Origin: a virus
Taxonomy: Duplodnaviria; Caudoviricetes
Reading direction: 5' to 3' (one strand)
Length of the DNA: 64,000 bases
Virus record (IMG/VR): IMGVR_UViG_2038011000_000015
Location: 1 to 64,000 of that record
The translations under genes and the position numbers were made by a program. The notes beneath the pieces are model-generated. The model saw only the letters and a program-made list of their open reading frames with translations, ran no database searches and was not told the origin of the DNA. Positions within the stretch are counted from its first letter, which is position 1, and each line of letters starts with the position of its first letter. Of this stretch, positions 1 through 64,000 are shown in pieces.

Positions 1-43
1 GGCGTTTTCGATGACTGGCGTATTGGTACGGTGAAGGTGAAGC

Positions 44-907
44 ATGCGAGCGCTTGTTCTTAGTGGCGGTGGTTCCAAGGGGGCCTATCAGGTGGGGGTT
101 CTCAAGAAGCTCCTGGTAGATGACGGTATACAATACGACCTGGTTACCGGGATCTCGGTCGGCGCGATCAACGCCAGCGTTCTTGCGCAGTTTCCGCTAG
201 GCCAAGAGGTTCAGGCGTGGGAAGAGTTGATGTCTCTTTGGAGTCAGGTGCGGACTTCGAAGGTGCGCAAAGGCTGGTGTTTGGTAGGTCCGATCGCAGC
301 GCTTTGGGAGTCATCTGTGTACAACAGCGACCCTCTGGTGAAGTGGATCCAGGGATCTTTGGACCAGGGGAAAATTATCGGCTCGGGCCGCAAGCTACGG
401 GTGTGTGCTGTCTCTTGGGATTCTGGCGAAAGCTATGTAGCGGATGAGCTGGACCCGGACATTGCGTCCTGGGTAGCCGCCTCGTCTTCGTTTCCGGTGA
501 TGCTCTCTCCGGTATCTGTGCGTGGGCAGTTATGGACGGATGGTGGGGTGCGCAACGTCACGCCGCTCGGTGAGGCGATCCGTGCTGGTGCTACTGACAT
601 TGATTGCGTGCTGTGTGCGGACCCGGACCTAGAAGAGCCGTTCCGCTCGGAGGGAAGAGCGGCCCTTCCGGGGCTCATGGTTCGAGCGCTGGAGTTGATG
701 AGCAATCAGATTATGCGTGCGGACCTAAAAATTTGCGGGCTCAAGAACGATCTTGCAGGGCCGTTCCGGCAGGTCAATGTCCGGGTGTACATGCCGGCTA
801 TCGATCTCGGCGACATCCAAGATAGTTTGGACTTCGAGCAAGAGGGAATCGCGAAGATGATCGCCCTTGGTTACGAGGATACTTCGGCGTATCCGAACGG
901 GCGTTGA
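44..907 (+). CDS. Patatin-like phospholipase
   Basis: Gly loop LSGGGSKG, nucleophile GISVG, catalytic Asp in DGG, and ASSSFP motif are all intact. Confidence 0.93.
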   Translation: MRALVLSGGGSKGAYQVGVLKKLLVDDGIQYDLVTGISVGAINASVLAQFPLGQEVQAWEELMSLWSQVRTSKVRKGWCLVGPIAALWESSVYNSDPLVKWIQGSLDQGKIIGSGRKLRVCAVSWDSGESYVADELDPDIASWVAASSSFPVMLSPVSVRGQLWTDGGVRNVTPLGEAIRAGATDIDCVLCADPDLEEPFRSEGRAALPGLMVRALELMSNQIMRADLKICGLKNDLAGPFRQVNVRVYMPAIDLGDIQDSLDFEQEGIAKMIALGYEDTSAYPNGR

Positions 908-930
908 ATAGATCCCTTGTGGTCGAGTTG

Positions 931-963
931 AAGCGGGCAAGACGAGAGTCGAGCCCGTTTTTT
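931..963 (+). terminator. Rho-independent terminator after the patatin gene
   Basis: AAGCGGGC-aa-GAC-gaga-GTC-ga-GCCCG followed by T6. Confidence 0.75.
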
Positions 964-1015
964 CGTCTGGGCTAATAGAATGCTTTTGTGCTTGCTCTTG
1001 CTAGAGGTGACCTAA

Positions 1016-1603
1016 ATGCTTCGCATCTTCCACACCCAGGCTGTTGCCGGTGGCATTCTGATCGATGACATTGATGACAATTTGCCCAATAAGACTCCGC
1101 ATCGGTTGGGATCCACTGGGGATCCCCGCGCGTACGTGCGAGACGGGTACGCGAATCAGCCTAAGCAACCATGCTACGTGCCGCGTATCCAGGTGACCAA
1201 CCCAACCGCACCTGGTTTCATCAACCTGAATGAAACACCGCGTGTTGTATTGTCAGCCGGCAAGGGCAAGATTAGTAAGTTGCGCGCTGCAGGGTTAATC
1301 CGCGTCGTATCCATCGATCCTTCGGATGTTGTGAGTCCGACGCTCGCCTCTGCGGTACTCGATGATGATCTCACGTTGACCGGTACAACCTTCGTATCGA
1401 TCGAGCCGGATATCACCGCTGTTGTGATCACGGGCGCGGGTGCGAAGACGCTGAGCACGGCAGACATCACTGCCGGGTCTGGTACAGCCTCCGCGACATC
1501 GATTGTGATTCCGGCGGCGTTGATCCCGGATGTTGCGGTGGGCGCGTCCTTCGTGCGTGTTGTTTCGAACGGCAAGTCGAGCCCGACAATCGCTGTCACC
1601 TGA
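1016..1603 (+). CDS. Virion protein with a C-terminal IPT/TIG-like Ig domain (putative decoration protein)
   Basis: SD GAGG; beta-rich C-terminus PTLAS..LTLTGTTF..SIVIP..VRV similar to the C-terminus of 2015..3076. Confidence 0.6.
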   Translation: MLRIFHTQAVAGGILIDDIDDNLPNKTPHRLGSTGDPRAYVRDGYANQPKQPCYVPRIQVTNPTAPGFINLNETPRVVLSAGKGKISKLRAAGLIRVVSIDPSDVVSPTLASAVLDDDLTLTGTTFVSIEPDITAVVITGAGAKTLSTADITAGSGTASATSIVIPAALIPDVAVGASFVRVVSNGKSSPTIAVT

Positions 1604-1619
1604 GAGGACCATCGCTAGT

Positions 1620-1994
1620 GTGGCCTATCCGCAGATCTCATGGATCTTGGAGCAAGAACCTTGGAATGACTTCCAATCGATTCGTAATGTCTGGCGGCCG
1701 CGCAATCTGTTGTTCCTTCGCCAAGTGCAGCTCCTTCTTAAGGACATTCAGAAGCGGTACACCGAGCTGGAGCTGGCGACGAGTGAGTTGCAAACGCTCG
1801 AGCAGGCCGCGCGGTACATCAAATATGTCCAGCGAATGCGGCTATGGCTGCGACAAGCCAGCTTTGTTTGGCAGACGGATCAGCTCAAGTTTATCACGTC
1901 CGTGTCTGGGTTCTACGCGGACTATGGCGCTCTACTACGCTTGTTAAGGACCGATCAGCAGCGCGGGAAGTTTTCGGAACCTGAAAAAAAGTAA
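1620..1994 (+). CDS. Hypothetical helical protein
   Basis: Fills the gap between neighbours; GTG at 1620 follows GAGAGGA (the track start at 1530 overlaps the upstream gene). Confidence 0.6.
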   Translation: MAYPQISWILEQEPWNDFQSIRNVWRPRNLLFLRQVQLLLKDIQKRYTELELATSELQTLEQAARYIKYVQRMRLWLRQASFVWQTDQLKFITSVSGFYADYGALLRLLRTDQQRGKFSEPEKK

Positions 1995-2014
1995 CACAAC
2001 AGGAGTCTAAGGAC

Positions 2015-3076
2015 ATGCGTATTGGAGTTATTCGCGGGGACATGCAGGGTCCGATCTCGATCATGGACGTGGAGCCGGTATCGCAGCACAACCCGCCCAC
2101 TGAGCCTCGTGGTCAGGAGCGGCGGTTTGGGCGGCCCACTTTGGCGGGCGTGAACGCGGCGTTGAGCGCAAACATCCCTGCTGGGTTTGAGGGCACCACG
2201 GATATCTCCGGGGGCTTGACCATCACGGGCTCGAACAACGAGTTGAAGGTTATCGTGACCGAGGAGGCGGGGGCGACGACCGTGGTGGTTGCGCAGGGCG
2301 TATACGGCTCAGGCGCTGCCCTGGTGGCTGCCATCAATGGCGCGCTGCAGGGGCTTGCCGGCGCCCGTCTCAGTGACGATGGGCTGCATGTGGTGTTGTT
2401 CAGTGCCGCGAAGGGTGAGGGTGCGTTCTTGGGACTGGAGGCTTCGACCCTAGGATCGGCGCTTGGCCTGTCCGCGGGTGAGTTCACGGTGCCATCGGTT
2501 GGCTCAATCATCACCGATACACTTCCGGTAGGTGGTCCACTCAACATCTCAGAGACAGCGCTACGCACGAAGTTCGGTGATGGTCCCTCTGAGGCTCAGC
2601 TTTCGGCGTTTGCTGACTCGATAGCGCCGCGTCTTGTGGAGACTGATGCGGTCATCAAGAGCTTTCAGGTTGGCATGATCGCGGGGTTTCGGGGCGCCAG
2701 CTACAATCCGGATCGTAGTCGTCGGCCGGCCCTCACTGCAGGACCGGCGATCGCGGTTGTGCAGGACGATGGAGTCACTCCCTACGTTGCTCCGACGACC
2801 ACCATTACGAGCGTTGCGGCGGCGAGCGGCGCGCTTACGATCAATGGCCAGAACCTCGGCAGTTCAGAGCACGAGCAGACCGTTGTTGCGGTCTATTCGA
2901 GCAAGGAAGGGCGGTCGTTGAAGCTCCATCAGCGAATCATACAGAATGCTGGCGGTTCGATCAGTCCAACTAAGATTGTGGTTCCAGCTTCGCTGCTTGG
3001 CGGTCTTGGGGTCTCGGGCAGCAGAGTTCGCGTGCAGTACACAAGCTTTGTTTCCGCGATTGCGACGGTTCCATGA
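2015..3076 (+). CDS. Virion structural protein with a sheath-insert-like module and a C-terminal Ig-like domain
   Basis: SD AAGGA; segment ITGSNNELKV..LVAAING resembles the sheath inserts; C-terminus TITSV..LTINGQNLG..KIVVP..VRV. Confidence 0.65.
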   Translation: MRIGVIRGDMQGPISIMDVEPVSQHNPPTEPRGQERRFGRPTLAGVNAALSANIPAGFEGTTDISGGLTITGSNNELKVIVTEEAGATTVVVAQGVYGSGAALVAAINGALQGLAGARLSDDGLHVVLFSAAKGEGAFLGLEASTLGSALGLSAGEFTVPSVGSIITDTLPVGGPLNISETALRTKFGDGPSEAQLSAFADSIAPRLVETDAVIKSFQVGMIAGFRGASYNPDRSRRPALTAGPAIAVVQDDGVTPYVAPTTTITSVAAASGALTINGQNLGSSEHEQTVVAVYSSKEGRSLKLHQRIIQNAGGSISPTKIVVPASLLGGLGVSGSRVRVQYTSFVSAIATVP

Positions 3077-3119
3077 AGCTTCTTCTTAGCTTCGCCTGAG
3101 GTCCGCGAGGGCCTCAGGC
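3075..3119 (+). other. Tandem intergenic hairpins
   Basis: GAAGCT-n7-AGCTTC, then an 11-bp stem GCCTGAGGTCC-gcga-GGGCCTCAGGC (GNRA loop); no U-tract. Confidence 0.65.
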
Positions 3120-3200
3120 CAAATTTGAACACACGACCATCGATACTTTAAATGAAGCTTCTATCGCTTTAGCGCCGTTGCGCTCAAATGAGGACGAAGG

Positions 3201-3449
3201 ATGTCAAAGACAAGTAAACCAGGGGAGTTTCGTACTCCTGATTTGTACTATGCGGCGTACCTGCAGACGGCGGGCGTAGGTCTACTGCGGACCGATCGGG
3301 AGGGCTCACGTGTCTACTTTATTTTTGACACCTCCCTCGGCAACATGGAAGAGCTGAAACAGGCGTGGATCAACAATACGGGTAAGGTTGCGGCGCAGCC
3401 TTATGCGTTTTCGATTCGGTCGTTGAAAGCGATCTGCCATATGCCGTAA
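3201..3449 (+). CDS. Small DUF5659-like phage protein
   Basis: T-x-DLYYAAYL..G..L..RVYFIF pattern; SD GAGGA/AAGG. Confidence 0.65.
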   Translation: MSKTSKPGEFRTPDLYYAAYLQTAGVGLLRTDREGSRVYFIFDTSLGNMEELKQAWINNTGKVAAQPYAFSIRSLKAICHMP

Positions 3450-3538
3450 GCAATCGCTTTCGAGTGGTTAATTCTTAGTTGAGTTCGATCAGGTAGCGGC
3501 GTTCGCGCCAAACATCGATCTCAACGGGGTGACCACTC

Positions 3539-3925
3539 ATGCCTGCAAAGAAGGAATCCCTTGCTAACGCGTTGCTGAATGCAGTCCTGCGCGGAGCAAC
3601 ATATCAGGGGCCTACGACCGTATACGCCGGTCTCGTTATAACAGTTCCGACCTCGACCGCTGCCGGCGTTGAAGTCGCGGGTGGCGGCTATACGAGGGTT
3701 CCAGTGACGTTTCGAGCTGCGGCCGCGGGAGCGACCAACAACGTGAGCGCTGTGACTTTTCCCGCTGCAACAGCTCCTTGGGGGAATGTTGTTGGAGTCG
3801 TGCTCTGTGATGCTGTCACTGCTGGCACCCAGCTGTACTTCGGGAGCCTCGGAAGTCCGAAGACGGTTGCGATTGGGGACCAGCTGACATTCGCAGCGGG
3901 CGCTCTCTCAGTGACAGAAGCATAG
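3539..3925 (+). CDS. Small virion/tail-fibre-associated beta protein (paralogue 1)
   Basis: EV-x-GGGY-x-R..VTF..N..V-x-FP-x-A..WG-x-V signature; paralogous to 4547..4927. Confidence 0.8.
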   Translation: MPAKKESLANALLNAVLRGATYQGPTTVYAGLVITVPTSTAAGVEVAGGGYTRVPVTFRAAAAGATNNVSAVTFPAATAPWGNVVGVVLCDAVTAGTQLYFGSLGSPKTVAIGDQLTFAAGALSVTEA

Positions 3926-3932
3926 GTGCACG

Positions 3933-4091
3933 ATGGCTATGATAGAGGTTGAAGTACACATGCAGGGGTCCTCTGACGCAGAGGCTGTGCCCGTCCGGCA
4001 GATTAGCGTTGCGGCGGTTCTGCGTGGGCTAAGCACTTCTGAGCCTGGTACGACGTCGCTGCCAGTCGAGCCAGAGGGCCACGACGAGTGA
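3933..4091 (+). CDS. Small hypothetical protein (52 aa, below the ORF-track cutoff)
   Basis: ATG at 3933 after AGGT, open to TGA at 4091; MAMIEVEVHMQGSS...; fills the gap. Confidence 0.45.
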   Translation: MAMIEVEVHMQGSSDAEAVPVRQISVAAVLRGLSTSEPGTTSLPVEPEGHDE

Positions 4092-4126
4092 GCCTATTCT
4101 CTCTATAGAGCGACAAGCTTGTGGAT

Positions 4127-4534
4127 ATGGCGACACGCGGCCGCATAGTGCAAGCGAATCAAGTGGTGCTGGCTCAAGCGGACTTTTTTGAGCCTGATGG
4201 CTTCACACGTGTAGCGTGGCTTGGTCCTGGTAGTATCGAAGCGCAGCTTTTCTCCAACAACACCGCGCTCGCGTGGACGCTTGTGTCTGGAGTCGCTGTT
4301 ACTGATGCGCAGGTCAACGCCGGGCAGATCTATTTTAGTGAGATTTCTGTTGTGCTTGGTTTCTATAGCGTGCGCTTCCGCCCGGATGGGTTGGGTTACT
4401 GGCGCCTAGTGTTGTCTTATCCAACGGGCAGGCAAACCTGTGTCTTGGAGTTCGATGTTGTTCCGTCAGCGCCCGTCATGGACGCGGGGCTACGAGCTTC
4501 GTTCATCAGGTCAGGTGGAAACTGTGGCTGCTAG
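4127..4534 (+). CDS. Hypothetical virion protein, Ig-like beta sandwich
   Basis: GFYSVRFRPDGLGYWRLVLSY strand pattern resembles 5443..6057 and the N-domain of 6360..7280. Confidence 0.6.
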   Translation: MATRGRIVQANQVVLAQADFFEPDGFTRVAWLGPGSIEAQLFSNNTALAWTLVSGVAVTDAQVNAGQIYFSEISVVLGFYSVRFRPDGLGYWRLVLSYPTGRQTCVLEFDVVPSAPVMDAGLRASFIRSGGNCGC

Positions 4535-4546
4535 CGGAGCTTGGGG

Positions 4547-4927
4547 ATGAAGTCGCACTACCTAGATAACCTCTACTTGAATGCGGCGCTTCGACGGATG
4601 CCGTTCACACCTCCGGAGACGCTTTATGTAGCCCTCTACACGGAGTTGCCAACGCCGTCATCGCCGGGGGTTGAGGTTTCAGGTGGCGGTTATGAACGGC
4701 AACTCGTGACCTTCGCGGAGCCGATCAACGGTCAAGCGAAGAGTGAGAACGATGTGGTGTATCCCATCGCGATAGAGCCCTGGGGTGACGTAGTGGGGTT
4801 TGCGCTCGTGGATGCTCTAGCGGGCGGTCATGTGCTCTATTTCGCAGGATTGGGGTATCCCCGTACTGTTGATGTGTCGGACCAGGTGAAGTTTCCGGCA
4901 GGGGCTCTGGTCTGTCAGGAGCGTTGA
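4547..4927 (+). CDS. Small virion/tail-fibre-associated beta protein (paralogue 2)
   Basis: GVEVSGGGYERQLVTF..WGDVVG..LYF..DQVKFPAGAL; SD GGAG before ATG at 4547. Confidence 0.8.
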   Translation: MKSHYLDNLYLNAALRRMPFTPPETLYVALYTELPTPSSPGVEVSGGGYERQLVTFAEPINGQAKSENDVVYPIAIEPWGDVVGFALVDALAGGHVLYFAGLGYPRTVDVSDQVKFPAGALVCQER

Positions 4928-5055
4928 CGACCCGGTGTACAGCGTAAGCAGCGAACACTCTTATCAATGTGCAGCTTAAGAGTGGGCCGCCTAAGCATTG
5001 AACGTGGCGCCGGTGTCACGTCAATCGATGTCCCTAGCTCAGAAAGCGAAGTCCA

Positions 5056-5364
5056 ATGACTCCCGTTGATATTGCGTTTGGTATCGTGTCTGTGCTGATG
5101 CTGGTCAGCCGTTTCGTCAACTCGGCAAAGCCGATCTGGGATCGGTTTCCCAAGCCGGTAGCGGTGTTGCTGCCGCCGATCGTGGTACTTATCCCGCAGG
5201 TCGTTGATATTATCGATGACACCAAGACATGGGCTGACTTGGTCAATTACTTGATTGCAGCGGCTGCTTTGGTGGTGGTGGGGTTGTTCCCAAAAAAGGC
5301 CGATGAAGCTACTCAAGGGAGCGACACGGGAGTGACATCGTCCCGTCCGAATCCCCCGCGCTGA
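5056..5364 (+). CDS. Small membrane protein, holin-like
   Basis: 2-3 hydrophobic segments followed by a KK-containing hydrophilic tail; holin function is inferred. Confidence 0.5.
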   Translation: MTPVDIAFGIVSVLMLVSRFVNSAKPIWDRFPKPVAVLLPPIVVLIPQVVDIIDDTKTWADLVNYLIAAAALVVVGLFPKKADEATQGSDTGVTSSRPNPPR

Positions 5365-5387
5365 ACAGTGCTGTATGGTTTGGTTTG

Positions 5388-5419
5388 GTCATCCCGAGGA
5401 CGTGGGTCTTTGGGATGAT
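5388..5419. other. Strong intergenic hairpin
   Basis: 13-bp stem TCATCCCGAGGAC-gtgg-GTCTTTGGGATGA with 2 G-U pairs; no U-tract. Confidence 0.65.
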
Positions 5420-5442
5420 AGCGCTTAAGGGGGCGGTCACGA

Positions 5443-6057
5443 ATGGGTGAGATCTTGTTGTCGGGGACACTGGGCGGCAGTAGCGCCGCGAGCGCGGGCC
5501 ACCTGTATGAGCTGCGTGATCCGCTTTTGGGCTCTAGCATCGCGATAACCGATGCTGTGCTAGTCCGGGAGACCCACGGGTTTGCCGCTGGCGACGGGAG
5601 TCTCGCTGCAGCAACGCCCGGTGCGCTTGTAGGGATTGGACAGCTCTGGGGGACAGTACAAGTCAACCGGCGTCCTCACACGGTCGCGGAGAGCCGGAAA
5701 CAACCGTGTTTCCGGTGGGGCCATCAGTTTCGCGCTGGCGACTTGGTGTTTCATTTGGCGGCACCGCCCGTTTGCATTGGGTACGCGCTCTACCGGATTG
5801 AACGTGGATGTGTACCAAAGCAGATGGGGCCGGCCCAGCGAACACCCGGTAGCAATGGGTCCGGCGTGTACTACGCGACTGGTACTGCGGGTGAGTGCGG
5901 ACAACCTGGGCTGTGGATGATTCGCTGGTGCTATCGAGAAGCCTTTGATGCGCCTCCAGTGAGTGTGGATTGCTACTTTTGGGTGATGGACGCTGTGCTG
6001 TGTGCGGTTGAAGCACGTGATACCTTGCCGATAATGTGGCCGTGGGGATGGGGCTGA
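5443..6057 (+). CDS. Hypothetical virion protein; C-domain paralogous to the N-domain of 6360..7280
   Basis: FRWGHQFRAGDL..IGYALY..GVYYA..GLWMIRW vs FYRGQQLGREDL..ISYSLY..GEYYA..GAYRIRW. Confidence 0.65.
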   Translation: MGEILLSGTLGGSSAASAGHLYELRDPLLGSSIAITDAVLVRETHGFAAGDGSLAAATPGALVGIGQLWGTVQVNRRPHTVAESRKQPCFRWGHQFRAGDLVFHLAAPPVCIGYALYRIERGCVPKQMGPAQRTPGSNGSGVYYATGTAGECGQPGLWMIRWCYREAFDAPPVSVDCYFWVMDAVLCAVEARDTLPIMWPWGWG

Positions 6058-6356
6058 TGTCAAAGCACGCGAAGTCGCCGCCCGGTTGGAGCAAGACCGT
6101 CGAGAAGATGAAAGAGGATCACAGCGACGAGATCGACAACCCGTTCGCGCTCGCATGGTGGATGCACAACGAGGGGTATACCCCGCACAACGAGAAGAAC
6201 AAGAAGGAGGCCCACCAGCGGAAGATCGCAACCAGGTCGGAGCTGCAAAGTGAGTTGCGTCGCTTGCTGGCGTACGTGCGTAGTCGCAGACCCTCAAGAG
6301 CGCGGCTTGCAACTGAACTATCGAGGCTCGCCGCACGTGTCGGAAAGCTCTGGTGA
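6057..6356 (+). CDS. Small basic protein with an NPFALAWWM segment and a shared C-terminal helical module
   Basis: TGATG coupling at 6055-6059; module shared with 7297..7782. Confidence 0.75.
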   Translation: MSKHAKSPPGWSKTVEKMKEDHSDEIDNPFALAWWMHNEGYTPHNEKNKKEAHQRKIATRSELQSELRRLLAYVRSRRPSRARLATELSRLAARVGKLW

Positions 6357-6359
6357 AGC

Positions 6360-7280
6360 ATGGGCACTACGTTTTATAGGGGGCAGCAACTCGGACGCGA
6401 GGATCTCAATATCTATCTCGTCAATACGGCCAACACGCCGGTGAACGCTGCTGAGATCTCGTACTCGTTGTACGATTTTACCACTGGTTACGAGGTGCCG
6501 GTCGGTACCCCGAGCATGAGTCCGGCCAATCCTTCAGTGGGCGAGTACTACGCGAGCGTCGTTGTTCCATTGGATGCCAATCTCGGCGCCTATCGGATAC
6601 GCTGGACATTCAAAGAGATCATCGGCGGGCCTGTACAGCAAGTGGTTCAGGAGTTCTCGGTCATCGATAAGCCGGGGTTGTCGAGTGTCAGCGCAAGCAT
6701 GATCACAGGTGGGGTGCCTTTTGCTACCACAGCGCAGCTCGATTTGATGGGGCGCTTGCGAATCCTCCTACGAGACAATCACCCGGACCGCAACTATAGG
6801 TTCAGACCGCCTGCGCACGAGGAAACGGTGTCACAGTTTAGCCGTGTATTCGGCCACATCTGGGAGGACGTGGAGCTTGTCGAGTACCTCGAGCGGTCGC
6901 TCGATATGGTGACGGCGGCGCCGCCTCGAACGCCGTTCCTGAATATTGAACAGATGGTGCAGTATCGCCCTGAGTGGCGGACGATCTTGCTTACGGGCGC
7001 GATGATGTTCGCCATTCAGGCGCTTCGTTTGAACTGGATCGCGGAGGAGTTCAATTACTCGATAGGCGGTGTCTCACTTGATCTTGAGAAGTCGAGCAAG
7101 TACGAGGGGGCCTTTTCGTCGCTATCTGATCAGTTTGACAAGATGCTTGAGAAGGCTAAGGGCACGATCAACGTGGTCAAGGGTTTGCAGCAGCCTCGAT
7201 TTGGAACAGGCCTGAGAAGCGCCTTTGGTCCGTATATGGGCCGCGGGGTTCTGAGTCCTCAGAAATTCGTCGGATTCTGA
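6360..7280 (+). CDS. Putative head-tail adaptor/neck protein
   Basis: Ig-like N-domain followed by a helical domain and the beta-hairpin FNYSIGGVSLDL, as in adaptor proteins; position in the cluster. Confidence 0.55.
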   Translation: MGTTFYRGQQLGREDLNIYLVNTANTPVNAAEISYSLYDFTTGYEVPVGTPSMSPANPSVGEYYASVVVPLDANLGAYRIRWTFKEIIGGPVQQVVQEFSVIDKPGLSSVSASMITGGVPFATTAQLDLMGRLRILLRDNHPDRNYRFRPPAHEETVSQFSRVFGHIWEDVELVEYLERSLDMVTAAPPRTPFLNIEQMVQYRPEWRTILLTGAMMFAIQALRLNWIAEEFNYSIGGVSLDLEKSSKYEGAFSSLSDQFDKMLEKAKGTINVVKGLQQPRFGTGLRSAFGPYMGRGVLSPQKFVGF

Positions 7281-7296
7281 TTGTGGAGGGAATGAG

Positions 7297-7782
7297 ATGC
7301 TTAAAATTGCTGATGCTGGTGAGCTTGAGTGTGAATTGCGGAAAATCTTGGCATACACGCAAACCGATACACCGTCGCGCGCTCGCTTGTCTTCGATGCT
7401 CACTACGCTAAGGCGGCGTCTTACCGCTGGGGCCTTCGTGGATGAGGCTTACTTACAAGAGGTTGCTGATCTGTTTCGGCGCGCTGTCGCCAAGACGCGG
7501 TTCATCATGGGGACACCAGAGTTTCGATCGACGGGCCCTGTTCTCTATATGAGGTGCCGTTTGCAACCATATAACGAGAGTGGCGTGGACTCTTTGGATG
7601 TTTGGATTAGAGACGGCGTAAAAGTGCGCGTCACGGTTGCTGGGCAGTATGTTCCCATGGATGTGAACGTTGAATCGCAGGGTTTTGGACAGGTTATGGC
7701 CGACGATAGTTTCGTGTATCAAGGCGAGCCGCCCGCACGTTTTGTCCAGCGCATCGCTAGGCTTGCTCTCACGATGAAGTGA
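7297..7782 (+). CDS. Hypothetical protein with the shared N-terminal helical module
   Basis: SD GGAGG; KIADAGELECELRKILAY..PSRARL. Confidence 0.75.
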   Translation: MLKIADAGELECELRKILAYTQTDTPSRARLSSMLTTLRRRLTAGAFVDEAYLQEVADLFRRAVAKTRFIMGTPEFRSTGPVLYMRCRLQPYNESGVDSLDVWIRDGVKVRVTVAGQYVPMDVNVESQGFGQVMADDSFVYQGEPPARFVQRIARLALTMK

Positions 7783-7785
7783 GCT

Positions 7786-7791
7786 GGTGTA
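7786..7791 (+). promoter_or_regulatory. GGTGTA promoter-like element, probably giving a leaderless transcript
   Basis: GGTGTA-N10-ATG(7802) with no SD; same geometry at the minus-strand gene starting at 19975. Confidence 0.5.
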
Positions 7792-7801
7792 ATGCGCACT
7801 C

Positions 7802-8083
7802 ATGTCGGAGACCAAGCAGCCCCTTACACCGAACGACCCTGTTTCACCTGAGACTCTCAAGAAGTTTGAGGAGCTTGATTCAGCGCGTTACGAGCTAGCC
7901 TCGCGATTGCTTGACTTGGAGCAAGAGCGAGTGCGATTGCTGGCTGCGGCGCATCAGGTTGATCAGCAGCGGCAGCGGCTCTTTGAGAAAGTGTTGCTCG
8001 AGCGTGGTCTTGATCCAGCTACCTCGGTGAGTATCAACGATAAGACCGGCGCGATCAACGTGCTCGAGAGCGCTAAGAAATAG
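7802..8083 (+). CDS. Small coiled-coil protein
   Basis: 93-aa ORF with heptad-rich ELASRLLDLEQERVRLL. Confidence 0.75.
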   Translation: MSETKQPLTPNDPVSPETLKKFEELDSARYELASRLLDLEQERVRLLAAAHQVDQQRQRLFEKVLLERGLDPATSVSINDKTGAINVLESAKK

Positions 8084-8126
8084 AGCTTTCATCTTGTGTC
8101 GCTCCTTAGAGGGGAAAGGCGACACG

Positions 8127-9491
8127 ATGGCCTATAGCTCTCAGCGAGATCGAAATCCGAACGCGGCCCTAGAGTTCACGAAGGCACCGTGGCCGTTGCC
8201 ACCCTTGAACCTATTTCTGACCAGCGGGTACCAGCCGGGGGTCTTTGACCTACGGTGGGATGACCCGTCTACATTGGCTGGAAACAGCCAGTACGAGCTG
8301 TTGGGGGTGAACCTCTACAGGTCGTTTGATTCGGAGTACGGCCCCTATCATCGCGTGACCGAGACGCTTGTGGGGAGCAGCTTCTGGCGTGACCGTACGG
8401 ACAACGAGCTGGTGGTTGATGAGGATGTGACGGATCGGTTTGTTGTGCGTGGGGAGCAAGAGTCGGCGGCCGGATCTGCCGCGCCACGGTGGGTGTTTCA
8501 GACGCTACATCACCCAATCGTGCGAGAGGGCTCTCAAGCGGTTGTCACCGACTCTCCGGTGGACGTTTGGGTCAAGATTGACGGCGTTGCGGTGCGGCCG
8601 TTGGCTGTGCGCGGGCACACCGGTGAGGTGGAGATTGATCCGTTTGTGTACGCGGATGTTGCGACCCAGAAGTATGCACCTTCGCTCGTTCCTGGCCCGA
8701 ACAGTAGCGTGACATGCACCTATCGGTGGAATCGATCGCTTCTTCGTACGGACATGGGGCAGAGAGTCTTTTACCGCGCGACCGCTGTCGGTGTCCGCGT
8801 GGGCTGTGACTTGAGCCAAGTGCAGCAGCAGGATTTGGTCGAGACGCCATTGGAGCATGCTGCAGCAACCAATTCGCTGGAGATCGAGAAGCTTGATTAC
8901 ATCTGGCGTGAGGCTGTACGCCGAAACCGATTCATCCTCGAGCAAGGGGGGGAGCGGGTAAAGATTTTCCTCCGCAAGCATGTGGGGGTTCCCTGTACGT
9001 GTGGCACCGGCAACTATCACAAGCAGGCGATCAACGACTGTTTGAAGTGTTTTGGGACCTCGTTCGTTGCCGGCTACGAGGGGCCTTATGACGCGTTGGT
9101 CGCTCCCGATGATGCTGAGCGGCGCATTTCGCAGAAGGAGACTGGCCGCACGCTCGAGCACACGTACGAAGTGTGGACCGGTCCGATGCCAATTCTTTCC
9201 CAAAGAGACTTCCTCGTGAAGTTGAACGGCGAGCGGTACTCGATCGGTGCAGTCCGGTTTCCATCGAATCGAGGGATGGTGCTTCAGCAGCATTTCAACA
9301 TTGGCCATCTCGATGAACAGGACATTCGGTACAAGGTGCCGGTTGGCAACCCTGTTCGTTATGCGGCGGTGCAGTTTGCGCCGAGCGGTCCGGAGCGTGA
9401 GGCGGATACGAGCATTACGGATAAGCCCAACATCCCTGATGAGCGGGAGCTGCGAGGTCGGAGCAAAGCTTGGGGGAACACGACCTACTGA
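8127..9491 (+). CDS. Putative head-closure/neck protein with an FN3-like N-domain and a Cys4 motif
   Basis: PPLNL..LRWDDP..GVNLYRS FN3-like pattern; CTC..CLKCFGT; C-terminal RDFLVKLNGERYSI; ATG at 8127 follows a purine-rich SD. Confidence 0.55.
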   Translation: MAYSSQRDRNPNAALEFTKAPWPLPPLNLFLTSGYQPGVFDLRWDDPSTLAGNSQYELLGVNLYRSFDSEYGPYHRVTETLVGSSFWRDRTDNELVVDEDVTDRFVVRGEQESAAGSAAPRWVFQTLHHPIVREGSQAVVTDSPVDVWVKIDGVAVRPLAVRGHTGEVEIDPFVYADVATQKYAPSLVPGPNSSVTCTYRWNRSLLRTDMGQRVFYRATAVGVRVGCDLSQVQQQDLVETPLEHAAATNSLEIEKLDYIWREAVRRNRFILEQGGERVKIFLRKHVGVPCTCGTGNYHKQAINDCLKCFGTSFVAGYEGPYDALVAPDDAERRISQKETGRTLEHTYEVWTGPMPILSQRDFLVKLNGERYSIGAVRFPSNRGMVLQQHFNIGHLDEQDIRYKVPVGNPVRYAAVQFAPSGPEREADTSITDKPNIPDERELRGRSKAWGNTTY

Positions 9492-10039
9492 TGGCCAAGC
9501 CAGCGATTGTGATGCGGATGCAACTGCCTCCGCTGATGCCTGATAAGCTACGCACCGAGAAGGAGCTTGCGGTTGCGTTGCGACTTGCCCGCCGTGATCT
9601 AATGCGGCGGCTGAAGCGCAAGCTGAGTCAGACGGGGTTTTCAGCGCGAGCCAAGGCCGCATTTCAACGGGCGATCAAGATCGAGGCTAAACCTGCATCG
9701 CTTGCTGTGACCGTGAATCATCCTGCGTTTATTCCGTTGGTGCGCGGTCGGAAGAGAAGGCAGATGCGGTGGTTGAAAAAAGCGTCACGCCCGATTCCGA
9801 TCATCACCGAGACAGGAAAGCTCATTTTTCGCAACGCTCATGCCGGTTCGCTGACCTGGACGCGCGGCCCGATGACGGGACCCAATGTAGGAAAGGGAAA
9901 AGGATGGGTGCATCCGGGTGGGTCTCCGCAGGACTTTGTGGAGCAAGCCAAAGCCGAGGCTCGGGTGTTTCTCAAGCAGAAGCTGAAGAAAGACTTGGCA
10001 AACGAGGTGCGAAAGGCATTTGCCAAGCGGCGGAAATGA
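9491..10039 (+). CDS. Lys/Arg-rich virion morphogenesis protein (neck/tail-completion-like)
   Basis: TGATG coupling; highly basic; C-terminus WVHPG..PQDFVEQA is reminiscent of HK97 gp10-like proteins. Confidence 0.55.
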   Translation: MAKPAIVMRMQLPPLMPDKLRTEKELAVALRLARRDLMRRLKRKLSQTGFSARAKAAFQRAIKIEAKPASLAVTVNHPAFIPLVRGRKRRQMRWLKKASRPIPIITETGKLIFRNAHAGSLTWTRGPMTGPNVGKGKGWVHPGGSPQDFVEQAKAEARVFLKQKLKKDLANEVRKAFAKRRK

Positions 10040-10073
10040 CATGGTTTCCTTATGGAAAACCCTGAGGAAATAT

Positions 10074-10670
10074 ATGAGACGATCGAAAGGGGATATACGA
10101 GTGATAGGGATGGTAGCGGGGACTCATGTGATCGAGGATCTCCAAACAGATGTTCCCTACCGCACCCTAGTGATCATTCCAGAGGATCAGGCGTTGATGT
10201 CTAAGGACCTGTGGCGCGGCATCTCGCAGGGTTGTTTGTTGCAGTTGACCTCTGCACCGTATCCGGCCGTGCCGGCGGCCCCTGGTCCTGACCCGGAAAG
10301 AGCCCGATTGGAGAAGTATTGCGCGGAGCTTGAAGGGCACTTAGTCCGCTTGCAGAATGAGAATGAAACTCTCAAACGACAACTTGAATCAGGTACCGGT
10401 GCACAAGCGGCAAAGCTAGACGAGATTCTTCGTGCGATTACACAAATTCACGCGGTGCCAGTGGTCCCGGGTGCGGAAGTGGTGGAGGCGAGGGTTTTGA
10501 CACCTGAGGCGGCGGTAGATGGCTCGGCTCCGACATTCCTGCCCTCGGAGATTGTGCCGAAGGACCTTGATGTCCGGATCAACGTGCAAGGGGAGTCGTC
10601 CACCTCGGAATCTGTGTCCGATGCGGCGGAGCGTTTGCGGCGGATGCGGAAGAATGGCAACGGCGGGTGA
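10074..10670 (+). CDS. Coiled-coil protein with an amphipathic basic C-terminal helix
   Basis: SD GAGGA before ATG at 10074; central heptads; ends SVSDAAERLRRMRK. Confidence 0.7.
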   Translation: MRRSKGDIRVIGMVAGTHVIEDLQTDVPYRTLVIIPEDQALMSKDLWRGISQGCLLQLTSAPYPAVPAAPGPDPERARLEKYCAELEGHLVRLQNENETLKRQLESGTGAQAAKLDEILRAITQIHAVPVVPGAEVVEARVLTPEAAVDGSAPTFLPSEIVPKDLDVRINVQGESSTSESVSDAAERLRRMRKNGNGG

Positions 10671-10711
10671 ATAAAGCTTTCTTACCTTGCCATCGGCAGG
10701 AGAGCCTTCGA

Positions 10712-11062
10712 ATGCATCCACGTCAAGCAACCCTAGCCACCGAGGTTCGAGATATCATGAGACGTATGTCCTCTGCGCAAGACGATAGTCAGCCTGATGA
10801 TGATGGACAGGAGAAGACCGCCGCGGCCATAGACCTTGTGAGCTATGTTGATCGGTACGTTTCTGCTGGGGGGCAGCCGATTCTATGGCAGTACCAGGAT
10901 CCCGTTGGCAACTTGTTCTGGCTTGACAGTAGAATCACGACCGCGATTCGATCGCCATACGGTGGGCCACAATTCACCCCGAAGCCGAGGAAGGTTATTC
11001 CGTCGCAGATCGGCAGGAACATCGAGAATCTGATCGATGATGAGTCGGACGTTTGGATCTGA
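10712..11062 (+). CDS. Hypothetical protein
   Basis: SD AGGAG before ATG at 10712; fills the gap. Confidence 0.7.
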   Translation: MHPRQATLATEVRDIMRRMSSAQDDSQPDDDGQEKTAAAIDLVSYVDRYVSAGGQPILWQYQDPVGNLFWLDSRITTAIRSPYGGPQFTPKPRKVIPSQIGRNIENLIDDESDVWI

Positions 11063-11068
11063 TGCACG

Positions 11069-11689
11069 ATGGCACGCGATTCTATACATGCTCTGTGGGT
11101 GGATCCGCTGGCGTTCGAGCCTGATGAGAATGGGCCACCGTACTTGCCTGAGAAGCCCCGTGTGAAGGTGGCGAGCGGCGCGGATTCGGTGCTCACTGTG
11201 GTTGTCGATGGCTTGCCAGCGGGACCCGCAGTGGAGCTTGCTGCGCTTGTCGCGATACTACGCGCTGGGGCGCTCGTCCATCAGAGTCACCACTGGCAGA
11301 CCAATGGGCCCAGCTACTACGGGGATCACTTGCTCTTTGAGCGCGTCTACAATGAATCGGTTGGGTTCATCGATCAAGTGGCAGAGCGTGCGGTGGGGCT
11401 GGGTGCCGAGGCATTTGTGGGGCCCACACTACAAGCGCGTTTGATTCCGGTGATAACCCGCATGTGGTGCAGTGACGGTGGTGATCCGAGCGAGTTTGTG
11501 TCTCTGAGCTTGAGCGTTGAGCGGTGTATTGTGGATTGTATTGAAACCGCTCGGGCTATATTGCGCGATCGTAGTGAGCTTAGCTCTGGGACTGACAACT
11601 TGCTCCAGGGCGTAGCGGATAAGCACGAAGAGTTTATCTACCTGCTACAGCAACGAACGCACACTGACTACAGCTACGATAGTCGCTAG
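11069..11689 (+). CDS. Dps/ferritin-like protein (phage DUF5856-like)
   Basis: Dps signatures HHWQTNG..YGDHLLFERVY..IDQVAER and final helix DKHEEFIYLL. Confidence 0.85.
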   Translation: MARDSIHALWVDPLAFEPDENGPPYLPEKPRVKVASGADSVLTVVVDGLPAGPAVELAALVAILRAGALVHQSHHWQTNGPSYYGDHLLFERVYNESVGFIDQVAERAVGLGAEAFVGPTLQARLIPVITRMWCSDGGDPSEFVSLSLSVERCIVDCIETARAILRDRSELSSGTDNLLQGVADKHEEFIYLLQQRTHTDYSYDSR

Positions 11690-11722
11690 CAGGCTAGGCA
11701 CAAGCCTCAGATGGAGATTCCG

Positions 11723-12736
11723 ATGACATCAAAGTACAAACCTGCCTGCGGCTTGGACCTCGGGACCATGAACGTCGTTTCTGCGCGACAGATGGCGGAT
11801 GGTGACAACCTTGAGTTGAAGCGCATTCGTGACGCATTTCTTGATCTGGATCCTGAAGCCAAGAAGACCCTGAGGCTCTCGAAGGTTGACTATGTGGAGC
11901 GCAACGGGTCTTTGGTTGTGCTGGGGGACTCCGCGCTCACCATGGCGAATCTCTTCAATCGCGAGGTGCGACGCCCTTTGAGTCGCGGGGTTATTTCGGC
12001 GGGGGAGCTGGATGCCCAGCAGATCTTGAGCCTTCTCATCTCCAATGTACTCGGGGAACCGATCGTGCCCAAGGAACACTGCTACTACAGTGTTCCTGCG
12101 GCGCCCGTGGATGATGTTGCACAGGACATCGTGTACCACCAAGAGGTGTTCCGAAAAATCCTGACGGAGCTTGGATACACCGCACACCCCATGAATGAAG
12201 CCATGGCTATCATATACTCACAGTGCGCAGCTGAGAATTTCAGCGGGCTCACGATCAGCTTTGGTTCGGGGATGGCGAATGTTGCTCTGGCGTATCAAAC
12301 CATCAAGGGAATGGAACTCGCGCTCAGTCGGGGCGGTGATTGGGTTGATGTGCATGCCGCTAAGGCTGTTGGCTCGACGGCGGCTCGCATGTGCACCATC
12401 AAGGAACGTGGGGTGGACCTAGCGAGCCCAAAGACGCGTGAGGAAGAAGCGATAGCGCTCTACATTCGTGCGTTGGTCAAGTATGTTCTTGACAACATCG
12501 CGGTGCAGTTCAGAAAGAACCAAGCGAGCATCAATCTTCCTGAGGCGGTTCCCTTCGTAGTCAGCGGCGGCACAACGCGCGCTGGAGGCTTTATGCAGCT
12601 CTTCACTGAAGAGTTCGAGGCAGTCAAGCGGCGCGGCTTTCCGATCGAGATCAGTGAGGTTCGTGCGGCCAAGGATCCGATGACAGCAGTCGCTGAGGGG
12701 CTGTTGGTGCTCGCCACAGAAGAGCAAGCGTCGTAA
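11723..12736 (+). CDS. Actin-superfamily ATPase, volactin-like
   Basis: Phosphate-1 GLDLGTMN, connect-1 NEAMA, phosphate-2 ISFGSGM, RGGDWVD, adenosine VSGGTT, connect-2 AVAEG; SD GGAG favours ATG at 11723. Confidence 0.9.
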   Translation: MTSKYKPACGLDLGTMNVVSARQMADGDNLELKRIRDAFLDLDPEAKKTLRLSKVDYVERNGSLVVLGDSALTMANLFNREVRRPLSRGVISAGELDAQQILSLLISNVLGEPIVPKEHCYYSVPAAPVDDVAQDIVYHQEVFRKILTELGYTAHPMNEAMAIIYSQCAAENFSGLTISFGSGMANVALAYQTIKGMELALSRGGDWVDVHAAKAVGSTAARMCTIKERGVDLASPKTREEEAIALYIRALVKYVLDNIAVQFRKNQASINLPEAVPFVVSGGTTRAGGFMQLFTEEFEAVKRRGFPIEISEVRAAKDPMTAVAEGLLVLATEEQAS

Positions 12737-12749
12737 GCCGGAGGTCGGT

Positions 12750-13931
12750 ATTTACTACAATCTTTTGAACTCGATGAAGCGCCGGCTCATTCTTGAGTTA
12801 CGGGATTCGTTTGCCGCGCATCCGGTCTATAACAAGATTGTTGATCAGATTCAGCCCAAGTACAGCTTTGCAGAGCGCCCTCAGATGGGCATCGTTGTCA
12901 AGGGTGCTTCAGCCAACAAGGTCGTGATGGCTGCCGACCAGTTTCTGGGCACTCTACATAGCTATGTCATGCTGGCCTATGTAGGGGCTCCCACGTTTCC
13001 AATCGAGTGGGTTGTCGAGGATGCGGCCGCTTTGGATGCGCGTGGCGGTCAGATGCCGCTGCCACCTGGCATCTACTACATTCGCATTGTAGACGCGCCC
13101 GCAGACAGCCAGTCCTTCGGGCACTTCATGGTTGAGCCGTTGCTCACCGTCAATGATGAGCCGGTGATGCGCTTTACCTCGGGAGTGGAGACCATGGGAC
13201 AGCTTCAGCAGTTGCCCATTCCAGGGACACTGCGGCTCTGGCAGAACCGAAACTACAGGCTGATTGAGGGAAAGCACTACACGGTCAGTTACGCTACGGG
13301 TGAGATTGCTTTCGTGGAGTCGTTCACGCCGGGCTCAATTGTGACCGCAGATTACCGCTATCGGGTGGAGTCCATTGGTCCTGTGCCCTGGCAGTGGAAC
13401 AGGGCTGATTACAAAACGCTGCCGGGGACGGTACTTGCGTTCGGCAAGCGTGGCAAAGCCGGGGATCTGGTTGCGGTCGTTGTCTATGGGGACCGGACCC
13501 CTACCGCGAAAGCGTATGGTGGGCGGTTTGATCTGTCGTTCGATCTGGACGTGATCGCGCGCGATCCGCAGCAGATGGAAGAACTGGCTGATCTCACTCT
13601 CATGTACCTATTGTACCAGAAGCGTGGTGTGCTTTCGTCGGAGGGAATCGAGGTGATGGATGTCTCGATTGGAGGCGAGACCGAAGAGGTCGCGGATGAG
13701 ACGGGTGACGAGTTCTTCTACAATGCCTCGATCAGTGTTCAGCTGCAGGCCCCGTGGGAGGTTCACGAGCCGTTGCCATTGACGATCTCCGTGGTTACTT
13801 CGGAGTCATCGTCTACTGAGTCCCTGCCGGGTAGCAGCAGTGCCATCATCGGCAACGTCTACCACAGTTTGGTTTTTTCAACCATGCCGACACTGATTCA
13901 GCGCAACAATGATTTCGAGACGATTCGTTGA
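12750..13931 (+). CDS. Putative tail terminator/tail completion protein (probable ATT start)
   Basis: C-domain FDLDVIARD..ELAD..NASISVQL typical of tail terminators; lies upstream of the sheath; GGAGG 5 nt before an in-frame ATT at 12750. Confidence 0.6.
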   Translation: MYYNLLNSMKRRLILELRDSFAAHPVYNKIVDQIQPKYSFAERPQMGIVVKGASANKVVMAADQFLGTLHSYVMLAYVGAPTFPIEWVVEDAAALDARGGQMPLPPGIYYIRIVDAPADSQSFGHFMVEPLLTVNDEPVMRFTSGVETMGQLQQLPIPGTLRLWQNRNYRLIEGKHYTVSYATGEIAFVESFTPGSIVTADYRYRVESIGPVPWQWNRADYKTLPGTVLAFGKRGKAGDLVAVVVYGDRTPTAKAYGGRFDLSFDLDVIARDPQQMEELADLTLMYLLYQKRGVLSSEGIEVMDVSIGGETEEVADETGDEFFYNASISVQLQAPWEVHEPLPLTISVVTSESSSTESLPGSSSAIIGNVYHSLVFSTMPTLIQRNNDFETIR

Positions 13932-13937
13932 GGTGCC

Positions 13938-14369
13938 GTGCCAAGCTACGCATTTGAGTGTTCGGACTGTGTGCTTAGGTTCGAGCGGAACCTGAGAGCC
14001 GGGGAGTATGCCTCGTATCCGTGCCCTGGTTGTGGGAAGGTAGCCCCGCTCGTGTTGTGTAACTTTGGGTTTTCTTTCGGTCAGGGCTCGGGCTCGTCAG
14101 CCAACACCGGGGTGCATGACCTTGACTATCCATCGGCCGACAAGGCAGTGGGGCGAAGTGCTCACGACCGCTGGGAATATCTACACGCGCGGGACGCCGT
14201 GAAGCGGAAGGCGCGAGAGCAGGGGCAGACTCATGCTCTCATACGACATACCGGCAGGGACTACGTCGATTACGAACCGATGTCTGATGCGGGCAGGGAG
14301 GCACGCAAGCAGCTCGCTAGAGATGCGATAAGCCGACTACGCCAACAGAGGGCTAAACGCGCTGAGTGA
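13938..14369 (+). CDS. FmdB-family zinc-ribbon protein
   Basis: MPSYAFECSDC..CPGCG; SD GAGG before GTG. Confidence 0.8.
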   Translation: MPSYAFECSDCVLRFERNLRAGEYASYPCPGCGKVAPLVLCNFGFSFGQGSGSSANTGVHDLDYPSADKAVGRSAHDRWEYLHARDAVKRKAREQGQTHALIRHTGRDYVDYEPMSDAGREARKQLARDAISRLRQQRAKRAE

Positions 14370-14395
14370 TAGTCCTTTTGTCGGCAACCGTTCCA

Positions 14396-14470
14396 TAGAT
14401 CCAGATCCACATCGGAATCGCTCTGTATCTTCTTATTCAGATCTAGATGTGAAGTCTTCGATCTAAGGAG
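14396..14470 (+). promoter_or_regulatory. Structured 5' leader of the sheath gene with hexamer repeats
   Basis: Nested pairings TAGATC/GATCTA, CACATC/GATGTG and TCTG/CAGA ending at SD AAGGAG. Confidence 0.55.
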
Positions 14471-14482
14471 CCCGTCAATACA

Positions 14483-17400
14483 ATGGCTATCGGTCCGTTC
14501 ATTTCATACGCTCCGCCTGGGGTTTACACCCGCACTCTCTCAGAGACCAATGCTTCCAACTTGGTTGCTGGTCTCCGAATCCCAGCGCTGATCGGTGTGG
14601 GGCAGGAAGAGCTGGAGCAAGCTGATGTTGAGATTGTTCGCGGGTCGTCGGCCACGGTTGATCAACAGATCGTCTTTGAGGATGTTTCTCAGAGCTGGGT
14701 TGTCGATAGTCGGAACGTAAACAACCTGCTGCTTGGGGCACAGGATGGGACGCTCACGACGTTTCGAGTGCGCAACTTCCCGATCGTGGACGGCCAGGGG
14801 TTTGGGCGCGTCACCAACGATGTTCGGGCTGTATCGGTAACGGTGAACGGGAGTCTTGTCTCGTTGGGCGCCGTCAATGGTCAGCGTGGGACCGTGACGC
14901 TTCAGATTCCGACGCAGCCGAACGATGTGGTGCGCTGCACCTATTACTTCCATCGCGGCGATACCGTGTTTACGGATGACCTCTCCGAGCAGGTTACGCA
15001 AGACAACGCCACTTTGGTCTCGCCGGGTATTGCCCCGTTTCGAATCACAACCGGCACCAACGACAAGTTGGTTTTGACGGCAAATGGGATCACCGCAACC
15101 ATTACGCTACCATCGGGTGATCTGAGTGCCGCTACGGTAGCGACGGCCGTCAATGCTGCTCAAGTGGCGAACCTCTCGGCTTCGGTGTTTACTGACAATC
15201 GTGGTGCTGAGCATGTGCAGCTGACCAATCCTGTCGGGATTGCGATCGGTTCAGGGGCAGCGAATGGGCCGCTTGGCTGGTCCACCGGGACAGCGACGGC
15301 TCGCAACCGGGCGTTCAGGGTGTTTCAGCGGCCGATTGTTGATGGTACCGGCGGGGGCACCACCACCACGGATACATCGAAGGTCATCGCGAAGGTTGAT
15401 GGAAAGCAGGTTATTGTCGAGCGGGTTGACGGCGCCAATGGGGTTGTGACGCTGCCTTCTGCGCCTGCGCCGGGTTCCACTGTGACCATTCAGTACTGGG
15501 CCAACACGTGGCAGGACACGTTTGACTATTTGCCGAACAGCATGGTGACCACGGTGCTGCGTAGCGGCATCAGCCCAGGTCGGAACGATTTTATCCAGGG
15601 GACTGATTTCGTGATCAGCAACCCCTCGCCGGACGTGAGCGTCATCAACTGGGGCTCAAGTTTCCAAGTGATTGCGTCGAGCACCACACCGGGGGCAACA
15701 CCGTTTGACGGGCCATCAGGTTCGGGCGGGCAGATTGTGGGCACGCTGATCGATGATCAGTTGTACTTGGCTCCGTGTTCGCGGGTCACCAACACGTCAA
15801 CGATTCCAGCGGTGATTTCTCCGACAGACTTTCTGCTGCCGGAGATCCCGACTACGGGCAACGGTCGCAGTACCATCTTGGGTGCGAGTGCGTTTAGCTC
15901 GGTTGCGAACAGCCGTCAGGACCTTGCAACGAATCGGCCTGATCTCATTACCGTCTATACCGGCCGCAGTCTTCGGGATGCTCTGAATCGGCCTCCGGTG
16001 GACGTGGTTGAGGTGGATGGCTTGAACCGTCGCATCCGGTTGAGAACGCCGCAGCCACCTGACTACAACGCGTACGCGACTTTTTACTACAGCCGCCTTG
16101 CGGATGACACGTACCTCTTCACCAACGTTGTGCCGGGCGCGGTCGGGGTTGGCCAATATACGGTGTTTTCAGCGACGCAGGATCGGAACCTCTACGATGT
16201 TCGGTTCGCGAGCAAGTCGGGTCTGGCGCAGATAGTTCAATGGCCTCGAGGTGTGGAGCAGGTCCCAGATGCGTTCCACTCGGGTGAGGGCACACCGGTA
16301 TCGGAGTTCGTGACGGTTACCTTCGGTACGAGTCCGGCGTTGAACGCGGCGTACACGAACCGTGGTGCTGGCCCCTACTCGTTCTACAGCCCATTTTCGG
16401 CGACGTGGATCACGAAGGTCAACGGTACCAACGTAACCACCAACTTGGATGAACCCTCGGAAGCCTGGATGGTTGGCGGGCGTGTGAAGGGGGGAACCTT
16501 TGATATCACTAATGCCAACAATGCTCTGAATCTCTCTGTTGACGGCACCGTGTATGCGGTCACGCTGACAACGGGAGAGACGCAGACTGCAGAAGACATT
16601 GTTGATGATATCAATGCCGTCTTGGGCGCGAATGGCACGGCCAGCTACAAGCAAATTGACGGTGGTGATATTTTCTTCATCATCAAAGGCGCGAAGGTGC
16701 CTGGCGCACTACCTGCCGGATTGGATGATGTTGCGAACGTAACCATCCTTCAGAGCAGCGCGACGAGTTTGCTGGGTTTCCGCGCATTTGCTTCTGCGGA
16801 CGGTACAACGGGGGCGATTAACAAGCCGGCTACCATGGTAGGTGCCGAGGCGGGACCGTTCAATGGTGTCGTGGAGGGGCTGAATGACGAGTTCAACTTC
16901 CGAGTCAACGGTGTCGATTACAGCGTGACGTTGACTCCTGGCGATGTTGTGGATTCGGCGACGGTTGTCGCGGACATCAACACCACGGTGGGTCAGACGA
17001 TTGCGTCGGTAGGCACGGGTGCCAATCTGAACAAGATCCGGCTTACCAGCCCGACCAATGACGCGGGTTCATTCATCCTGATCAATCCAGGCTCCGCGAA
17101 TGACCTGTTGGGCTTCCCCCGCAACGCGTCGGCTAGCCAAACCTTGGTTGACGCCCAAGAAGTGGTTGATCGGCTGATGAGCACGCCTGGATATCTAGCG
17201 GGTGCTGTTGCGTACGTGGAAGAGATTGGCGGGAACGATTATATCGCGTTCGAGTCTCTCACCACTGGTGTCGCTACTTCGAGCATTGGGTTTGCGAACT
17301 CGTCTGCGTTCAATCCGACGACTGGCGTTGGAATCGTGCCGGGCAGTGATGGTGACGTCGGGGAAGCGGCTCAGGATAACTTTACGGTGACGTCGTCCAA

Positions 17401-18721
17401 TCCGACCGTTGGATCGTCGGGCGTTGGCATCCCAGGGCAGACCTACACGGATGCTCGGACCGGCTTGCGCTTCACGGTATTGCCATCGGCTACGGGGAGC
17501 TACTCGGCCGGCGGGTCCTTCACGCTGGAAGTGTCGCAGTTGTGGCAGGTCAATCCGTCTGTGCCTCGCTACGCTGTGGGTGGTCTTGAGCTGATCGTGT
17601 CCAATACTGTGGGGGTTGGAGCCAACGATACAGCGACTCTCGTGACGTACAACCCGAGCGGTGTTGAGCCCGCGGTAGGTGACTTTTACTTCGTCAGCTA
17701 CCGCTACCTCAAGCAGGACTACAGTGCGAAGATCTACCAGCAGCTTAAGACGATCGAGGCCAACTTCGGGCGTGTTTCGGCGGAGAATCGACTCACGCTC
17801 GCGGCGTACCTGGCGATCCTCAACGGGGCGGTGTTGATCGTTGTGAAGCAAGTGTTGAAGGTGCCTAACACCAACCAGGCATCCGACCAGGCATTCAATA
17901 CTGCGATTGATGAACTCGCATCGCCGTTGCCAGGCAATATCAGACCGGCGATCATCGTTCCGCTGGCGACCAGCACCGGGGTGTACACGCATCTCACGTC
18001 ACACTGTGAGATACAGTCCAACCCACGCAATCAGAGCGAGCGTACTGGCTTTATCGGGTTCGCAAGTGGAACTTCGCCGACGACAGCGCAGTCGATTGCG
18101 CGGGCGTTGAACTCTAGTCGAACCGTTGCGTTCTACCCGGACTCAGCCGTCATCACGTTGACCGACGAACTCGGTCAGTCGTTCGAGAGCTTGGTGGATG
18201 GAAGCTTTTTCGCGGCGGCCGTCTCGGGCGCAGTGGTATCGCCCGCGGTGGATGTTGCGACGCCGTATACACATCGTCGCATTCAGGGCTTTACGCGAAT
18301 CCCACGTGTACTAGACCCGGTAGAGGCCAATCAGACCGCCGTTGCGGGGATCACGGTTCTCGAGGACCTGGATCCGATCATTCGCATCCGACAGGGGCTC
18401 ACCACCAACATGACCTCTGTGCTGACGCGGTTACCAACGGTCACGCAGATTGCCGACTTTGTGCAACAGCAGAGCCGCGCGATCTTGGACAGCTTCGTAG
18501 GAACCAAGTTCTTGGCGGCTCGCACCAACGAGGTTGTTGTTTCAATGACTGGCTTGTTCCGGTCATTGGTACAGGCGGAGATCGTCGGCGCTTTCACCGG
18601 CATGACGGCGAACATCGACCCAGATGATCCCACGATTCTGCGGTTTGAAATGTACTATGCGCCGATCTTCCCGCTCTTGTACATCGTGTTGACGTTCAAC
18701 CTGCGCGCACGATTGGCGTAG
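14483..18721 (+). CDS. Contractile tail sheath protein (1412 aa, with multiple inserts)
   Basis: N-terminal PPGVYTR; C-terminal sheath domain (AFYPD..AAAVSG..GITVLE..FVGTKF..YAPIFPLLYIVLTF). Confidence 0.92.
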   Translation: MAIGPFISYAPPGVYTRTLSETNASNLVAGLRIPALIGVGQEELEQADVEIVRGSSATVDQQIVFEDVSQSWVVDSRNVNNLLLGAQDGTLTTFRVRNFPIVDGQGFGRVTNDVRAVSVTVNGSLVSLGAVNGQRGTVTLQIPTQPNDVVRCTYYFHRGDTVFTDDLSEQVTQDNATLVSPGIAPFRITTGTNDKLVLTANGITATITLPSGDLSAATVATAVNAAQVANLSASVFTDNRGAEHVQLTNPVGIAIGSGAANGPLGWSTGTATARNRAFRVFQRPIVDGTGGGTTTTDTSKVIAKVDGKQVIVERVDGANGVVTLPSAPAPGSTVTIQYWANTWQDTFDYLPNSMVTTVLRSGISPGRNDFIQGTDFVISNPSPDVSVINWGSSFQVIASSTTPGATPFDGPSGSGGQIVGTLIDDQLYLAPCSRVTNTSTIPAVISPTDFLLPEIPTTGNGRSTILGASAFSSVANSRQDLATNRPDLITVYTGRSLRDALNRPPVDVVEVDGLNRRIRLRTPQPPDYNAYATFYYSRLADDTYLFTNVVPGAVGVGQYTVFSATQDRNLYDVRFASKSGLAQIVQWPRGVEQVPDAFHSGEGTPVSEFVTVTFGTSPALNAAYTNRGAGPYSFYSPFSATWITKVNGTNVTTNLDEPSEAWMVGGRVKGGTFDITNANNALNLSVDGTVYAVTLTTGETQTAEDIVDDINAVLGANGTASYKQIDGGDIFFIIKGAKVPGALPAGLDDVANVTILQSSATSLLGFRAFASADGTTGAINKPATMVGAEAGPFNGVVEGLNDEFNFRVNGVDYSVTLTPGDVVDSATVVADINTTVGQTIASVGTGANLNKIRLTSPTNDAGSFILINPGSANDLLGFPRNASASQTLVDAQEVVDRLMSTPGYLAGAVAYVEEIGGNDYIAFESLTTGVATSSIGFANSSAFNPTTGVGIVPGSDGDVGEAAQDNFTVTSSNPTVGSSGVGIPGQTYTDARTGLRFTVLPSATGSYSAGGSFTLEVSQLWQVNPSVPRYAVGGLELIVSNTVGVGANDTATLVTYNPSGVEPAVGDFYFVSYRYLKQDYSAKIYQQLKTIEANFGRVSAENRLTLAAYLAILNGAVLIVVKQVLKVPNTNQASDQAFNTAIDELASPLPGNIRPAIIVPLATSTGVYTHLTSHCEIQSNPRNQSERTGFIGFASGTSPTTAQSIARALNSSRTVAFYPDSAVITLTDELGQSFESLVDGSFFAAAVSGAVVSPAVDVATPYTHRRIQGFTRIPRVLDPVEANQTAVAGITVLEDLDPIIRIRQGLTTNMTSVLTRLPTVTQIADFVQQQSRAILDSFVGTKFLAARTNEVVVSMTGLFRSLVQAEIVGAFTGMTANIDPDDPTILRFEMYYAPIFPLLYIVLTFNLRARLA

Positions 18722-18801
18722 CGTCTAACCGGCTGAAGGCTGAGCGGAGCGCTCCTTGGTGTAATGCTTTGGGGAGTCGGCCGTTCAGCCGATCAAGCCG
18801 C

Positions 18802-19254
18802 ATGAGTCGTTTCCACCTGCGAGCAAGCGTCTTCGGGCGGTTGCTAAAGTTCTTCAGGGCACTCTTAGGTAGGCAAGCAAGGGTCGCTCTGGAGATGACC
18901 GATGATGATGCACGTACTCCGGCTGAAGAGCTTGAGCTGTTGAGGACCCTGTGTATGGTTTGGCCGGACGGGCCATATGCCCAGCGATTCTACAGAGCGC
19001 GTACGGTCGACCATGCTTTGGTCCCGCTAGCAGCGCGTGAGGTGCGGATGGCTATCGAGGCGTCGGTGATCCATGATTGCGAGCTGTGTCAAGACCATGT
19101 CGCGATGCTGCGACGTATTGAGGCTAGATTCGCGTCGCTATCGCCAGAATATCCTTCAGCAAGATCAGGGTTCCTGATGGCTGTTCTAGCCAAAGCTCGT
19201 CCTTTGATACGGTCCATTCGGGCGATTCTCCCATTGCGACCTCGACCTGATTGA
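18802..19254 (+). CDS. Hypothetical protein with a CxxC motif
   Basis: ATG at 18802 downstream of a GGTGTA element; HDCELCQDH; the 3' end overlaps the convergent gene. Confidence 0.5.
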   Translation: MSRFHLRASVFGRLLKFFRALLGRQARVALEMTDDDARTPAEELELLRTLCMVWPDGPYAQRFYRARTVDHALVPLAAREVRMAIEASVIHDCELCQDHVAMLRRIEARFASLSPEYPSARSGFLMAVLAKARPLIRSIRAILPLRPRPD

Positions 19255-19975
19255 GAAGCTGTGCCGCTGCAGCCAGGTTGAACGGGACGTAGTGACTTTT
19301 GCGCGCGATAAGTACCTGCTTGCGATCGTCGTGCATGGAGACCAGTACGCCCTTTAGGAATCCGAGACGGTACAGCTCTACCCATCCATCCCAACGGGAG
19401 CCGTTGGTTTGAGCGACCGCAAAGCCACCTGTGCCGCGATCCAAGATGCGGACGGCGGTGTTCGGGGCGGGCCCAAGCGCAGCAAAGACGCCTTCCTGGA
19501 GGTAGTCTCGGATCCAGCCTACTGCAGAGATGATGCGATCGCTCAGCTCTCTTTGGGGCAAGCCTCTGTCAGGGAAATAACTACGCAGCGCGGAGAGGAA
19601 GCGCGCGAGGGGCTCTTCTATGTGCGCTAGCGCCGGTAGCCCGCGTCGGTGAACGAAGTCTACGACGGCCACGAACCCAGTGGTGCTTGGAAGCGTCACG
19701 AGGTCTCGGTGTAGGAAGAGCGCGATGGCCAGCAGTGTATCGACGTCTTGAATGTAACGGGTGGCGAAAACAGGTGGCATGGGCCGGCCTAGCACTAGGT
19801 CTTCGAAGAAGCAGGGCAGCGCGCCTTTGTCGTCGGGACTGAACTCCTTCCCGTGGTGTTCATAGGCACAGATGCTCGGGTCTTGAAGCTGGTTCTTCGT
19901 GAGTCCGGTCTCGAAGCTCACAGCGTCTGAAACGGGGCCTGCTAGTGCAGGCTCCACTCTGACGTTCACGTCCAT
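19124..19975 (-). CDS. Hypothetical protein, possibly a divergent DHH-like phosphoesterase
   Basis: Only long minus-strand ORF not shadowed by a plus-strand gene; YEHHG and DVDTLLA motifs; has its own GGTGTA-N10-ATG. Confidence 0.7.
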   Translation of the reverse strand: MDVNVRVEPALAGPVSDAVSFETGLTKNQLQDPSICAYEHHGKEFSPDDKGALPCFFEDLVLGRPMPPVFATRYIQDVDTLLAIALFLHRDLVTLPSTTGFVAVVDFVHRRGLPALAHIEEPLARFLSALRSYFPDRGLPQRELSDRIISAVGWIRDYLQEGVFAALGPAPNTAVRILDRGTGGFAVAQTNGSRWDGWVELYRLGFLKGVLVSMHDDRKQVLIARKSHYVPFNLAAAAQLLNQVEVAMGESPEWTVSKDELWLEQPSGTLILLKDILAIATRI

Positions 19976-19985
19976 GGTGATCTAG

Positions 19986-19991
19986 TACACC
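19986..19991 (-). promoter_or_regulatory. GGTGTA promoter-like element (leaderless) for the minus-strand gene
   Basis: TACACC on the + strand, exactly 10 nt from the CAT at 19973-19975. Confidence 0.5.
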
Positions 19992-20035
19992 CGTGAGATG
20001 GTGAATGTTTTGTTATCCGGTGCTTGTGAACGCTG

Positions 20036-20605
20036 ATGCCCGAGCTAGCTGAATACCCAATCGTAGTGCTGGAAAACGACGCTCCCGAGCAAGTCGGGAA
20101 GCACGGTCTGTTCGACCTTTATATGCCGGTAGGCTCCACGGGGTTGATTTTCGTTGCAGCGGTACCGGGGATTCTTCGTTGGGATGGCCCTGAGTTCACG
20201 GAGGTTGTGCAGCGTGCCGCGAACCTAAGAGCAGCTAGCACGCTTGTGCAGATGGGTTTGATTCGCGGTGAGTCTTTCGCGTTCCTCCGTGAGGCGCTCC
20301 GACTTCACCTGCAGGATCTCGCGGATGGGCTTGGAACCACGGCTGCGAAGATTGTCGATTGGGAAAGCAATGTAGCCGCGCTTCCGTTCAACGTCTGGAC
20401 TTGGCTCGCGCAGCAAGCTTGTATCGCGGATGGTCGAGCGATGCCAGGGCACCACGCGCTTTGTCCTGATTGGCGCCCGCGTGTCATCCGGGTGTTTCCT
20501 AACGTGCCGGCGCGCGGTCAGTCTCAATCAAACCCTCAAAACAATGCCCCGCAGCAACATTCGGCTTTGCCTGGGGCTGACTGCTATCCGCCACCCTGTT
20601 GTTAG
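20036..20605 (+). CDS. XRE-type HTH protein, MqsA-antitoxin-like
   Basis: GESFAFLREALRLHLQDLADGLGTTAAKIVDWES matches the XRE HTH pattern; no N-terminal CxxC pairs. Confidence 0.65.
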   Translation: MPELAEYPIVVLENDAPEQVGKHGLFDLYMPVGSTGLIFVAAVPGILRWDGPEFTEVVQRAANLRAASTLVQMGLIRGESFAFLREALRLHLQDLADGLGTTAAKIVDWESNVAALPFNVWTWLAQQACIADGRAMPGHHALCPDWRPRVIRVFPNVPARGQSQSNPQNNAPQQHSALPGADCYPPPCC

Positions 20606-20618
20606 TTGGAACTTTCAA

Positions 20619-23600
20619 ATGATGAAGCGAAAGCGTGCACAAGAGCAAGAGAGTGAAGAGCTAGAAGAGTTCGGCGAGCTAGAGGTCGCTGAGTATATCG
20701 TGTTTCTTCTCGCGCTCGACACATACATCCGGTACGTAGAGGAACACCACGGGGTTTCAGCGGAAGATGATTTGACTCGCCGCGGCGTCCAGTTGGTGCG
20801 CATGGCGGATCGCCAGCACATGGACATTATTCGCGCGTTTCTCGATGGGAATCTACCGAGTGCTACGCACAAGCGCATGCTCAGCCGTGCTTTCGCGACG
20901 TTGCCGACCCATGACGGGCTCAGTAAACGCACTTTCAAGCTACGCACGCTATTGTCGCTCGGCGGCACGAGTACCATGCGGGCAGTATTCAAGTCCAATC
21001 GTGCCTTGCGTGAGATCAAGGACGCGATGGCCGCAGCTGCTGTGGAAGATGCCGACAAGGCGCTGGATCTTTTGGAGGCAATCCCGATTCGGAACCAGCG
21101 TCTGCGTAAGTGGATTGATCTAGCCGCTGAAACTGCCGGGTCGGGTCAGGCGCAGAACCCTGTAGCGGCTGCGAGTAGTCAGATCTCAGACGATGCTCGG
21201 CAGGTTTACGAAGCGACGGCGCGACAGGACGGTGCGGAGCCTGCGTCGGACGAAAGTCGTGTTGCGGTAGAGATTCGGAAAGAGCTTCTTTCAGCAGTTC
21301 AGGCGAAAGCAACAGAGACAGCTCAACGTGCGATGAAGGTCTCTAGGGAGCCCGATGACGCACCTAGGAAGTCTGAGGTGATCGGTATCGCGACCGCCGC
21401 GGTAACCGCCGCGATGGGAGATCCGAATCTAGGCGCCAATGTTCCGCCTGCGCTGAAGAACCTCGATCCAGAGCAGATGCTCGCGGCAACCACAGATGGC
21501 CGTGTGCTTGTGGCGGCCGGTGCTGGTAGTGGCAAGACGAGTACGTTGTGCAGCCGGCTGGCTTATCTTGTCCAGGAGCGGAAGGTAAATCCGTCGCGAA
21601 TCTTCTGTGTGTCCTTCAACAAGAAGGCAGCGCAGGAAATCCGTGAGCGAGTCGCTTCGAAGGTTGGTAAGGACATTCAGGAGCAGATGAGCATCGGAAC
21701 GATGCACAGCATCTTCAAGAGCCTCGTCATTCAGTATGGGACGGCTGAGGAAAAGGCGGCCCTCACAGCGAACATGATTGGGAAGAAGCAGTCTCGTCCT
21801 CAGCAGCGCGGACAGGCAAAGCGAACCCTTACAACAGGCGTCCTGAATAGCCAGATGGCTAAGATGTGGCGCGAGTGTTTTGACAAGGATCCGCCACGAG
21901 CGCCGGGCAACGTGATCCAGGGATGGATCATGAACAATGTTTCACCGGCGCAAGCCAAAGCGCAAGCTCTCGATGACAACGAACGAGATCTGGCTGAGTG
22001 GTATGCGTGGACTCAAGGCTTCAAGGGGATCAACAAGAGCTGGGAGCCCCCATGTGCCGAAATAGGCACGCGCGCGGAAAAGAGCTGGAACGGGTTTCTT
22101 GCTGAGTGGCGCAGTGGTGGCATTGATCGACTCGGCGACTTCTCGGATATGATCGTAATGTGTCGAGATCTGCTGAAACGAAATGCTGTCGCTCGCACCG
22201 CCGTTCAGGGGATGTTTGATCACATTGCGGTAGACGAGTGCCAAGACTTGAACGAAGTGCAGCATGAGATCATTGACATGATCAGCGAGCACATCGGTGA
22301 TGGTAGTGACGGTAGGTCGCTTTGGATGGTTGGAGATGAAGTGCAGTGTGTCCACGAAGACACTCCCGTTTCCATCGGGGCGGGCGAGACGCGCAAAGCG
22401 AAGGATCTGCGTGTCGGGGAGACTGTGCTTGCATATCGGAATGGAGCAATCGTTCCGCAAACCGTGCGATGCGTGAACCCGTCCGGCTGGACCTATGGCT
22501 ACAGAGTTATGACATTGACGGGGAAAAGCCTGACGATGTCACCGAACCATCGTATCTGGGCGAGCCTGCGGACCATCGAGGATGCGCAGCGGGTCGTCTA
22601 TCTGATGCACCGTGAAGGCTTTGGGTGTCGTGTAGGGGTCGCAAACTCAGGCGCCAGGTTGCCCTCGCATTTGGAACATGCTGACGCCGTCTGGGTTCTG
22701 GATGTCGTCGATAGCGACCGAGCCGCACAGCTCCTTGCGCAAAGTTATTCCCTTACGTACGGAATACCGACGTCCGAGTTTAACCAGGAGTATCGCGAGA
22801 TCTACAGCCGCTTCGGGCGGAATGGTTTAAGGCTGCTTGAGGATAAGCACTTGGACCCAGCATTGCCCAACTGGAGGGCATACGCAGCGACGCGCGAAGG
22901 CGCCGCCCGGCCTGTTGTTCAAATGACTGCACATGACGTTGACGGTACCATCGTAACCCTGGAGTGGGCGGGTACAGAGCTGAACGATCGGGTTACCCGT
23001 GTCGCGTCGGTGGGTTTCGCCAACAACAATGGGCGCAATAGCGTTCGCGAGTGCGGTAGTAACTATAGAGCGGCGTTGGAGTTCGCTTATGCGCTGAGTG
23101 CGGCAACCGGGGCAGAGATCAATCGTCGCATGGCTGTTCCGGACGATGAGCCGTACCCACTGATTAACGCCAGTTCTCTTCACAGGGGCATGTCGGTTCT
23201 AGTCGATGACGGGTGCGGAAGCATCATGGCCGACGTTGTCACGTCTGTGGAGCGTGTTGAGGGAGCGTTTGTTGACTTGGATGTGGAGGATGCCTCAAAC
23301 TTCTTCGGGGGCGGCATTCTGAGCCACAACAGTATCAACCGCTTCGTGGGCGCGCGGCCGGAGTTGTTTACGCAGTTTCATGGCAAAGAGGGATGGAAGA
23401 CCCGTAGCATTGCGACCAACTATCGATGTCTGCCTGAGATTGTGGAGTTTGCAAACAAGTTGATGACGAACCATCCGCGTAACATCGCGATGGATGCACG
23501 GCCCGATCCCAATAAGGCGCGCGGTCAGGCGTCGATCGTGGTTCAGGCGCCGTCGACGCATGCCGGTGGTGCAATCAGCGTAATCGGCGGAATCAAGCAG

Positions 23601-24920
23601 GATTTGGACGCAGGTGCAGCGATAACGGATTACGCAGTTCTGAGTCGCAATCGAATCGAACTCAACGACTATGAGACCGCCTGCATCATCGAGGGGATTC
23701 CGTATGGCCGTAAGGCGGGCACCAGCTTCCTTAAGTCTCCAGAGACCATTGTGGTGATGAGTTATGTGAACCTTGCCGTCGGGCAGGACTTCGAGCGCAT
23801 GCAGCGTTCACTGACCGAGATACTTGACCGGCCTAAGCGGTTCTTTTTGGCCGCTGGGAAAGCTGAGCAGATTGTTCAAGAAGTCGTTAACAAGCGAGCG
23901 CGACGTTTGGGGATCACCAATAAGCAGGTGAACCCGCTGGAGTTGTTCGATCCGCAGGGGATCTCTGATTTCATGGACGCGCTCGACCCGTACCGAAAGA
24001 TGCCCAGCTGGAAGGAGCAGGCGACATTAGAAGCCCTGCGTGACCTTGGTGACTCCCTCAGTGGGTTACGAGCGTCCGTGGACGCTGGTGTTATTATCGA
24101 TCGCCAGGGCGGCGAGCGCCCTTACACGACAAGCGATCTGTTTGGCGACATTCTGAGCATCCGAGGGGTTGAGAAGACGGCCGATGGATCGGACGCGACG
24201 CTACGTGAGACGCTTATGCCTCAAGGAGCGCAGGGTGATGATGATGACGATCCTGACGCAGATAACGGCGAAGCGCCCATCGGAAACGTGGAGTTCTTGT
24301 ACAGGATAGCCAGTCCAACACCGGATAGTCCGGACACAGATCCAAGCGAACCGAGAAAGTTCAAGGCCAAGATTGACGAGCTTGAGGCAAAGGCTAAGGA
24401 TCTTCGGGTTGATCTTGACGCGTGGGCAAAAACTCAGAGCAGTCTTGCTCCCTCCGAGCGAAGCGCACCGCCGTGTGTTGTTCTCTCGACTGTGCACAGC
24501 GTGAAAGGCGCTCAATGGAACAACGTCGCCGTGGTGATGGCGAAGGGTGTGTTTCCACGAGATCCGAAACCGGACCCCAAAGAGGAACTTCTATCGCCAG
24601 AAGAGCAGGAACGGCTTGCTGAAAAGCGCAAAGCCGACTTCCTGACCGAGCGACAGTTGGCTTACGTTGCGATGACGCGAGCAGCGAAGAATCTTACCGT
24701 CGTTGGGCCGTTGGAGAACGCTTACGGTCGAGATTCTGGCCCCTCTGTGTTTGTGCATGAAGCTGGCCTCACCGTCGGGCAGAATGTTCCTGGTAAGAAC
24801 GATCCGACTCCGGACGCGGAAGATGAGGGGTCGCCTCGTACGGTTCTGGCCTACTACTCCGGTCGAATGAGTATGGAGGCTCAGCCGGACCTTGACCACT
24901 ATGACTGGAGGTTGGGATGA
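20619..24920 (+). CDS. UvrD/Rep/PcrA-family SF1A helicase with a long N-terminal extension and an intein
   Basis: Q-motif LDPEQ, Walker A AGAGSGKT, Ia SFNKKAA, GTMHS, Walker B DECQD, IV NYR, V TVHSVKG, VI ERQLAYVAMTRA. Confidence 0.93.
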   Translation: MMKRKRAQEQESEELEEFGELEVAEYIVFLLALDTYIRYVEEHHGVSAEDDLTRRGVQLVRMADRQHMDIIRAFLDGNLPSATHKRMLSRAFATLPTHDGLSKRTFKLRTLLSLGGTSTMRAVFKSNRALREIKDAMAAAAVEDADKALDLLEAIPIRNQRLRKWIDLAAETAGSGQAQNPVAAASSQISDDARQVYEATARQDGAEPASDESRVAVEIRKELLSAVQAKATETAQRAMKVSREPDDAPRKSEVIGIATAAVTAAMGDPNLGANVPPALKNLDPEQMLAATTDGRVLVAAGAGSGKTSTLCSRLAYLVQERKVNPSRIFCVSFNKKAAQEIRERVASKVGKDIQEQMSIGTMHSIFKSLVIQYGTAEEKAALTANMIGKKQSRPQQRGQAKRTLTTGVLNSQMAKMWRECFDKDPPRAPGNVIQGWIMNNVSPAQAKAQALDDNERDLAEWYAWTQGFKGINKSWEPPCAEIGTRAEKSWNGFLAEWRSGGIDRLGDFSDMIVMCRDLLKRNAVARTAVQGMFDHIAVDECQDLNEVQHEIIDMISEHIGDGSDGRSLWMVGDEVQCVHEDTPVSIGAGETRKAKDLRVGETVLAYRNGAIVPQTVRCVNPSGWTYGYRVMTLTGKSLTMSPNHRIWASLRTIEDAQRVVYLMHREGFGCRVGVANSGARLPSHLEHADAVWVLDVVDSDRAAQLLAQSYSLTYGIPTSEFNQEYREIYSRFGRNGLRLLEDKHLDPALPNWRAYAATREGAARPVVQMTAHDVDGTIVTLEWAGTELNDRVTRVASVGFANNNGRNSVRECGSNYRAALEFAYALSAATGAEINRRMAVPDDEPYPLINASSLHRGMSVLVDDGCGSIMADVVTSVERVEGAFVDLDVEDASNFFGGGILSHNSINRFVGARPELFTQFHGKEGWKTRSIATNYRCLPEIVEFANKLMTNHPRNIAMDARPDPNKARGQASIVVQAPSTHAGGAISVIGGIKQDLDAGAAITDYAVLSRNRIELNDYETACIIEGIPYGRKAGTSFLKSPETIVVMSYVNLAVGQDFERMQRSLTEILDRPKRFFLAAGKAEQIVQEVVNKRARRLGITNKQVNPLELFDPQGISDFMDALDPYRKMPSWKEQATLEALRDLGDSLSGLRASVDAGVIIDRQGGERPYTTSDLFGDILSIRGVEKTADGSDATLRETLMPQGAQGDDDDDPDADNGEAPIGNVEFLYRIASPTPDSPDTDPSEPRKFKAKIDELEAKAKDLRVDLDAWAKTQSSLAPSERSAPPCVVLSTVHSVKGAQWNNVAVVMAKGVFPRDPKPDPKEELLSPEEQERLAEKRKADFLTERQLAYVAMTRAAKNLTVVGPLENAYGRDSGPSVFVHEAGLTVGQNVPGKNDPTPDAEDEGSPRTVLAYYSGRMSMEAQPDLDHYDWRLG
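22347..23330 (+). mobile_element. Intein (328 aa) inserted in helicase motif III
   Basis: VGDEVQ|CVHEDTPV ... block B MSPNHRIW ... VDLDVEDASNFFGGGILSHN|SINRF; removal restores GDxxQSI. Confidence 0.93.
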
Positions 24921-25741
24921 CCGTCAAGTCCGCGATGGCGGCTACGTACACTTTGATCACGCTTGAGGAGTTCAAGACGTATCTCAATCGTGCATTCAGA
25001 ATCCTTCGACCGCGGCAGGGTTTATCCAAGGGTGAGATTTGTTTTGATCTCACCCTTGGGAAATTCGTCGGCATACGCGTGTTAACCTCTATCCGCTCTG
25101 GATTCGGGCTGGGCGCGCAAGTTGGCAAGGATATGATCCGTGTTGGGCTCATAAGCCTGAAAGACCACGGGCCGCTTGAGAGGAAGAAGTTTGCCGGTCT
25201 GAAGCGTACCCAGGGATGGCGCGACAACCTGAAGAAGGTCATCGAGCAGTTGGTCGAGAAGTACGAAGATAACGATGAGTTTTGGGAGCAGTGGGCCGAG
25301 ACGCGTAAGCGACAGGACCAGACGCCGAGACCGAGTTCTAAGTCGCCGCGGATTGAGGAGATCGAACCCGAGGCGGTAGACGGCGAGATTGAGCGACCGG
25401 TTATCAAGCCCCCCGTTCCGACGCGGCAATACGACCCGAACCGGATGCAGGACGGGATTACTGACAAGCAGATGAGTTATCTCCGCGTGTTGATGCGGGG
25501 GATGACGCCGCAGCGGTGGCACTCATCTGGCGCGTCGGACATAACTGGAATGGATACTCCTCCTACGCGGCCTAGCGAGGTGCGAGGTCTGAGCAAGGGG
25601 CAAGCGAGTCGGCTGATCGATGCCTTGAAGTCGAGCGGGGCCATGGGTGGGGCTCGCTATGCACTGGAGTTGGCTGCGATAGAGGCGGAAATGGATCCGG
25701 CTGAGCTAGGAGCGGTCTCCCGATACGACTGGAGAGTATAA
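24917..25741 (+). CDS. Hypothetical protein with a C-terminal TxKQ..YL / SKxxASxLIDxL (DUF3072-like) domain
   Basis: ATGA coupling, SD GGAGG; ITDKQMSYL..LSKGQASRLIDAL. Confidence 0.75.
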   Translation: MTVKSAMAATYTLITLEEFKTYLNRAFRILRPRQGLSKGEICFDLTLGKFVGIRVLTSIRSGFGLGAQVGKDMIRVGLISLKDHGPLERKKFAGLKRTQGWRDNLKKVIEQLVEKYEDNDEFWEQWAETRKRQDQTPRPSSKSPRIEEIEPEAVDGEIERPVIKPPVPTRQYDPNRMQDGITDKQMSYLRVLMRGMTPQRWHSSGASDITGMDTPPTRPSEVRGLSKGQASRLIDALKSSGAMGGARYALELAAIEAEMDPAELGAVSRYDWRV

Positions 25742-26325
25742 TGGGTTCGGGACGCTCCGCGCTTGTTACGGTCGGAACGGATGGCTTCGTAGACTACGTG
25801 CAGGTACCGGAAGGTGAGAAGTACATGCTCGGCCCGGTCTCGGTCCTGCAGTTGATCGTTGGGTCCGTCCAGTCGATGCGCGCTGCCCGCGTGGCGCTCA
25901 AAGAGTTCGTCAAGACCGGCAAAGCGGTGGTGGCGGTTGACCTGGACAAGATGTGGTCGCTCTTGCCGTTTCGGCGTGCACGATATTCGTTCACTAACTC
26001 TCTTATGTCGGGCCGAAGTGAGAGCCCTTCGTCGGAGAGCAATATGAAGACTGCGTCTTACGGCACCCTGATGGCGAATGTCGAATTGGCGGAAGATATC
26101 GTGACCAAGGTAGCAACGACTCACGAGACGATCGATCGTCTTGAATGGGAGGGGAAACGTTTCGACGCCGCTCGCGCCCGTGGGGATCTGTTTCGGATTG
26201 CTTCTTTGGTGTCACAAATAGCTGAGAACGTCGATATGGCGCAACCATGGGTTGCACAGGACTTAGCGGTGATTGCAGCGCAAGCAGACGAGATCTACGA
26301 GCTTTTCCCGCACGATGGAGAATAG
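25741..26325 (+). CDS. Hypothetical protein (possible internal start at 26044)
   Basis: TAATG coupling; internal GGAG-n6-ATG at 26044 (MKTASY...). Confidence 0.7.
   Translation: MGSGRSALVTVGTDGFVDYVQVPEGEKYMLGPVSVLQLIVGSVQSMRAARVALKEFVKTGKAVVAVDLDKMWSLLPFRRARYSFTNSLMSGRSESPSSESNMKTASYGTLMANVELAEDIVTKVATTHETIDRLEWEGKRFDAARARGDLFRIASLVSQIAENVDMAQPWVAQDLAVIAAQADEIYELFPHDGE
25994..26007 (+). promoter_or_regulatory. Putative late promoter element CTAACTCTCTTATG
   Basis: Exact 14-mer repeated at intergenic-edge position 61565-61578. Confidence 0.5.
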
Positions 26326-26328
26326 AGT

Positions 26329-27042
26329 ATGGCATCTAACGTAAGTACCGCTAACTACCTGTACCGGCAGGGCACTGCACCGAACACTCGCGCAGCGGTT
26401 TCTCAGAAAAACAAGGTGTATTCGTACACTACAGGGGCGCAAGGCTTCCAGCAACTCGGAGTGATCTCTGAGTTTGGGTTTGATGAGTCGCGCGATGTCC
26501 AGGCGATTCGCGGCGTAGGGTTCGGCGATCAGGTGGCAGAGTTGGTCCCTGGTGTCACTGAGCCCATGACGCTGACGCTCAATAAGACATTGCTTTACAC
26601 GGTCAACATCTTCCAGATCGTGGGCTACAAGGGTGGCATCGATGGTTTGGTGCGCAGTCTAAGGCATCATCGATGGCCGTTCGATATCAAGCAGGAATTG
26701 GTAATCTCTGAGTTGGCGATCGCACAGGATCCAAGCGGTGCTTCTGCGCAAGCTACTGTTACCACAGGGCCCACGGCAGCGGACAATCCTATCGTCACGC
26801 CCCGTGCGCTCTTGACGTTCTATGAGGGGTGTTGGTTCAACAGCTACTCGGCATCGTTCGCGAGCGACTCGGCGATTGTCGCAGAGAACAGTTCTGTGAC
26901 GGTGTCGGACATCATTGATGGTGTATCGCAGTATGGTGAGTACATCGATTCTGGCCTAGCGCCGATCTCAGCGAACGGCGGTCCGGGCAAGGGGTACTCG
27001 CTCCGTTTTGCGAATAACTCGAACACGGTTACTGCGCTTTGA
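26329..27042 (+). CDS. Tail tube protein
   Basis: ESRDVQAIRGVGFGD..ELVPG..LTLNKT..PFDIKQ..YEGCWFNSYS..IVAENSSV tube-fold pattern; precedes the chaperones and tape measure. Confidence 0.8.
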   Translation: MASNVSTANYLYRQGTAPNTRAAVSQKNKVYSYTTGAQGFQQLGVISEFGFDESRDVQAIRGVGFGDQVAELVPGVTEPMTLTLNKTLLYTVNIFQIVGYKGGIDGLVRSLRHHRWPFDIKQELVISELAIAQDPSGASAQATVTTGPTAADNPIVTPRALLTFYEGCWFNSYSASFASDSAIVAENSSVTVSDIIDGVSQYGEYIDSGLAPISANGGPGKGYSLRFANNSNTVTAL

Positions 27043-27056
27043 AATGGAACTGACTT

Positions 27057-27194
27057 GGGTGACAGCGACGAACTAGATGTGAATTGAAGCGAACCAGATC
27101 AGATATGCACCTGCTTTTGTGTCCTTGTTTTTAGACTCAGATGTAGATCACGTCCTGTTTCTCACGCTGTCATCCTCAGCAAGATGAGGATGAT
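27057..27194 (+). promoter_or_regulatory. Structured intergenic RNA element with alternative folds over the RBS
   Basis: GGGTGACAGCG/CGCTGTCATCC 11-bp stem competes with the hairpin TCATCCTCA/TGAGGATGA that covers the SD. Confidence 0.6.
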
Positions 27195-28214
27195 GTGGGT
27201 ATCATAGATTCGAAAAGGCTCAATCAAGCACTGGCCAAGGCCAAGAACGTTGGCGTTGTTGAGTTGCCGTGCACCATCAGTGGTTGTGACCTTGTTTTTC
27301 GTAGTTTGCGACCGGAAGACTATACGGCGGCGTTGCAAGACTGCGAGGGGTTGCCGCAGGAAATGTACATCCCGCGGTACCAGAAGGCGCATGTCGCTAG
27401 AGCGATCATCGAGGTGAATGGCGTTGATCTGCGAGACACGCAGTTTGTCACCGTGGATGAGCCTGACAAGGATGGCGGCACCAAAAAGATCAAGCTTGAG
27501 CTGCATCAGTATCTGGCGTCTCACATGCTCGACACGTGGGGCAAAGAGGCGATTGATATTGCGTTTCGTAAGCTTGGGGAGGCGCTTGAGCTAGCTGAAA
27601 AGCGCGCCAAAGAGGGGGTAGCGTTCGCAACTGCGGATGAAACCAAAGAAGAGAAATTCCGGCGGTTGCTGCTCGAGACACGGGCGGCGGAAGGCGGGTT
27701 GCCCGAGACGCTGATCGATAAAGTCTATGATGAGCAAGGACTCATGCGCCGATCGACCGCGGAAGAGATCAAACGAGCGATGGACCGCACCGAGGCGCTG
27801 GCGCGGGAGCAAGAGGCCACCCATGTGCCCGCGCCAGCCGCTGTGGAGCCCGGCCCGTTGGAACCAGAGCCCAGTGAGGCGTCTGGAGCCCAAATGACGC
27901 CGGTTGCGCGCCATGCCGTCCCAGACCCGCATGTGACGTTGCAGCAAGCGATGGCTGCGCGTCAATCCCTGGAGGTCAAGTCTGAGCAGAACGTGGAAGT
28001 GCCACGACCAACGCGTGCCGCTCAGATTGCTGCGCTCGAGGGGGAGAGTGACGTCGTGCCCGACATCGATACTGCGGTTTCTTTGCAGAGCGGCGCCGAT
28101 GATGTGATCGAGCTGAAAGCAGCGCCGATCGATCCTCATGCGGCAAGCTTGATCATTGATAGCCCTCCGGTCGCTGGCATCAACCCTCGCTTTCGGCCGC
28201 CACAACGAGCGTAG
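27195..28214 (+). CDS. Putative tail assembly chaperone 1
   Basis: Lies between tube and tape measure; LVFRSL..ARAIIEVNGVDL pattern; low-complexity C-terminus. Confidence 0.65.
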   Translation: MGIIDSKRLNQALAKAKNVGVVELPCTISGCDLVFRSLRPEDYTAALQDCEGLPQEMYIPRYQKAHVARAIIEVNGVDLRDTQFVTVDEPDKDGGTKKIKLELHQYLASHMLDTWGKEAIDIAFRKLGEALELAEKRAKEGVAFATADETKEEKFRRLLLETRAAEGGLPETLIDKVYDEQGLMRRSTAEEIKRAMDRTEALAREQEATHVPAPAAVEPGPLEPEPSEASGAQMTPVARHAVPDPHVTLQQAMAARQSLEVKSEQNVEVPRPTRAAQIAALEGESDVVPDIDTAVSLQSGADDVIELKAAPIDPHAASLIIDSPPVAGINPRFRPPQRA

Positions 28215-28217
28215 GCC

Positions 28218-29435
28218 ATGGGGCGTCAACTCAAGAAATACGAGGACCAGCCTCTCGAAGATGAGGACCTCAGCATCACCGCGCCGGTGGAGCCCGAGGT
28301 TAACCCGGAGGTCTACAGGGATGTGGACCCGATGTTGTTTCGGGGTTTTCTCACCGCCTACGCCCGTGTCAACGACATCCCGTTCGTTTTTAAGAGTCTC
28401 AACCACCACGAGTTCGAGTTGCTTCGATTCTCGGGTTGTTTTGACGGGGCACCGGACGTGAATTCATGGGCTACGTTGCTTGCTTACTGCGTGTTCATGA
28501 TCGACGGCGTCAATATTCTGCCGGAGCGTGATCGCTGGCTGTCGAAGTTGCGCGAGATCTTCACCGCGTTGCCAACAGAGGCGACTGCCCGGGTGATTCG
28601 CCACATCAGCGAGGTCAATCGCCGCGCATCGACCGCGGTCTATTTGACTGAAGCGTACGCCATGGAAACCATCTCGCGCTATCGCTGGCTGCAGCTCAAG
28701 CGGCTCGATCTCAGCTCGGTTGCGGTTACCGGGGTCAATGGAACGCAGTGGTTGGGGTTGAACACTGCGCAGCTTGTATGGCGGGCGGTCAATCACATCG
28801 AGGATCGCAATGAGGCGATTGAGCGTGATTGGGAGCATGCGAAGTTCGTTGGCTCCTGCATGGCAGGAAAGGGAATCGCGAAGGTCTACAACCAAGATGC
28901 ACGCAGGCGCCGTCAAGAGCGGGAGGAGCGCATGACCCGTAAGGACAAGATTCTGCGCAAGTGGGTTTTAGGAGAGGAGGTTCAGGACGGCGTGGTCCAG
29001 GGGCCCGGCGTGATCATGGCTGTACCACGGACCGTGGAAGAGCTTACGACGCAGCTTGAGCGAGATATCCGTGGGGAGAAGGACTGGCATGACCGTGTTG
29101 TTGAGGAGCACGAAGCACGCGTAAGGGCGGGATATGCGGAACGCCGCGAGCAGCTCGAGCGTGTGGCTCAGGAGAGTTTGGAGCGAGCGCCTGAGCGTGG
29201 TGTGTTTGGCGGCGGCGACCTGCAGCAAGGGTATTCACCTGCTGAGATTGATGAGCTGGTGCGTCGCCGAAAGCAGATCCTTGCCCAAGAGGTCGCGCGA
29301 ATGCAGGTGGACCCTGGTCTAGACGATAAGACTGAGCGTTTTGTCAATCGTTGGTTCGGTGGGGATTACTCTGAAGCGCAGGCTATCAATAGAGACGCGG
29401 TAGACGCGTCAACAACACCTAGTCGCAGGAAGTAA
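28218..29435 (+). CDS. Putative tail assembly chaperone 2
   Basis: FVFKSL..LAYCVFMIDGVNI echoes chaperone 1; directly precedes the tape measure. Confidence 0.6.
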   Translation: MGRQLKKYEDQPLEDEDLSITAPVEPEVNPEVYRDVDPMLFRGFLTAYARVNDIPFVFKSLNHHEFELLRFSGCFDGAPDVNSWATLLAYCVFMIDGVNILPERDRWLSKLREIFTALPTEATARVIRHISEVNRRASTAVYLTEAYAMETISRYRWLQLKRLDLSSVAVTGVNGTQWLGLNTAQLVWRAVNHIEDRNEAIERDWEHAKFVGSCMAGKGIAKVYNQDARRRRQEREERMTRKDKILRKWVLGEEVQDGVVQGPGVIMAVPRTVEELTTQLERDIRGEKDWHDRVVEEHEARVRAGYAERREQLERVAQESLERAPERGVFGGGDLQQGYSPAEIDELVRRRKQILAQEVARMQVDPGLDDKTERFVNRWFGGDYSEAQAINRDAVDASTTPSRRK

Positions 29436-29438
29436 ATT

Positions 29439-32400
29439 ATGGCAGGCCCAACATCTGATGATGCCTTTACGATGGTCATCAACTTCGACACCGATACGAA
29501 GAAGGCGATGCGTGAGATTGACCTGCTCACGAAAGGTATTTCTCAGGGTATGCGGCGGAATCAAAAAGCCGCGCAGGACATGGGTAAAGGGATTGGGCAG
29601 GTGTGGAAGATGTTCGCCAACTCTAAGGAGGCGATAAACAATCTGAGACAACTGTCAGCGCAACTGCAACGCCTGGACGATGATTTGGCCGACATCAACA
29701 AGCGTCGTCAGAAGTACAACGAGATGCTTGCCGATGCAGCTGCGGCCCCGAAGGATAGTGAGAAGCAACAGCGGCTGCTCTCAGCGGCCGAGGAATTCGG
29801 GAAAGCGCAACGGGTTACCAATAAGGAATTCGAAGCAACAGTCGGAGCTTTGGAGGATTCTCAGCGCCGTGTGAAAGATACGATGGTATCGATAGCTGAC
29901 ACCTTTGATGTTGACTTCGAGGATATCGGCGAGGCGTTGGCAAAGCCGCTGCAAACCATCGTTAGCGGAACCAAATGGGAAGATATTGGTGAGAATATCG
30001 CCAGCCCGTTCAGTGACCTTCTGAGTCGGGATGCACCGACGCTGATGAAGCGTGTTGGCAAGATAATAGGGGGTCCGGGCTGGCTTAGAAAGCCAATGAA
30101 TAACTTCGCCGACCGGATGTTGCAAGCTGGTGGCGACCGAATGCGGAACGCCAAGCTTGGAGTCAAGGGCATGAAAGGCTCCGCTGGCCTGGGCGCATTG
30201 CAGAAGGCTCTTGGTGGGCTGGTCAAGGGCCTGACGATGCTCGGCCCAGTGATCACGGGAATGGCAGGCCTGTTTGGCGGGCTCATCAAGATCTTGCTCG
30301 ATGCTGAGGCCGCCGGAAAGGAATACAACCGGCAGTTGCTCGAGACAACGAGTACGACAGAATTTCTGGCGCGAAATCAAGGAGACGCGGTTGCGGCGAC
30401 GAGAGACCTGCAAGATTCTTTGGCTGCTGCGCGCGACGCCGCACATTCGTTCGCTCTAATGCAAATGGGGATCAGCAAAGAGGTGGCGCGGAGCTTCCAG
30501 GCTGCCATCACAGCCGAGGGCGTGGCGCTAGATGATTTGGGGCGCGCCACTAAGGATGCGACAGTGAAAACCGCTGAGCACGCTAGGACCATCATGATGG
30601 GCGTAGCGTATGCGCGTCAGTTCGGAGTGAGCATCAGCGAGATAGCCAATCTACAGGGGCAGATGATGTCTGAGCTTGGTATGAACAGTGCCCAGGCTCA
30701 GGAGAGCTTTCAGCGGATCGCAGACGGTGCGACTGATGCGGGAATGCAGGCGAATAAGTTCTTTCAAATCGTGCGTGGGTTCAGTTCGGATCTGAGTCTG
30801 TTTACGCTGCGTCTCGAGGATGTGACCAAGATCATGGGCGCGCTCGGTAAGACGATGGACCCTCGGAAGATGAGTCAGTTTTTGCAGCAGTTGAATCAGA
30901 GTTTCGGTGGGGGTATCGAGGAAGGCATTCGGTTGCAAATATTGGCCGACAAGGGCGGCGGAAATAAGGTGCTGCGAGATGATCTGGCTGTGAAGTTCGA
31001 CAATCTGGGTCGCGATATCAGGGCAGCATTTGGCGATGGAGCTGAGGATGCCCTCGCTGAACTGACTCAGTTAATCAAAAAGAATGACCCCAGAGAGATT
31101 GCCGCGTGGAAGCACAAGCATGATTCAAGGCTGAATCAAAATCTGAATGAAGAGATCGACCGTTTGGTGACGCAAAATGAGCGCATCGAGGCGGGCGACA
31201 AGGTTGGCACTGCGTCTATTGTTCATGCGTTGTCACCGTTTGCCAAGTATGAATACAAGCAGGCTATGTCCAGGGGACAGTTTGACGGCAAGCGGTTGGA
31301 GGAGCTTAGTGGCAGGCAGTTGTTAGCTGCGGAGAAGTTTGGCATCGCGACGGCCGAAGAAATCCAAGGGATGAAGCAGATGCGTCAGGGCTTCTTGATT
31401 GCGCAAGAGGGTCTCCTCAAGCGCATGGAAGATAACAAGCTGACGGCGGCGGACAAGCTGCAATTGGATCGCCTGGGAGTTGATAAGTCGAAACGGAGCG
31501 GCAAGACTGCGGCTGACGCAGTGCGAGCAGCGCTCGATAGCGTGAAGGGTGATAGCCTTTGGTATAAGAGTCTCGACAAAAGTCAGCGTGAGCTGGTGGA
31601 CAAGACCTTAAAGACCAGGAACTTTGCCGAAGAGTCTGCCGATTTGCAGACAAGCATGAACGACAAGCTGCAGATGATAACTGATATTCTCATGAACTAC
31701 ATTTTCTCAGCGCTTGAGTGGATCGGAAAGCTGTTTCAGAACAGTGTGTTAGGGAAATCGCGTGATCTTGGTGCTGAGAAACTGCGGGCGAATGCCATTG
31801 TATCTGACGCCAAGGATTCACAGTTAATGAAGTCATGGCAGAGCGGTGGCGATGATATTTCGAAGGCCCGCGCCGCTGCAGTACATGAGAACGCCGGTCG
31901 TGCGTTGAAGGGGTTGCAGGCTGTCTCAGATGAAGCGAGTTCTATTAGGGAGCGGCTGGCTAGTGGTACGGTTGGTAAGGACGAGGCGAGCGCGCTAGAG
32001 AAGCGGCTAAAAGAGCTGCAGCCAGCGCTAGAGTTAGCGAAGAAGTACGGCACGGACGTTGGTGCATTCAAGAAGTTGTTGGATGATACGGCGAAGTCAG
32101 AGGCGCTTGGTGGCGTTCCGAAGGCGATGGAGATATTGGTTGAGGCTTTGAACGCGGGTCGGTCCAAAGGAGGGGCGGCAGCTGTGACACAGGCTGCTCC
32201 AGCCGCGGCTCCTGCCCAAGAAGACGAAAGGTTGTGGGGAACCGTCAAGGGAGCCGTCAAGTCATTCCTTGGGTTGGGACCTGCAACCCCGGCAAAGAGT
32301 GCCGGGACGGCTGAAGCGACGGAGCAGCAGAAGGCGACGGTTGAAGCGGTGAACCAGGTTCAGCGTACTGTGGCCAACGATGGTGTGAAGATAAAACAAG

Positions 32401-32864
32401 CTACGATTGCGGGTCCGCTCAAGGATTCGATGGCTCAGTCGGTCTATGACGGCACATCGAAAGCGCTCTTTGAATACTATATGTATTCGGCGCTTGATCG
32501 AGGGCAGGTGGTTGGAAAGATGCAGGCAGGGTTGACGCCTGCTGGGGTTACGGGGACCGTTATGGCCGGTGCTCAGCGAGGGCTGACTCCCGCACAGGCT
32601 CTTGCGGGAGCTGTTGTTCAGCCCAATGCCTTAGGAGGCACGGTCACTGGGGTTGTGGATGGAATGGCGTCGATTGTTCGTCCAGCGCCCGGCGAGGGTT
32701 GGGCGTCTGTTGGGCCAGGGGAAACGATTGTGCCTGCGGGGGCTGGCGGGGGTGGCGGCGCGATGCGTGTTCAGCTCGAGCTGAAGGGAGATCTCCGCCG
32801 CTTCATTGACGCGCGTGTTGTCGAGGGGACGGCAGCGCATGATCGCAACAGACGGCTACGTTGA
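29439..32864 (+). CDS. Tape measure protein
   Basis: 1141 aa, helical, Ala/Gln/Lys-rich, with a Gly-rich hydrophobic stretch; C-terminal ALGG..VGPGETIVP. Confidence 0.85.
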   Translation: MAGPTSDDAFTMVINFDTDTKKAMREIDLLTKGISQGMRRNQKAAQDMGKGIGQVWKMFANSKEAINNLRQLSAQLQRLDDDLADINKRRQKYNEMLADAAAAPKDSEKQQRLLSAAEEFGKAQRVTNKEFEATVGALEDSQRRVKDTMVSIADTFDVDFEDIGEALAKPLQTIVSGTKWEDIGENIASPFSDLLSRDAPTLMKRVGKIIGGPGWLRKPMNNFADRMLQAGGDRMRNAKLGVKGMKGSAGLGALQKALGGLVKGLTMLGPVITGMAGLFGGLIKILLDAEAAGKEYNRQLLETTSTTEFLARNQGDAVAATRDLQDSLAAARDAAHSFALMQMGISKEVARSFQAAITAEGVALDDLGRATKDATVKTAEHARTIMMGVAYARQFGVSISEIANLQGQMMSELGMNSAQAQESFQRIADGATDAGMQANKFFQIVRGFSSDLSLFTLRLEDVTKIMGALGKTMDPRKMSQFLQQLNQSFGGGIEEGIRLQILADKGGGNKVLRDDLAVKFDNLGRDIRAAFGDGAEDALAELTQLIKKNDPREIAAWKHKHDSRLNQNLNEEIDRLVTQNERIEAGDKVGTASIVHALSPFAKYEYKQAMSRGQFDGKRLEELSGRQLLAAEKFGIATAEEIQGMKQMRQGFLIAQEGLLKRMEDNKLTAADKLQLDRLGVDKSKRSGKTAADAVRAALDSVKGDSLWYKSLDKSQRELVDKTLKTRNFAEESADLQTSMNDKLQMITDILMNYIFSALEWIGKLFQNSVLGKSRDLGAEKLRANAIVSDAKDSQLMKSWQSGGDDISKARAAAVHENAGRALKGLQAVSDEASSIRERLASGTVGKDEASALEKRLKELQPALELAKKYGTDVGAFKKLLDDTAKSEALGGVPKAMEILVEALNAGRSKGGAAAVTQAAPAAAPAQEDERLWGTVKGAVKSFLGLGPATPAKSAGTAEATEQQKATVEAVNQVQRTVANDGVKIKQATIAGPLKDSMAQSVYDGTSKALFEYYMYSALDRGQVVGKMQAGLTPAGVTGTVMAGAQRGLTPAQALAGAVVQPNALGGTVTGVVDGMASIVRPAPGEGWASVGPGETIVPAGAGGGGGAMRVQLELKGDLRRFIDARVVEGTAAHDRNRRLR

Positions 32865-32873
32865 GGTGTCGCG

Positions 32874-33485
32874 GTGCCAACGATTCCATCCGCTAACCCA
32901 ACTGACTTTGCGCGCATCGACGCGCCTACCGAACAACTTGGGTACGTGCACGGGTTGGGGAAGTCGCCCCGGCGTTCGTTTATCCCGATGGCGTTTCAAA
33001 TCACGAGCCCCTTCAACAGCAGAAAGGCGATGTTGCCTCATGCGTTGGTGATGCACGTCAATCCGTCTTCCCTGACGTTGTCGCATACGAAACGTGTTGA
33101 ACGTTTCCAGACCCGCGGGGGATTCGTGGAGCAGCATTGGGGGGATGAGCTGACCGACATCCAGGCGAGTGGCTCGACCGGAGCTTTCATGAACGTCTAC
33201 ACAGGGCTTTCATCGGTTCTTCGGCAAAATACCATCGCGTGGGATCGATATCGCGACCTGTATGACCTCTACCGGTGCAATGGCGCGGTTTTCGGCCCGA
33301 GTGGCAGCATCGTTCTTCAGGGGCACGTAATGCTGATGTTTGATCGTGGCACCTATCTCGGGCACTTCGAGAACTTCGAGGTGGAGGAAACAGACGACAA
33401 CCCGTTCACGTTTCAGGTCTCTTGGTCGTTCAAGTGTGACGAGGAAGTGCTGCAGATCCCGGCGTCAACTTCTGGTACTGCATAG
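32874..33485 (+). CDS. Tail tube initiator-like baseplate protein (paralogue A)
   Basis: VNPSSL..VEQHWGDEL..YLGHFENFEVEE..PFTFQVSWSF; follows the tape measure. Confidence 0.7.
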   Translation: MPTIPSANPTDFARIDAPTEQLGYVHGLGKSPRRSFIPMAFQITSPFNSRKAMLPHALVMHVNPSSLTLSHTKRVERFQTRGGFVEQHWGDELTDIQASGSTGAFMNVYTGLSSVLRQNTIAWDRYRDLYDLYRCNGAVFGPSGSIVLQGHVMLMFDRGTYLGHFENFEVEETDDNPFTFQVSWSFKCDEEVLQIPASTSGTA

Positions 33486-33500
33486 ATTGTGGGAGGCGGC

Positions 33501-35249
33501 GTGTCCGAGTTTCGTAGACCCCTCACGAGCGATGATCGCGTATACCTCGATATTGAGGCTAAGGCCGACCTTCACGAGCCGTCTGTGTACGGGCTGCTCT
33601 CGTTCTATCACTCGCTGTCACTGCAACCAGAGGCTTATAGTGGTTTCGTGCCTCTCACGACCGCGCAGTGGTTGCGGCCGGATGAGACGAAGATCTTCGC
33701 GGTGGGTCTTATTCCGCCAGCGATCCCTGTTTCAGCGCGAAAGTTGGATCGTTCAGCTAGCTTGGAGGCTAGGTACGGCGCTTATACCGAGGTGTCCGAG
33801 GTCGCCAACGAAACTACGGAAGCGATTGCATCGGTCCCTGACGTGGAGGAGGTGCAGGGTAACGCAATCAACGACCCGCTGTTCGTCTCGATGGGTCCGA
33901 ACAATTCGTTGGTTGCCCCGAAGCCGCAGGTTGCACAGCGGAGCGCAAAGCTGATCGCGACCCTGCATCCTAGTATTCAAGTGCTCGCTAACAAGCTGAT
34001 CGCATTAGCGGCGCAGCGGGGCATCAGTATCGTGATTTGTCAGGGTGAGCGGACCATTGAGTACCAGGATAAGTTGTACGCGAAGGGGCGTACAGCTCCT
34101 GGAGGGATCGTCACCAACACTAAGGGCGGGCAGTCTTGGCACAACTATGGATTGGCCTTTGATATCGCGATGGTGTCCTCGGGACCAAAGCCTGCGTTAG
34201 GGCAGCCATCGTGGCCGCCAGGTAAAGAGAGATGGGCAGAACTTGGCGCGCTTGGCCAGAGCCTCGGTTTGATCTGGGGCGGGACTTTCTCGAAGATCGC
34301 CGATTATGGACACTTTGAGTACCATCCTGGCATCACAAAGGCTCAGGCTTTGCAGGGTGCACGGCCGCCCATTCCGGATGAGCCCGCGCCGCTAGTTGAC
34401 TCAGCGCTCCCAGCGACCGGTTGGAGCGGAGATGGTGCTCCGGCCGCGCAACAAGCGGCGAGATTAGGGGCGAAGCTTTCGAACAAGGATCTCAATACAA
34501 CCGAGCTGGGCAAGAGCCTTCAAGCGTCGCAAGAATCGACGATCAGGCTGATGCAATCGGCGGTTGACCAGATTGCAAACACGCCTCCCCTGAGAATGTT
34601 GGTCAACCCAAGCTCCTTTAAGGTGTCATCAGAGAAGCTCATCGCGAGCGGTAGTCGAGGTAGGTACGGCTCTATTATTGAGCAATGGGGAGACCAGCAG
34701 GATAAGATTGAAGGTTCAGGGAAGATTGCTGCTTTCTACTCGATAGATGCTTCGAAAAAGACTGGACCGGGGTTGACGCGTAACGCGCGGCAGTTTTCGG
34801 CGAGCTACCAGAACCTGCTCTCGCTGTTTTTGATCTACAAGAACAACGGCGGCGTATGGATGCTAGACCCGTTGGTCTCAGCCAACATCAAGAACCTCAC
34901 TGTAGTTGGCTCGGTGTACTTATACTATGACAACATCCTATACATTGGCTCGTTCGACAGTCTGAGTTTGGATGAGTCGGACGATGGCCCGTTCACCTTG
35001 GACTATTCGTTTTCGTTCACGGTGCGTGCATGGTTTCTGTTGGACCGCTTGGATGACCGACGCTACACGTATCGCGGGGGGTTGTCCTCTACGACGATCG
35101 CAACGACCGGAACGCCGGGCTCACCGTTGCAGAGCGGCCACAATCCACAGCCGAGCGCCGATGTCACTCTACCCAGGGGTAGCGCGCCGGATGACCCGTT
35201 GTTCGGGCTTAATGACGGCGACATCGGTTCTGACCTAGAGGGGATCTGA
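33501..35249 (+). CDS. Tube initiator-like protein (paralogue B) fused to an M15C L-Ala-D-Glu peptidase domain
   Basis: R..Q..LY..GRT..GGQSWHNYGLAFD..WGG..DYGHFE; C-domain paralogous to 32874..33485; SD GGAGG before GTG at 33501. Confidence 0.85.
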   Translation: MSEFRRPLTSDDRVYLDIEAKADLHEPSVYGLLSFYHSLSLQPEAYSGFVPLTTAQWLRPDETKIFAVGLIPPAIPVSARKLDRSASLEARYGAYTEVSEVANETTEAIASVPDVEEVQGNAINDPLFVSMGPNNSLVAPKPQVAQRSAKLIATLHPSIQVLANKLIALAAQRGISIVICQGERTIEYQDKLYAKGRTAPGGIVTNTKGGQSWHNYGLAFDIAMVSSGPKPALGQPSWPPGKERWAELGALGQSLGLIWGGTFSKIADYGHFEYHPGITKAQALQGARPPIPDEPAPLVDSALPATGWSGDGAPAAQQAARLGAKLSNKDLNTTELGKSLQASQESTIRLMQSAVDQIANTPPLRMLVNPSSFKVSSEKLIASGSRGRYGSIIEQWGDQQDKIEGSGKIAAFYSIDASKKTGPGLTRNARQFSASYQNLLSLFLIYKNNGGVWMLDPLVSANIKNLTVVGSVYLYYDNILYIGSFDSLSLDESDDGPFTLDYSFSFTVRAWFLLDRLDDRRYTYRGGLSSTTIATTGTPGSPLQSGHNPQPSADVTLPRGSAPDDPLFGLNDGDIGSDLEGI

Positions 35250-35250
35250 T

Positions 35251-38200
35251 ATGGCACGTGGGCCATTTCAAGGCACGTTCAGCCGAAGTGCGCGCCCTAC
35301 GGTAGCGACCGCCCCGGATGCCGTGGTCTATATCAACGGCGAGACCGAGATTGCCGGTTGTCCGCAGTGCAGCCGGACGTTTGATGTAAACAAGTACGTG
35401 ACGTCAATACAAACCGACCTGAGCGTTGATAGCGTTCCAGGCAGCGCGAACATCTCTTTGTCGATTCCTCGCCACTCGGTGGATGATTTCTATTTCGACG
35501 GCAATCCAGTGATCACGACCATGATGGAGGTCGAGATCTTTGTGAAGGGCAACTACCTGGTTGAGGGGTTACCGCAGTACTATCCGATCTTCTGGGGTCT
35601 TATTACCGAAGTGCAAGACAACTACTCCGGTGGTGAGCACACGGTATCGCTTCACTGTGCCGACATTCTCAAATGGTGGGAGCTGTGTAAGACCAACATT
35701 AATCCTGCCGCGCTCGGCCAGCCGGGTGATCAGGGCCGCAACCTCCTTGGCAACGTGTTTGCTTCCCAGAATGCCTACGACATCATCTTCACGCTTGCGA
35801 CTCAGTCATTCGGCGATGTGTTGGTGGGAACCGGTTCAATCCAAAATCTGATCCGGGATACGGCCGAAACGAGTGCGGCGTTGACTGACATGACACTGTA
35901 CTGGGAACGGCGGTTCTCAAAGATGCGTAGCAACCTTGTGCTGTACGGGACTACGGGTGTTGCCGTGCGTGGTGATACGCTCTTTCAGGGGTACTCGAAG
36001 AATCCAAGCGCAAATCAGTACATCGCTTCTACTACGATTCGTGACGCAGAGGGGTCTCTCGGTGGACAGATGGTCTACGATCCCGCGGACGAGAAGATGA
36101 CCGGCATCAAAGTGGACTACGGCAGTGGAGGGCCTGGTCTACTTCAGCATGAATACCAGACGAAGCTCGAGATCGCGAACGCCATGAAGGAAGCGGTTGG
36201 GTTCGAGTTTTATATGGATTCGACGGGCGACATCGTGTTCAAGCCGCCCTTTTACAATCTGGATGTGTTGGGGAACAAGCCGGTTTCATGGATTCAAGAT
36301 ATTGATGTGATCGATTGGGATTTTTCTGAGTCGGAGTCCGAAGTCGTCACACAACTTGTGATGGAGGGGCAGTACAGTACGCAGACGGCACTTTCGTTGG
36401 ATCCTAGCGTTCTGCCGAAGGCCACAGTGACTGACTATCACCTGCTGCGGAAGTACGGTTGGCGGGTCCAGAGCTACAACGCTGAGTTCGCCACCAACCC
36501 TATTGAGTTGTTCTACCACGGGTTAGATGTTCTTGATCGCATCAACGCGAGACGCTATCGAGGCAACGTGACGATCCCGATCCGTCCGGAGTTGCGCCTC
36601 GGCTTTCCTGTGTACGTCGCACCCAAGGACGAGATTTGGTATGTGTCTGGTATAAGCCACAGCCTCAGCTTCGGCGGCAGGGCAACCACTACGCTGCAGC
36701 TGACCAGTAGGCGTACGAAGTTCATTGCCCCGAAAGGTATTGGGACGTTGAAGCTTGCGAGCTACGGCGGTAAGGATGTCACCGAGACCAGTAGGGATGG
36801 GGGTCCCGCGGCATTTCCGTACAGCTCACGGCAGTTATCAAACTACGGTGTGTTTGAGTTGAAGCGTGACGGCGCGCTTGAGATTCCAGGGAGCCAATCT
36901 GAGTTCGAGTCAGTGGGCGCCGCAAACCCAGTTCAGCCGTTGATCTTGCGGCACCCGAAGACAGGCCGGATCGTGGGGTACCCGAATGTGGTGATGGTCT
37001 ACTCACGACCTTTCGATGCTAGCGATGTCAATGCCGTCATTGGGCAGCAAACAAATCAGGAAGCTATCGCGCGCTTACCCCAGGAAGGGCAGGCGGCTGC
37101 AAAGCGGAACCGAGAGATTCTAGAGGGTAAGCAGCGCGAGCAGTTGACGCCTGGTAAGGATTCCGAGATTCGCGGTAAGTACACCTACCAAGCATATCAG
37201 TACGGAATGAACGCCGCCGGTGTCTTCATCTACGCTTATGATGCTAGCAAGGTGATACGCGAGGCCGTGGCCGTAAAGACGGCAAACGTAACGCCGCAAG
37301 CTGAAGCGACTGCAAGCTTGAAGGAGCCTCATACCTTTATACGGCCAGTCAGTGATGAGCGCGGATTCGAGCTGATCGGGCACTACCGATACGGGCGCCG
37401 TGTTTCGTTGCGGGATGGGCGACTCATCATCAACAAGCCGGGGGAGAAAGCCAAGGTTGACGTTCAGCTGGCACTGTCCGGTGATCTGAGCAGCATGCTG
37501 GCAGCGCAGTCCCAGGGGCTCACGACGGTGGTTACTGGATATGCCGATCCCGCGGCCGAGTTGGCAGAGATGTCTCCCGAGGAAGGCCAAACCGCCGCTG
37601 TGCTACCGGGAGTTGAGAACAGCCCAAACAAGAAATCGGCTGCGTTCACTAGCGTTGGTGATGAGTTTGTTGACGAGGCGCCGCTCGGTTCGGTGGAGCA
37701 ACGCGGTGTGATGCGAGATGTGGAGGCGTCGCAACTGTCGAGGGCTCTTACGTTGGCCGAAATGTCCGTCTTGGATAACACCATAGTGCGAAACGAGGAT
37801 TGTGCGTGCATCACCGGTCGAGCTGACCTTGCATTCATGGCTTCCGGTTATCAGGTGGAATCGCTCAATGCATCGTCTGTAGACTTGGGGGCTCTTGGGG
37901 ATCGTCTGCAGTACGGCACCACAGTTGGCGCACAGGTGAAGGAGCGGGAGCGCGAATATGCCGAGTTGTTGGGGCAGGCTGAGGCGCTCGGGGAATCTGC
38001 AAGGGTTGAACGGCTCGACGAAGGGGAGATCAATGCTTCCAAAGCGTCACAGAGGGATCTCGACGTCAAGCTGGCCGCGAGTGCACAGCAGTTGGCTGAT
38101 GCACGTCAAAAGTATGCACAAGAAACTGGGGGACCCATACAGGTGGTGTCGGATGACGCTCTTGATGAACGTGTAACGGCCCTTCAGATCGCATTGAATG

Positions 38201-39141
38201 CTGAAAGGGCTCGTTTAGCCGAGCTGCAGAAGGAGGCTCCGCAGGCGAAAGGCGAGACGTGGGTTAGGGAGAGGATTGGCGTATTAGAGGCATCCATCAA
38301 GAGTGCTAATGCGCGCATCAACTCCTTGACGGAAGCACAGATCGCCGAGCCAGAACAGCAACAACAGCTGGATGAAGAGTTGGCGGATGTGATGCAAAGC
38401 TTGAAGGCTGCCGAAAAGGAGCTGGAGCATCTCCGTAGCACTGCGTCGCAGGAGATGAATCAGGTTGCCTCCAAGCGGGCTGAACAAAATGTTGCTTCGT
38501 TGGAAAAACAGCTGCGGGCAGCGCAGGCGGAAGTGAAAGCTCATCGGTCGAGTCGGAGCGCGTCTTCGGGCTCGATCTTCAATTTTACGAATGCGCAGAT
38601 CGTTTCGAAGGTCGAGTCTTTCTTGTACAAGCTGTACCGATCGCTAGACGACGCACACCAGGAGTTCGAGAAATCGATACGCGGTGAGCGTATGGACACC
38701 ACCAATGTGTCCTTCAAAGACATCCATCAGCCAGGTGTTTCGGTCGCGAAGCAGAGCGCAGGAAGTACCTATGGCCCGGACGTTGCCCCGGTGTCGGAGT
38801 TTGCTCCACCGTTTTCTGCCCCTGGGCGCTATCAACTCGGCGATCCCAATGCTTCGGTGGGTGTGATCGATACGACTCGAAGCGATGTGGCGAAAGCGTG
38901 GAGCGATTTCTCGCGCAACCTGCAGCAAAACACTCGCACCCGAGCATTGACGACACAGATAGGCCAAGATCGCGCGAGTATCGCCCGATTGACCGCGGCT
39001 CGGGATCTGCTGATCAAGCAGCGAGACTCTGCCGCGGTCGTAGGCGATATTCAAAAGCAGATTGATTCAATGAGCACGCAGATCGCGCACCTTGAACGTC
39101 AGGTGTCAGAGAACCAAGGAAAGCTGAGTGAGGGCAGATAG
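35251..39141 (+). CDS. Baseplate hub protein with long coiled-coil extensions
   Basis: PIFWGLITEV, FEFYMDSTGDIVFKPP and RPELRLGFPVY..WYVSGISH hub-fold patterns; heptad-rich C-terminal third. Confidence 0.75.
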   Translation: MARGPFQGTFSRSARPTVATAPDAVVYINGETEIAGCPQCSRTFDVNKYVTSIQTDLSVDSVPGSANISLSIPRHSVDDFYFDGNPVITTMMEVEIFVKGNYLVEGLPQYYPIFWGLITEVQDNYSGGEHTVSLHCADILKWWELCKTNINPAALGQPGDQGRNLLGNVFASQNAYDIIFTLATQSFGDVLVGTGSIQNLIRDTAETSAALTDMTLYWERRFSKMRSNLVLYGTTGVAVRGDTLFQGYSKNPSANQYIASTTIRDAEGSLGGQMVYDPADEKMTGIKVDYGSGGPGLLQHEYQTKLEIANAMKEAVGFEFYMDSTGDIVFKPPFYNLDVLGNKPVSWIQDIDVIDWDFSESESEVVTQLVMEGQYSTQTALSLDPSVLPKATVTDYHLLRKYGWRVQSYNAEFATNPIELFYHGLDVLDRINARRYRGNVTIPIRPELRLGFPVYVAPKDEIWYVSGISHSLSFGGRATTTLQLTSRRTKFIAPKGIGTLKLASYGGKDVTETSRDGGPAAFPYSSRQLSNYGVFELKRDGALEIPGSQSEFESVGAANPVQPLILRHPKTGRIVGYPNVVMVYSRPFDASDVNAVIGQQTNQEAIARLPQEGQAAAKRNREILEGKQREQLTPGKDSEIRGKYTYQAYQYGMNAAGVFIYAYDASKVIREAVAVKTANVTPQAEATASLKEPHTFIRPVSDERGFELIGHYRYGRRVSLRDGRLIINKPGEKAKVDVQLALSGDLSSMLAAQSQGLTTVVTGYADPAAELAEMSPEEGQTAAVLPGVENSPNKKSAAFTSVGDEFVDEAPLGSVEQRGVMRDVEASQLSRALTLAEMSVLDNTIVRNEDCACITGRADLAFMASGYQVESLNASSVDLGALGDRLQYGTTVGAQVKEREREYAELLGQAEALGESARVERLDEGEINASKASQRDLDVKLAASAQQLADARQKYAQETGGPIQVVSDDALDERVTALQIALNAERARLAELQKEAPQAKGETWVRERIGVLEASIKSANARINSLTEAQIAEPEQQQQLDEELADVMQSLKAAEKELEHLRSTASQEMNQVASKRAEQNVASLEKQLRAAQAEVKAHRSSRSASSGSIFNFTNAQIVSKVESFLYKLYRSLDDAHQEFEKSIRGERMDTTNVSFKDIHQPGVSVAKQSAGSTYGPDVAPVSEFAPPFSAPGRYQLGDPNASVGVIDTTRSDVAKAWSDFSRNLQQNTRTRALTTQIGQDRASIARLTAARDLLIKQRDSAAVVGDIQKQIDSMSTQIAHLERQVSENQGKLSEGR

Positions 39142-39143
39142 CT

Positions 39144-40349
39144 GTGTCTGACTTCTTTCCAAAGAACCCGTCAGGGTATGTTCCGGGTGCGGAGTTCGTA
39201 GACACGGGGGCGCCTTACGGTATCAAGCTCGGGATTATCACGCGCGTTGATGAGCTAGAGCTGAAGTGTGACATCAAGATCGTTACCGGCGGTGGGCAGC
39301 GTTTCGAGGTTGATCTTACGCAGGCTATGTCCGGGCCGCGTAGTTTCTGGGGAGGCATCCCTGAGGTCAACTCGTTCGTGATCATCGGTTACCGGCGTAA
39401 GCACAAGCAGCTGCATGAGGCTGTTATCTTGGGTTACCTCGGCAGTGGGAAGATGAGCGGGCTCCGATTTGACCCTGTGATGGCTTCCGATCCGCAGCGC
39501 ATCGACCCGGAGGATGCCAGCGACTACCGAAAGCTCATTGGCCCACAGGTGCGCTACAAGCGACTGAAGCTCGGCGTGGGCGACGTGGGCGGGATGTCAT
39601 CGGCTGGGTCTGAGTTTGTTCTCTCTACCGACGTGCGGATGACCAATCGCGGGGGTGACTTCCTGGAGCTGCGCGATGCTGAGCGATCTTTGGTCTCGCA
39701 AACCATACATCGCATCGATAGCGAGGCGGGGATTCTGCGGTTATCGGGGCCGGCACGGCGGTCGGGGCTCTACTTGCCACCAGACATTTTTTCGGAGGGT
39801 AACAACATCAAAAGTACCGACCAGGGGTACTTCGGCGGCGAGCTGCTCAAGCGTTTCACCCAAGGCGACAGTGTTCTCTACGATGCGTTCAACAACACTG
39901 CCAACTTTCCCCCTGTGACGCTGGCGAATGGAAGGCAGGTTCACTACCCATCCACAATGCCCGCCGTGAACTTCGAAGATCCCCAGGATGGTGCTGGGGC
40001 AGAGCCCTACACGGAGGATCGCGTTGAGATGGCTCATACGACCGACCTTGTGCAGGAGGTCCGTGAAGAGATCGATGGTTTTCACATGGATCGCCGTCCG
40101 ATCTATATCGAGCGAGTCATGGGTACGCTCATCGGCAATGACACGTCATCCAGCATGGGTTTGCAGCAGTATGGGCAGCTTTTGCGGCCAAAGATTTTTG
40201 ATGAGTTTCAGTCGACCAGCAAAGCGAGTTTCAGCACAGAGGTTGTTGCGCGCTCTCCATTCGATGACAGTGAGGCGTACACAACGGCGGGCGCTTATTT
40301 GCTACGCATCAATCCTCCCCCCGGTCCGCTGGGCGTAGTACCGACTTGA
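39144..40349 (+). CDS. Baseplate spike (gp5/gpV-like), N-terminal OB-fold part
   Basis: GIITRVD..GGIPEVNSFVIIGY..AVILGYL OB-fold signature. Confidence 0.65.
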   Translation: MSDFFPKNPSGYVPGAEFVDTGAPYGIKLGIITRVDELELKCDIKIVTGGGQRFEVDLTQAMSGPRSFWGGIPEVNSFVIIGYRRKHKQLHEAVILGYLGSGKMSGLRFDPVMASDPQRIDPEDASDYRKLIGPQVRYKRLKLGVGDVGGMSSAGSEFVLSTDVRMTNRGGDFLELRDAERSLVSQTIHRIDSEAGILRLSGPARRSGLYLPPDIFSEGNNIKSTDQGYFGGELLKRFTQGDSVLYDAFNNTANFPPVTLANGRQVHYPSTMPAVNFEDPQDGAGAEPYTEDRVEMAHTTDLVQEVREEIDGFHMDRRPIYIERVMGTLIGNDTSSSMGLQQYGQLLRPKIFDEFQSTSKASFSTEVVARSPFDDSEAYTTAGAYLLRINPPPGPLGVVPT

Positions 40350-41299
40350 GTGCGTTTGCGATGGCGGTGTCCAAGCAGGGTAAGCTGTTTTTGAATGTGC
40401 CGGGGTCCAAGGTCGAAAAGTATCCCTCGGGCACCAAGAACGTGTCTGCAGAGATCAACATGGAAGGGGCTTTGAAGGCGCGGATCGGCGCGTCTAAGCC
40501 GGACAACATCGCGCTTCACTTGACCCTTGAGGGGGGCGCGGTCTTTGACTTCCGTGGGGGCGCGTCGGGCGCAGGGTTGCAGTTTCGGACGCATTCATCG
40601 TATGTGGTTGAGGCGCAAGGGGTGCCTAACAACAACAACGTAGCGTATGCGGAGAAACTTCAGGGGGCGCGGACCTCTCATACCATGGCTAACAGTGACG
40701 AGATCGTCGAAGGAGCCAAGGCCACCAACGTCAGTGGCGCATACGCGATGCTCGCGGACCGCATGAGCATCAACGCGCACTCAGGATACGCGTTGAACGC
40801 GGGCGGCATCGACGTGCTCAGTTCGGGCAAAAGCCAGTACCAGTACGCGCAGGAAGTTGTCGAGACGATTGTTACCGGTGGCCGGAGCACTACGATCCTT
40901 GCTGGTGGTGTAGACGAGACTGCGGTGGTGGGTGATTGGTCTACGACCGTCCTCGGTGGTTCGATGTCCACGACGGTGGCCGCTGGTGGCTACAAGGTGT
41001 CGGTTGCCTCGGGGGCTGTGACCATTACGTCTGCCGCGGGGGGCGTTACGATGTCGTCTGCCGCGGGTGCGGTTACGTTGTCCGCGGGGCTAGCGGTATC
41101 GGTTACCGCGGGGACAACCATGAATCTCAGTGCCCCAACGTCCGTTACGCTCACGAGCGCGCAGGTTATGGTGGGAGGGCCCAGCGCTTCCCTTGGGGTG
41201 TGCCGTGGCGTTCCGATGATGCCCCCAGGCGCTCAAAGCCTTGACTACATCACCGGACTTCCCCTGCAAGGCTCAGCCACCTTCCGATCAATGCTCTGA
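40346..41299 (+). CDS. Baseplate spike, C-terminal beta-helix part (possibly one gene with 39144..40349)
   Basis: Repeats such as VTITSAAGG/VTMSSAAGA/VTLSAGLA; weak TTG start without an SD. Confidence 0.65.
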   Translation: MSAFAMAVSKQGKLFLNVPGSKVEKYPSGTKNVSAEINMEGALKARIGASKPDNIALHLTLEGGAVFDFRGGASGAGLQFRTHSSYVVEAQGVPNNNNVAYAEKLQGARTSHTMANSDEIVEGAKATNVSGAYAMLADRMSINAHSGYALNAGGIDVLSSGKSQYQYAQEVVETIVTGGRSTTILAGGVDETAVVGDWSTTVLGGSMSTTVAAGGYKVSVASGAVTITSAAGGVTMSSAAGAVTLSAGLAVSVTAGTTMNLSAPTSVTLTSAQVMVGGPSASLGVCRGVPMMPPGAQSLDYITGLPLQGSATFRSML

Positions 41300-41880
41300 T
41301 GCCTCTCAACCCCTCAGCGTTGGCCTCTGGGTTTATCGCGCCGAACTTGATCGGTACCGGCAACCTCGGAACCGGGGTGCCGAACTTGTCGCTCGGTGTA
41401 GCGATCGGTGTTTGTCAGTTTCTGACCGTTCAGAGCAAGGTCATGACCATTGATGCTGGAACGGTAGGGGCGGGGACTAGCATCATTCCATTGATCGTTC
41501 CGAGCCCTTTGGTGCTGAATGCTTTGACGAATTCCTTTGGATCGGTGGGGATGCTGGGGATGATGGCTCCTAAGTTCATTGTGGGGTTGGGAACGGGACT
41601 CACCACGGGATGGCTTTCATTGGCGCTTCTGCAATCAATTCATCCATCGGTTGGGGTGGGCGCTGGTGTAGCGAGAATCGTTGGGCCATCGGCGGTCCCG
41701 GCAATGATCGCAGGTTTCTCTGCCGCAGGGATGATCGGGGATGGCCCAGTGAGGTTTGCTCGCGCGATCGGGGCAGCTCTGGATTCGACTTTTGCATCGT
41801 TTGTGCAGGTAGGAGTACCGATCGTGGGCGCGCCTGCGCCGGCAGCTAGCTCTGGAACTGGATTCGGAAATGTGATCTGA
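41299..41880 (+). CDS. Gly-rich protein following the spike (putative spike tip or accessory)
   Basis: TGATG coupling on both sides; two internally similar Gly-rich halves. Confidence 0.65.
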   Translation: MPLNPSALASGFIAPNLIGTGNLGTGVPNLSLGVAIGVCQFLTVQSKVMTIDAGTVGAGTSIIPLIVPSPLVLNALTNSFGSVGMLGMMAPKFIVGLGTGLTTGWLSLALLQSIHPSVGVGAGVARIVGPSAVPAMIAGFSAAGMIGDGPVRFARAIGAALDSTFASFVQVGVPIVGAPAPAASSGTGFGNVI

Positions 41881-44800
41881 TGAGTTTGATCTCGGGATAC
41901 GTTGTTGAGCCGATTCGTGTAGGGCAATCCAATGGGACCTTTACGCAGACGCCCGACGTTTACGTAGCGAACGAGACTGCCTTCAATACCGCCTATCCGG
42001 AAGACGAAACAGCGCCGCGTACCGATTATCTGGTGATGGTGACCTCTGAGGGGACCACTCGTCCAGGGCTTTTGGAGTTTGCGCGTTTTGGCTTCACCAA
42101 GAATGAGATCATCGATCGCTTTGCCTATGATGCTCAGCTCGGCGCTTTTGTGCCGTTGAAGGGTTCAGCGCCTATCGAAGTTGGCGTGTTGGCCGCAGAT
42201 GTGAATGACAATAGGCTCCGTGTACGGCCGCCAGTGCAAGCAACCTCGGTAGCGTCCGCCCCGTACCGGCTCGCCGTTGGTTCTACAGGGAGTGGTATCG
42301 CTTGGTCTGTGGTGGTGGTGGCTACTGATGCCGATTTCAGCACTCCGGCGAGTCTGCCGACGCGGACTGTGCAGCTGTCCATGGAGACGGGCAACCTCAA
42401 CTGGCGAACCAGCGATGTAACGACAACCTACGCGGGTGAACGAGTTCGGTTTCAGCAGCAGCAGTTCTTTACCAGCAAAGAGTCTACGGGGCGGCTTGGA
42501 TTCGCGCCTATCTCGGTAGCAGAACCGGCATTGATCTTGAACCCGTTGCCCGGTCCAGGACAATACCCTCGAATCCGTTTTGGCTACGGCTTTTATCTCA
42601 CGCCTGCGGAGGTAACTTCGTTCACGTCGAATCCTGCAGCCGGTACTGTGCAGTGGATTCGAGGTACCGGTGAGCTGAAGTTTAATCTCGCGGATGCAAC
42701 GGCAAACATTGGAACGCCCGTGTACTACGATGGCGTTTTGTTCGCGAACAACCTGTCGTTGCCGTCTCAATCTCTCGGGATGGTGCCGGCTTCAAACGGG
42801 CCGATGCCGACCACGATCACGGGTCTTCCCTCCACGAGCGGGTACGACCTGATCTTTCGTGTGGAAGGAAGCAGCCCCTACTATCGCTTCCCAACGGTTA
42901 CGTATCGGCAAGAAAGTCAATTTGATTCGAAGGGCAAGCGCGGTGAGGTGCAAGTTGATCCTACGACGGGCAAGGTGCGCCTGGCGAACGCTGACCGAGG
43001 CAAGTTTGTTGGGAAGACCGTTACACTCTTTATCGCTGACTTGCCGATCGAGCGCGGTATCTCGGTACGGTTTCTACGAAACCCAGTGAACCTGGATGGG
43101 TCGCTGGCCCTCAAGGATGTGACGGCTGTGTATTCGGTGCAGGGTGCGACGTGGGCTGACCCGATCATCGCCTCTCCTCAGGTGAGCTTGCCATCATTGC
43201 CCATTGAGGCGGCCGCGTATCCGACGACGGTGCATGTCGTGCAGGGCCAAGGTTCCTACGTCAACAACGCCTTTCCAGATCTGACCGTCTCCCCTCAAGA
43301 AGGCCTCGGATACTTCATTGACTACGATTCGGCAACCATGTTCTTTGCGCAACGCAAAGAAGACGTAATTGTGTCGTTGGGTATGACCTCCGACGTTGTG
43401 CTCCCTGATCCATTGCTCGTGTCGAGTCATCTGGTAATCGAGCGAGGCTCGGGTAGCAGCTATCAGTTGCTTGTTGTGGGGGATGATGTTTTGGTTGACA
43501 CAACCAGCGGGGTTGTATCGTTGGCTTCAACCAACGCTGCCCTGGTCGCCGGAACAGCTTCGATCGTCGGATCCACTCTGACGGATCCACAAGCGATGTT
43601 CATTACCGGTGGTGTTCGCGCTGGTCAATTGGTTGTGTTGACTGGGCGTGGCTCGCTGTACTCGGTGGTCTCGGATCCGGTCACGGAAACCGCGGTCGAG
43701 CTGCACCCTCAGCCAGAGCCTGGAAGCAAACTCGCCTACACGATCTACGAAGATCGCGAAGTCCTGGCGGATCGATACTTTGATGAGGTAGTGCTGGTTG
43801 ACCCCTCCACAAAGGTTGAGCGCGTCTACGAGGGAGTCGCACGGACATTGACTCCCAAGGTGGATTACCAGTTGCAAGCTGAGTTGGGCTTGGTTCAGTT
43901 CAGTGATCGGCTGTTAACTGGCGAGCAAGCACGCATCACCTATACGGTGAAGCCTCCCTACACGATGCCTGCAACGGAGCCGGGTGGTCCGGTCACCGAA
44001 TATGCTCGCTTTCTGATTCGCAAGGAGGTCACGCTCGAGCACCCATTGCCCACGTCCACGCTGAAGTTCAATCCTGCAGGACTGATCGTCGCTTCGGAGC
44101 CAGCGCCCGCGGTCTTTCGCGGGGGGCGGCCGCAAAAGCTCGGCGTTCAGTGTACCGTTGATACCGAGGCGTCTGAGATCACGTTTCTGGATGATGGGCA
44201 GCTTACGGATGCGTTGCCGCACGGCGCGGTGGTCAATCCCAATGAGCGCGTGTACATCGATTACTACGTCACCCAAGCTGTCGGCGGGGAAAAGACCTTT
44301 ACAGTGCTCCAGCCGCCGCTGTTGACTTCGCCGGTTACGATAAAAGAGCTGACCAATGAGTTCGTTGTTCGCGGGGATCAAACAGCGAGATTTCCTAGCC
44401 AGCATCTTCTACGCATAGAGAGCGAGCAGATCTACCTGATCGGCAGCTCTTCTTATGCTGCTGATGCGGATGAGACAACGGTACGGCTCTACGACAGCGG
44501 CACCAATCCCGATGGCTTTAGTCAGAGCTTTTCGGACGCCTACAGTGACCCAAAGCTCTATGTGTCCTCAGGACCTACTCCGATAGTCCCAGCGCCACTT
44601 AGCCCGGCGTATTTCGTTGCTGAGCTTAGTGTGTATGAGCCGATCGCGCGGGGCAGCAACACCTTCTGGATTTCGGGCGATCAAGCTTCTTCGTATCGCA
44701 TCGGGACGGTTGTCTTGTTTACCAACGCGCTGGGAACCTTCACCGACTTTCAGCAGGTGACAGGCGTTGCCTACGACGTCGGTACAGGCCGGACCAAGGT

Positions 44801-47402
44801 GATGCTGGCTTCCAATGTTGCGCGGCAGTATTTGCATGGGCAACAGCTCTTGCTGCGATCGTTGCGCCCGGTATTTGCTGAACCGCCTACGGAAGTGCAG
44901 ACCGCGCGGATTCCCAAGCTCACCCAACCCTATTTAGTATACCGGCAGACGGTGGGACAACCAGGCCGCGTGCTGACGCAGGCTGAGTATACGATCGACG
45001 AAACCGGGCGCGTTGTGCTGGTCGAGCCGCTCGCTCCCAATGAAGAGATCTCGATTTGCTATACGGGACTCACCACTCCAGCGGCGGGGGAGAACCTGAG
45101 GGTGTCGTACACGTGCCAGATTGCCCCTTCGGCGATCAACGGACTCTTGGGCCAGGCGCTAATCGCGGATTACTACATTCAATCCGCGGATAGCTTCTAC
45201 TTCCGCGTTGAAACTATGACCAACTTCCGTGGGGAGTTTGCTGCGGAAATTGCTGCTTCGGCGGCGAGCGGAAGCTCCGGCCCTCGGACGTCGAATTCGT
45301 CTCAGCCGAAGCTCTGGGAGCAAGGTCGCAAATCGCTATACTTTGACGAGCGCCACTTGGCTAATCAAGATAGGGTAGCTCGCGCTGCCCTGTTCTTTTA
45401 CAACGATTTGATCAATTCCATTGAGAGCTTCCGTAGTCAGTTGGATGGGCTGGTTGTTGGCAACAACGATGGTCCGCTGCGATTCGACGGTGGGACTGGC
45501 CGCAAGTCTTTGGGCGAGCCCGTTACGAATCAAATTGATGATGCGCTCGAAGTATCGGACAGCCCACCATTCAGCGTGCTCAAGAGGTACTACGAACCGG
45601 GGCCGCTGAGCCGGTTCTACCCGACGCACAAGAACTTCTTCGGCACCACTATCGCGATTGATGATCAGACCTCGACGGGTACAGAGGTCTTGGGCACGAG
45701 CACCGGAAACGTCACGCAGGTGTCGAGTCTGCGTTGGCGGCAGGCTTGGGGGGTGGTTCAGAAGAGCAGCACCGGTAGCACTCTACAGGTTGATCTCGCG
45801 AAAGGCACGGAGCCTGAGTTTGCGGAGCAAGCGCAGCGGTATGGCCGGCGTCCCTTCAAGCAAAAGATGAAGTGCGCGATCGTCTCACGTGACGGCGCCT
45901 TGGTCGCCTCTCTGGTGTCTATCGTGAGCGTCGCCGACTATGAAGTGAACCTCTCAAATGCGGTTGTGGCTCCCATTGGCGCAACCATCTATCAGCTTCA
46001 GACCGATGACTCGAAGCTAGGTACGGCGCCCAATGAAGAGCCGAACATGGTCACGCATGTTGCTGGCCGCGACTATTCCTTCAACGGTGAGACAGGGCAG
46101 ATTACCTACGTTGAACCGGCGGGCGACCCCGCTACCAATGTGCCGTTGTCGGGTCTGACGCTATATGAAGGCGAGTTGACCTTCACTAACAAGCTGACGG
46201 AGCCGTTCAAGTTTCCAGCGCTGTTCGGCGGTATTGAAGACGATGACGGAGCTTTGAGCTTTCCGATTCAGAGCCCACACCCGGACAATGAGCAGTGGAA
46301 GTTGTCGGCGGAGACCGTGATCATCGGCTCCGGCGCAATCCGTGCTCCGCTTGTCACTGAGCCCAAGGTGTCGACTGGTTCTGTGGTAGCGCCCAACCTC
46401 TACACCATCGTGGATTCGACCATTGGTTCGATGGTCCCAGGCCCGCAACCAGGGGGGTTGGTGCGGATATTGACGGGGCCGAACAGTGGTTCGGGCTTTC
46501 GACGTGTTTCATCGGTAGGGAGCACCTACGTAATCGTTACTTCGGTGGGGGACGGAGGCGCTACTTTGCCTGCGTTTGTAGCGTCCGCGGGGTTCTCTTA
46601 CGAGCTGGTTGTGAGCCCGAACATCGCGAGCGGAACAGCGAACGGCGGGACGGTTTCAACGCTCTCACATAGCGGGGCTTCGTTTCTATCGACGGTGAAG
46701 GTTGGTTACACCGTGGTTTTGACCTTCGGGACCACCGTTTATCGGCGACAGGTAACGGCGGTCAACTCGAACACCACCTTGACCTTCTACCCGAGCGTGC
46801 CGACTGCTGTCGGGACGGCGACGCAGTATCGGATTGAGAACTCGCTTGCGACCTATGGCAATCGCAGTGGGGTGGGGGAGTTGGACCCGATACAGGCATG
46901 GGATGCCGTCTTGGCTGGCCTGCAGGCGCTATACGCAGACTATGGTGTGGCGCTGGATTCGATCTTGGCGAAAGCCGAAGATGGCGTGCGGTACTTCGGG
47001 CTTACTGATTCTCTCGTGACGAGCCTCACGGAGCTGCGCACTTCCGTGGCGGCACTGGTGTCGCCTTTGGCGGGCCTACGCGCGAAGCTTGCTCCAGCGC
47101 AGGTAGTGGCGTTCGATGGAGCCCACACGTTTGCGATGGATGTTCTTGGCTTGGATGTTGATGCGCGTGAGGCTCAGGTTGTTGATCGGAGCGAAGCGAT
47201 AGAGACCGTGGTTGAACAGCTGATCGACATCCTTGCCAACACAGAAAAGCTCTATGACAAGCGATATGTGTGGATTGACGCGCGGATCAACTTGGAAAGC
47301 GGGTTGCTCGTACGCCAAGAACTGGCGGTGAAGAACCGTTTGAAGGCACAGACGGAAATGCTCAAGCAACTAATCAAGCTGCTCGCAGTAGGGGGTGTGT
47401 GA
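41880..47402 (+). CDS. Large (1840 aa) baseplate/virion structural protein
   Basis: Beta-rich multi-domain protein with recurring D/NxxTGxV/I hairpins and a helical C-terminus. Confidence 0.75.
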   Translation: MSLISGYVVEPIRVGQSNGTFTQTPDVYVANETAFNTAYPEDETAPRTDYLVMVTSEGTTRPGLLEFARFGFTKNEIIDRFAYDAQLGAFVPLKGSAPIEVGVLAADVNDNRLRVRPPVQATSVASAPYRLAVGSTGSGIAWSVVVVATDADFSTPASLPTRTVQLSMETGNLNWRTSDVTTTYAGERVRFQQQQFFTSKESTGRLGFAPISVAEPALILNPLPGPGQYPRIRFGYGFYLTPAEVTSFTSNPAAGTVQWIRGTGELKFNLADATANIGTPVYYDGVLFANNLSLPSQSLGMVPASNGPMPTTITGLPSTSGYDLIFRVEGSSPYYRFPTVTYRQESQFDSKGKRGEVQVDPTTGKVRLANADRGKFVGKTVTLFIADLPIERGISVRFLRNPVNLDGSLALKDVTAVYSVQGATWADPIIASPQVSLPSLPIEAAAYPTTVHVVQGQGSYVNNAFPDLTVSPQEGLGYFIDYDSATMFFAQRKEDVIVSLGMTSDVVLPDPLLVSSHLVIERGSGSSYQLLVVGDDVLVDTTSGVVSLASTNAALVAGTASIVGSTLTDPQAMFITGGVRAGQLVVLTGRGSLYSVVSDPVTETAVELHPQPEPGSKLAYTIYEDREVLADRYFDEVVLVDPSTKVERVYEGVARTLTPKVDYQLQAELGLVQFSDRLLTGEQARITYTVKPPYTMPATEPGGPVTEYARFLIRKEVTLEHPLPTSTLKFNPAGLIVASEPAPAVFRGGRPQKLGVQCTVDTEASEITFLDDGQLTDALPHGAVVNPNERVYIDYYVTQAVGGEKTFTVLQPPLLTSPVTIKELTNEFVVRGDQTARFPSQHLLRIESEQIYLIGSSSYAADADETTVRLYDSGTNPDGFSQSFSDAYSDPKLYVSSGPTPIVPAPLSPAYFVAELSVYEPIARGSNTFWISGDQASSYRIGTVVLFTNALGTFTDFQQVTGVAYDVGTGRTKVMLASNVARQYLHGQQLLLRSLRPVFAEPPTEVQTARIPKLTQPYLVYRQTVGQPGRVLTQAEYTIDETGRVVLVEPLAPNEEISICYTGLTTPAAGENLRVSYTCQIAPSAINGLLGQALIADYYIQSADSFYFRVETMTNFRGEFAAEIAASAASGSSGPRTSNSSQPKLWEQGRKSLYFDERHLANQDRVARAALFFYNDLINSIESFRSQLDGLVVGNNDGPLRFDGGTGRKSLGEPVTNQIDDALEVSDSPPFSVLKRYYEPGPLSRFYPTHKNFFGTTIAIDDQTSTGTEVLGTSTGNVTQVSSLRWRQAWGVVQKSSTGSTLQVDLAKGTEPEFAEQAQRYGRRPFKQKMKCAIVSRDGALVASLVSIVSVADYEVNLSNAVVAPIGATIYQLQTDDSKLGTAPNEEPNMVTHVAGRDYSFNGETGQITYVEPAGDPATNVPLSGLTLYEGELTFTNKLTEPFKFPALFGGIEDDDGALSFPIQSPHPDNEQWKLSAETVIIGSGAIRAPLVTEPKVSTGSVVAPNLYTIVDSTIGSMVPGPQPGGLVRILTGPNSGSGFRRVSSVGSTYVIVTSVGDGGATLPAFVASAGFSYELVVSPNIASGTANGGTVSTLSHSGASFLSTVKVGYTVVLTFGTTVYRRQVTAVNSNTTLTFYPSVPTAVGTATQYRIENSLATYGNRSGVGELDPIQAWDAVLAGLQALYADYGVALDSILAKAEDGVRYFGLTDSLVTSLTELRTSVAALVSPLAGLRAKLAPAQVVAFDGAHTFAMDVLGLDVDAREAQVVDRSEAIETVVEQLIDILANTEKLYDKRYVWIDARINLESGLLVRQELAVKNRLKAQTEMLKQLIKLLAVGGV

Positions 47403-47563
47403 TGGAAGAGCAGAATAAGAAGTCGCCACCGGCATGGGAAAAGCGTGAATTTGTCATTCATGAGAAGATGAAAGAGATATGTCGGTTGGGGGTAGCCGCA
47501 ACAGAGGCGGAGATCGCTGCACTGCGGCGCAAGCTCGAAAAGCTCCAATACGGCGGTCGGTAG
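47402..47563 (+). CDS. Small coiled-coil protein (53 aa, below the track cutoff)
   Basis: TGATG coupling; MEEQNKKSPPAWEKREF..EAEIAALRRKLEKLQYGGR; fills the gap exactly. Confidence 0.7.
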   Translation: MEEQNKKSPPAWEKREFVIHEKMKEICRLGVAATEAEIAALRRKLEKLQYGGR

Positions 47564-47569
47564 CAAAGG

Positions 47570-49744
47570 ATGGCTGACTGGCAGGCACTGTCGATACAGA
47601 TCCCAGGGCAAGATCTCCTGGAGGGCGCGAGGGGTGCGCTCGAAGGGCTCATGGTCTACCTGGAGATCACCAAAGCGATTCTAGAGACCGTCAAGGTCTT
47701 CATGGTTGATTTTGGCAATCCCATCAAGCCGCTAGTCGAAGCACTGCTGCAGCTCATTGTGGACTTGTTCGAGTCGCTCAAGCGCTCTGGGCTCTATGCT
47801 TGGTTTGATGTTCCCAATCCGCTTGTGGACCCGAACTTCAACCGGTTTGTGGGTGGCTTTAGAGCGTTTGTGGAGCGTTTCAAGTCTGGATTGGTTGACC
47901 CGCGGGACGCGAATCGGCCGCAACCCGTAGCGGGTGCGCACAAGAGCGGGTTTATGCTGATCGTAGCGGACGCGGAATCGTCCATGGCGTTGATGCGCTA
48001 CATGGAAGTGTTGCAGCGATTCTTTGGCAAAGAGTTTGCCACGCCTCAGTATCTGCCCCCATCTAATTTCAAGGTACTCCCGGTGGGTGCCGATGGCGAT
48101 CCGATCCTGGCTGTCTCGAGAGTGTTTCAGTTTCAGCCAACGTCGATTGCCATTGAATGGTCCCTGCCTCCGGTGACGAGTCCCGGAGATCCTGGGTTTG
48201 CAGATCTCATTCAGGGGACATCGCAGCTGGCGTTTATGCCAGCGTTCTTGATCGAAAAGAGTGCGGAGGTGAACCCTGCCGTTGGTGAGATCACGGTTGA
48301 GCAGCTCAGTGATCCTGACGCTGCCGGCCCCGTTGTCATGACTGAAAATACCCTGACGTTGGTCCAAGGGTCGCAGAGAATGGTACCGCGTGCTGTGCGT
48401 CTTACGGAGCCTAATGGAGATCCCTTCATTAAGTTTCAGCAGTACATCGCCGTGGATCCTTCCGCTTCGACCGGATCGTTCCTGCTCGGGCAGCTGGGGA
48501 CGTTTCGCTACATCGACACGGACGTTAGGCTGAATTACACCTACTACTATCGGGTCCGTGCATTTACGGGGCGGCTGGCGATGTCTGGCACGTCCGTCAA
48601 CTTTGGGCTTCCGCAGACCAATGTAGTTGATAAGACGCTCTACATTGAATGGCCGGCCGCCGATAGTGGTAACAAGCCGGTGATGGGGAAGGCATCCCCT
48701 ATCGCTCGGGTCACGATTCCGATGTACCCAGAGCGATTCGATGTGATCGAGACGCTGCGACGGCTCTTTCAAACGGCGTTCTCGTTGAATTTCCACTTGC
48801 CGATGCCCGAGGGTGCTCGATTTGACAGTGACGGTCTTGCGATCGAGCCGACAGTAAACTCGGACATCGGAAAGGGCACGTTGACCTCACTAGCTGGACC
48901 TGCAGCATCGTTTCAGGCGGTGCCTATCCTGGCGGGGATCACGCGGCTTACCGACGTGACGGCACGATTCCAGCGGGATCCCGCCACGGGGAAGCTTCCT
49001 GAGCAACCGTGGAATGATACGCGAGTGGTTCGGAACTCAGCGCGTTTGGCCAATATTGTGGCGGGGGCGATGTTGGGGGCGAACTCTGCGGTGGCCTTCA
49101 AGGGGCTCATGGAGAACGGGTTTCCGCGGCAAGCACCCGCTATAGAAGGGCTAGACGTCACTAATCTGTATGAGCTGGTCTACGAGATTACAAAAGTACA
49201 GGACCCTGAGTCGGCTGGCGATAGGGCTGTTCAAGACGCAGGGGTCCTGTACAGCGATGTTTTTGCTGACCCGCACGTACGGCTCAATGTGCTGGCCGCG
49301 GTGAGCTTCTGCAAATCGTTTACCCTGGAAGGTGGGTCGGCCGACTGGATCCAGATAAGCCTGCTTCGCGATGTTGTGCCTTGGTCTGGTCAGCTCATCT
49401 ACGAGCTTTTGGCCAAGATGCAGGCGCTCGTTGACGCGTACGCGGGGGTGATGGCTGAACTACGGGCGTTCGTGGATTTGATCGTCGCCAAGATAGACAC
49501 TCTTGAGCGGCTTCTTCAATACCTGACGTCGATTCTCGACTTCGTGGCTGGCTTGTCACTTGGTTTCTACATCTTGAACGTGCCAGAGACCGAGGGCGGG
49601 GTGTCTGAGTGGATGTCGTTGATCGATAACGCCGGAGGAATGGCGCCGCCCAGTGGGCCAGGGGGGTACACGGGGGGAGTGGCGCTTGCGTACGTCGCGG
49701 CTGACGTGACGCCTTACGCGACCGCTCTGAGGCTGATTTTCTAA
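47570..49744 (+). CDS. Baseplate-region protein with an FN3-like core and amphipathic helical termini
   Basis: PPSNFKV..IEWSLP..YIDTDV..TYYYRVRAF FN3 pattern; SD AAGG. Confidence 0.7.
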   Translation: MADWQALSIQIPGQDLLEGARGALEGLMVYLEITKAILETVKVFMVDFGNPIKPLVEALLQLIVDLFESLKRSGLYAWFDVPNPLVDPNFNRFVGGFRAFVERFKSGLVDPRDANRPQPVAGAHKSGFMLIVADAESSMALMRYMEVLQRFFGKEFATPQYLPPSNFKVLPVGADGDPILAVSRVFQFQPTSIAIEWSLPPVTSPGDPGFADLIQGTSQLAFMPAFLIEKSAEVNPAVGEITVEQLSDPDAAGPVVMTENTLTLVQGSQRMVPRAVRLTEPNGDPFIKFQQYIAVDPSASTGSFLLGQLGTFRYIDTDVRLNYTYYYRVRAFTGRLAMSGTSVNFGLPQTNVVDKTLYIEWPAADSGNKPVMGKASPIARVTIPMYPERFDVIETLRRLFQTAFSLNFHLPMPEGARFDSDGLAIEPTVNSDIGKGTLTSLAGPAASFQAVPILAGITRLTDVTARFQRDPATGKLPEQPWNDTRVVRNSARLANIVAGAMLGANSAVAFKGLMENGFPRQAPAIEGLDVTNLYELVYEITKVQDPESAGDRAVQDAGVLYSDVFADPHVRLNVLAAVSFCKSFTLEGGSADWIQISLLRDVVPWSGQLIYELLAKMQALVDAYAGVMAELRAFVDLIVAKIDTLERLLQYLTSILDFVAGLSLGFYILNVPETEGGVSEWMSLIDNAGGMAPPSGPGGYTGGVALAYVAADVTPYATALRLIF

Positions 49745-49814
49745 GTCGAGCTAATCGTTCGATGGTCCGGCTTGTGTTGAACCTGCGGGGTTAGGTGTAA
49801 CGAGAGGTTCTCGC

Positions 49815-50549
49815 GTGGCGTTTCAGTTTCTCGGCACATTCACGGTAAGCCAGTTCAAGCGCTTTGAAGCGTACGTGCGTGCGCAAAAGCAATTGGTAGA
49901 CGCGCGTATCGCTCACTTGAAGGCAGAGCGAGATCGGATCGGAGGCCTTGCGATCGCGTACGACAAGGACGGCAACCCCACTCACGTTACCAGCGACGAG
50001 CAACACACCTATCTCGGGCGACTCTTAGGCGCCTATGAGGTGTTGGGCGGAAGTGTTGAGTTTGATTTGCAGGTGAGGTCGTCTGCACAGCCTGTCTTTC
50101 GTGTCCCTGGAGATATCACGAGGCCGGCTCAGCTCCTCAGCAACGGCGAGGTAATCGCGAATGAAGGCTTGGGTGACGCTGCATCTGCGACGACCATCCA
50201 GGCCATGCGCAAGTGGGTTGAGCAGGATTTGCTACGGCGGCGAGAGAGTCTCGAGCGGAAGATTAGGCGCGCCATCGACTATTCCGAGCAGCTGAACGCG
50301 GAGATCGCCGAGTTGCAACTAATGAAGGGGTCGGAAAATGAAGAGGGGTCGCTTGACTACTACGTCAGCATCATCAATGGCCTAAAAGTGGATCGCAACT
50401 ACATGGCGATAACCGATGATGAAGCGAGCCCTGACCCTCATGGCCGATTCGCCAAGGCTCCGATCGCCAGATTCACACCAGGGCCTAGAGGTTCGGTTTC
50501 GGATGAGTTCGCTAGAACCGTGAAAGGTCTTGTGACGCCGGGTAAGTAG
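49815..50549 (+). CDS. Hypothetical coiled-coil protein
   Basis: SD GAGAGG before GTG; 244-aa ORF. Confidence 0.75.
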   Translation: MAFQFLGTFTVSQFKRFEAYVRAQKQLVDARIAHLKAERDRIGGLAIAYDKDGNPTHVTSDEQHTYLGRLLGAYEVLGGSVEFDLQVRSSAQPVFRVPGDITRPAQLLSNGEVIANEGLGDAASATTIQAMRKWVEQDLLRRRESLERKIRRAIDYSEQLNAEIAELQLMKGSENEEGSLDYYVSIINGLKVDRNYMAITDDEASPDPHGRFAKAPIARFTPGPRGSVSDEFARTVKGLVTPGK

Positions 50550-50563
50550 AGAAGATGTGAAGC

Positions 50564-51682
50564 ATGTCCTTTGATAGGCAGATCGATCAAGTGTGCCCGC
50601 ATGAGGTTGCGGAAGAGGCGCTTTTTGTGAGCGCAGATCGGATGACCGTGCGTCCGATGCGACCCATTTCTGCGGCGGCGTCCGTTAAGGTTCTACTCAA
50701 TCACCAAATTGTTGTGCCTTCGGCAGGGGTGTACTTACCCGCGAAAGCTGTCGGTGCTCGCCGGGGGCCTTTTTCGGTGACCGGACAGAACAACGTGCTT
50801 CACATAACGGTGAACCAAGGGGAGTCCCAACGGGTTGTGCTTCCTCTTACCAACCGCATGGCGGCGGCTGAGATGGCAACACTGTTGAACCAGCGGGCGA
50901 CCGGAGTGGTGTTCACAGCGGTCAATGATCGAATTGCATTTCAATCGCAGCTGACCGGCCCTGAAGTGAGCCTTTTTTTGCACGGGGATAGTACGGCGGC
51001 AACTCTGTTTGGGCTAGTGAGTAACCATGAGTACCGCGGCATGCAGAGCGTGCCCGGATGGACTTTGATCAGCGCCACAGGGACACTGCCGGATCGACCT
51101 ATGCGCCTTGTGGTGTTCGACCGACCACTCCGAGGGAGTTCTGATTTCGTGGAGCTGTCATACTCGACTGTGTTGCAGGAGTGCAGGCGTTGCGGCGGAA
51201 CCGGCTATGAACATGATTGGCGGTACGATGTGAACGGGAATGTGGTCGAGATCCGCGATGAGGGGCTGCTCATTCAGGAGCTGCAGAAGCTCTTTTACAC
51301 GCTTCGAGGCACCAATCCCTTTCACTCTTGGTACGGCACAGGGATCTTCGATGCTATCGGAGCCAAGCTCTCTAGCGGCGGCTTCACGCAGAACTTCATT
51401 GTTGCTGACATTCAACAAGCTTTCTCGCGCTGGCAGAAGATCAAGTCACAGCAGGAGGAACGCGTGCAGCAAGAGGTGTCAGATCGCGAGTTCCCGCTGA
51501 GGCTGTTGTCAGTCAATCTCGAGCAAAGCGCAGAAGATCCAACGGTCATTTATGTTTCAGTGACGGTCCAGAATCGAAGTGCCGAGCCGATTCAGCTGAC
51601 CCGCGGGCTGAGGGTGCCGGCGTCACAGCAGATCGCGGGTGGCACGATCCGACAGTCCCTGAGCAGTACTGTTCTCACTTAG
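50564..51682 (+). CDS. Baseplate wedge/sheath initiator (gp25/gpW-like) with an N-terminal extension
   Basis: LIQELQKLFYTLRGTNPFHSWYGT..DPTVIYVSVTVQN gp25-like pattern; CPH and CRRC residues. Confidence 0.8.
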   Translation: MSFDRQIDQVCPHEVAEEALFVSADRMTVRPMRPISAAASVKVLLNHQIVVPSAGVYLPAKAVGARRGPFSVTGQNNVLHITVNQGESQRVVLPLTNRMAAAEMATLLNQRATGVVFTAVNDRIAFQSQLTGPEVSLFLHGDSTAATLFGLVSNHEYRGMQSVPGWTLISATGTLPDRPMRLVVFDRPLRGSSDFVELSYSTVLQECRRCGGTGYEHDWRYDVNGNVVEIRDEGLLIQELQKLFYTLRGTNPFHSWYGTGIFDAIGAKLSSGGFTQNFIVADIQQAFSRWQKIKSQQEERVQQEVSDREFPLRLLSVNLEQSAEDPTVIYVSVTVQNRSAEPIQLTRGLRVPASQQIAGGTIRQSLSSTVLT

Positions 51683-51698
51683 GCCGTGAAGAGACGAG

Positions 51699-54600
51699 AT
51701 GGCTACAACACCACAGATAGCGCTTAGAGATGGATCGGGGTTCACGACAAACCTTGCCTTTACCACGAATCAGGAATCCATCTACCTTACTGGCACGGTG
51801 AGCGTTGATACTGTAGCGACTCAAGTCTCCATCAATGGTGCGGCATTTAGCGCCGACCCGAATCTGGTAGAGCACGTTGGGCAAACGCTAGCGATCCCTA
51901 GGCTCAGCGTGTATCCGATGGGGTTGCCGCTGGAGTTTGGCGTCAACACCATCTTGGTGCGCGCGGTTGACATCGTGGGCGCTGTGTCAGCGGCCGCCAC
52001 CATTGTCATCACTAGGGTCTTGGACGCCAACGTCGCTGGGACCCAGATCCCTACCGGGATACGCGTTCAGCGCTACCGCGGCAATGTCAAGATTCAAGCG
52101 GCGAAGCCCAGTGGGGCATTGATCAGCACCTTCCTCGGTTTCAACTTCTATGCGTCCACAGAGCCGGCCGGGGCTTCCGGCTACTATCGCGTCAACGAAA
52201 AGCCCGTTTCTTCGGATACCAGCTTTGAGCAGGATGACTTGATAGCGTACGAAGACCTGGCCCTGTGGGATGTGAGCGGCGTTGGCAGGATGATACGCGT
52301 GCGCATTTCTGAGCTTGATGAGTTCGGAAACGAGACGGCGGTGCGACTGGATTCATTCCACGATAACACCGTGCTCAGCGGAAAACTGCGTTTTACCAGC
52401 ACCCTTCAGAGTTATGAGATGAACGAGTTCATTGCGTTCACCCATGACCGACAAGGGGGTGCGGGGTCCGTTAACTCCGATCAGTTCTTGGGGGTTCCCA
52501 GCACGGACCCTCTCTACTACGTCGTAACTGGCGTCTACTACGATCCAGCGACCAACACCGAGAGCGAAACGCCATATTCACAGGAAGTGCTGGGTGCGCC
52601 CCTCACGATAGACACTACGGTTCGTGATTTGCCGAGCCGTACACAGACGCAGATTGTCATCGATTACATGAACGCTGTGCTGCGGGTCAACAACGCGATC
52701 TCGTTGATTCCGGGGTCGGTCACGCGTGACGTGGACATCGATCCCTTTGCGTCCGAGGCGGAAAGAATTTGGTTTCTGCTGGACTTCGTTCACCGAAGTC
52801 AGAGCTTTCTCACCTTGTTGGCGATCGACAATGTAAGCGGCAACGGTGTGTCTGACCCGGTGGCTAGCAGCGCGTACAAGCAGGCACTGAAGGCCGCGCT
52901 TGGGTTGTTGAGCGACAGCGCTGTACAGGCGTTGATTGACCAGCAGTTTGACAAGCTCGCCGCCAATGTGAACAAGACCCGCCTCGGTGGGCGGCAGGCA
53001 GTTGGAACGTTGACTCTATATACGGCGGTCCGTCCCACAAGAGACATACCGGTCCCTGCGGGGTCTTACGCGATCTCGTCCGCGGATGCCAGCACGGGCG
53101 TGACATCTCAGCGCTACCGCATTGGGGGGTCATTTGTGATGCTCGCCTCGAATGCGGACTCTTACTATAACTTCGAAACGCGGCGCTATGAGTTGAGTGT
53201 AGACATTGTGGCGGAAACGGCTGGTTCTGCCGGGAATGTTCCTGCCAACACGATCAGGAGCCTCGTGGGGGTTAGCGGTCTGCAGGCTACCAACGAGTCT
53301 GCGATCGTCTTTGGCAGTGATCGGGAGAGTAATGCAGAGCTTGCGGCACGTGCGATGCTCGGTTTTGCATCGGTGGATACCGGTACCGAGAGTGGTTACG
53401 CGGCGACCGTTGCTTCTAAGGTCGGCGTCATTCGGAACAAGATCGTCAAGAGCGGCGATACGTTGATGATGCGTGACTATGATGACGTTCGCCACAAGCA
53501 CATCGGCGGTAAAGTCGATGTCTGGGTGCAAGGTGTTCAGGAGCGGCAGGTTCAGGATCGCTTTGCGTTCACGTATGAGGTCGCATTCAACGTGCAATGT
53601 CAGGTGCTGGACGCGCAGGCGCTGATCTTCCGTGTGCTCGACTCTCGTGTCACACTCTCGACTCCCATTGTGGAGGTGCTGAATGGTAGTGTTCGCAATG
53701 TGACCGTAGGGCTCGACTACAACCTTACGAACATGAAGCTTTTGGACTACCAAACGTTTCAGCTTAGCACCGATGTGCCGCAGCCGACTACTACGGCGGA
53801 TGATCGTGTCATTGCCGACTATCGTTTTCAGGCGCAAAACAAGCTATACATGACCCTCCAGCCGGTGCGGCGCGTCGTTTCCGTCGTGGGCGAGGTGAGC
53901 GGCGCGCTGACGCCTGACGTTCACTACAAGCTATACAAGACGGATGATCCGTTGCTTGAGGGGGAGAGCACGCTTGCGAAAAACTACGTGGCGATCACGC
54001 CCTCAGGGGGCAAGCCCAGCGGTGAGACCATTACGGTGAACCATGAGCTGCGTGTGTTGATTGGCTTTGAGCAAGAACCCCTCAACTCGATCGGCATCAA
54101 CACGGCAACCATTCGTGTGTTCAATGAGCAGCGGACTATCGAATACAGCGCACCGGGTGCCTCTGCTCCCGATTATGACGTGATAGCGGGGACCCCTACC
54201 ACGCCGGCAAAAATTGTTCGTACAGCGGCCTCACGTATTGCGAGCGGGCAGGAAGTGTCGATTGACTATGCTCACGATGAGAACTTTGTTGTGACCTATG
54301 TGGTCAACGACTTGCTTCAGCAGTTGCAGGCGACCCTGAACAATCGGCGGCACGTTACTGCGGATGTGCTGGTGAAACAGGCGGTCAGCAATGGGATCGA
54401 CATTGAAACCACGGTGCAGCTCGCGAGGGGTGCTACGAAGGAGAAGACCGATCCCGCGCTACGGAACAATGTGTCGTTGGATCTGAACCGGAAGTTCATC
54501 GGACAAGGTGTTGCGCAATCGAATGTGGACGCGGCGATCAACGACACGGATGGGGTGCAATTCAACGTGTTGCCTATGGCCAAGATGGCATACGCGTCGG

Positions 54601-55124
54601 GCTCGGTGAAGCTTCGGGAGAGGGTGTTGTCTACGTACGAACGCCAAGGCGCGAGGTCCTTGGACCAAGGGGGCAACATCGCGTTCATTTTGACCAACCC
54701 CCTAGGGTTTCCGACGACAGACGGTGGCGGGCTCGACACCGAACATAGGGGGGTGTTCCAGGATGACATCGCGATGCGGATATCTCCGACTCTCGTGGGG
54801 GTGTGCTCGGAGGCAAATCAAGCTTTCATCATCGGCTCTGGAGGCGCAATCATTCAGGGGTACTCGGACGACGCGACTCTGACCGCGGAAGGCTACTTGC
54901 CCCTTCAGTTCGCTGCAGAACGTCTTCGACGCACTGCCAACCATATTGTGTTGTCGCTTTTGGGTTCAGGGTCTCCGACGGACAATCCGGGCAATCACAG
55001 CTACGCCGTGTCGTATGTCATCCGCGGGGATTCGGGGTCACACGACATCAACGTTTCGGATGTGGAGCTTATCGAGCTTTCGACGCTCACTGTCACCTAT
55101 CGTGACTACGCGAAGGGGGCCTGA
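51699..55124 (+). CDS. Baseplate J/gp6-like wedge protein
   Basis: PGSVTRD, FDKLAANV..R..AVG, AETAGSAGNV..I, G-x-DRESN..L..R, GKVDVWV motifs. Confidence 0.88.
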   Translation: MATTPQIALRDGSGFTTNLAFTTNQESIYLTGTVSVDTVATQVSINGAAFSADPNLVEHVGQTLAIPRLSVYPMGLPLEFGVNTILVRAVDIVGAVSAAATIVITRVLDANVAGTQIPTGIRVQRYRGNVKIQAAKPSGALISTFLGFNFYASTEPAGASGYYRVNEKPVSSDTSFEQDDLIAYEDLALWDVSGVGRMIRVRISELDEFGNETAVRLDSFHDNTVLSGKLRFTSTLQSYEMNEFIAFTHDRQGGAGSVNSDQFLGVPSTDPLYYVVTGVYYDPATNTESETPYSQEVLGAPLTIDTTVRDLPSRTQTQIVIDYMNAVLRVNNAISLIPGSVTRDVDIDPFASEAERIWFLLDFVHRSQSFLTLLAIDNVSGNGVSDPVASSAYKQALKAALGLLSDSAVQALIDQQFDKLAANVNKTRLGGRQAVGTLTLYTAVRPTRDIPVPAGSYAISSADASTGVTSQRYRIGGSFVMLASNADSYYNFETRRYELSVDIVAETAGSAGNVPANTIRSLVGVSGLQATNESAIVFGSDRESNAELAARAMLGFASVDTGTESGYAATVASKVGVIRNKIVKSGDTLMMRDYDDVRHKHIGGKVDVWVQGVQERQVQDRFAFTYEVAFNVQCQVLDAQALIFRVLDSRVTLSTPIVEVLNGSVRNVTVGLDYNLTNMKLLDYQTFQLSTDVPQPTTTADDRVIADYRFQAQNKLYMTLQPVRRVVSVVGEVSGALTPDVHYKLYKTDDPLLEGESTLAKNYVAITPSGGKPSGETITVNHELRVLIGFEQEPLNSIGINTATIRVFNEQRTIEYSAPGASAPDYDVIAGTPTTPAKIVRTAASRIASGQEVSIDYAHDENFVVTYVVNDLLQQLQATLNNRRHVTADVLVKQAVSNGIDIETTVQLARGATKEKTDPALRNNVSLDLNRKFIGQGVAQSNVDAAINDTDGVQFNVLPMAKMAYASGSVKLRERVLSTYERQGARSLDQGGNIAFILTNPLGFPTTDGGGLDTEHRGVFQDDIAMRISPTLVGVCSEANQAFIIGSGGAIIQGYSDDATLTAEGYLPLQFAAERLRRTANHIVLSLLGSGSPTDNPGNHSYAVSYVIRGDSGSHDINVSDVELIELSTLTVTYRDYAKGA

Positions 55125-55945
55125 TGGCAAGGCTTGTATACGATGGGAACCGGCTAAACAGCACGGTCTACGCGTCCGGCAAGGAGTACGATCTTCGGCT
55201 CTTGCAGAGGGCGCAGACGGTTTTTTCGACCTTGCTGAACCTGTTGCCCAGCAACTACGTATCGGCCGTTCAAGGGCCTTCTTACACGAATGCTCTGAAG
55301 GCTATCGCGGTTGAGCTGTCGCGGCTTGAGCTGGCCCTGGAGGATGTGGCCTTTGACTTCAATTTCAACCGGACACGTTCGGACTTTCTTTGGTCAGTGA
55401 TTGGGTATCTGGTCCTGGTGAACGAGCGGATTCCGGATCTCGGTTTCAGCGACCATCAGTTTCGCAGCTTCTTTCTTGGGTTGATCGGCATCTACTTTCA
55501 AGGCTCTGTGCCAGAGTCCATGAAGGATGTGATACAGCTGTTCAATAGTGGCGATATCGCCATCACCGAGTCCTTCCTGCTGGTACGCAAGGGCACCGGT
55601 GGTCTGGACATTTCGGATCAATTCTCTTTCGGAATCGACTACGTGGCGGCTCCCGGCGGGGGATTTCCGCCTAACGTGTTCGAGGCGGATTCTGCGATCC
55701 GGCAGTTGATTGATCTTGTGCGCCCGGCCCATACGTTGTTTCGCGTGCGCTACGTGTTCGGCGATGACGTGTTTCCGGATGCGAATGACCTGTTCGGGAA
55801 GTTCAAGGACGAGATGCGTTGGCGGATGGCCACGTACTACTACGCGGATTTTCGCCATTACTGGATGGGCATCAAAGACCGGGATCGACTTGGCCGAAAC
55901 ACCAATCAGTATGTGACCGGGGAGAATCACAGCGGCGATTTTTAG
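55124..55945 (+). CDS. Baseplate wedge subunit (gpI/gp7-like)
   Basis: LLPSNY..SDHQFR..YFQGS..LVRPAHT pattern; directly follows the J-like gene. Confidence 0.75.
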   Translation: MARLVYDGNRLNSTVYASGKEYDLRLLQRAQTVFSTLLNLLPSNYVSAVQGPSYTNALKAIAVELSRLELALEDVAFDFNFNRTRSDFLWSVIGYLVLVNERIPDLGFSDHQFRSFFLGLIGIYFQGSVPESMKDVIQLFNSGDIAITESFLLVRKGTGGLDISDQFSFGIDYVAAPGGGFPPNVFEADSAIRQLIDLVRPAHTLFRVRYVFGDDVFPDANDLFGKFKDEMRWRMATYYYADFRHYWMGIKDRDRLGRNTNQYVTGENHSGDF

Positions 55946-55977
55946 TTATCCTTTTGCCGGTTGTGAGCTGCGGACAA

Positions 55978-58900
55978 ATGAACATCGTCAGCCAGGGCAC
56001 TGTCATCACCGTCACCTTTGACGTCCCGCTTCTGCCTCAGAACGCGGCGGATCCGGCGAGCTACGTGCTCAGCAGTCCTGATGGGGGGGTGCCGCTCATA
56101 GTGCTTGAGGTGGAGGTTGCAGGACTCCTTTCGGTGTCGAGTTCCATAGAAGGTTCGTCCGCGATGCAGCTACAGCCGGCCAGTAGCGTGTTCTACGCGA
56201 GTGGGGCGATTGCATCGAGGTATCTTGAGATCTCACAGGTTGTGTTGAGGACCACCAAGCCTAGCGCCGGGCACATGTATCGGCTCGCGACCCGCGGGCT
56301 GAAGATGGTCAACGGCAATGTGCATCGTGAGGTCCAGACGTTTGTCGCATCAGCTTCGCTTCCACGGGTGACTCGGGCAGAACAGCTGGAAGACGGGGTT
56401 GTGGTGACCTATTCGGAGCGCATGCGGATCAATGACTCGTTCATTTCGAGTGACGTGTATGCGATCTCCGGTCCTACCGAGGTGATGATCACCAGTGTTC
56501 GTGTTCTTTCGGCGAGCAAGGTGTTGCTGACTACTGTTGGGCTTCGCACGGGCTTGTATACGCTACGGGTCAGTGGTGTTGTGGATGTTGCGGCCAATCC
56601 GCTGGACGCGCCACACGACGTAGTGCAGTTCACGGCGATCCCCGCTCGCCACCTCCGGAGTATTTTTACGGATCGAGGGCCGATCGCCAAGCCTGCGCTG
56701 ACGCTGCAGTCGGGGGCGGGTGCCAGCATCGCGAGCCCGACGCAGATAACATTGCCTGGTGCTAACGTTACCGCGGGCCACGTGGGACTCTATGTATCGC
56801 TCACGGGCGGCCCCAATGAAGGCGCTTACCGAGTCACAAGTCGTGTTTCCGCCACGGTAGTGAAGGTGGCGGCTAGCTTTTCGCATCTCGACGACCCTTC
56901 AAATGGCGCGCTTGGATGGAGTTTGATCGACTACCGGGATGGGCAGATTGCCAATGACCCAACTGACGTGGTGGTAAAGATCAACGATACCCCTGTAGAG
57001 GCAGAGGCGGTCATCGGGCTGCTCGGTCAGGTGGTGCTGCCGTTGGTTCCGGAGCCTGACGATGATGTGCGGATTGACTATGCATGGATCCGTGATCCCG
57101 TAGTGGATGTACGACGGCTGAACTCTAAAGAGTTTTGTCTCAACAACTGGAACAAGCGTGTTGATTCCGCTTCTTCTCACCAGTACCGGTACAACAACAC
57201 GCTGCTTCGACCGGAAGCGTTGTCTCGGGAGTCCTCGGAGGCAATCACCGGGATCGCCACATTTCCGACGTCAGTCATTCTCAGTGATCTATCGGCCAAC
57301 TTTTCGAGCGTCGCGCCTGAGTCGTATGTGACCATGTTGAGCGGTCCGAACAAGGGGTTGCGGCGAAAGGTTCATGCGATTCTGAGCGACACGCGGTTGA
57401 CGCTCGAGGCGCCGTTGTTCGATAGCAGCGGTGGCGCGTACCGGGTTGACCCCATCGATATCAGCGCTGGGCGATCGCAGCCGCTTGAGAGGGATCTGAA
57501 GTACCGTGCGTATGAGCGCGCCTACTCTGTTGCGCTCAATGATCCAAATCTCTTGTTGTTGAACTCGCCGAATCAGCGGATCGCATATCCGCCAATGTCG
57601 CGACCGTTGGCGACGGTCTTTGTGAATTATGAGGGCAGCGTACTGCCGGAGGCCTCGGCGGATCCGTGGCAGAGGGCGGGTCAAGGGCTGGCTGAAGTGC
57701 AGGGCGCGGACCTTGTGGTGGTGGATGATAGCATCGGTCCAGCCCCCGGAGGGGCTCCAATTTTTTGGACACGGCCGATTGATCTGACGTTTGATCATAT
57801 TTATGCGCTAGCGTGGCGCATGCGGATCGATGCCACGCCGACTCCGCAAGGGGTGTTTACGGGGTTGGCAGCGGGATATGCGGATGCTGAGAACGTCTGC
57901 GTAGTTGGCTACCTGGATGTCGAAGGCGTTAAAATGCTCGGTGTCCTTCGTAAGGGCTTCGGAAACGATCCGTCGCAGCAAGCCGCTTGGACGTCGGCGG
58001 AGCTTGATTGGAGCATCTCGCGCAGCTACCGACTCTTCCGTGATCAGACGGGGAGTATCGGCGTCTACGTTGATGGCGCGGTTGTGCCGATGCTTCAGGC
58101 GGCCGAGGATTCGTTACCATCGCTTCACGAGCTGAATGCGCCGTTTGATCAGTTGCAAGGGCCATTCTTCGGTTCGATCTCCAGGGAAGCCGCGAGCACC
58201 TCGACCTGGAGTTTCGTGCGCTACACTGCGATTCCCGCTAACCCGTTGGAGTCAGAGCCCTCGATCTTTGTGGCTTACGAAGGCTCCCAAGTGCCAGAAG
58301 CGGCAGCGCAACCATGGACTCCTGTGGGTTTCCACGGGACTGAGCATGTTGTTGATTCGCATCTCGTTTTGGACTCCACGAGCGCGTCTTCTGGTGCGTC
58401 AGGGCTCATCAGCGGCGACTTCAAGGGTTATACGCGAATTGAACCACTTCTTAAAGAGTCGTTTAGCACCGTTTTGGATCTTCGGCTTGCGGTGCGTACC
58501 TATACGCATGGGATGTCGCCGAATGCTGTGATGGCAGCGATTGACGACGGGGATCGGCTCATTCAGCTCAGTTTTGTTGCGGAGCAAGCCTCTCCCAAGA
58601 TCAGCTACGGCGGACGCACCTTGCCTCCCGAGTTCGAGCCTTACCCGTGGAACCCTACGGGTGCGCAGGCAGCCACGATGGTTGGCCAGTATTTGATGAT
58701 CGAAGACGAAAGCACTGAGGATGGGCTTTCGTACACGGCGCAGGACTCACATGCAACGGACAGTGCGGATCGCGTGATCTCGTATTTGAGCGACTACATG
58801 GTCGAGTTCCGCGTGCGTGTGGTGAGCTACACCCCGGATGTTACCGGATTCTGCGGGGTGTCTTCTTCTGTGTACGACGGACTGCAATCGGTGGGGCTAC

Positions 58901-60738
58901 AGCTTGTGCAGCACCCCGAATACGTCGAGCAGGACGGCGGCATCGTGGAGACCAATCGGCGCTATGTCGAGCTGCACTCGGAGGGTGTCGGAAGGCCGGG
59001 TGGGCGCTTTGCCTTTGAGTGGAACGACGGGATGTTTCACACGTACCGGCTCACCAAATCGACTCTTGGCAGCCAAGTCTCCGTTTTCGCGGACGGTGTC
59101 TACCTAGGCGCGCTTGACTATCAAGGGTTCGAGCCTCCCCCGGCTCCTTCCTTGGTTGGAAGGGCATCGTTTGGTTCTGCGACGGCGTTGAGCGTGCAAG
59201 CGAGGTCGGTTGCGGTGTGGGCGTACTCGAACTATTGGCGGGTCACGTCCGGGCGTCGATTTGTTGGCTTGTGGAAGGGGTACGATTCGGACGCGCTCAC
59301 GGGGTATCATCTGCCGGCCAGCGCTACCGGCCATCTGGCGTGGGTAAACGGTAACGTGTTGACGGACACTCGTGTGGACTTTGTGGCGCTCGGGGTTGCT
59401 CAGGGCGACCAGCTCATCATTGACGAAGGGGCCAACAAGGGCGTCTACACCGTCGATGTCGTGGCGCCTCTGAGCGACGTATCCAAGCTCACTGTGCTCA
59501 CTCAGTTCCGGAGCCAGCCGACACAGGTGAGCTACCGGTGTGTTAAAGAAGTTGATTGGACGACCGAGCACCGATACCGGATCATCAAAGATCCAAGCGG
59601 TGGCGTAGCCGTATTCCTGGATGATGTGGATCAGCCTCTGATCCACACAGCGTATGGCGCGACTTCGTTGCCGCCTAGCTCTGTAGGGATCCTGCAAGGC
59701 ATTTCTGCGGGGTTGTCGTCGATCACGTGGGGAGCTTTCGATCCGACAAACCTCTCGCAGACTTCATGGGACTACGTTCGCTTTGGTGCCATCCGATCGC
59801 TGTCAGCTTCAGGGATAGCTCCGCACCATCAGATTCTGAACCAAGTGAATGTGATGGCTTCTTACGAGCATCATCGGTTCGCGGTACCGCACCAGCATAC
59901 TGATTTCTGGAGCAGCGGCGAGGGAATCCCGCCTCAAACCGAGCCTGATTTGCTTCAGGACCCGAACCTGATCGCTTACACATTGCTTAACGAAGGAACA
60001 CCGCTGGTCCCTTCGACCCAGACATACCAAGTGCGCGCACCCAAGTCGTTGGTGGTTTCGGTCGCGGACTTGGATGATCCGCAAGAGGTGCTGAATCACC
60101 GCGGGTTCTTGGTAAATCAATCCTCTGAGAGGGTGGATGTGCAGGTCCCCGATGATGTGCTCTACAACAGTCTGCAGGTTTTGGAGCGCTCGACCGGTGA
60201 AGCCGACCTCATTGCGCCCTTTGATGATGATGCCGACATACACGCTCTCAGCGAGCTAGGTTTCAAGTCAGAGGTGTGTTTGAGCTACGATGGGACAGTG
60301 TTGCCTGAAAACGACACCACTGCACCCGTTCGGTGGGTGCGTGCGAGTGACAACGATGCAAAGCAGGTCTCGACCGTTTCCGCGGGGGCTCTGACGTATC
60401 GAGCCGATGGGACCCGTACTGTGTATCGCAACGGCACGCCCTTACCGCTCATGACGAGCTTGCCCACCGAGGTCAAGTTCCGAGTGCGGCTGATGCAGGA
60501 TGCCACCGAAGGGCTAGGGGATACGCAGGTCCGGTTTGGGTTTTCCTCGCCGGGCGCCACGGTGGGACTGGCGTTTGTGACCACTGCCGCGGGGGAGCGC
60601 TACGTGCTGGTGGTGGACATGAACAATCGCCAGACCCTCGCGGGGATCCCATTCGACTTCAGCGATGGGAGTTATCATACGTACGTGATTCGTAGAGACC
60701 CGGCGTCGGCGTCCATACAGATAAGGGTTGAGCCATGA
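55978..60738 (+). CDS. Large baseplate/fibre protein with Ig-like and repeated lectin-like domains
   Basis: ATG at 55978 lies after the upstream stop; four Y[ED/G]G..[LV]P..W-initiated domains with HxYR motifs. Confidence 0.75.
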   Translation: MNIVSQGTVITVTFDVPLLPQNAADPASYVLSSPDGGVPLIVLEVEVAGLLSVSSSIEGSSAMQLQPASSVFYASGAIASRYLEISQVVLRTTKPSAGHMYRLATRGLKMVNGNVHREVQTFVASASLPRVTRAEQLEDGVVVTYSERMRINDSFISSDVYAISGPTEVMITSVRVLSASKVLLTTVGLRTGLYTLRVSGVVDVAANPLDAPHDVVQFTAIPARHLRSIFTDRGPIAKPALTLQSGAGASIASPTQITLPGANVTAGHVGLYVSLTGGPNEGAYRVTSRVSATVVKVAASFSHLDDPSNGALGWSLIDYRDGQIANDPTDVVVKINDTPVEAEAVIGLLGQVVLPLVPEPDDDVRIDYAWIRDPVVDVRRLNSKEFCLNNWNKRVDSASSHQYRYNNTLLRPEALSRESSEAITGIATFPTSVILSDLSANFSSVAPESYVTMLSGPNKGLRRKVHAILSDTRLTLEAPLFDSSGGAYRVDPIDISAGRSQPLERDLKYRAYERAYSVALNDPNLLLLNSPNQRIAYPPMSRPLATVFVNYEGSVLPEASADPWQRAGQGLAEVQGADLVVVDDSIGPAPGGAPIFWTRPIDLTFDHIYALAWRMRIDATPTPQGVFTGLAAGYADAENVCVVGYLDVEGVKMLGVLRKGFGNDPSQQAAWTSAELDWSISRSYRLFRDQTGSIGVYVDGAVVPMLQAAEDSLPSLHELNAPFDQLQGPFFGSISREAASTSTWSFVRYTAIPANPLESEPSIFVAYEGSQVPEAAAQPWTPVGFHGTEHVVDSHLVLDSTSASSGASGLISGDFKGYTRIEPLLKESFSTVLDLRLAVRTYTHGMSPNAVMAAIDDGDRLIQLSFVAEQASPKISYGGRTLPPEFEPYPWNPTGAQAATMVGQYLMIEDESTEDGLSYTAQDSHATDSADRVISYLSDYMVEFRVRVVSYTPDVTGFCGVSSSVYDGLQSVGLQLVQHPEYVEQDGGIVETNRRYVELHSEGVGRPGGRFAFEWNDGMFHTYRLTKSTLGSQVSVFADGVYLGALDYQGFEPPPAPSLVGRASFGSATALSVQARSVAVWAYSNYWRVTSGRRFVGLWKGYDSDALTGYHLPASATGHLAWVNGNVLTDTRVDFVALGVAQGDQLIIDEGANKGVYTVDVVAPLSDVSKLTVLTQFRSQPTQVSYRCVKEVDWTTEHRYRIIKDPSGGVAVFLDDVDQPLIHTAYGATSLPPSSVGILQGISAGLSSITWGAFDPTNLSQTSWDYVRFGAIRSLSASGIAPHHQILNQVNVMASYEHHRFAVPHQHTDFWSSGEGIPPQTEPDLLQDPNLIAYTLLNEGTPLVPSTQTYQVRAPKSLVVSVADLDDPQEVLNHRGFLVNQSSERVDVQVPDDVLYNSLQVLERSTGEADLIAPFDDDADIHALSELGFKSEVCLSYDGTVLPENDTTAPVRWVRASDNDAKQVSTVSAGALTYRADGTRTVYRNGTPLPLMTSLPTEVKFRVRLMQDATEGLGDTQVRFGFSSPGATVGLAFVTTAAGERYVLVVDMNNRQTLAGIPFDFSDGSYHTYVIRRDPASASIQIRVEP

Positions 60739-61568
60739 CCACTTTCTATGCCGTGCCGATACGCAATACGCGTGTTCGCGTGATCTTCTCCGAACCGATG
60801 CAGAAGAACTCGGCTCTAGTGAATCGCATGCAATACGTGGTCAATGACCTCACTGGGGCATCGATCAGCGTGTTGTCTGTAACGGCCGAGCAGGCGAGCG
60901 GTGTCGTGTCTACGCTGCTCGATCTGGGCATCGCGCTCGTGAGTGGGCGGCTATATCAGATCCGCGTCAATAGCCAGATAGTCTCTGACGCAGAGGGGCA
61001 ACCGGTACAGCCCAATACGCAGATCATCCAATGGACGGAGCGGGAGCTTAGCGTAGAGATTCCCCTACAGCGATTTTCTGGAGAGGTTTCGGGTGGGCTC
61101 TACGGTGATGAACGCGAAGCGCAGGTGTTTTTCTCTCCGGCGCTCGAGGCTTCCGCTCAGGGAAGCGTGATCCAGCTGGATCAGGTGGATGTCTGCACAC
61201 GGGCGGATGACCAATATATACTTCCGCCACAGTTAGATGCGTTCCGGCCTCTGCTGGTACACGCGTACAACGAGGATGGCACGTTAGTGCCCCTCGGGGT
61301 GCCCGCTACCACGTTGAACGCGACCGATGTTCTATGGGTGCCGGGCTATCGAGTGGACCCAAGCTTCGCAGTCGGCTGGCGGCTATCTGAAACGATGCCG
61401 GCCGTGACGGAGTCTACCACGGTGACCATCTCTACGTGGCCGGCTGCTCGAGCGTCGATCCTGAATGATCCTAGCTGGAAGCTCTACGATAATCTGGGGG
61501 GCTCCTACTTCATTACTGCGGACAACTTGACGCCGCTGCCGCTCGACGTTGTGACCGTCATACTCTAA
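60735..61568 (+). CDS. Virion protein with an SbsA/Big-like Ig N-domain
   Basis: ATGA coupling; VRVIFSEPM..Y..SV pattern similar to the N-terminus of the upstream protein. Confidence 0.65.
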   Translation: MTTFYAVPIRNTRVRVIFSEPMQKNSALVNRMQYVVNDLTGASISVLSVTAEQASGVVSTLLDLGIALVSGRLYQIRVNSQIVSDAEGQPVQPNTQIIQWTERELSVEIPLQRFSGEVSGGLYGDEREAQVFFSPALEASAQGSVIQLDQVDVCTRADDQYILPPQLDAFRPLLVHAYNEDGTLVPLGVPATTLNATDVLWVPGYRVDPSFAVGWRLSETMPAVTESTTVTISTWPAARASILNDPSWKLYDNLGGSYFITADNLTPLPLDVVTVIL

Positions 61569-61592
61569 CTCTCTTATGAGCGCGCTGGTGTA
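61565..61592 (+). promoter_or_regulatory. Putative promoter region (CTAACTCTCTTATG followed by GGTGTA)
   Basis: Exact 14-mer also at 25994; GGTGTA at 61587-61592. Confidence 0.5.
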
Positions 61593-61615
61593 GCGAGCGC
61601 AGCAAGGGAGAGAAG

Positions 61616-62254
61616 ATGAAGAGTGCCGATAGCATGCCCAACACTCAGGATTGGGCCGCAGGAATTTCCGTCCAAAGTGTCTACCGGGAAGATGCTCGAT
61701 ATGCCATCCGCGGGGATGTTTTCTTTCGGATGCATGACGGGGAGAGCGGAGAGATTCAGCTTGAGCGGCAGCATCGAAACCTTGTTGTGCGGGATGCGTC
61801 GATTCTGCTTGCACGTCTGATGAAGGACAACCTAGAGCCGGCACATGGGGTCTTTGCGCTCGCTGTAGGCACTGGGGACTCAGGTTGGGACCTGCAGAGC
61901 CCGCCCACCCCGACGACAAGCCTACGGTCGCTCGCCACAGAGCTAACACGCAAGACCTTTGCGGAGACGAAATTCATCGACGGCGCGGGACTTCCAACGG
62001 TCATCCCAACGAACGTTGTGGATTTCACGACGACGTTCGCGGAAGCAGAGGCGGTAGGACCGCTGGTGGAGATGGCTCTCCTTGGTGGTGATATCTCCAG
62101 TGTGATGTCCGAACGCAAGCCAGTCCCCGGCACGTCTTACGATCCTACGGTTGATTTGACCCAGTATGACACGATGATCAACGTGCTTCGTTTCCCGGTC
62201 ATCAATAAGCCGCCGACAAGTACGTTGAGTATCACTTGGCGGCTCACGTTCTGA
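61616..62254 (+). CDS. Tail-fibre attachment/baseplate protein (tail-collar fibre N-domain-like)
   Basis: NLVV..LAVGTG..SL..EL-x-RK..F..EAVGPLVEMAL..FPVINK..ITWRLTF. Confidence 0.7.
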   Translation: MKSADSMPNTQDWAAGISVQSVYREDARYAIRGDVFFRMHDGESGEIQLERQHRNLVVRDASILLARLMKDNLEPAHGVFALAVGTGDSGWDLQSPPTPTTSLRSLATELTRKTFAETKFIDGAGLPTVIPTNVVDFTTTFAEAEAVGPLVEMALLGGDISSVMSERKPVPGTSYDPTVDLTQYDTMINVLRFPVINKPPTSTLSITWRLTF

Positions 62255-62274
62255 CGGGAGAGGAAGGCACACCA

Positions 62275-64000
62275 ATGCCATCGAATCGAGATCCTGTAAG
62301 CACGGTACAGCCAGGCGGCGGCATAGAACCCGACTCTCAGCACGTTCCTGTACCAGCCTCGACTCAAGCTTCGCGCATTACTGTGGAGTCTCCCGGCACA
62401 TGGGCGGATGGCACAGCAGTTCCTGGAGGAGGGCTGCAGGGGGTGCTCGCTGCGATCGTATATTCGCTGAAGGTATTTGGCGCAAACCTGATCTCCGCTG
62501 GAAATCGGCCATCTTGGGCTGATGGCACCATCAACACGGTCATGACGGTTCAAGAGGCGCTTAGTAAGATCATTCAAGATCTGACCTCGACCGGTGGTGG
62601 GAGAGGTGCTGGAAAGCTAACAGCACCAGCGCGGGCCAATTGGGCGGATGGCACGACAAATCCAGCGACTACAGTCGCGGAGGCGCTGACTAAGATTGTG
62701 GCGGATCTAACGTCAACGACAGCTGGATCGAAGTTTGGTGCGGGAAAGCTGACAGCTCCTGCTTTGCCGAATTGGGCTGACGGGACCGCCAATCCTTCGA
62801 CTACTATCGCGGATGCTCTTACCAATATTGTTAGCGCGCTAGGGACGGCTGCCGGCGGGGGCACTTCCAAGATATACAGTGCCGCGATAATGCGACCTTA
62901 CTTTAGCACGGCCGCTGGTACGTTACGCAATGTTATCACGGCAATCGTGGAGGGGCTATCGGAGACGATTGATTACGTTGGACATGTGGAGGAAACGGCG
63001 CTCGATGTATCGAAGAACGTGCACTCCGTATTGGAGCGGTACGCGTTCCCTGAGGATGTTTTCAGTGATACGAGGTTGGCTGATGCTCTAACGTATGACA
63101 AGGAGCTTAACATTGTTGTCGGCCGTCCAAGCTTCCAGGTGGACATAGGGTTGTCGTCGCTTTCCGCTGCGGATCTGTTTAAGAAGTACGTCGCTGTGTC
63201 GGATAGTTTGAGCAGTGTGGTGGTGGTCGTTTCTGGCAGCTCAGCGCGGGTGTCTTCTGATTCTGTGAAGTTCGGGGTCTGGGCGGATAGTCCGTTCACT
63301 ACTTTTAGTTCAAAGCCGCGCGTTTTTGCTGCGCCCGATAGGCGCTTTTTTCTGTACGGTACGGCAAATGGAGGGGGCAGCCCGCAGATGGTGATGTCTG
63401 TGAATGGTAGCGCTTGGAATAACGTTGGATTGTCGCTCACTAATAGCGGTGCGAATGCCGGAATAAGAGCGGTGGCACACGATGCGCTGGGTATCAACTA
63501 CCTAGCGGTCGACGGCGTCGGGCACTTGTATCGAACTAGTTCGGCGTCACTTACAAGTTGGGTAGGCGTGACTCCTGCGGCGTCCGGATTGGCCGGCGGT
63601 ACTAATTTTCAAGATCTAATCTTCGCTGATGGGCGTTGGGTGGCCATCTCTGATCTGTATGTTTGGACGACCACCGTTGCGAATGGTGCCTCGGGGTGGA
63701 CCAGAGTTGGAAATGGGCTCGGTCCCATATTGGACGGGTCTAAGGTGACCTACTTCAACGGGTCGTTCATCATTGGATTGATGTCGCCCCCTGTTACGCT
63801 GCGTGTGGTGAGCATGAGAGACTTGTCCTCCGTCCCGACGGATCGGGCGGAGTATGACGTCACGGGAGGATTCAACTTCATACAAACCGCCGTAGGATTG
63901 TACATTGTGACCGATAGAGCAGTCATACGTGTTGTAGGTGACCCTGAGGTGCCTGCTAACTGGAACATGGTCGTGGATCATCTGGCTTGGCGTAAGACGC
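62275..64000 (+). CDS. Tail fibre/receptor-binding protein, truncated by the window edge (not in the ORF track)
   Basis: Purine-rich SD then ATG at 62275; frame open for 575 codons to the edge; WADGT repeats followed by a beta-propeller-like region (MSVNGSAW, RTSSASLTSW). Confidence 0.75.
   Translation, partial: MPSNRDPVSTVQPGGGIEPDSQHVPVPASTQASRITVESPGTWADGTAVPGGGLQGVLAAIVYSLKVFGANLISAGNRPSWADGTINTVMTVQEALSKIIQDLTSTGGGRGAGKLTAPARANWADGTTNPATTVAEALTKIVADLTSTTAGSKFGAGKLTAPALPNWADGTANPSTTIADALTNIVSALGTAAGGGTSKIYSAAIMRPYFSTAAGTLRNVITAIVEGLSETIDYVGHVEETALDVSKNVHSVLERYAFPEDVFSDTRLADALTYDKELNIVVGRPSFQVDIGLSSLSAADLFKKYVAVSDSLSSVVVVVSGSSARVSSDSVKFGVWADSPFTTFSSKPRVFAAPDRRFFLYGTANGGGSPQMVMSVNGSAWNNVGLSLTNSGANAGIRAVAHDALGINYLAVDGVGHLYRTSSASLTSWVGVTPAASGLAGGTNFQDLIFADGRWVAISDLYVWTTTVANGASGWTRVGNGLGPILDGSKVTYFNGSFIIGLMSPPVTLRVVSMRDLSSVPTDRAEYDVTGGFNFIQTAVGLYIVTDRAVIRVVGDPEVPANWNMVVDHLAWRKT
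62401..62790 (+). repeat. Four intragenic WADGT repeats (38-44 aa period)
   Basis: TGGGCNGAYGGNAC at 62401, 62515, 62641 and 62773; GAGKLTAPA occurs twice. Confidence 0.85.

Follow-up and report, generated by a model that had tools for sequence, protein, structure and literature searches.

Why does a tail gene module of a huge phage, otherwise packed almost without gaps, leave a long stretch open between two of its genes? The window analyzed in this study comprises 64 kb of DNA, the first part of a 93-kb viral record with an estimated completeness of about 20%; judged by its homologs, it is a piece of a huge phage with kinship to Tunturiibacter phage Tunturi_5 and Bacillus phage G. Other gaps in the module of interest measure -4 to +10 nt, and hence the 152-nt gap between the genes at 26329-27042 and 27195-28214, both on the plus strand like all elements of the gap itself, stands out.

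The upstream gene (26329-27042, 237 aa) has tblastn homologs in Tunturi_5 (308 kb; gp329, 47% identity), in an uncultured 485-kb phage (44%) and in phage G (gp180, 27%). Both gp329 and gp180 are annotated as virion structural proteins, and the gene order in phage G is sheath, gp179, gp180, frameshifted tail assembly chaperone, tape measure. Furthermore, the 237-aa protein adjoins, in the Atlas, a cluster carrying Phi812_tail_tube. The protein itself has no Pfam or PHROG match; a PHROGs search with the tube family gave weak 'virion structural protein' matches and nothing else, a PDB profile search with the same family gave no match, and the AlphaFold models of the candidate, with a pLDDT of 28 alone and 38 with an alignment of 35 sequences, were too poor for use. 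Because the assignment derives from the synteny with phage G and from the Atlas lead, and the protein lacks a Pfam or PHROG match of its own, its identity as the tail-tube protein is probable, not proven. The downstream gene (27195-28214, 339 aa) possibly encodes a tail assembly chaperone, a label taken from gene order and from weak Atlas leads to tail-chaperone families; Pfam, PHROG and phage tblastn searches returned no match for it. Its GTG start at 27195 agrees with the relatives, whose ATG or GTG lines up with residue 1.

The original prediction, made from the letters of this DNA, had placed a two-state RNA switch in the gap, and every one of its coordinates proved correct when read off the sequence. 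Strand A (GGGTGACAGCG, 27057-67), which begins 14 nt past the TGA stop codon of the tube gene (27040-42), forms a long stem of 11 pairs, one of them G-U, with the segment CGCTGTCATCC (27165-75) of strand B (27165-78). An inner stem of seven pairs including one U-G, GATGTGA (27076-82) with TCACGTC (27148-54), is also present in the window and lies within its predicted open fold. Nine pairs between TCATCCTCA (27170-78), the part of strand B nearer the start codon, and strand C (TGAGGATGA, 27185-93) make up a hairpin with the 6-nt loop gcaaga, and this hairpin holds the Shine-Dalgarno (SD) sequence GAGG (27186-89), 5 nt ahead of the GTG. Since the long stem and the hairpin both claim positions 27170-75, they are mutually exclusive. 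A mini-ORF of 10 codons (ATG...TAG, 27045-27077) overlaps strand A; a leader peptide was considered and rejected, as the mini-ORF is absent from the relatives and, not being conserved, is probably fortuitous.

According to RNAfold, the hairpin, of 9-13 bp, can be extended to 27165-27197 and then covers the GAGG as well as the GUG start codon. In the minimum-energy fold of the window, strand A re-pairs with 27151-64 in a shifted long stem, and because strand A takes this alternative partner, observed in the window and its closest relatives only, the hairpin and the long stem coexist there. The SD and the start codon are paired in both the minimum-energy and the centroid fold, and the predicted unpaired probability at 27185-96 is at most 0.09. 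The spacer as a whole folds with -48.4 kcal/mol, a value that is modest by itself (z = -2.1; 6 of 200 shuffles as good). The start at 27195 is the second most structured among the 43 gene starts of the window. In folds from -45 to +6, the GTG starts at 32874 and 49815 are as structured or inaccessible as the one at 27195; they may be mis-called starts or additional ribosome-binding sites with structure.

Is this arrangement a peculiarity of one record, or has it been kept in evolution? Searching viral contigs with the tube protein yielded 69 loci. The order of tube gene, spacer and next gene is kept in at least 50 related contigs, and at most loci 50-250 nt of spacer separate the tube gene from a homolog of the 339-aa gene, whose ATG aligns with the GTG at 27195. 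A covariance model (R1), built from the first MAFFT alignment and run over 62 sources, found 28 true matches, one per locus and always at the junction of the tube gene and the next gene. The window contains a single match (27040-27197, 132 bits), by which we delimit the whole element as a structured intercistronic spacer at 27043-27194; the model detected no second copy in the 93-kb record, nor elsewhere in three complete relatives. An Rfam cmscan of 26000-28500 with E-values up to 10 returned no family, only two snoRNA noise matches of 17 and 20 bits versus gathering scores of 80 and 95. Among public sequencing runs, the DNA of the window was matched in DNA metagenomes and in none of the runs listed as RNA. 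This mRNA element without an Rfam match is previously undescribed.

In nearly all spacers read, a hairpin covers the SD, often with a wholly different sequence. Its arms are CATCCTC and GAGGATG in close relatives, TTCATCTCCA and TGGAGATGAA in locus L044, TCTC-CACC and GGTG-GAGA in the group of L041, L050 and L053, and CATCCC and GGGATG in L033, where the ATG is included. For every one of these variants, an upstream strand is complementary to the 5' arm and to a few more nucleotides directly ahead of it, and sequence-distinct versions, such as those of L044 and L033, retain the three-strand logic. The element is absent from the short-spacer relatives L037, L038, L066 and L070. In L052, a 140-aa gene of the Endonuclease VII family (3952-4374; Pfam E = 5e-22) has been inserted into the spacer after strand B and an SD-covering hairpin, so that the element and the start at which the downstream gene originally began are now apart; the insertion looks like a mobile nuclease.

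The covariation check that the original prediction had called for reveals compensatory changes in both the long stem and the SD hairpin among about 28 related phage contigs. In the model alignment, the open helix (A with B) is paired in 92% of the cells, with double changes at 10 of 11 pairs and none of 500 shuffles as good; the closed hairpin (B with C) is paired in 88% of the cells, with double changes at 9 of 9 pairs. Shuffled and slid controls fall far below both helices. These counts are drawn from related sequences and hence do not equal independent events, and the model to which the alignment was fitted already contains the core pairs of both helices. Its structure does not include the four outermost pairs of the long helix and the two outermost pairs of the hairpin, which are therefore unbiased by the fit (four of six contested-site pairs for the open fold, two of six for the closed one). 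Taken alone, the contested positions 27170-75 covary with strand A and with strand C; positions 27170, 27172 and 27175 change along with both partners in several lineages, and each contested base can pair with either partner in 18-25 of the 28 sequences. Non-seed sequences are paired at 88% (open) and 84% (closed). In a test that requires no alignment, 28 of 44 unique spacers show stronger binding of strand A to strand B than their dinucleotide shuffles (p ≤ 0.05). Both helices are thus maintained by compensatory evolution across about 28 related phages. The inner stem fared differently: across the relatives it is paired in 63% of the cells, which equals the shuffle mean, and this part of the original prediction is not conserved.

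The spacer therefore presents a fold in which the SD and the start codon are paired, and an exclusive 11-bp helix that shares 27170-75 and itself covaries. These are two of the properties that mark the sequester/anti-sequester class, and the proposed pair of helices, with the SD and start codon of the 27195 gene as its target, is borne out in this respect. A rival structure has to be weighed here, i.e. a static attenuator, in which a long-helix core of 5-7 bp is stacked on the SD hairpin and constitutively lowers translation, the additional nucleotides of strand A having no dynamic role. RNAalifold, run on two MAFFT alignments of 14 and 17 spacers, places both helices side by side: each time the consensus contains a long-range helix of 7 bp that directly borders the SD hairpin, and the intervening sequence is free of helices. 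The minimum-energy fold of the window combines hairpin and long stem likewise, and the predicted ensemble described below is mostly closed. Yet the outer pairs 27057-60/27172-75, which exclude the hairpin and are absent from the model structure, covary all the same; the three positions named above change with both partners, and for several relatives the calculated energies favor the open fold. We consider a purely static element very unlikely.

A separate matter is the balance between the two folds. In the predicted equilibrium ensemble of the window, the closed fold accounts for about 94% and the full open helix for about 0.1%, and the closed fold is favored by roughly 4-5 kcal/mol. The original prediction had named the dominance of one fold among three findings that would speak against a switch; such dominance is indeed what the calculation gives for the window, and the covariation counts against discarding the switch on that ground. 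In well-aligned relatives the predicted difference between open and closed fold lies between -6.5 and +6 kcal/mol, and in many of them it is no larger than 2 kcal/mol. The two folds are, by these predictions, close in energy relative to the approximately 15-20 kcal/mol of each helix; given the span of the differences, no uniform set point is evident.

The order of synthesis adds a further aspect. For window transcripts ending at 27178-27191, the predicted minimum-energy fold is the open helix, inner stem included, and it turns closed at 27194, when strand C is complete. The same holds for the relatives in so far as transcripts cut before strand C have the open helix in their minimum-energy fold in 20 of 20 cases. 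Path searches from open to closed predict barriers of about 4-27 kcal/mol, and about 11-14 kcal/mol for the window. Window transcripts truncated at the 5' end are predicted to adopt the closed hairpin. By these models, the energetics fit a transient opening on nascent RNA, or else an equilibrium in which strand A makes the opening of the hairpin cheaper.

If the folds alternate, what could tip the balance? One trigger named in the original prediction was the ribosome that ends translation of the tube ORF. Ribosomes at the tube stop codon would cover strand A, the hairpin would close, and downstream output would be inverse to tube translation. The footprint of a terminating ribosome reaches about 12-15 nt downstream, and the 14 nt between stop codon and strand A in the window would suit it, as would the distances of at most 15 nt in 7 of 27 relatives. 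Over all relatives, the distance varies from 2 to 49 nt around a median of 20 nt, and an extra hairpin often occupies the interval. Because of this variation and the extra hairpins, a design in which terminating ribosomes occlude strand A is not conserved, and we hold such a trigger to be exceedingly doubtful. The extra GC-rich hairpin lies in the first 20-50 nt past the tube stop codon; it has no U-run and is found between stop codon and strand A in many relatives (L008, L010, L031, L042, L044, L048, L053), and the window is without one.

The interior of the long-range helix contains another candidate. It has no conserved helix, yet its primary sequence is conserved: A(G/A)A(T/C) units with a period of 5-6 nt are grouped in two clusters on either side of a variable segment. 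Cluster 1 (CTAGATGTGAA...CCAGATCAGAT, 27073-27108) is conserved in the model alignment, and its 5-6 nt spacing is strongly enriched; cluster 2 (TAGAC-TCAGAT-GTAGATC, 27131-27149) is the most conserved primary-sequence block of the spacer and the only chain of at least three units in the 93-kb record. Chains of at least two units occur in 47 of 50 tube-chaperone spacers versus 9 of 200 coding controls (4.5%), and in 35 of 43 sheath leaders versus 8 of 258 coding controls (3%). Two other readings of the repeats were rejected. A 'start-stop' reading of AUGUGA/AUGUAG lacks an SD upstream, and the second codon is often a non-stop codon in relatives; a cluster of Dam GATC sites is not plausible, as GATC is not strictly conserved. 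The UGU(A/G)NAU core of the repeats we take to resemble eukaryotic PUF sites, and positions 27144-57 presumably resemble the 3' end of 16S rRNA.

The same arrays are present in the leader of the sheath gene of the window (14370-14482; the sheath gene, ORF 14483-18721, is homologous to the tail sheath gene of Tunturi_5), where the exact 11-mer CTAGATGTGAA stands 30 nt before the ATG; a second copy lies at 27073. In the sheath leaders of relatives, the arrays recur and mostly end about 30 nt ahead of the start codon. By eye, a conserved SD-sequestering fold is not evident in the sheath leader. Further array-bearing leaders of relatives occur at L130, L132 and L133 (homologous loci of three complete relatives), L131 and L134: one follows a structural-looking gene ending in ...FTVT*, then reads AGATGAGGAT and then ATG; another lies just past the 3' end of a tRNA, and another directly before a start codon. 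Taken together, the sequences suggest a small set of leaders with a common repeat module. In the complete relatives, a degenerate three-unit pattern is no commoner genome-wide than its mirrored control. Because the arrays are also found in other leaders, which have no conserved SD-sequestering fold, they form a separable module; judged by sequence, they could be a protein-binding operator on RNA or a signal at the DNA level.

The first of these possibilities amounts to a gate acting in trans. An oligomeric or cooperative protein of phage or host would bind both clusters, stabilize or break up the long helix that encloses them and thereby switch the SD hairpin, and it would act on the leader of the sheath gene and a few more leaders as well. 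Repetition of short motifs at the period of the binding sites is a common trait of TRAP and HutP sites and of the T4 gene 32 operator. The enrichment of the 5-6 nt arrays in tube-chaperone spacers and sheath leaders over coding sequence, the uniqueness of the three-unit chain in the record, the preservation of primary sequence where no helix is predicted, and the recurrence of the arrays in sheath leaders of window and relatives and in further leaders of complete relatives all agree with such a factor. The lack of a conserved SD-sequestering fold in the other array leaders and the genome-wide parity of the degenerate pattern with its mirrored control point the other way. We regard this account as unlikely; a bound protein, also suggested in the original prediction, nevertheless stays in the discussion because the interior contains conserved repeat arrays, which a purely self-contained switch leaves unexplained.

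A more specific version takes the long-range helix as an enclosure for a (C/U)AGA(U/C) platform on which an oligomeric phage protein assembles, so that the element would be an assembly-feedback riboregulator. We judge this quite unlikely. Were it true, candidate binders would be unassembled tube, sheath or chaperone protein; the pool of free tail protein would set chaperone and tape-measure output through the choice of A:B versus B:C, and one protein would coordinate the leaders of the sheath gene and a few structural genes, i.e. a post-transcriptional regulon of huge phages.

The second possibility places the function of the arrays in the DNA, as late promoters or activator sites. Transcripts initiated in the spacer would lack strand A and be closed, and only read-through from the tube gene would open the site, the reverse of the logic of T4 genes e and soc. 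The arrays do lie about 17-45 nt upstream of several structural-gene starts and are oriented with the genes; the sheath leader and the spacer contain the identical 11-mer, and the 5'-truncated transcripts of the window are predicted to be closed. A scan for sigma-70-like promoters, on the other hand, detected no candidate in the spacer; it would be unusual for a promoter to consist of tandem units that vary in copy number and recur every 5-6 nt, and a promoter that yields silent transcripts alone has no obvious use. Furthermore, strands A and B covary, and this covariation indicates that a functional RNA spans the arrays. A function at the DNA level is in our view of very low probability.

Differential expression across the junction could also be achieved after transcription or at its end. 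In phage G and Tunturi_5, a terminator hairpin with a U-run follows the homologous gene (L003, 8390-8420; L001, 8695-8725), which indicates that lower expression past the tube gene is a recurrent need, served here by a different device: a scan for intrinsic terminators found none in the spacer, where the hairpin is followed by GUGGGUAUCAU and no U-run. The need for differential expression, together with the GC-rich hairpins without U-run between stop codon and strand A of many relatives, would agree with an element of RNA processing or stability, in which cleavage parts a stable sheath-to-tube mRNA from the downstream message and the helices protect the ends. Yet helices of 9-11 bp are too short for a classical RNase III site, and the hairpin is set exactly over the SD and start codon even in relatives of diverse sequence, a placement that points to control of initiation. 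A role in processing is highly improbable. Riboswitch aptamer features were not detected either, as there is no internal helix on either alignment and the inner stem fails the covariation test. Features that would identify riboswitch aptamers, intrinsic terminators or RNase III sites are thus all lacking in the element.

We consider it likely, then, that the spacer is a two-state gate on translation, and only slightly less so that it is a cis-acting two-state translational control element of a polycistronic tail mRNA. In the closed fold, strand B (27170-78) would pair with strand C (27185-93), with a possible extension to the GUG, and bury the GAGG SD and the start codon. In the open fold, strand A (27057-67), which lies some 100 nt farther upstream, would pair with 27165-75 of strand B and capture six of the nine nucleotides of the 5' arm of the hairpin, so that the ribosome-binding site would be free. 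Because A and B are transcribed ahead of C, the open fold should form first, and the RNA would afterwards relax toward the closed fold or equilibrate with it. In its intrinsic version, strand A would either lower the cost of opening the hairpin or provide a brief open period on nascent RNA. Such open-then-closed folding would limit initiation per transcript on the downstream tail-assembly genes, and the tube gene upstream would meanwhile be translated freely; limited downstream initiation would suit a phage that requires many tube subunits and few copies of chaperone and tape measure. Granted a gate, intrinsic folding kinetics or equilibrium have somewhat under an even chance of being what operates it; a factor on the A(G/A)A(U/C) arrays that tips the balance is a tentative second candidate, a little further from an even chance, and the remainder falls to other triggers.

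Almost all knowledge of huge phages comes from metagenomes, and their post-transcriptional regulation is practically unexplored. The element is placed where tailed phages must cut expression about a hundredfold, from the major tail-tube protein to low-copy assembly genes; other phages use terminators at this point, and the clade of the window appears to use a conformational RNA gate. As a natural and compact example of three-strand switching, available in many sequence-distinct versions, it may serve as a model for folding kinetics and as a template for design, and the repeat arrays may lead to a new regulator common to several structural-gene leaders.

How does the element relate to known systems? 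Our verdict, based on sequence comparison, is that it would work like the known sequester/anti-sequester mRNA switches and would represent a new family in a known class. In the RNA phage MS2, a transient permissive fold, in which the SD is free, limits how much maturation protein is translated (PMC4615214); an inhibitory fold takes over later, and both alternative folds are conserved (PMC4615214). Like the MS2 maturation leader, the spacer belongs to a phage mRNA and precedes the gene of a putative low-copy structural protein whose SD would be free only in a transient fold. In MS2, however, it is a long-distance pairing that inhibits in the end and a local hairpin that forms transiently, and this arrangement is reversed in the huge-phage spacer. 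Moreover, the MS2 leader is the 5' UTR of an RNA genome and the element described here an intercistronic spacer of a dsDNA phage; there is no sequence relationship, and the kinetics of the spacer are predicted only.

In the hok mRNAs (tac/ucb/dcb elements of plasmid R1-type toxin-antitoxin loci), an upstream activator strand likewise competes for the strand that sequesters the SD. Their alternative pairings were reportedly shown by Gerdes and co-workers through coupled three-way covariations. The switch of hok is set off by 3' processing that frees the activator strand, and an antisense RNA takes part; neither is known for the spacer, and the biological role of hok differs. Lambda cIII and T4 genes e, soc and 49 provide precedents among dsDNA phages for mRNAs in which initiation is set by alternative or transcript-dependent structures that occlude the SD. 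The alternatives of cIII lie in the start region itself, where RNase III shifts the balance, and the T4 hairpins over the SD are bypassed by late promoters inside them; neither system is known to possess repeat arrays or a conserved anti-sequestering strand that acts over a long range.

Two further groups share single aspects with the spacer. As in riboswitch platforms in which P1 competes with an SD sequester, the 3' strand of a closing helix overlaps the anti-SD strand, and the helix encloses conserved nucleotides. Unlike in riboswitches, the interior of the spacer is made up of short repeats in tandem, shared with leaders that lack the closing helix, and it has no conserved internal helices, aptamer-like junction or Rfam match. 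The operators of TRAP, HutP and T4 gene 32 may be comparable to the purine-rich (C/U)AGA(U/C) units, which recur at a period of 5-6 nt in two clusters near the ribosome-binding site. Operators of the TRAP/HutP type carry several NAG-type triplets at a regular period of 5-7 nt, to which a ring-shaped oligomer binds. TRAP sites are (G/U)AG repeats with spacers of 2-3 nt, and the arrays of the spacer differ from all three operators by their two to four units per cluster and by the sequence of the unit.
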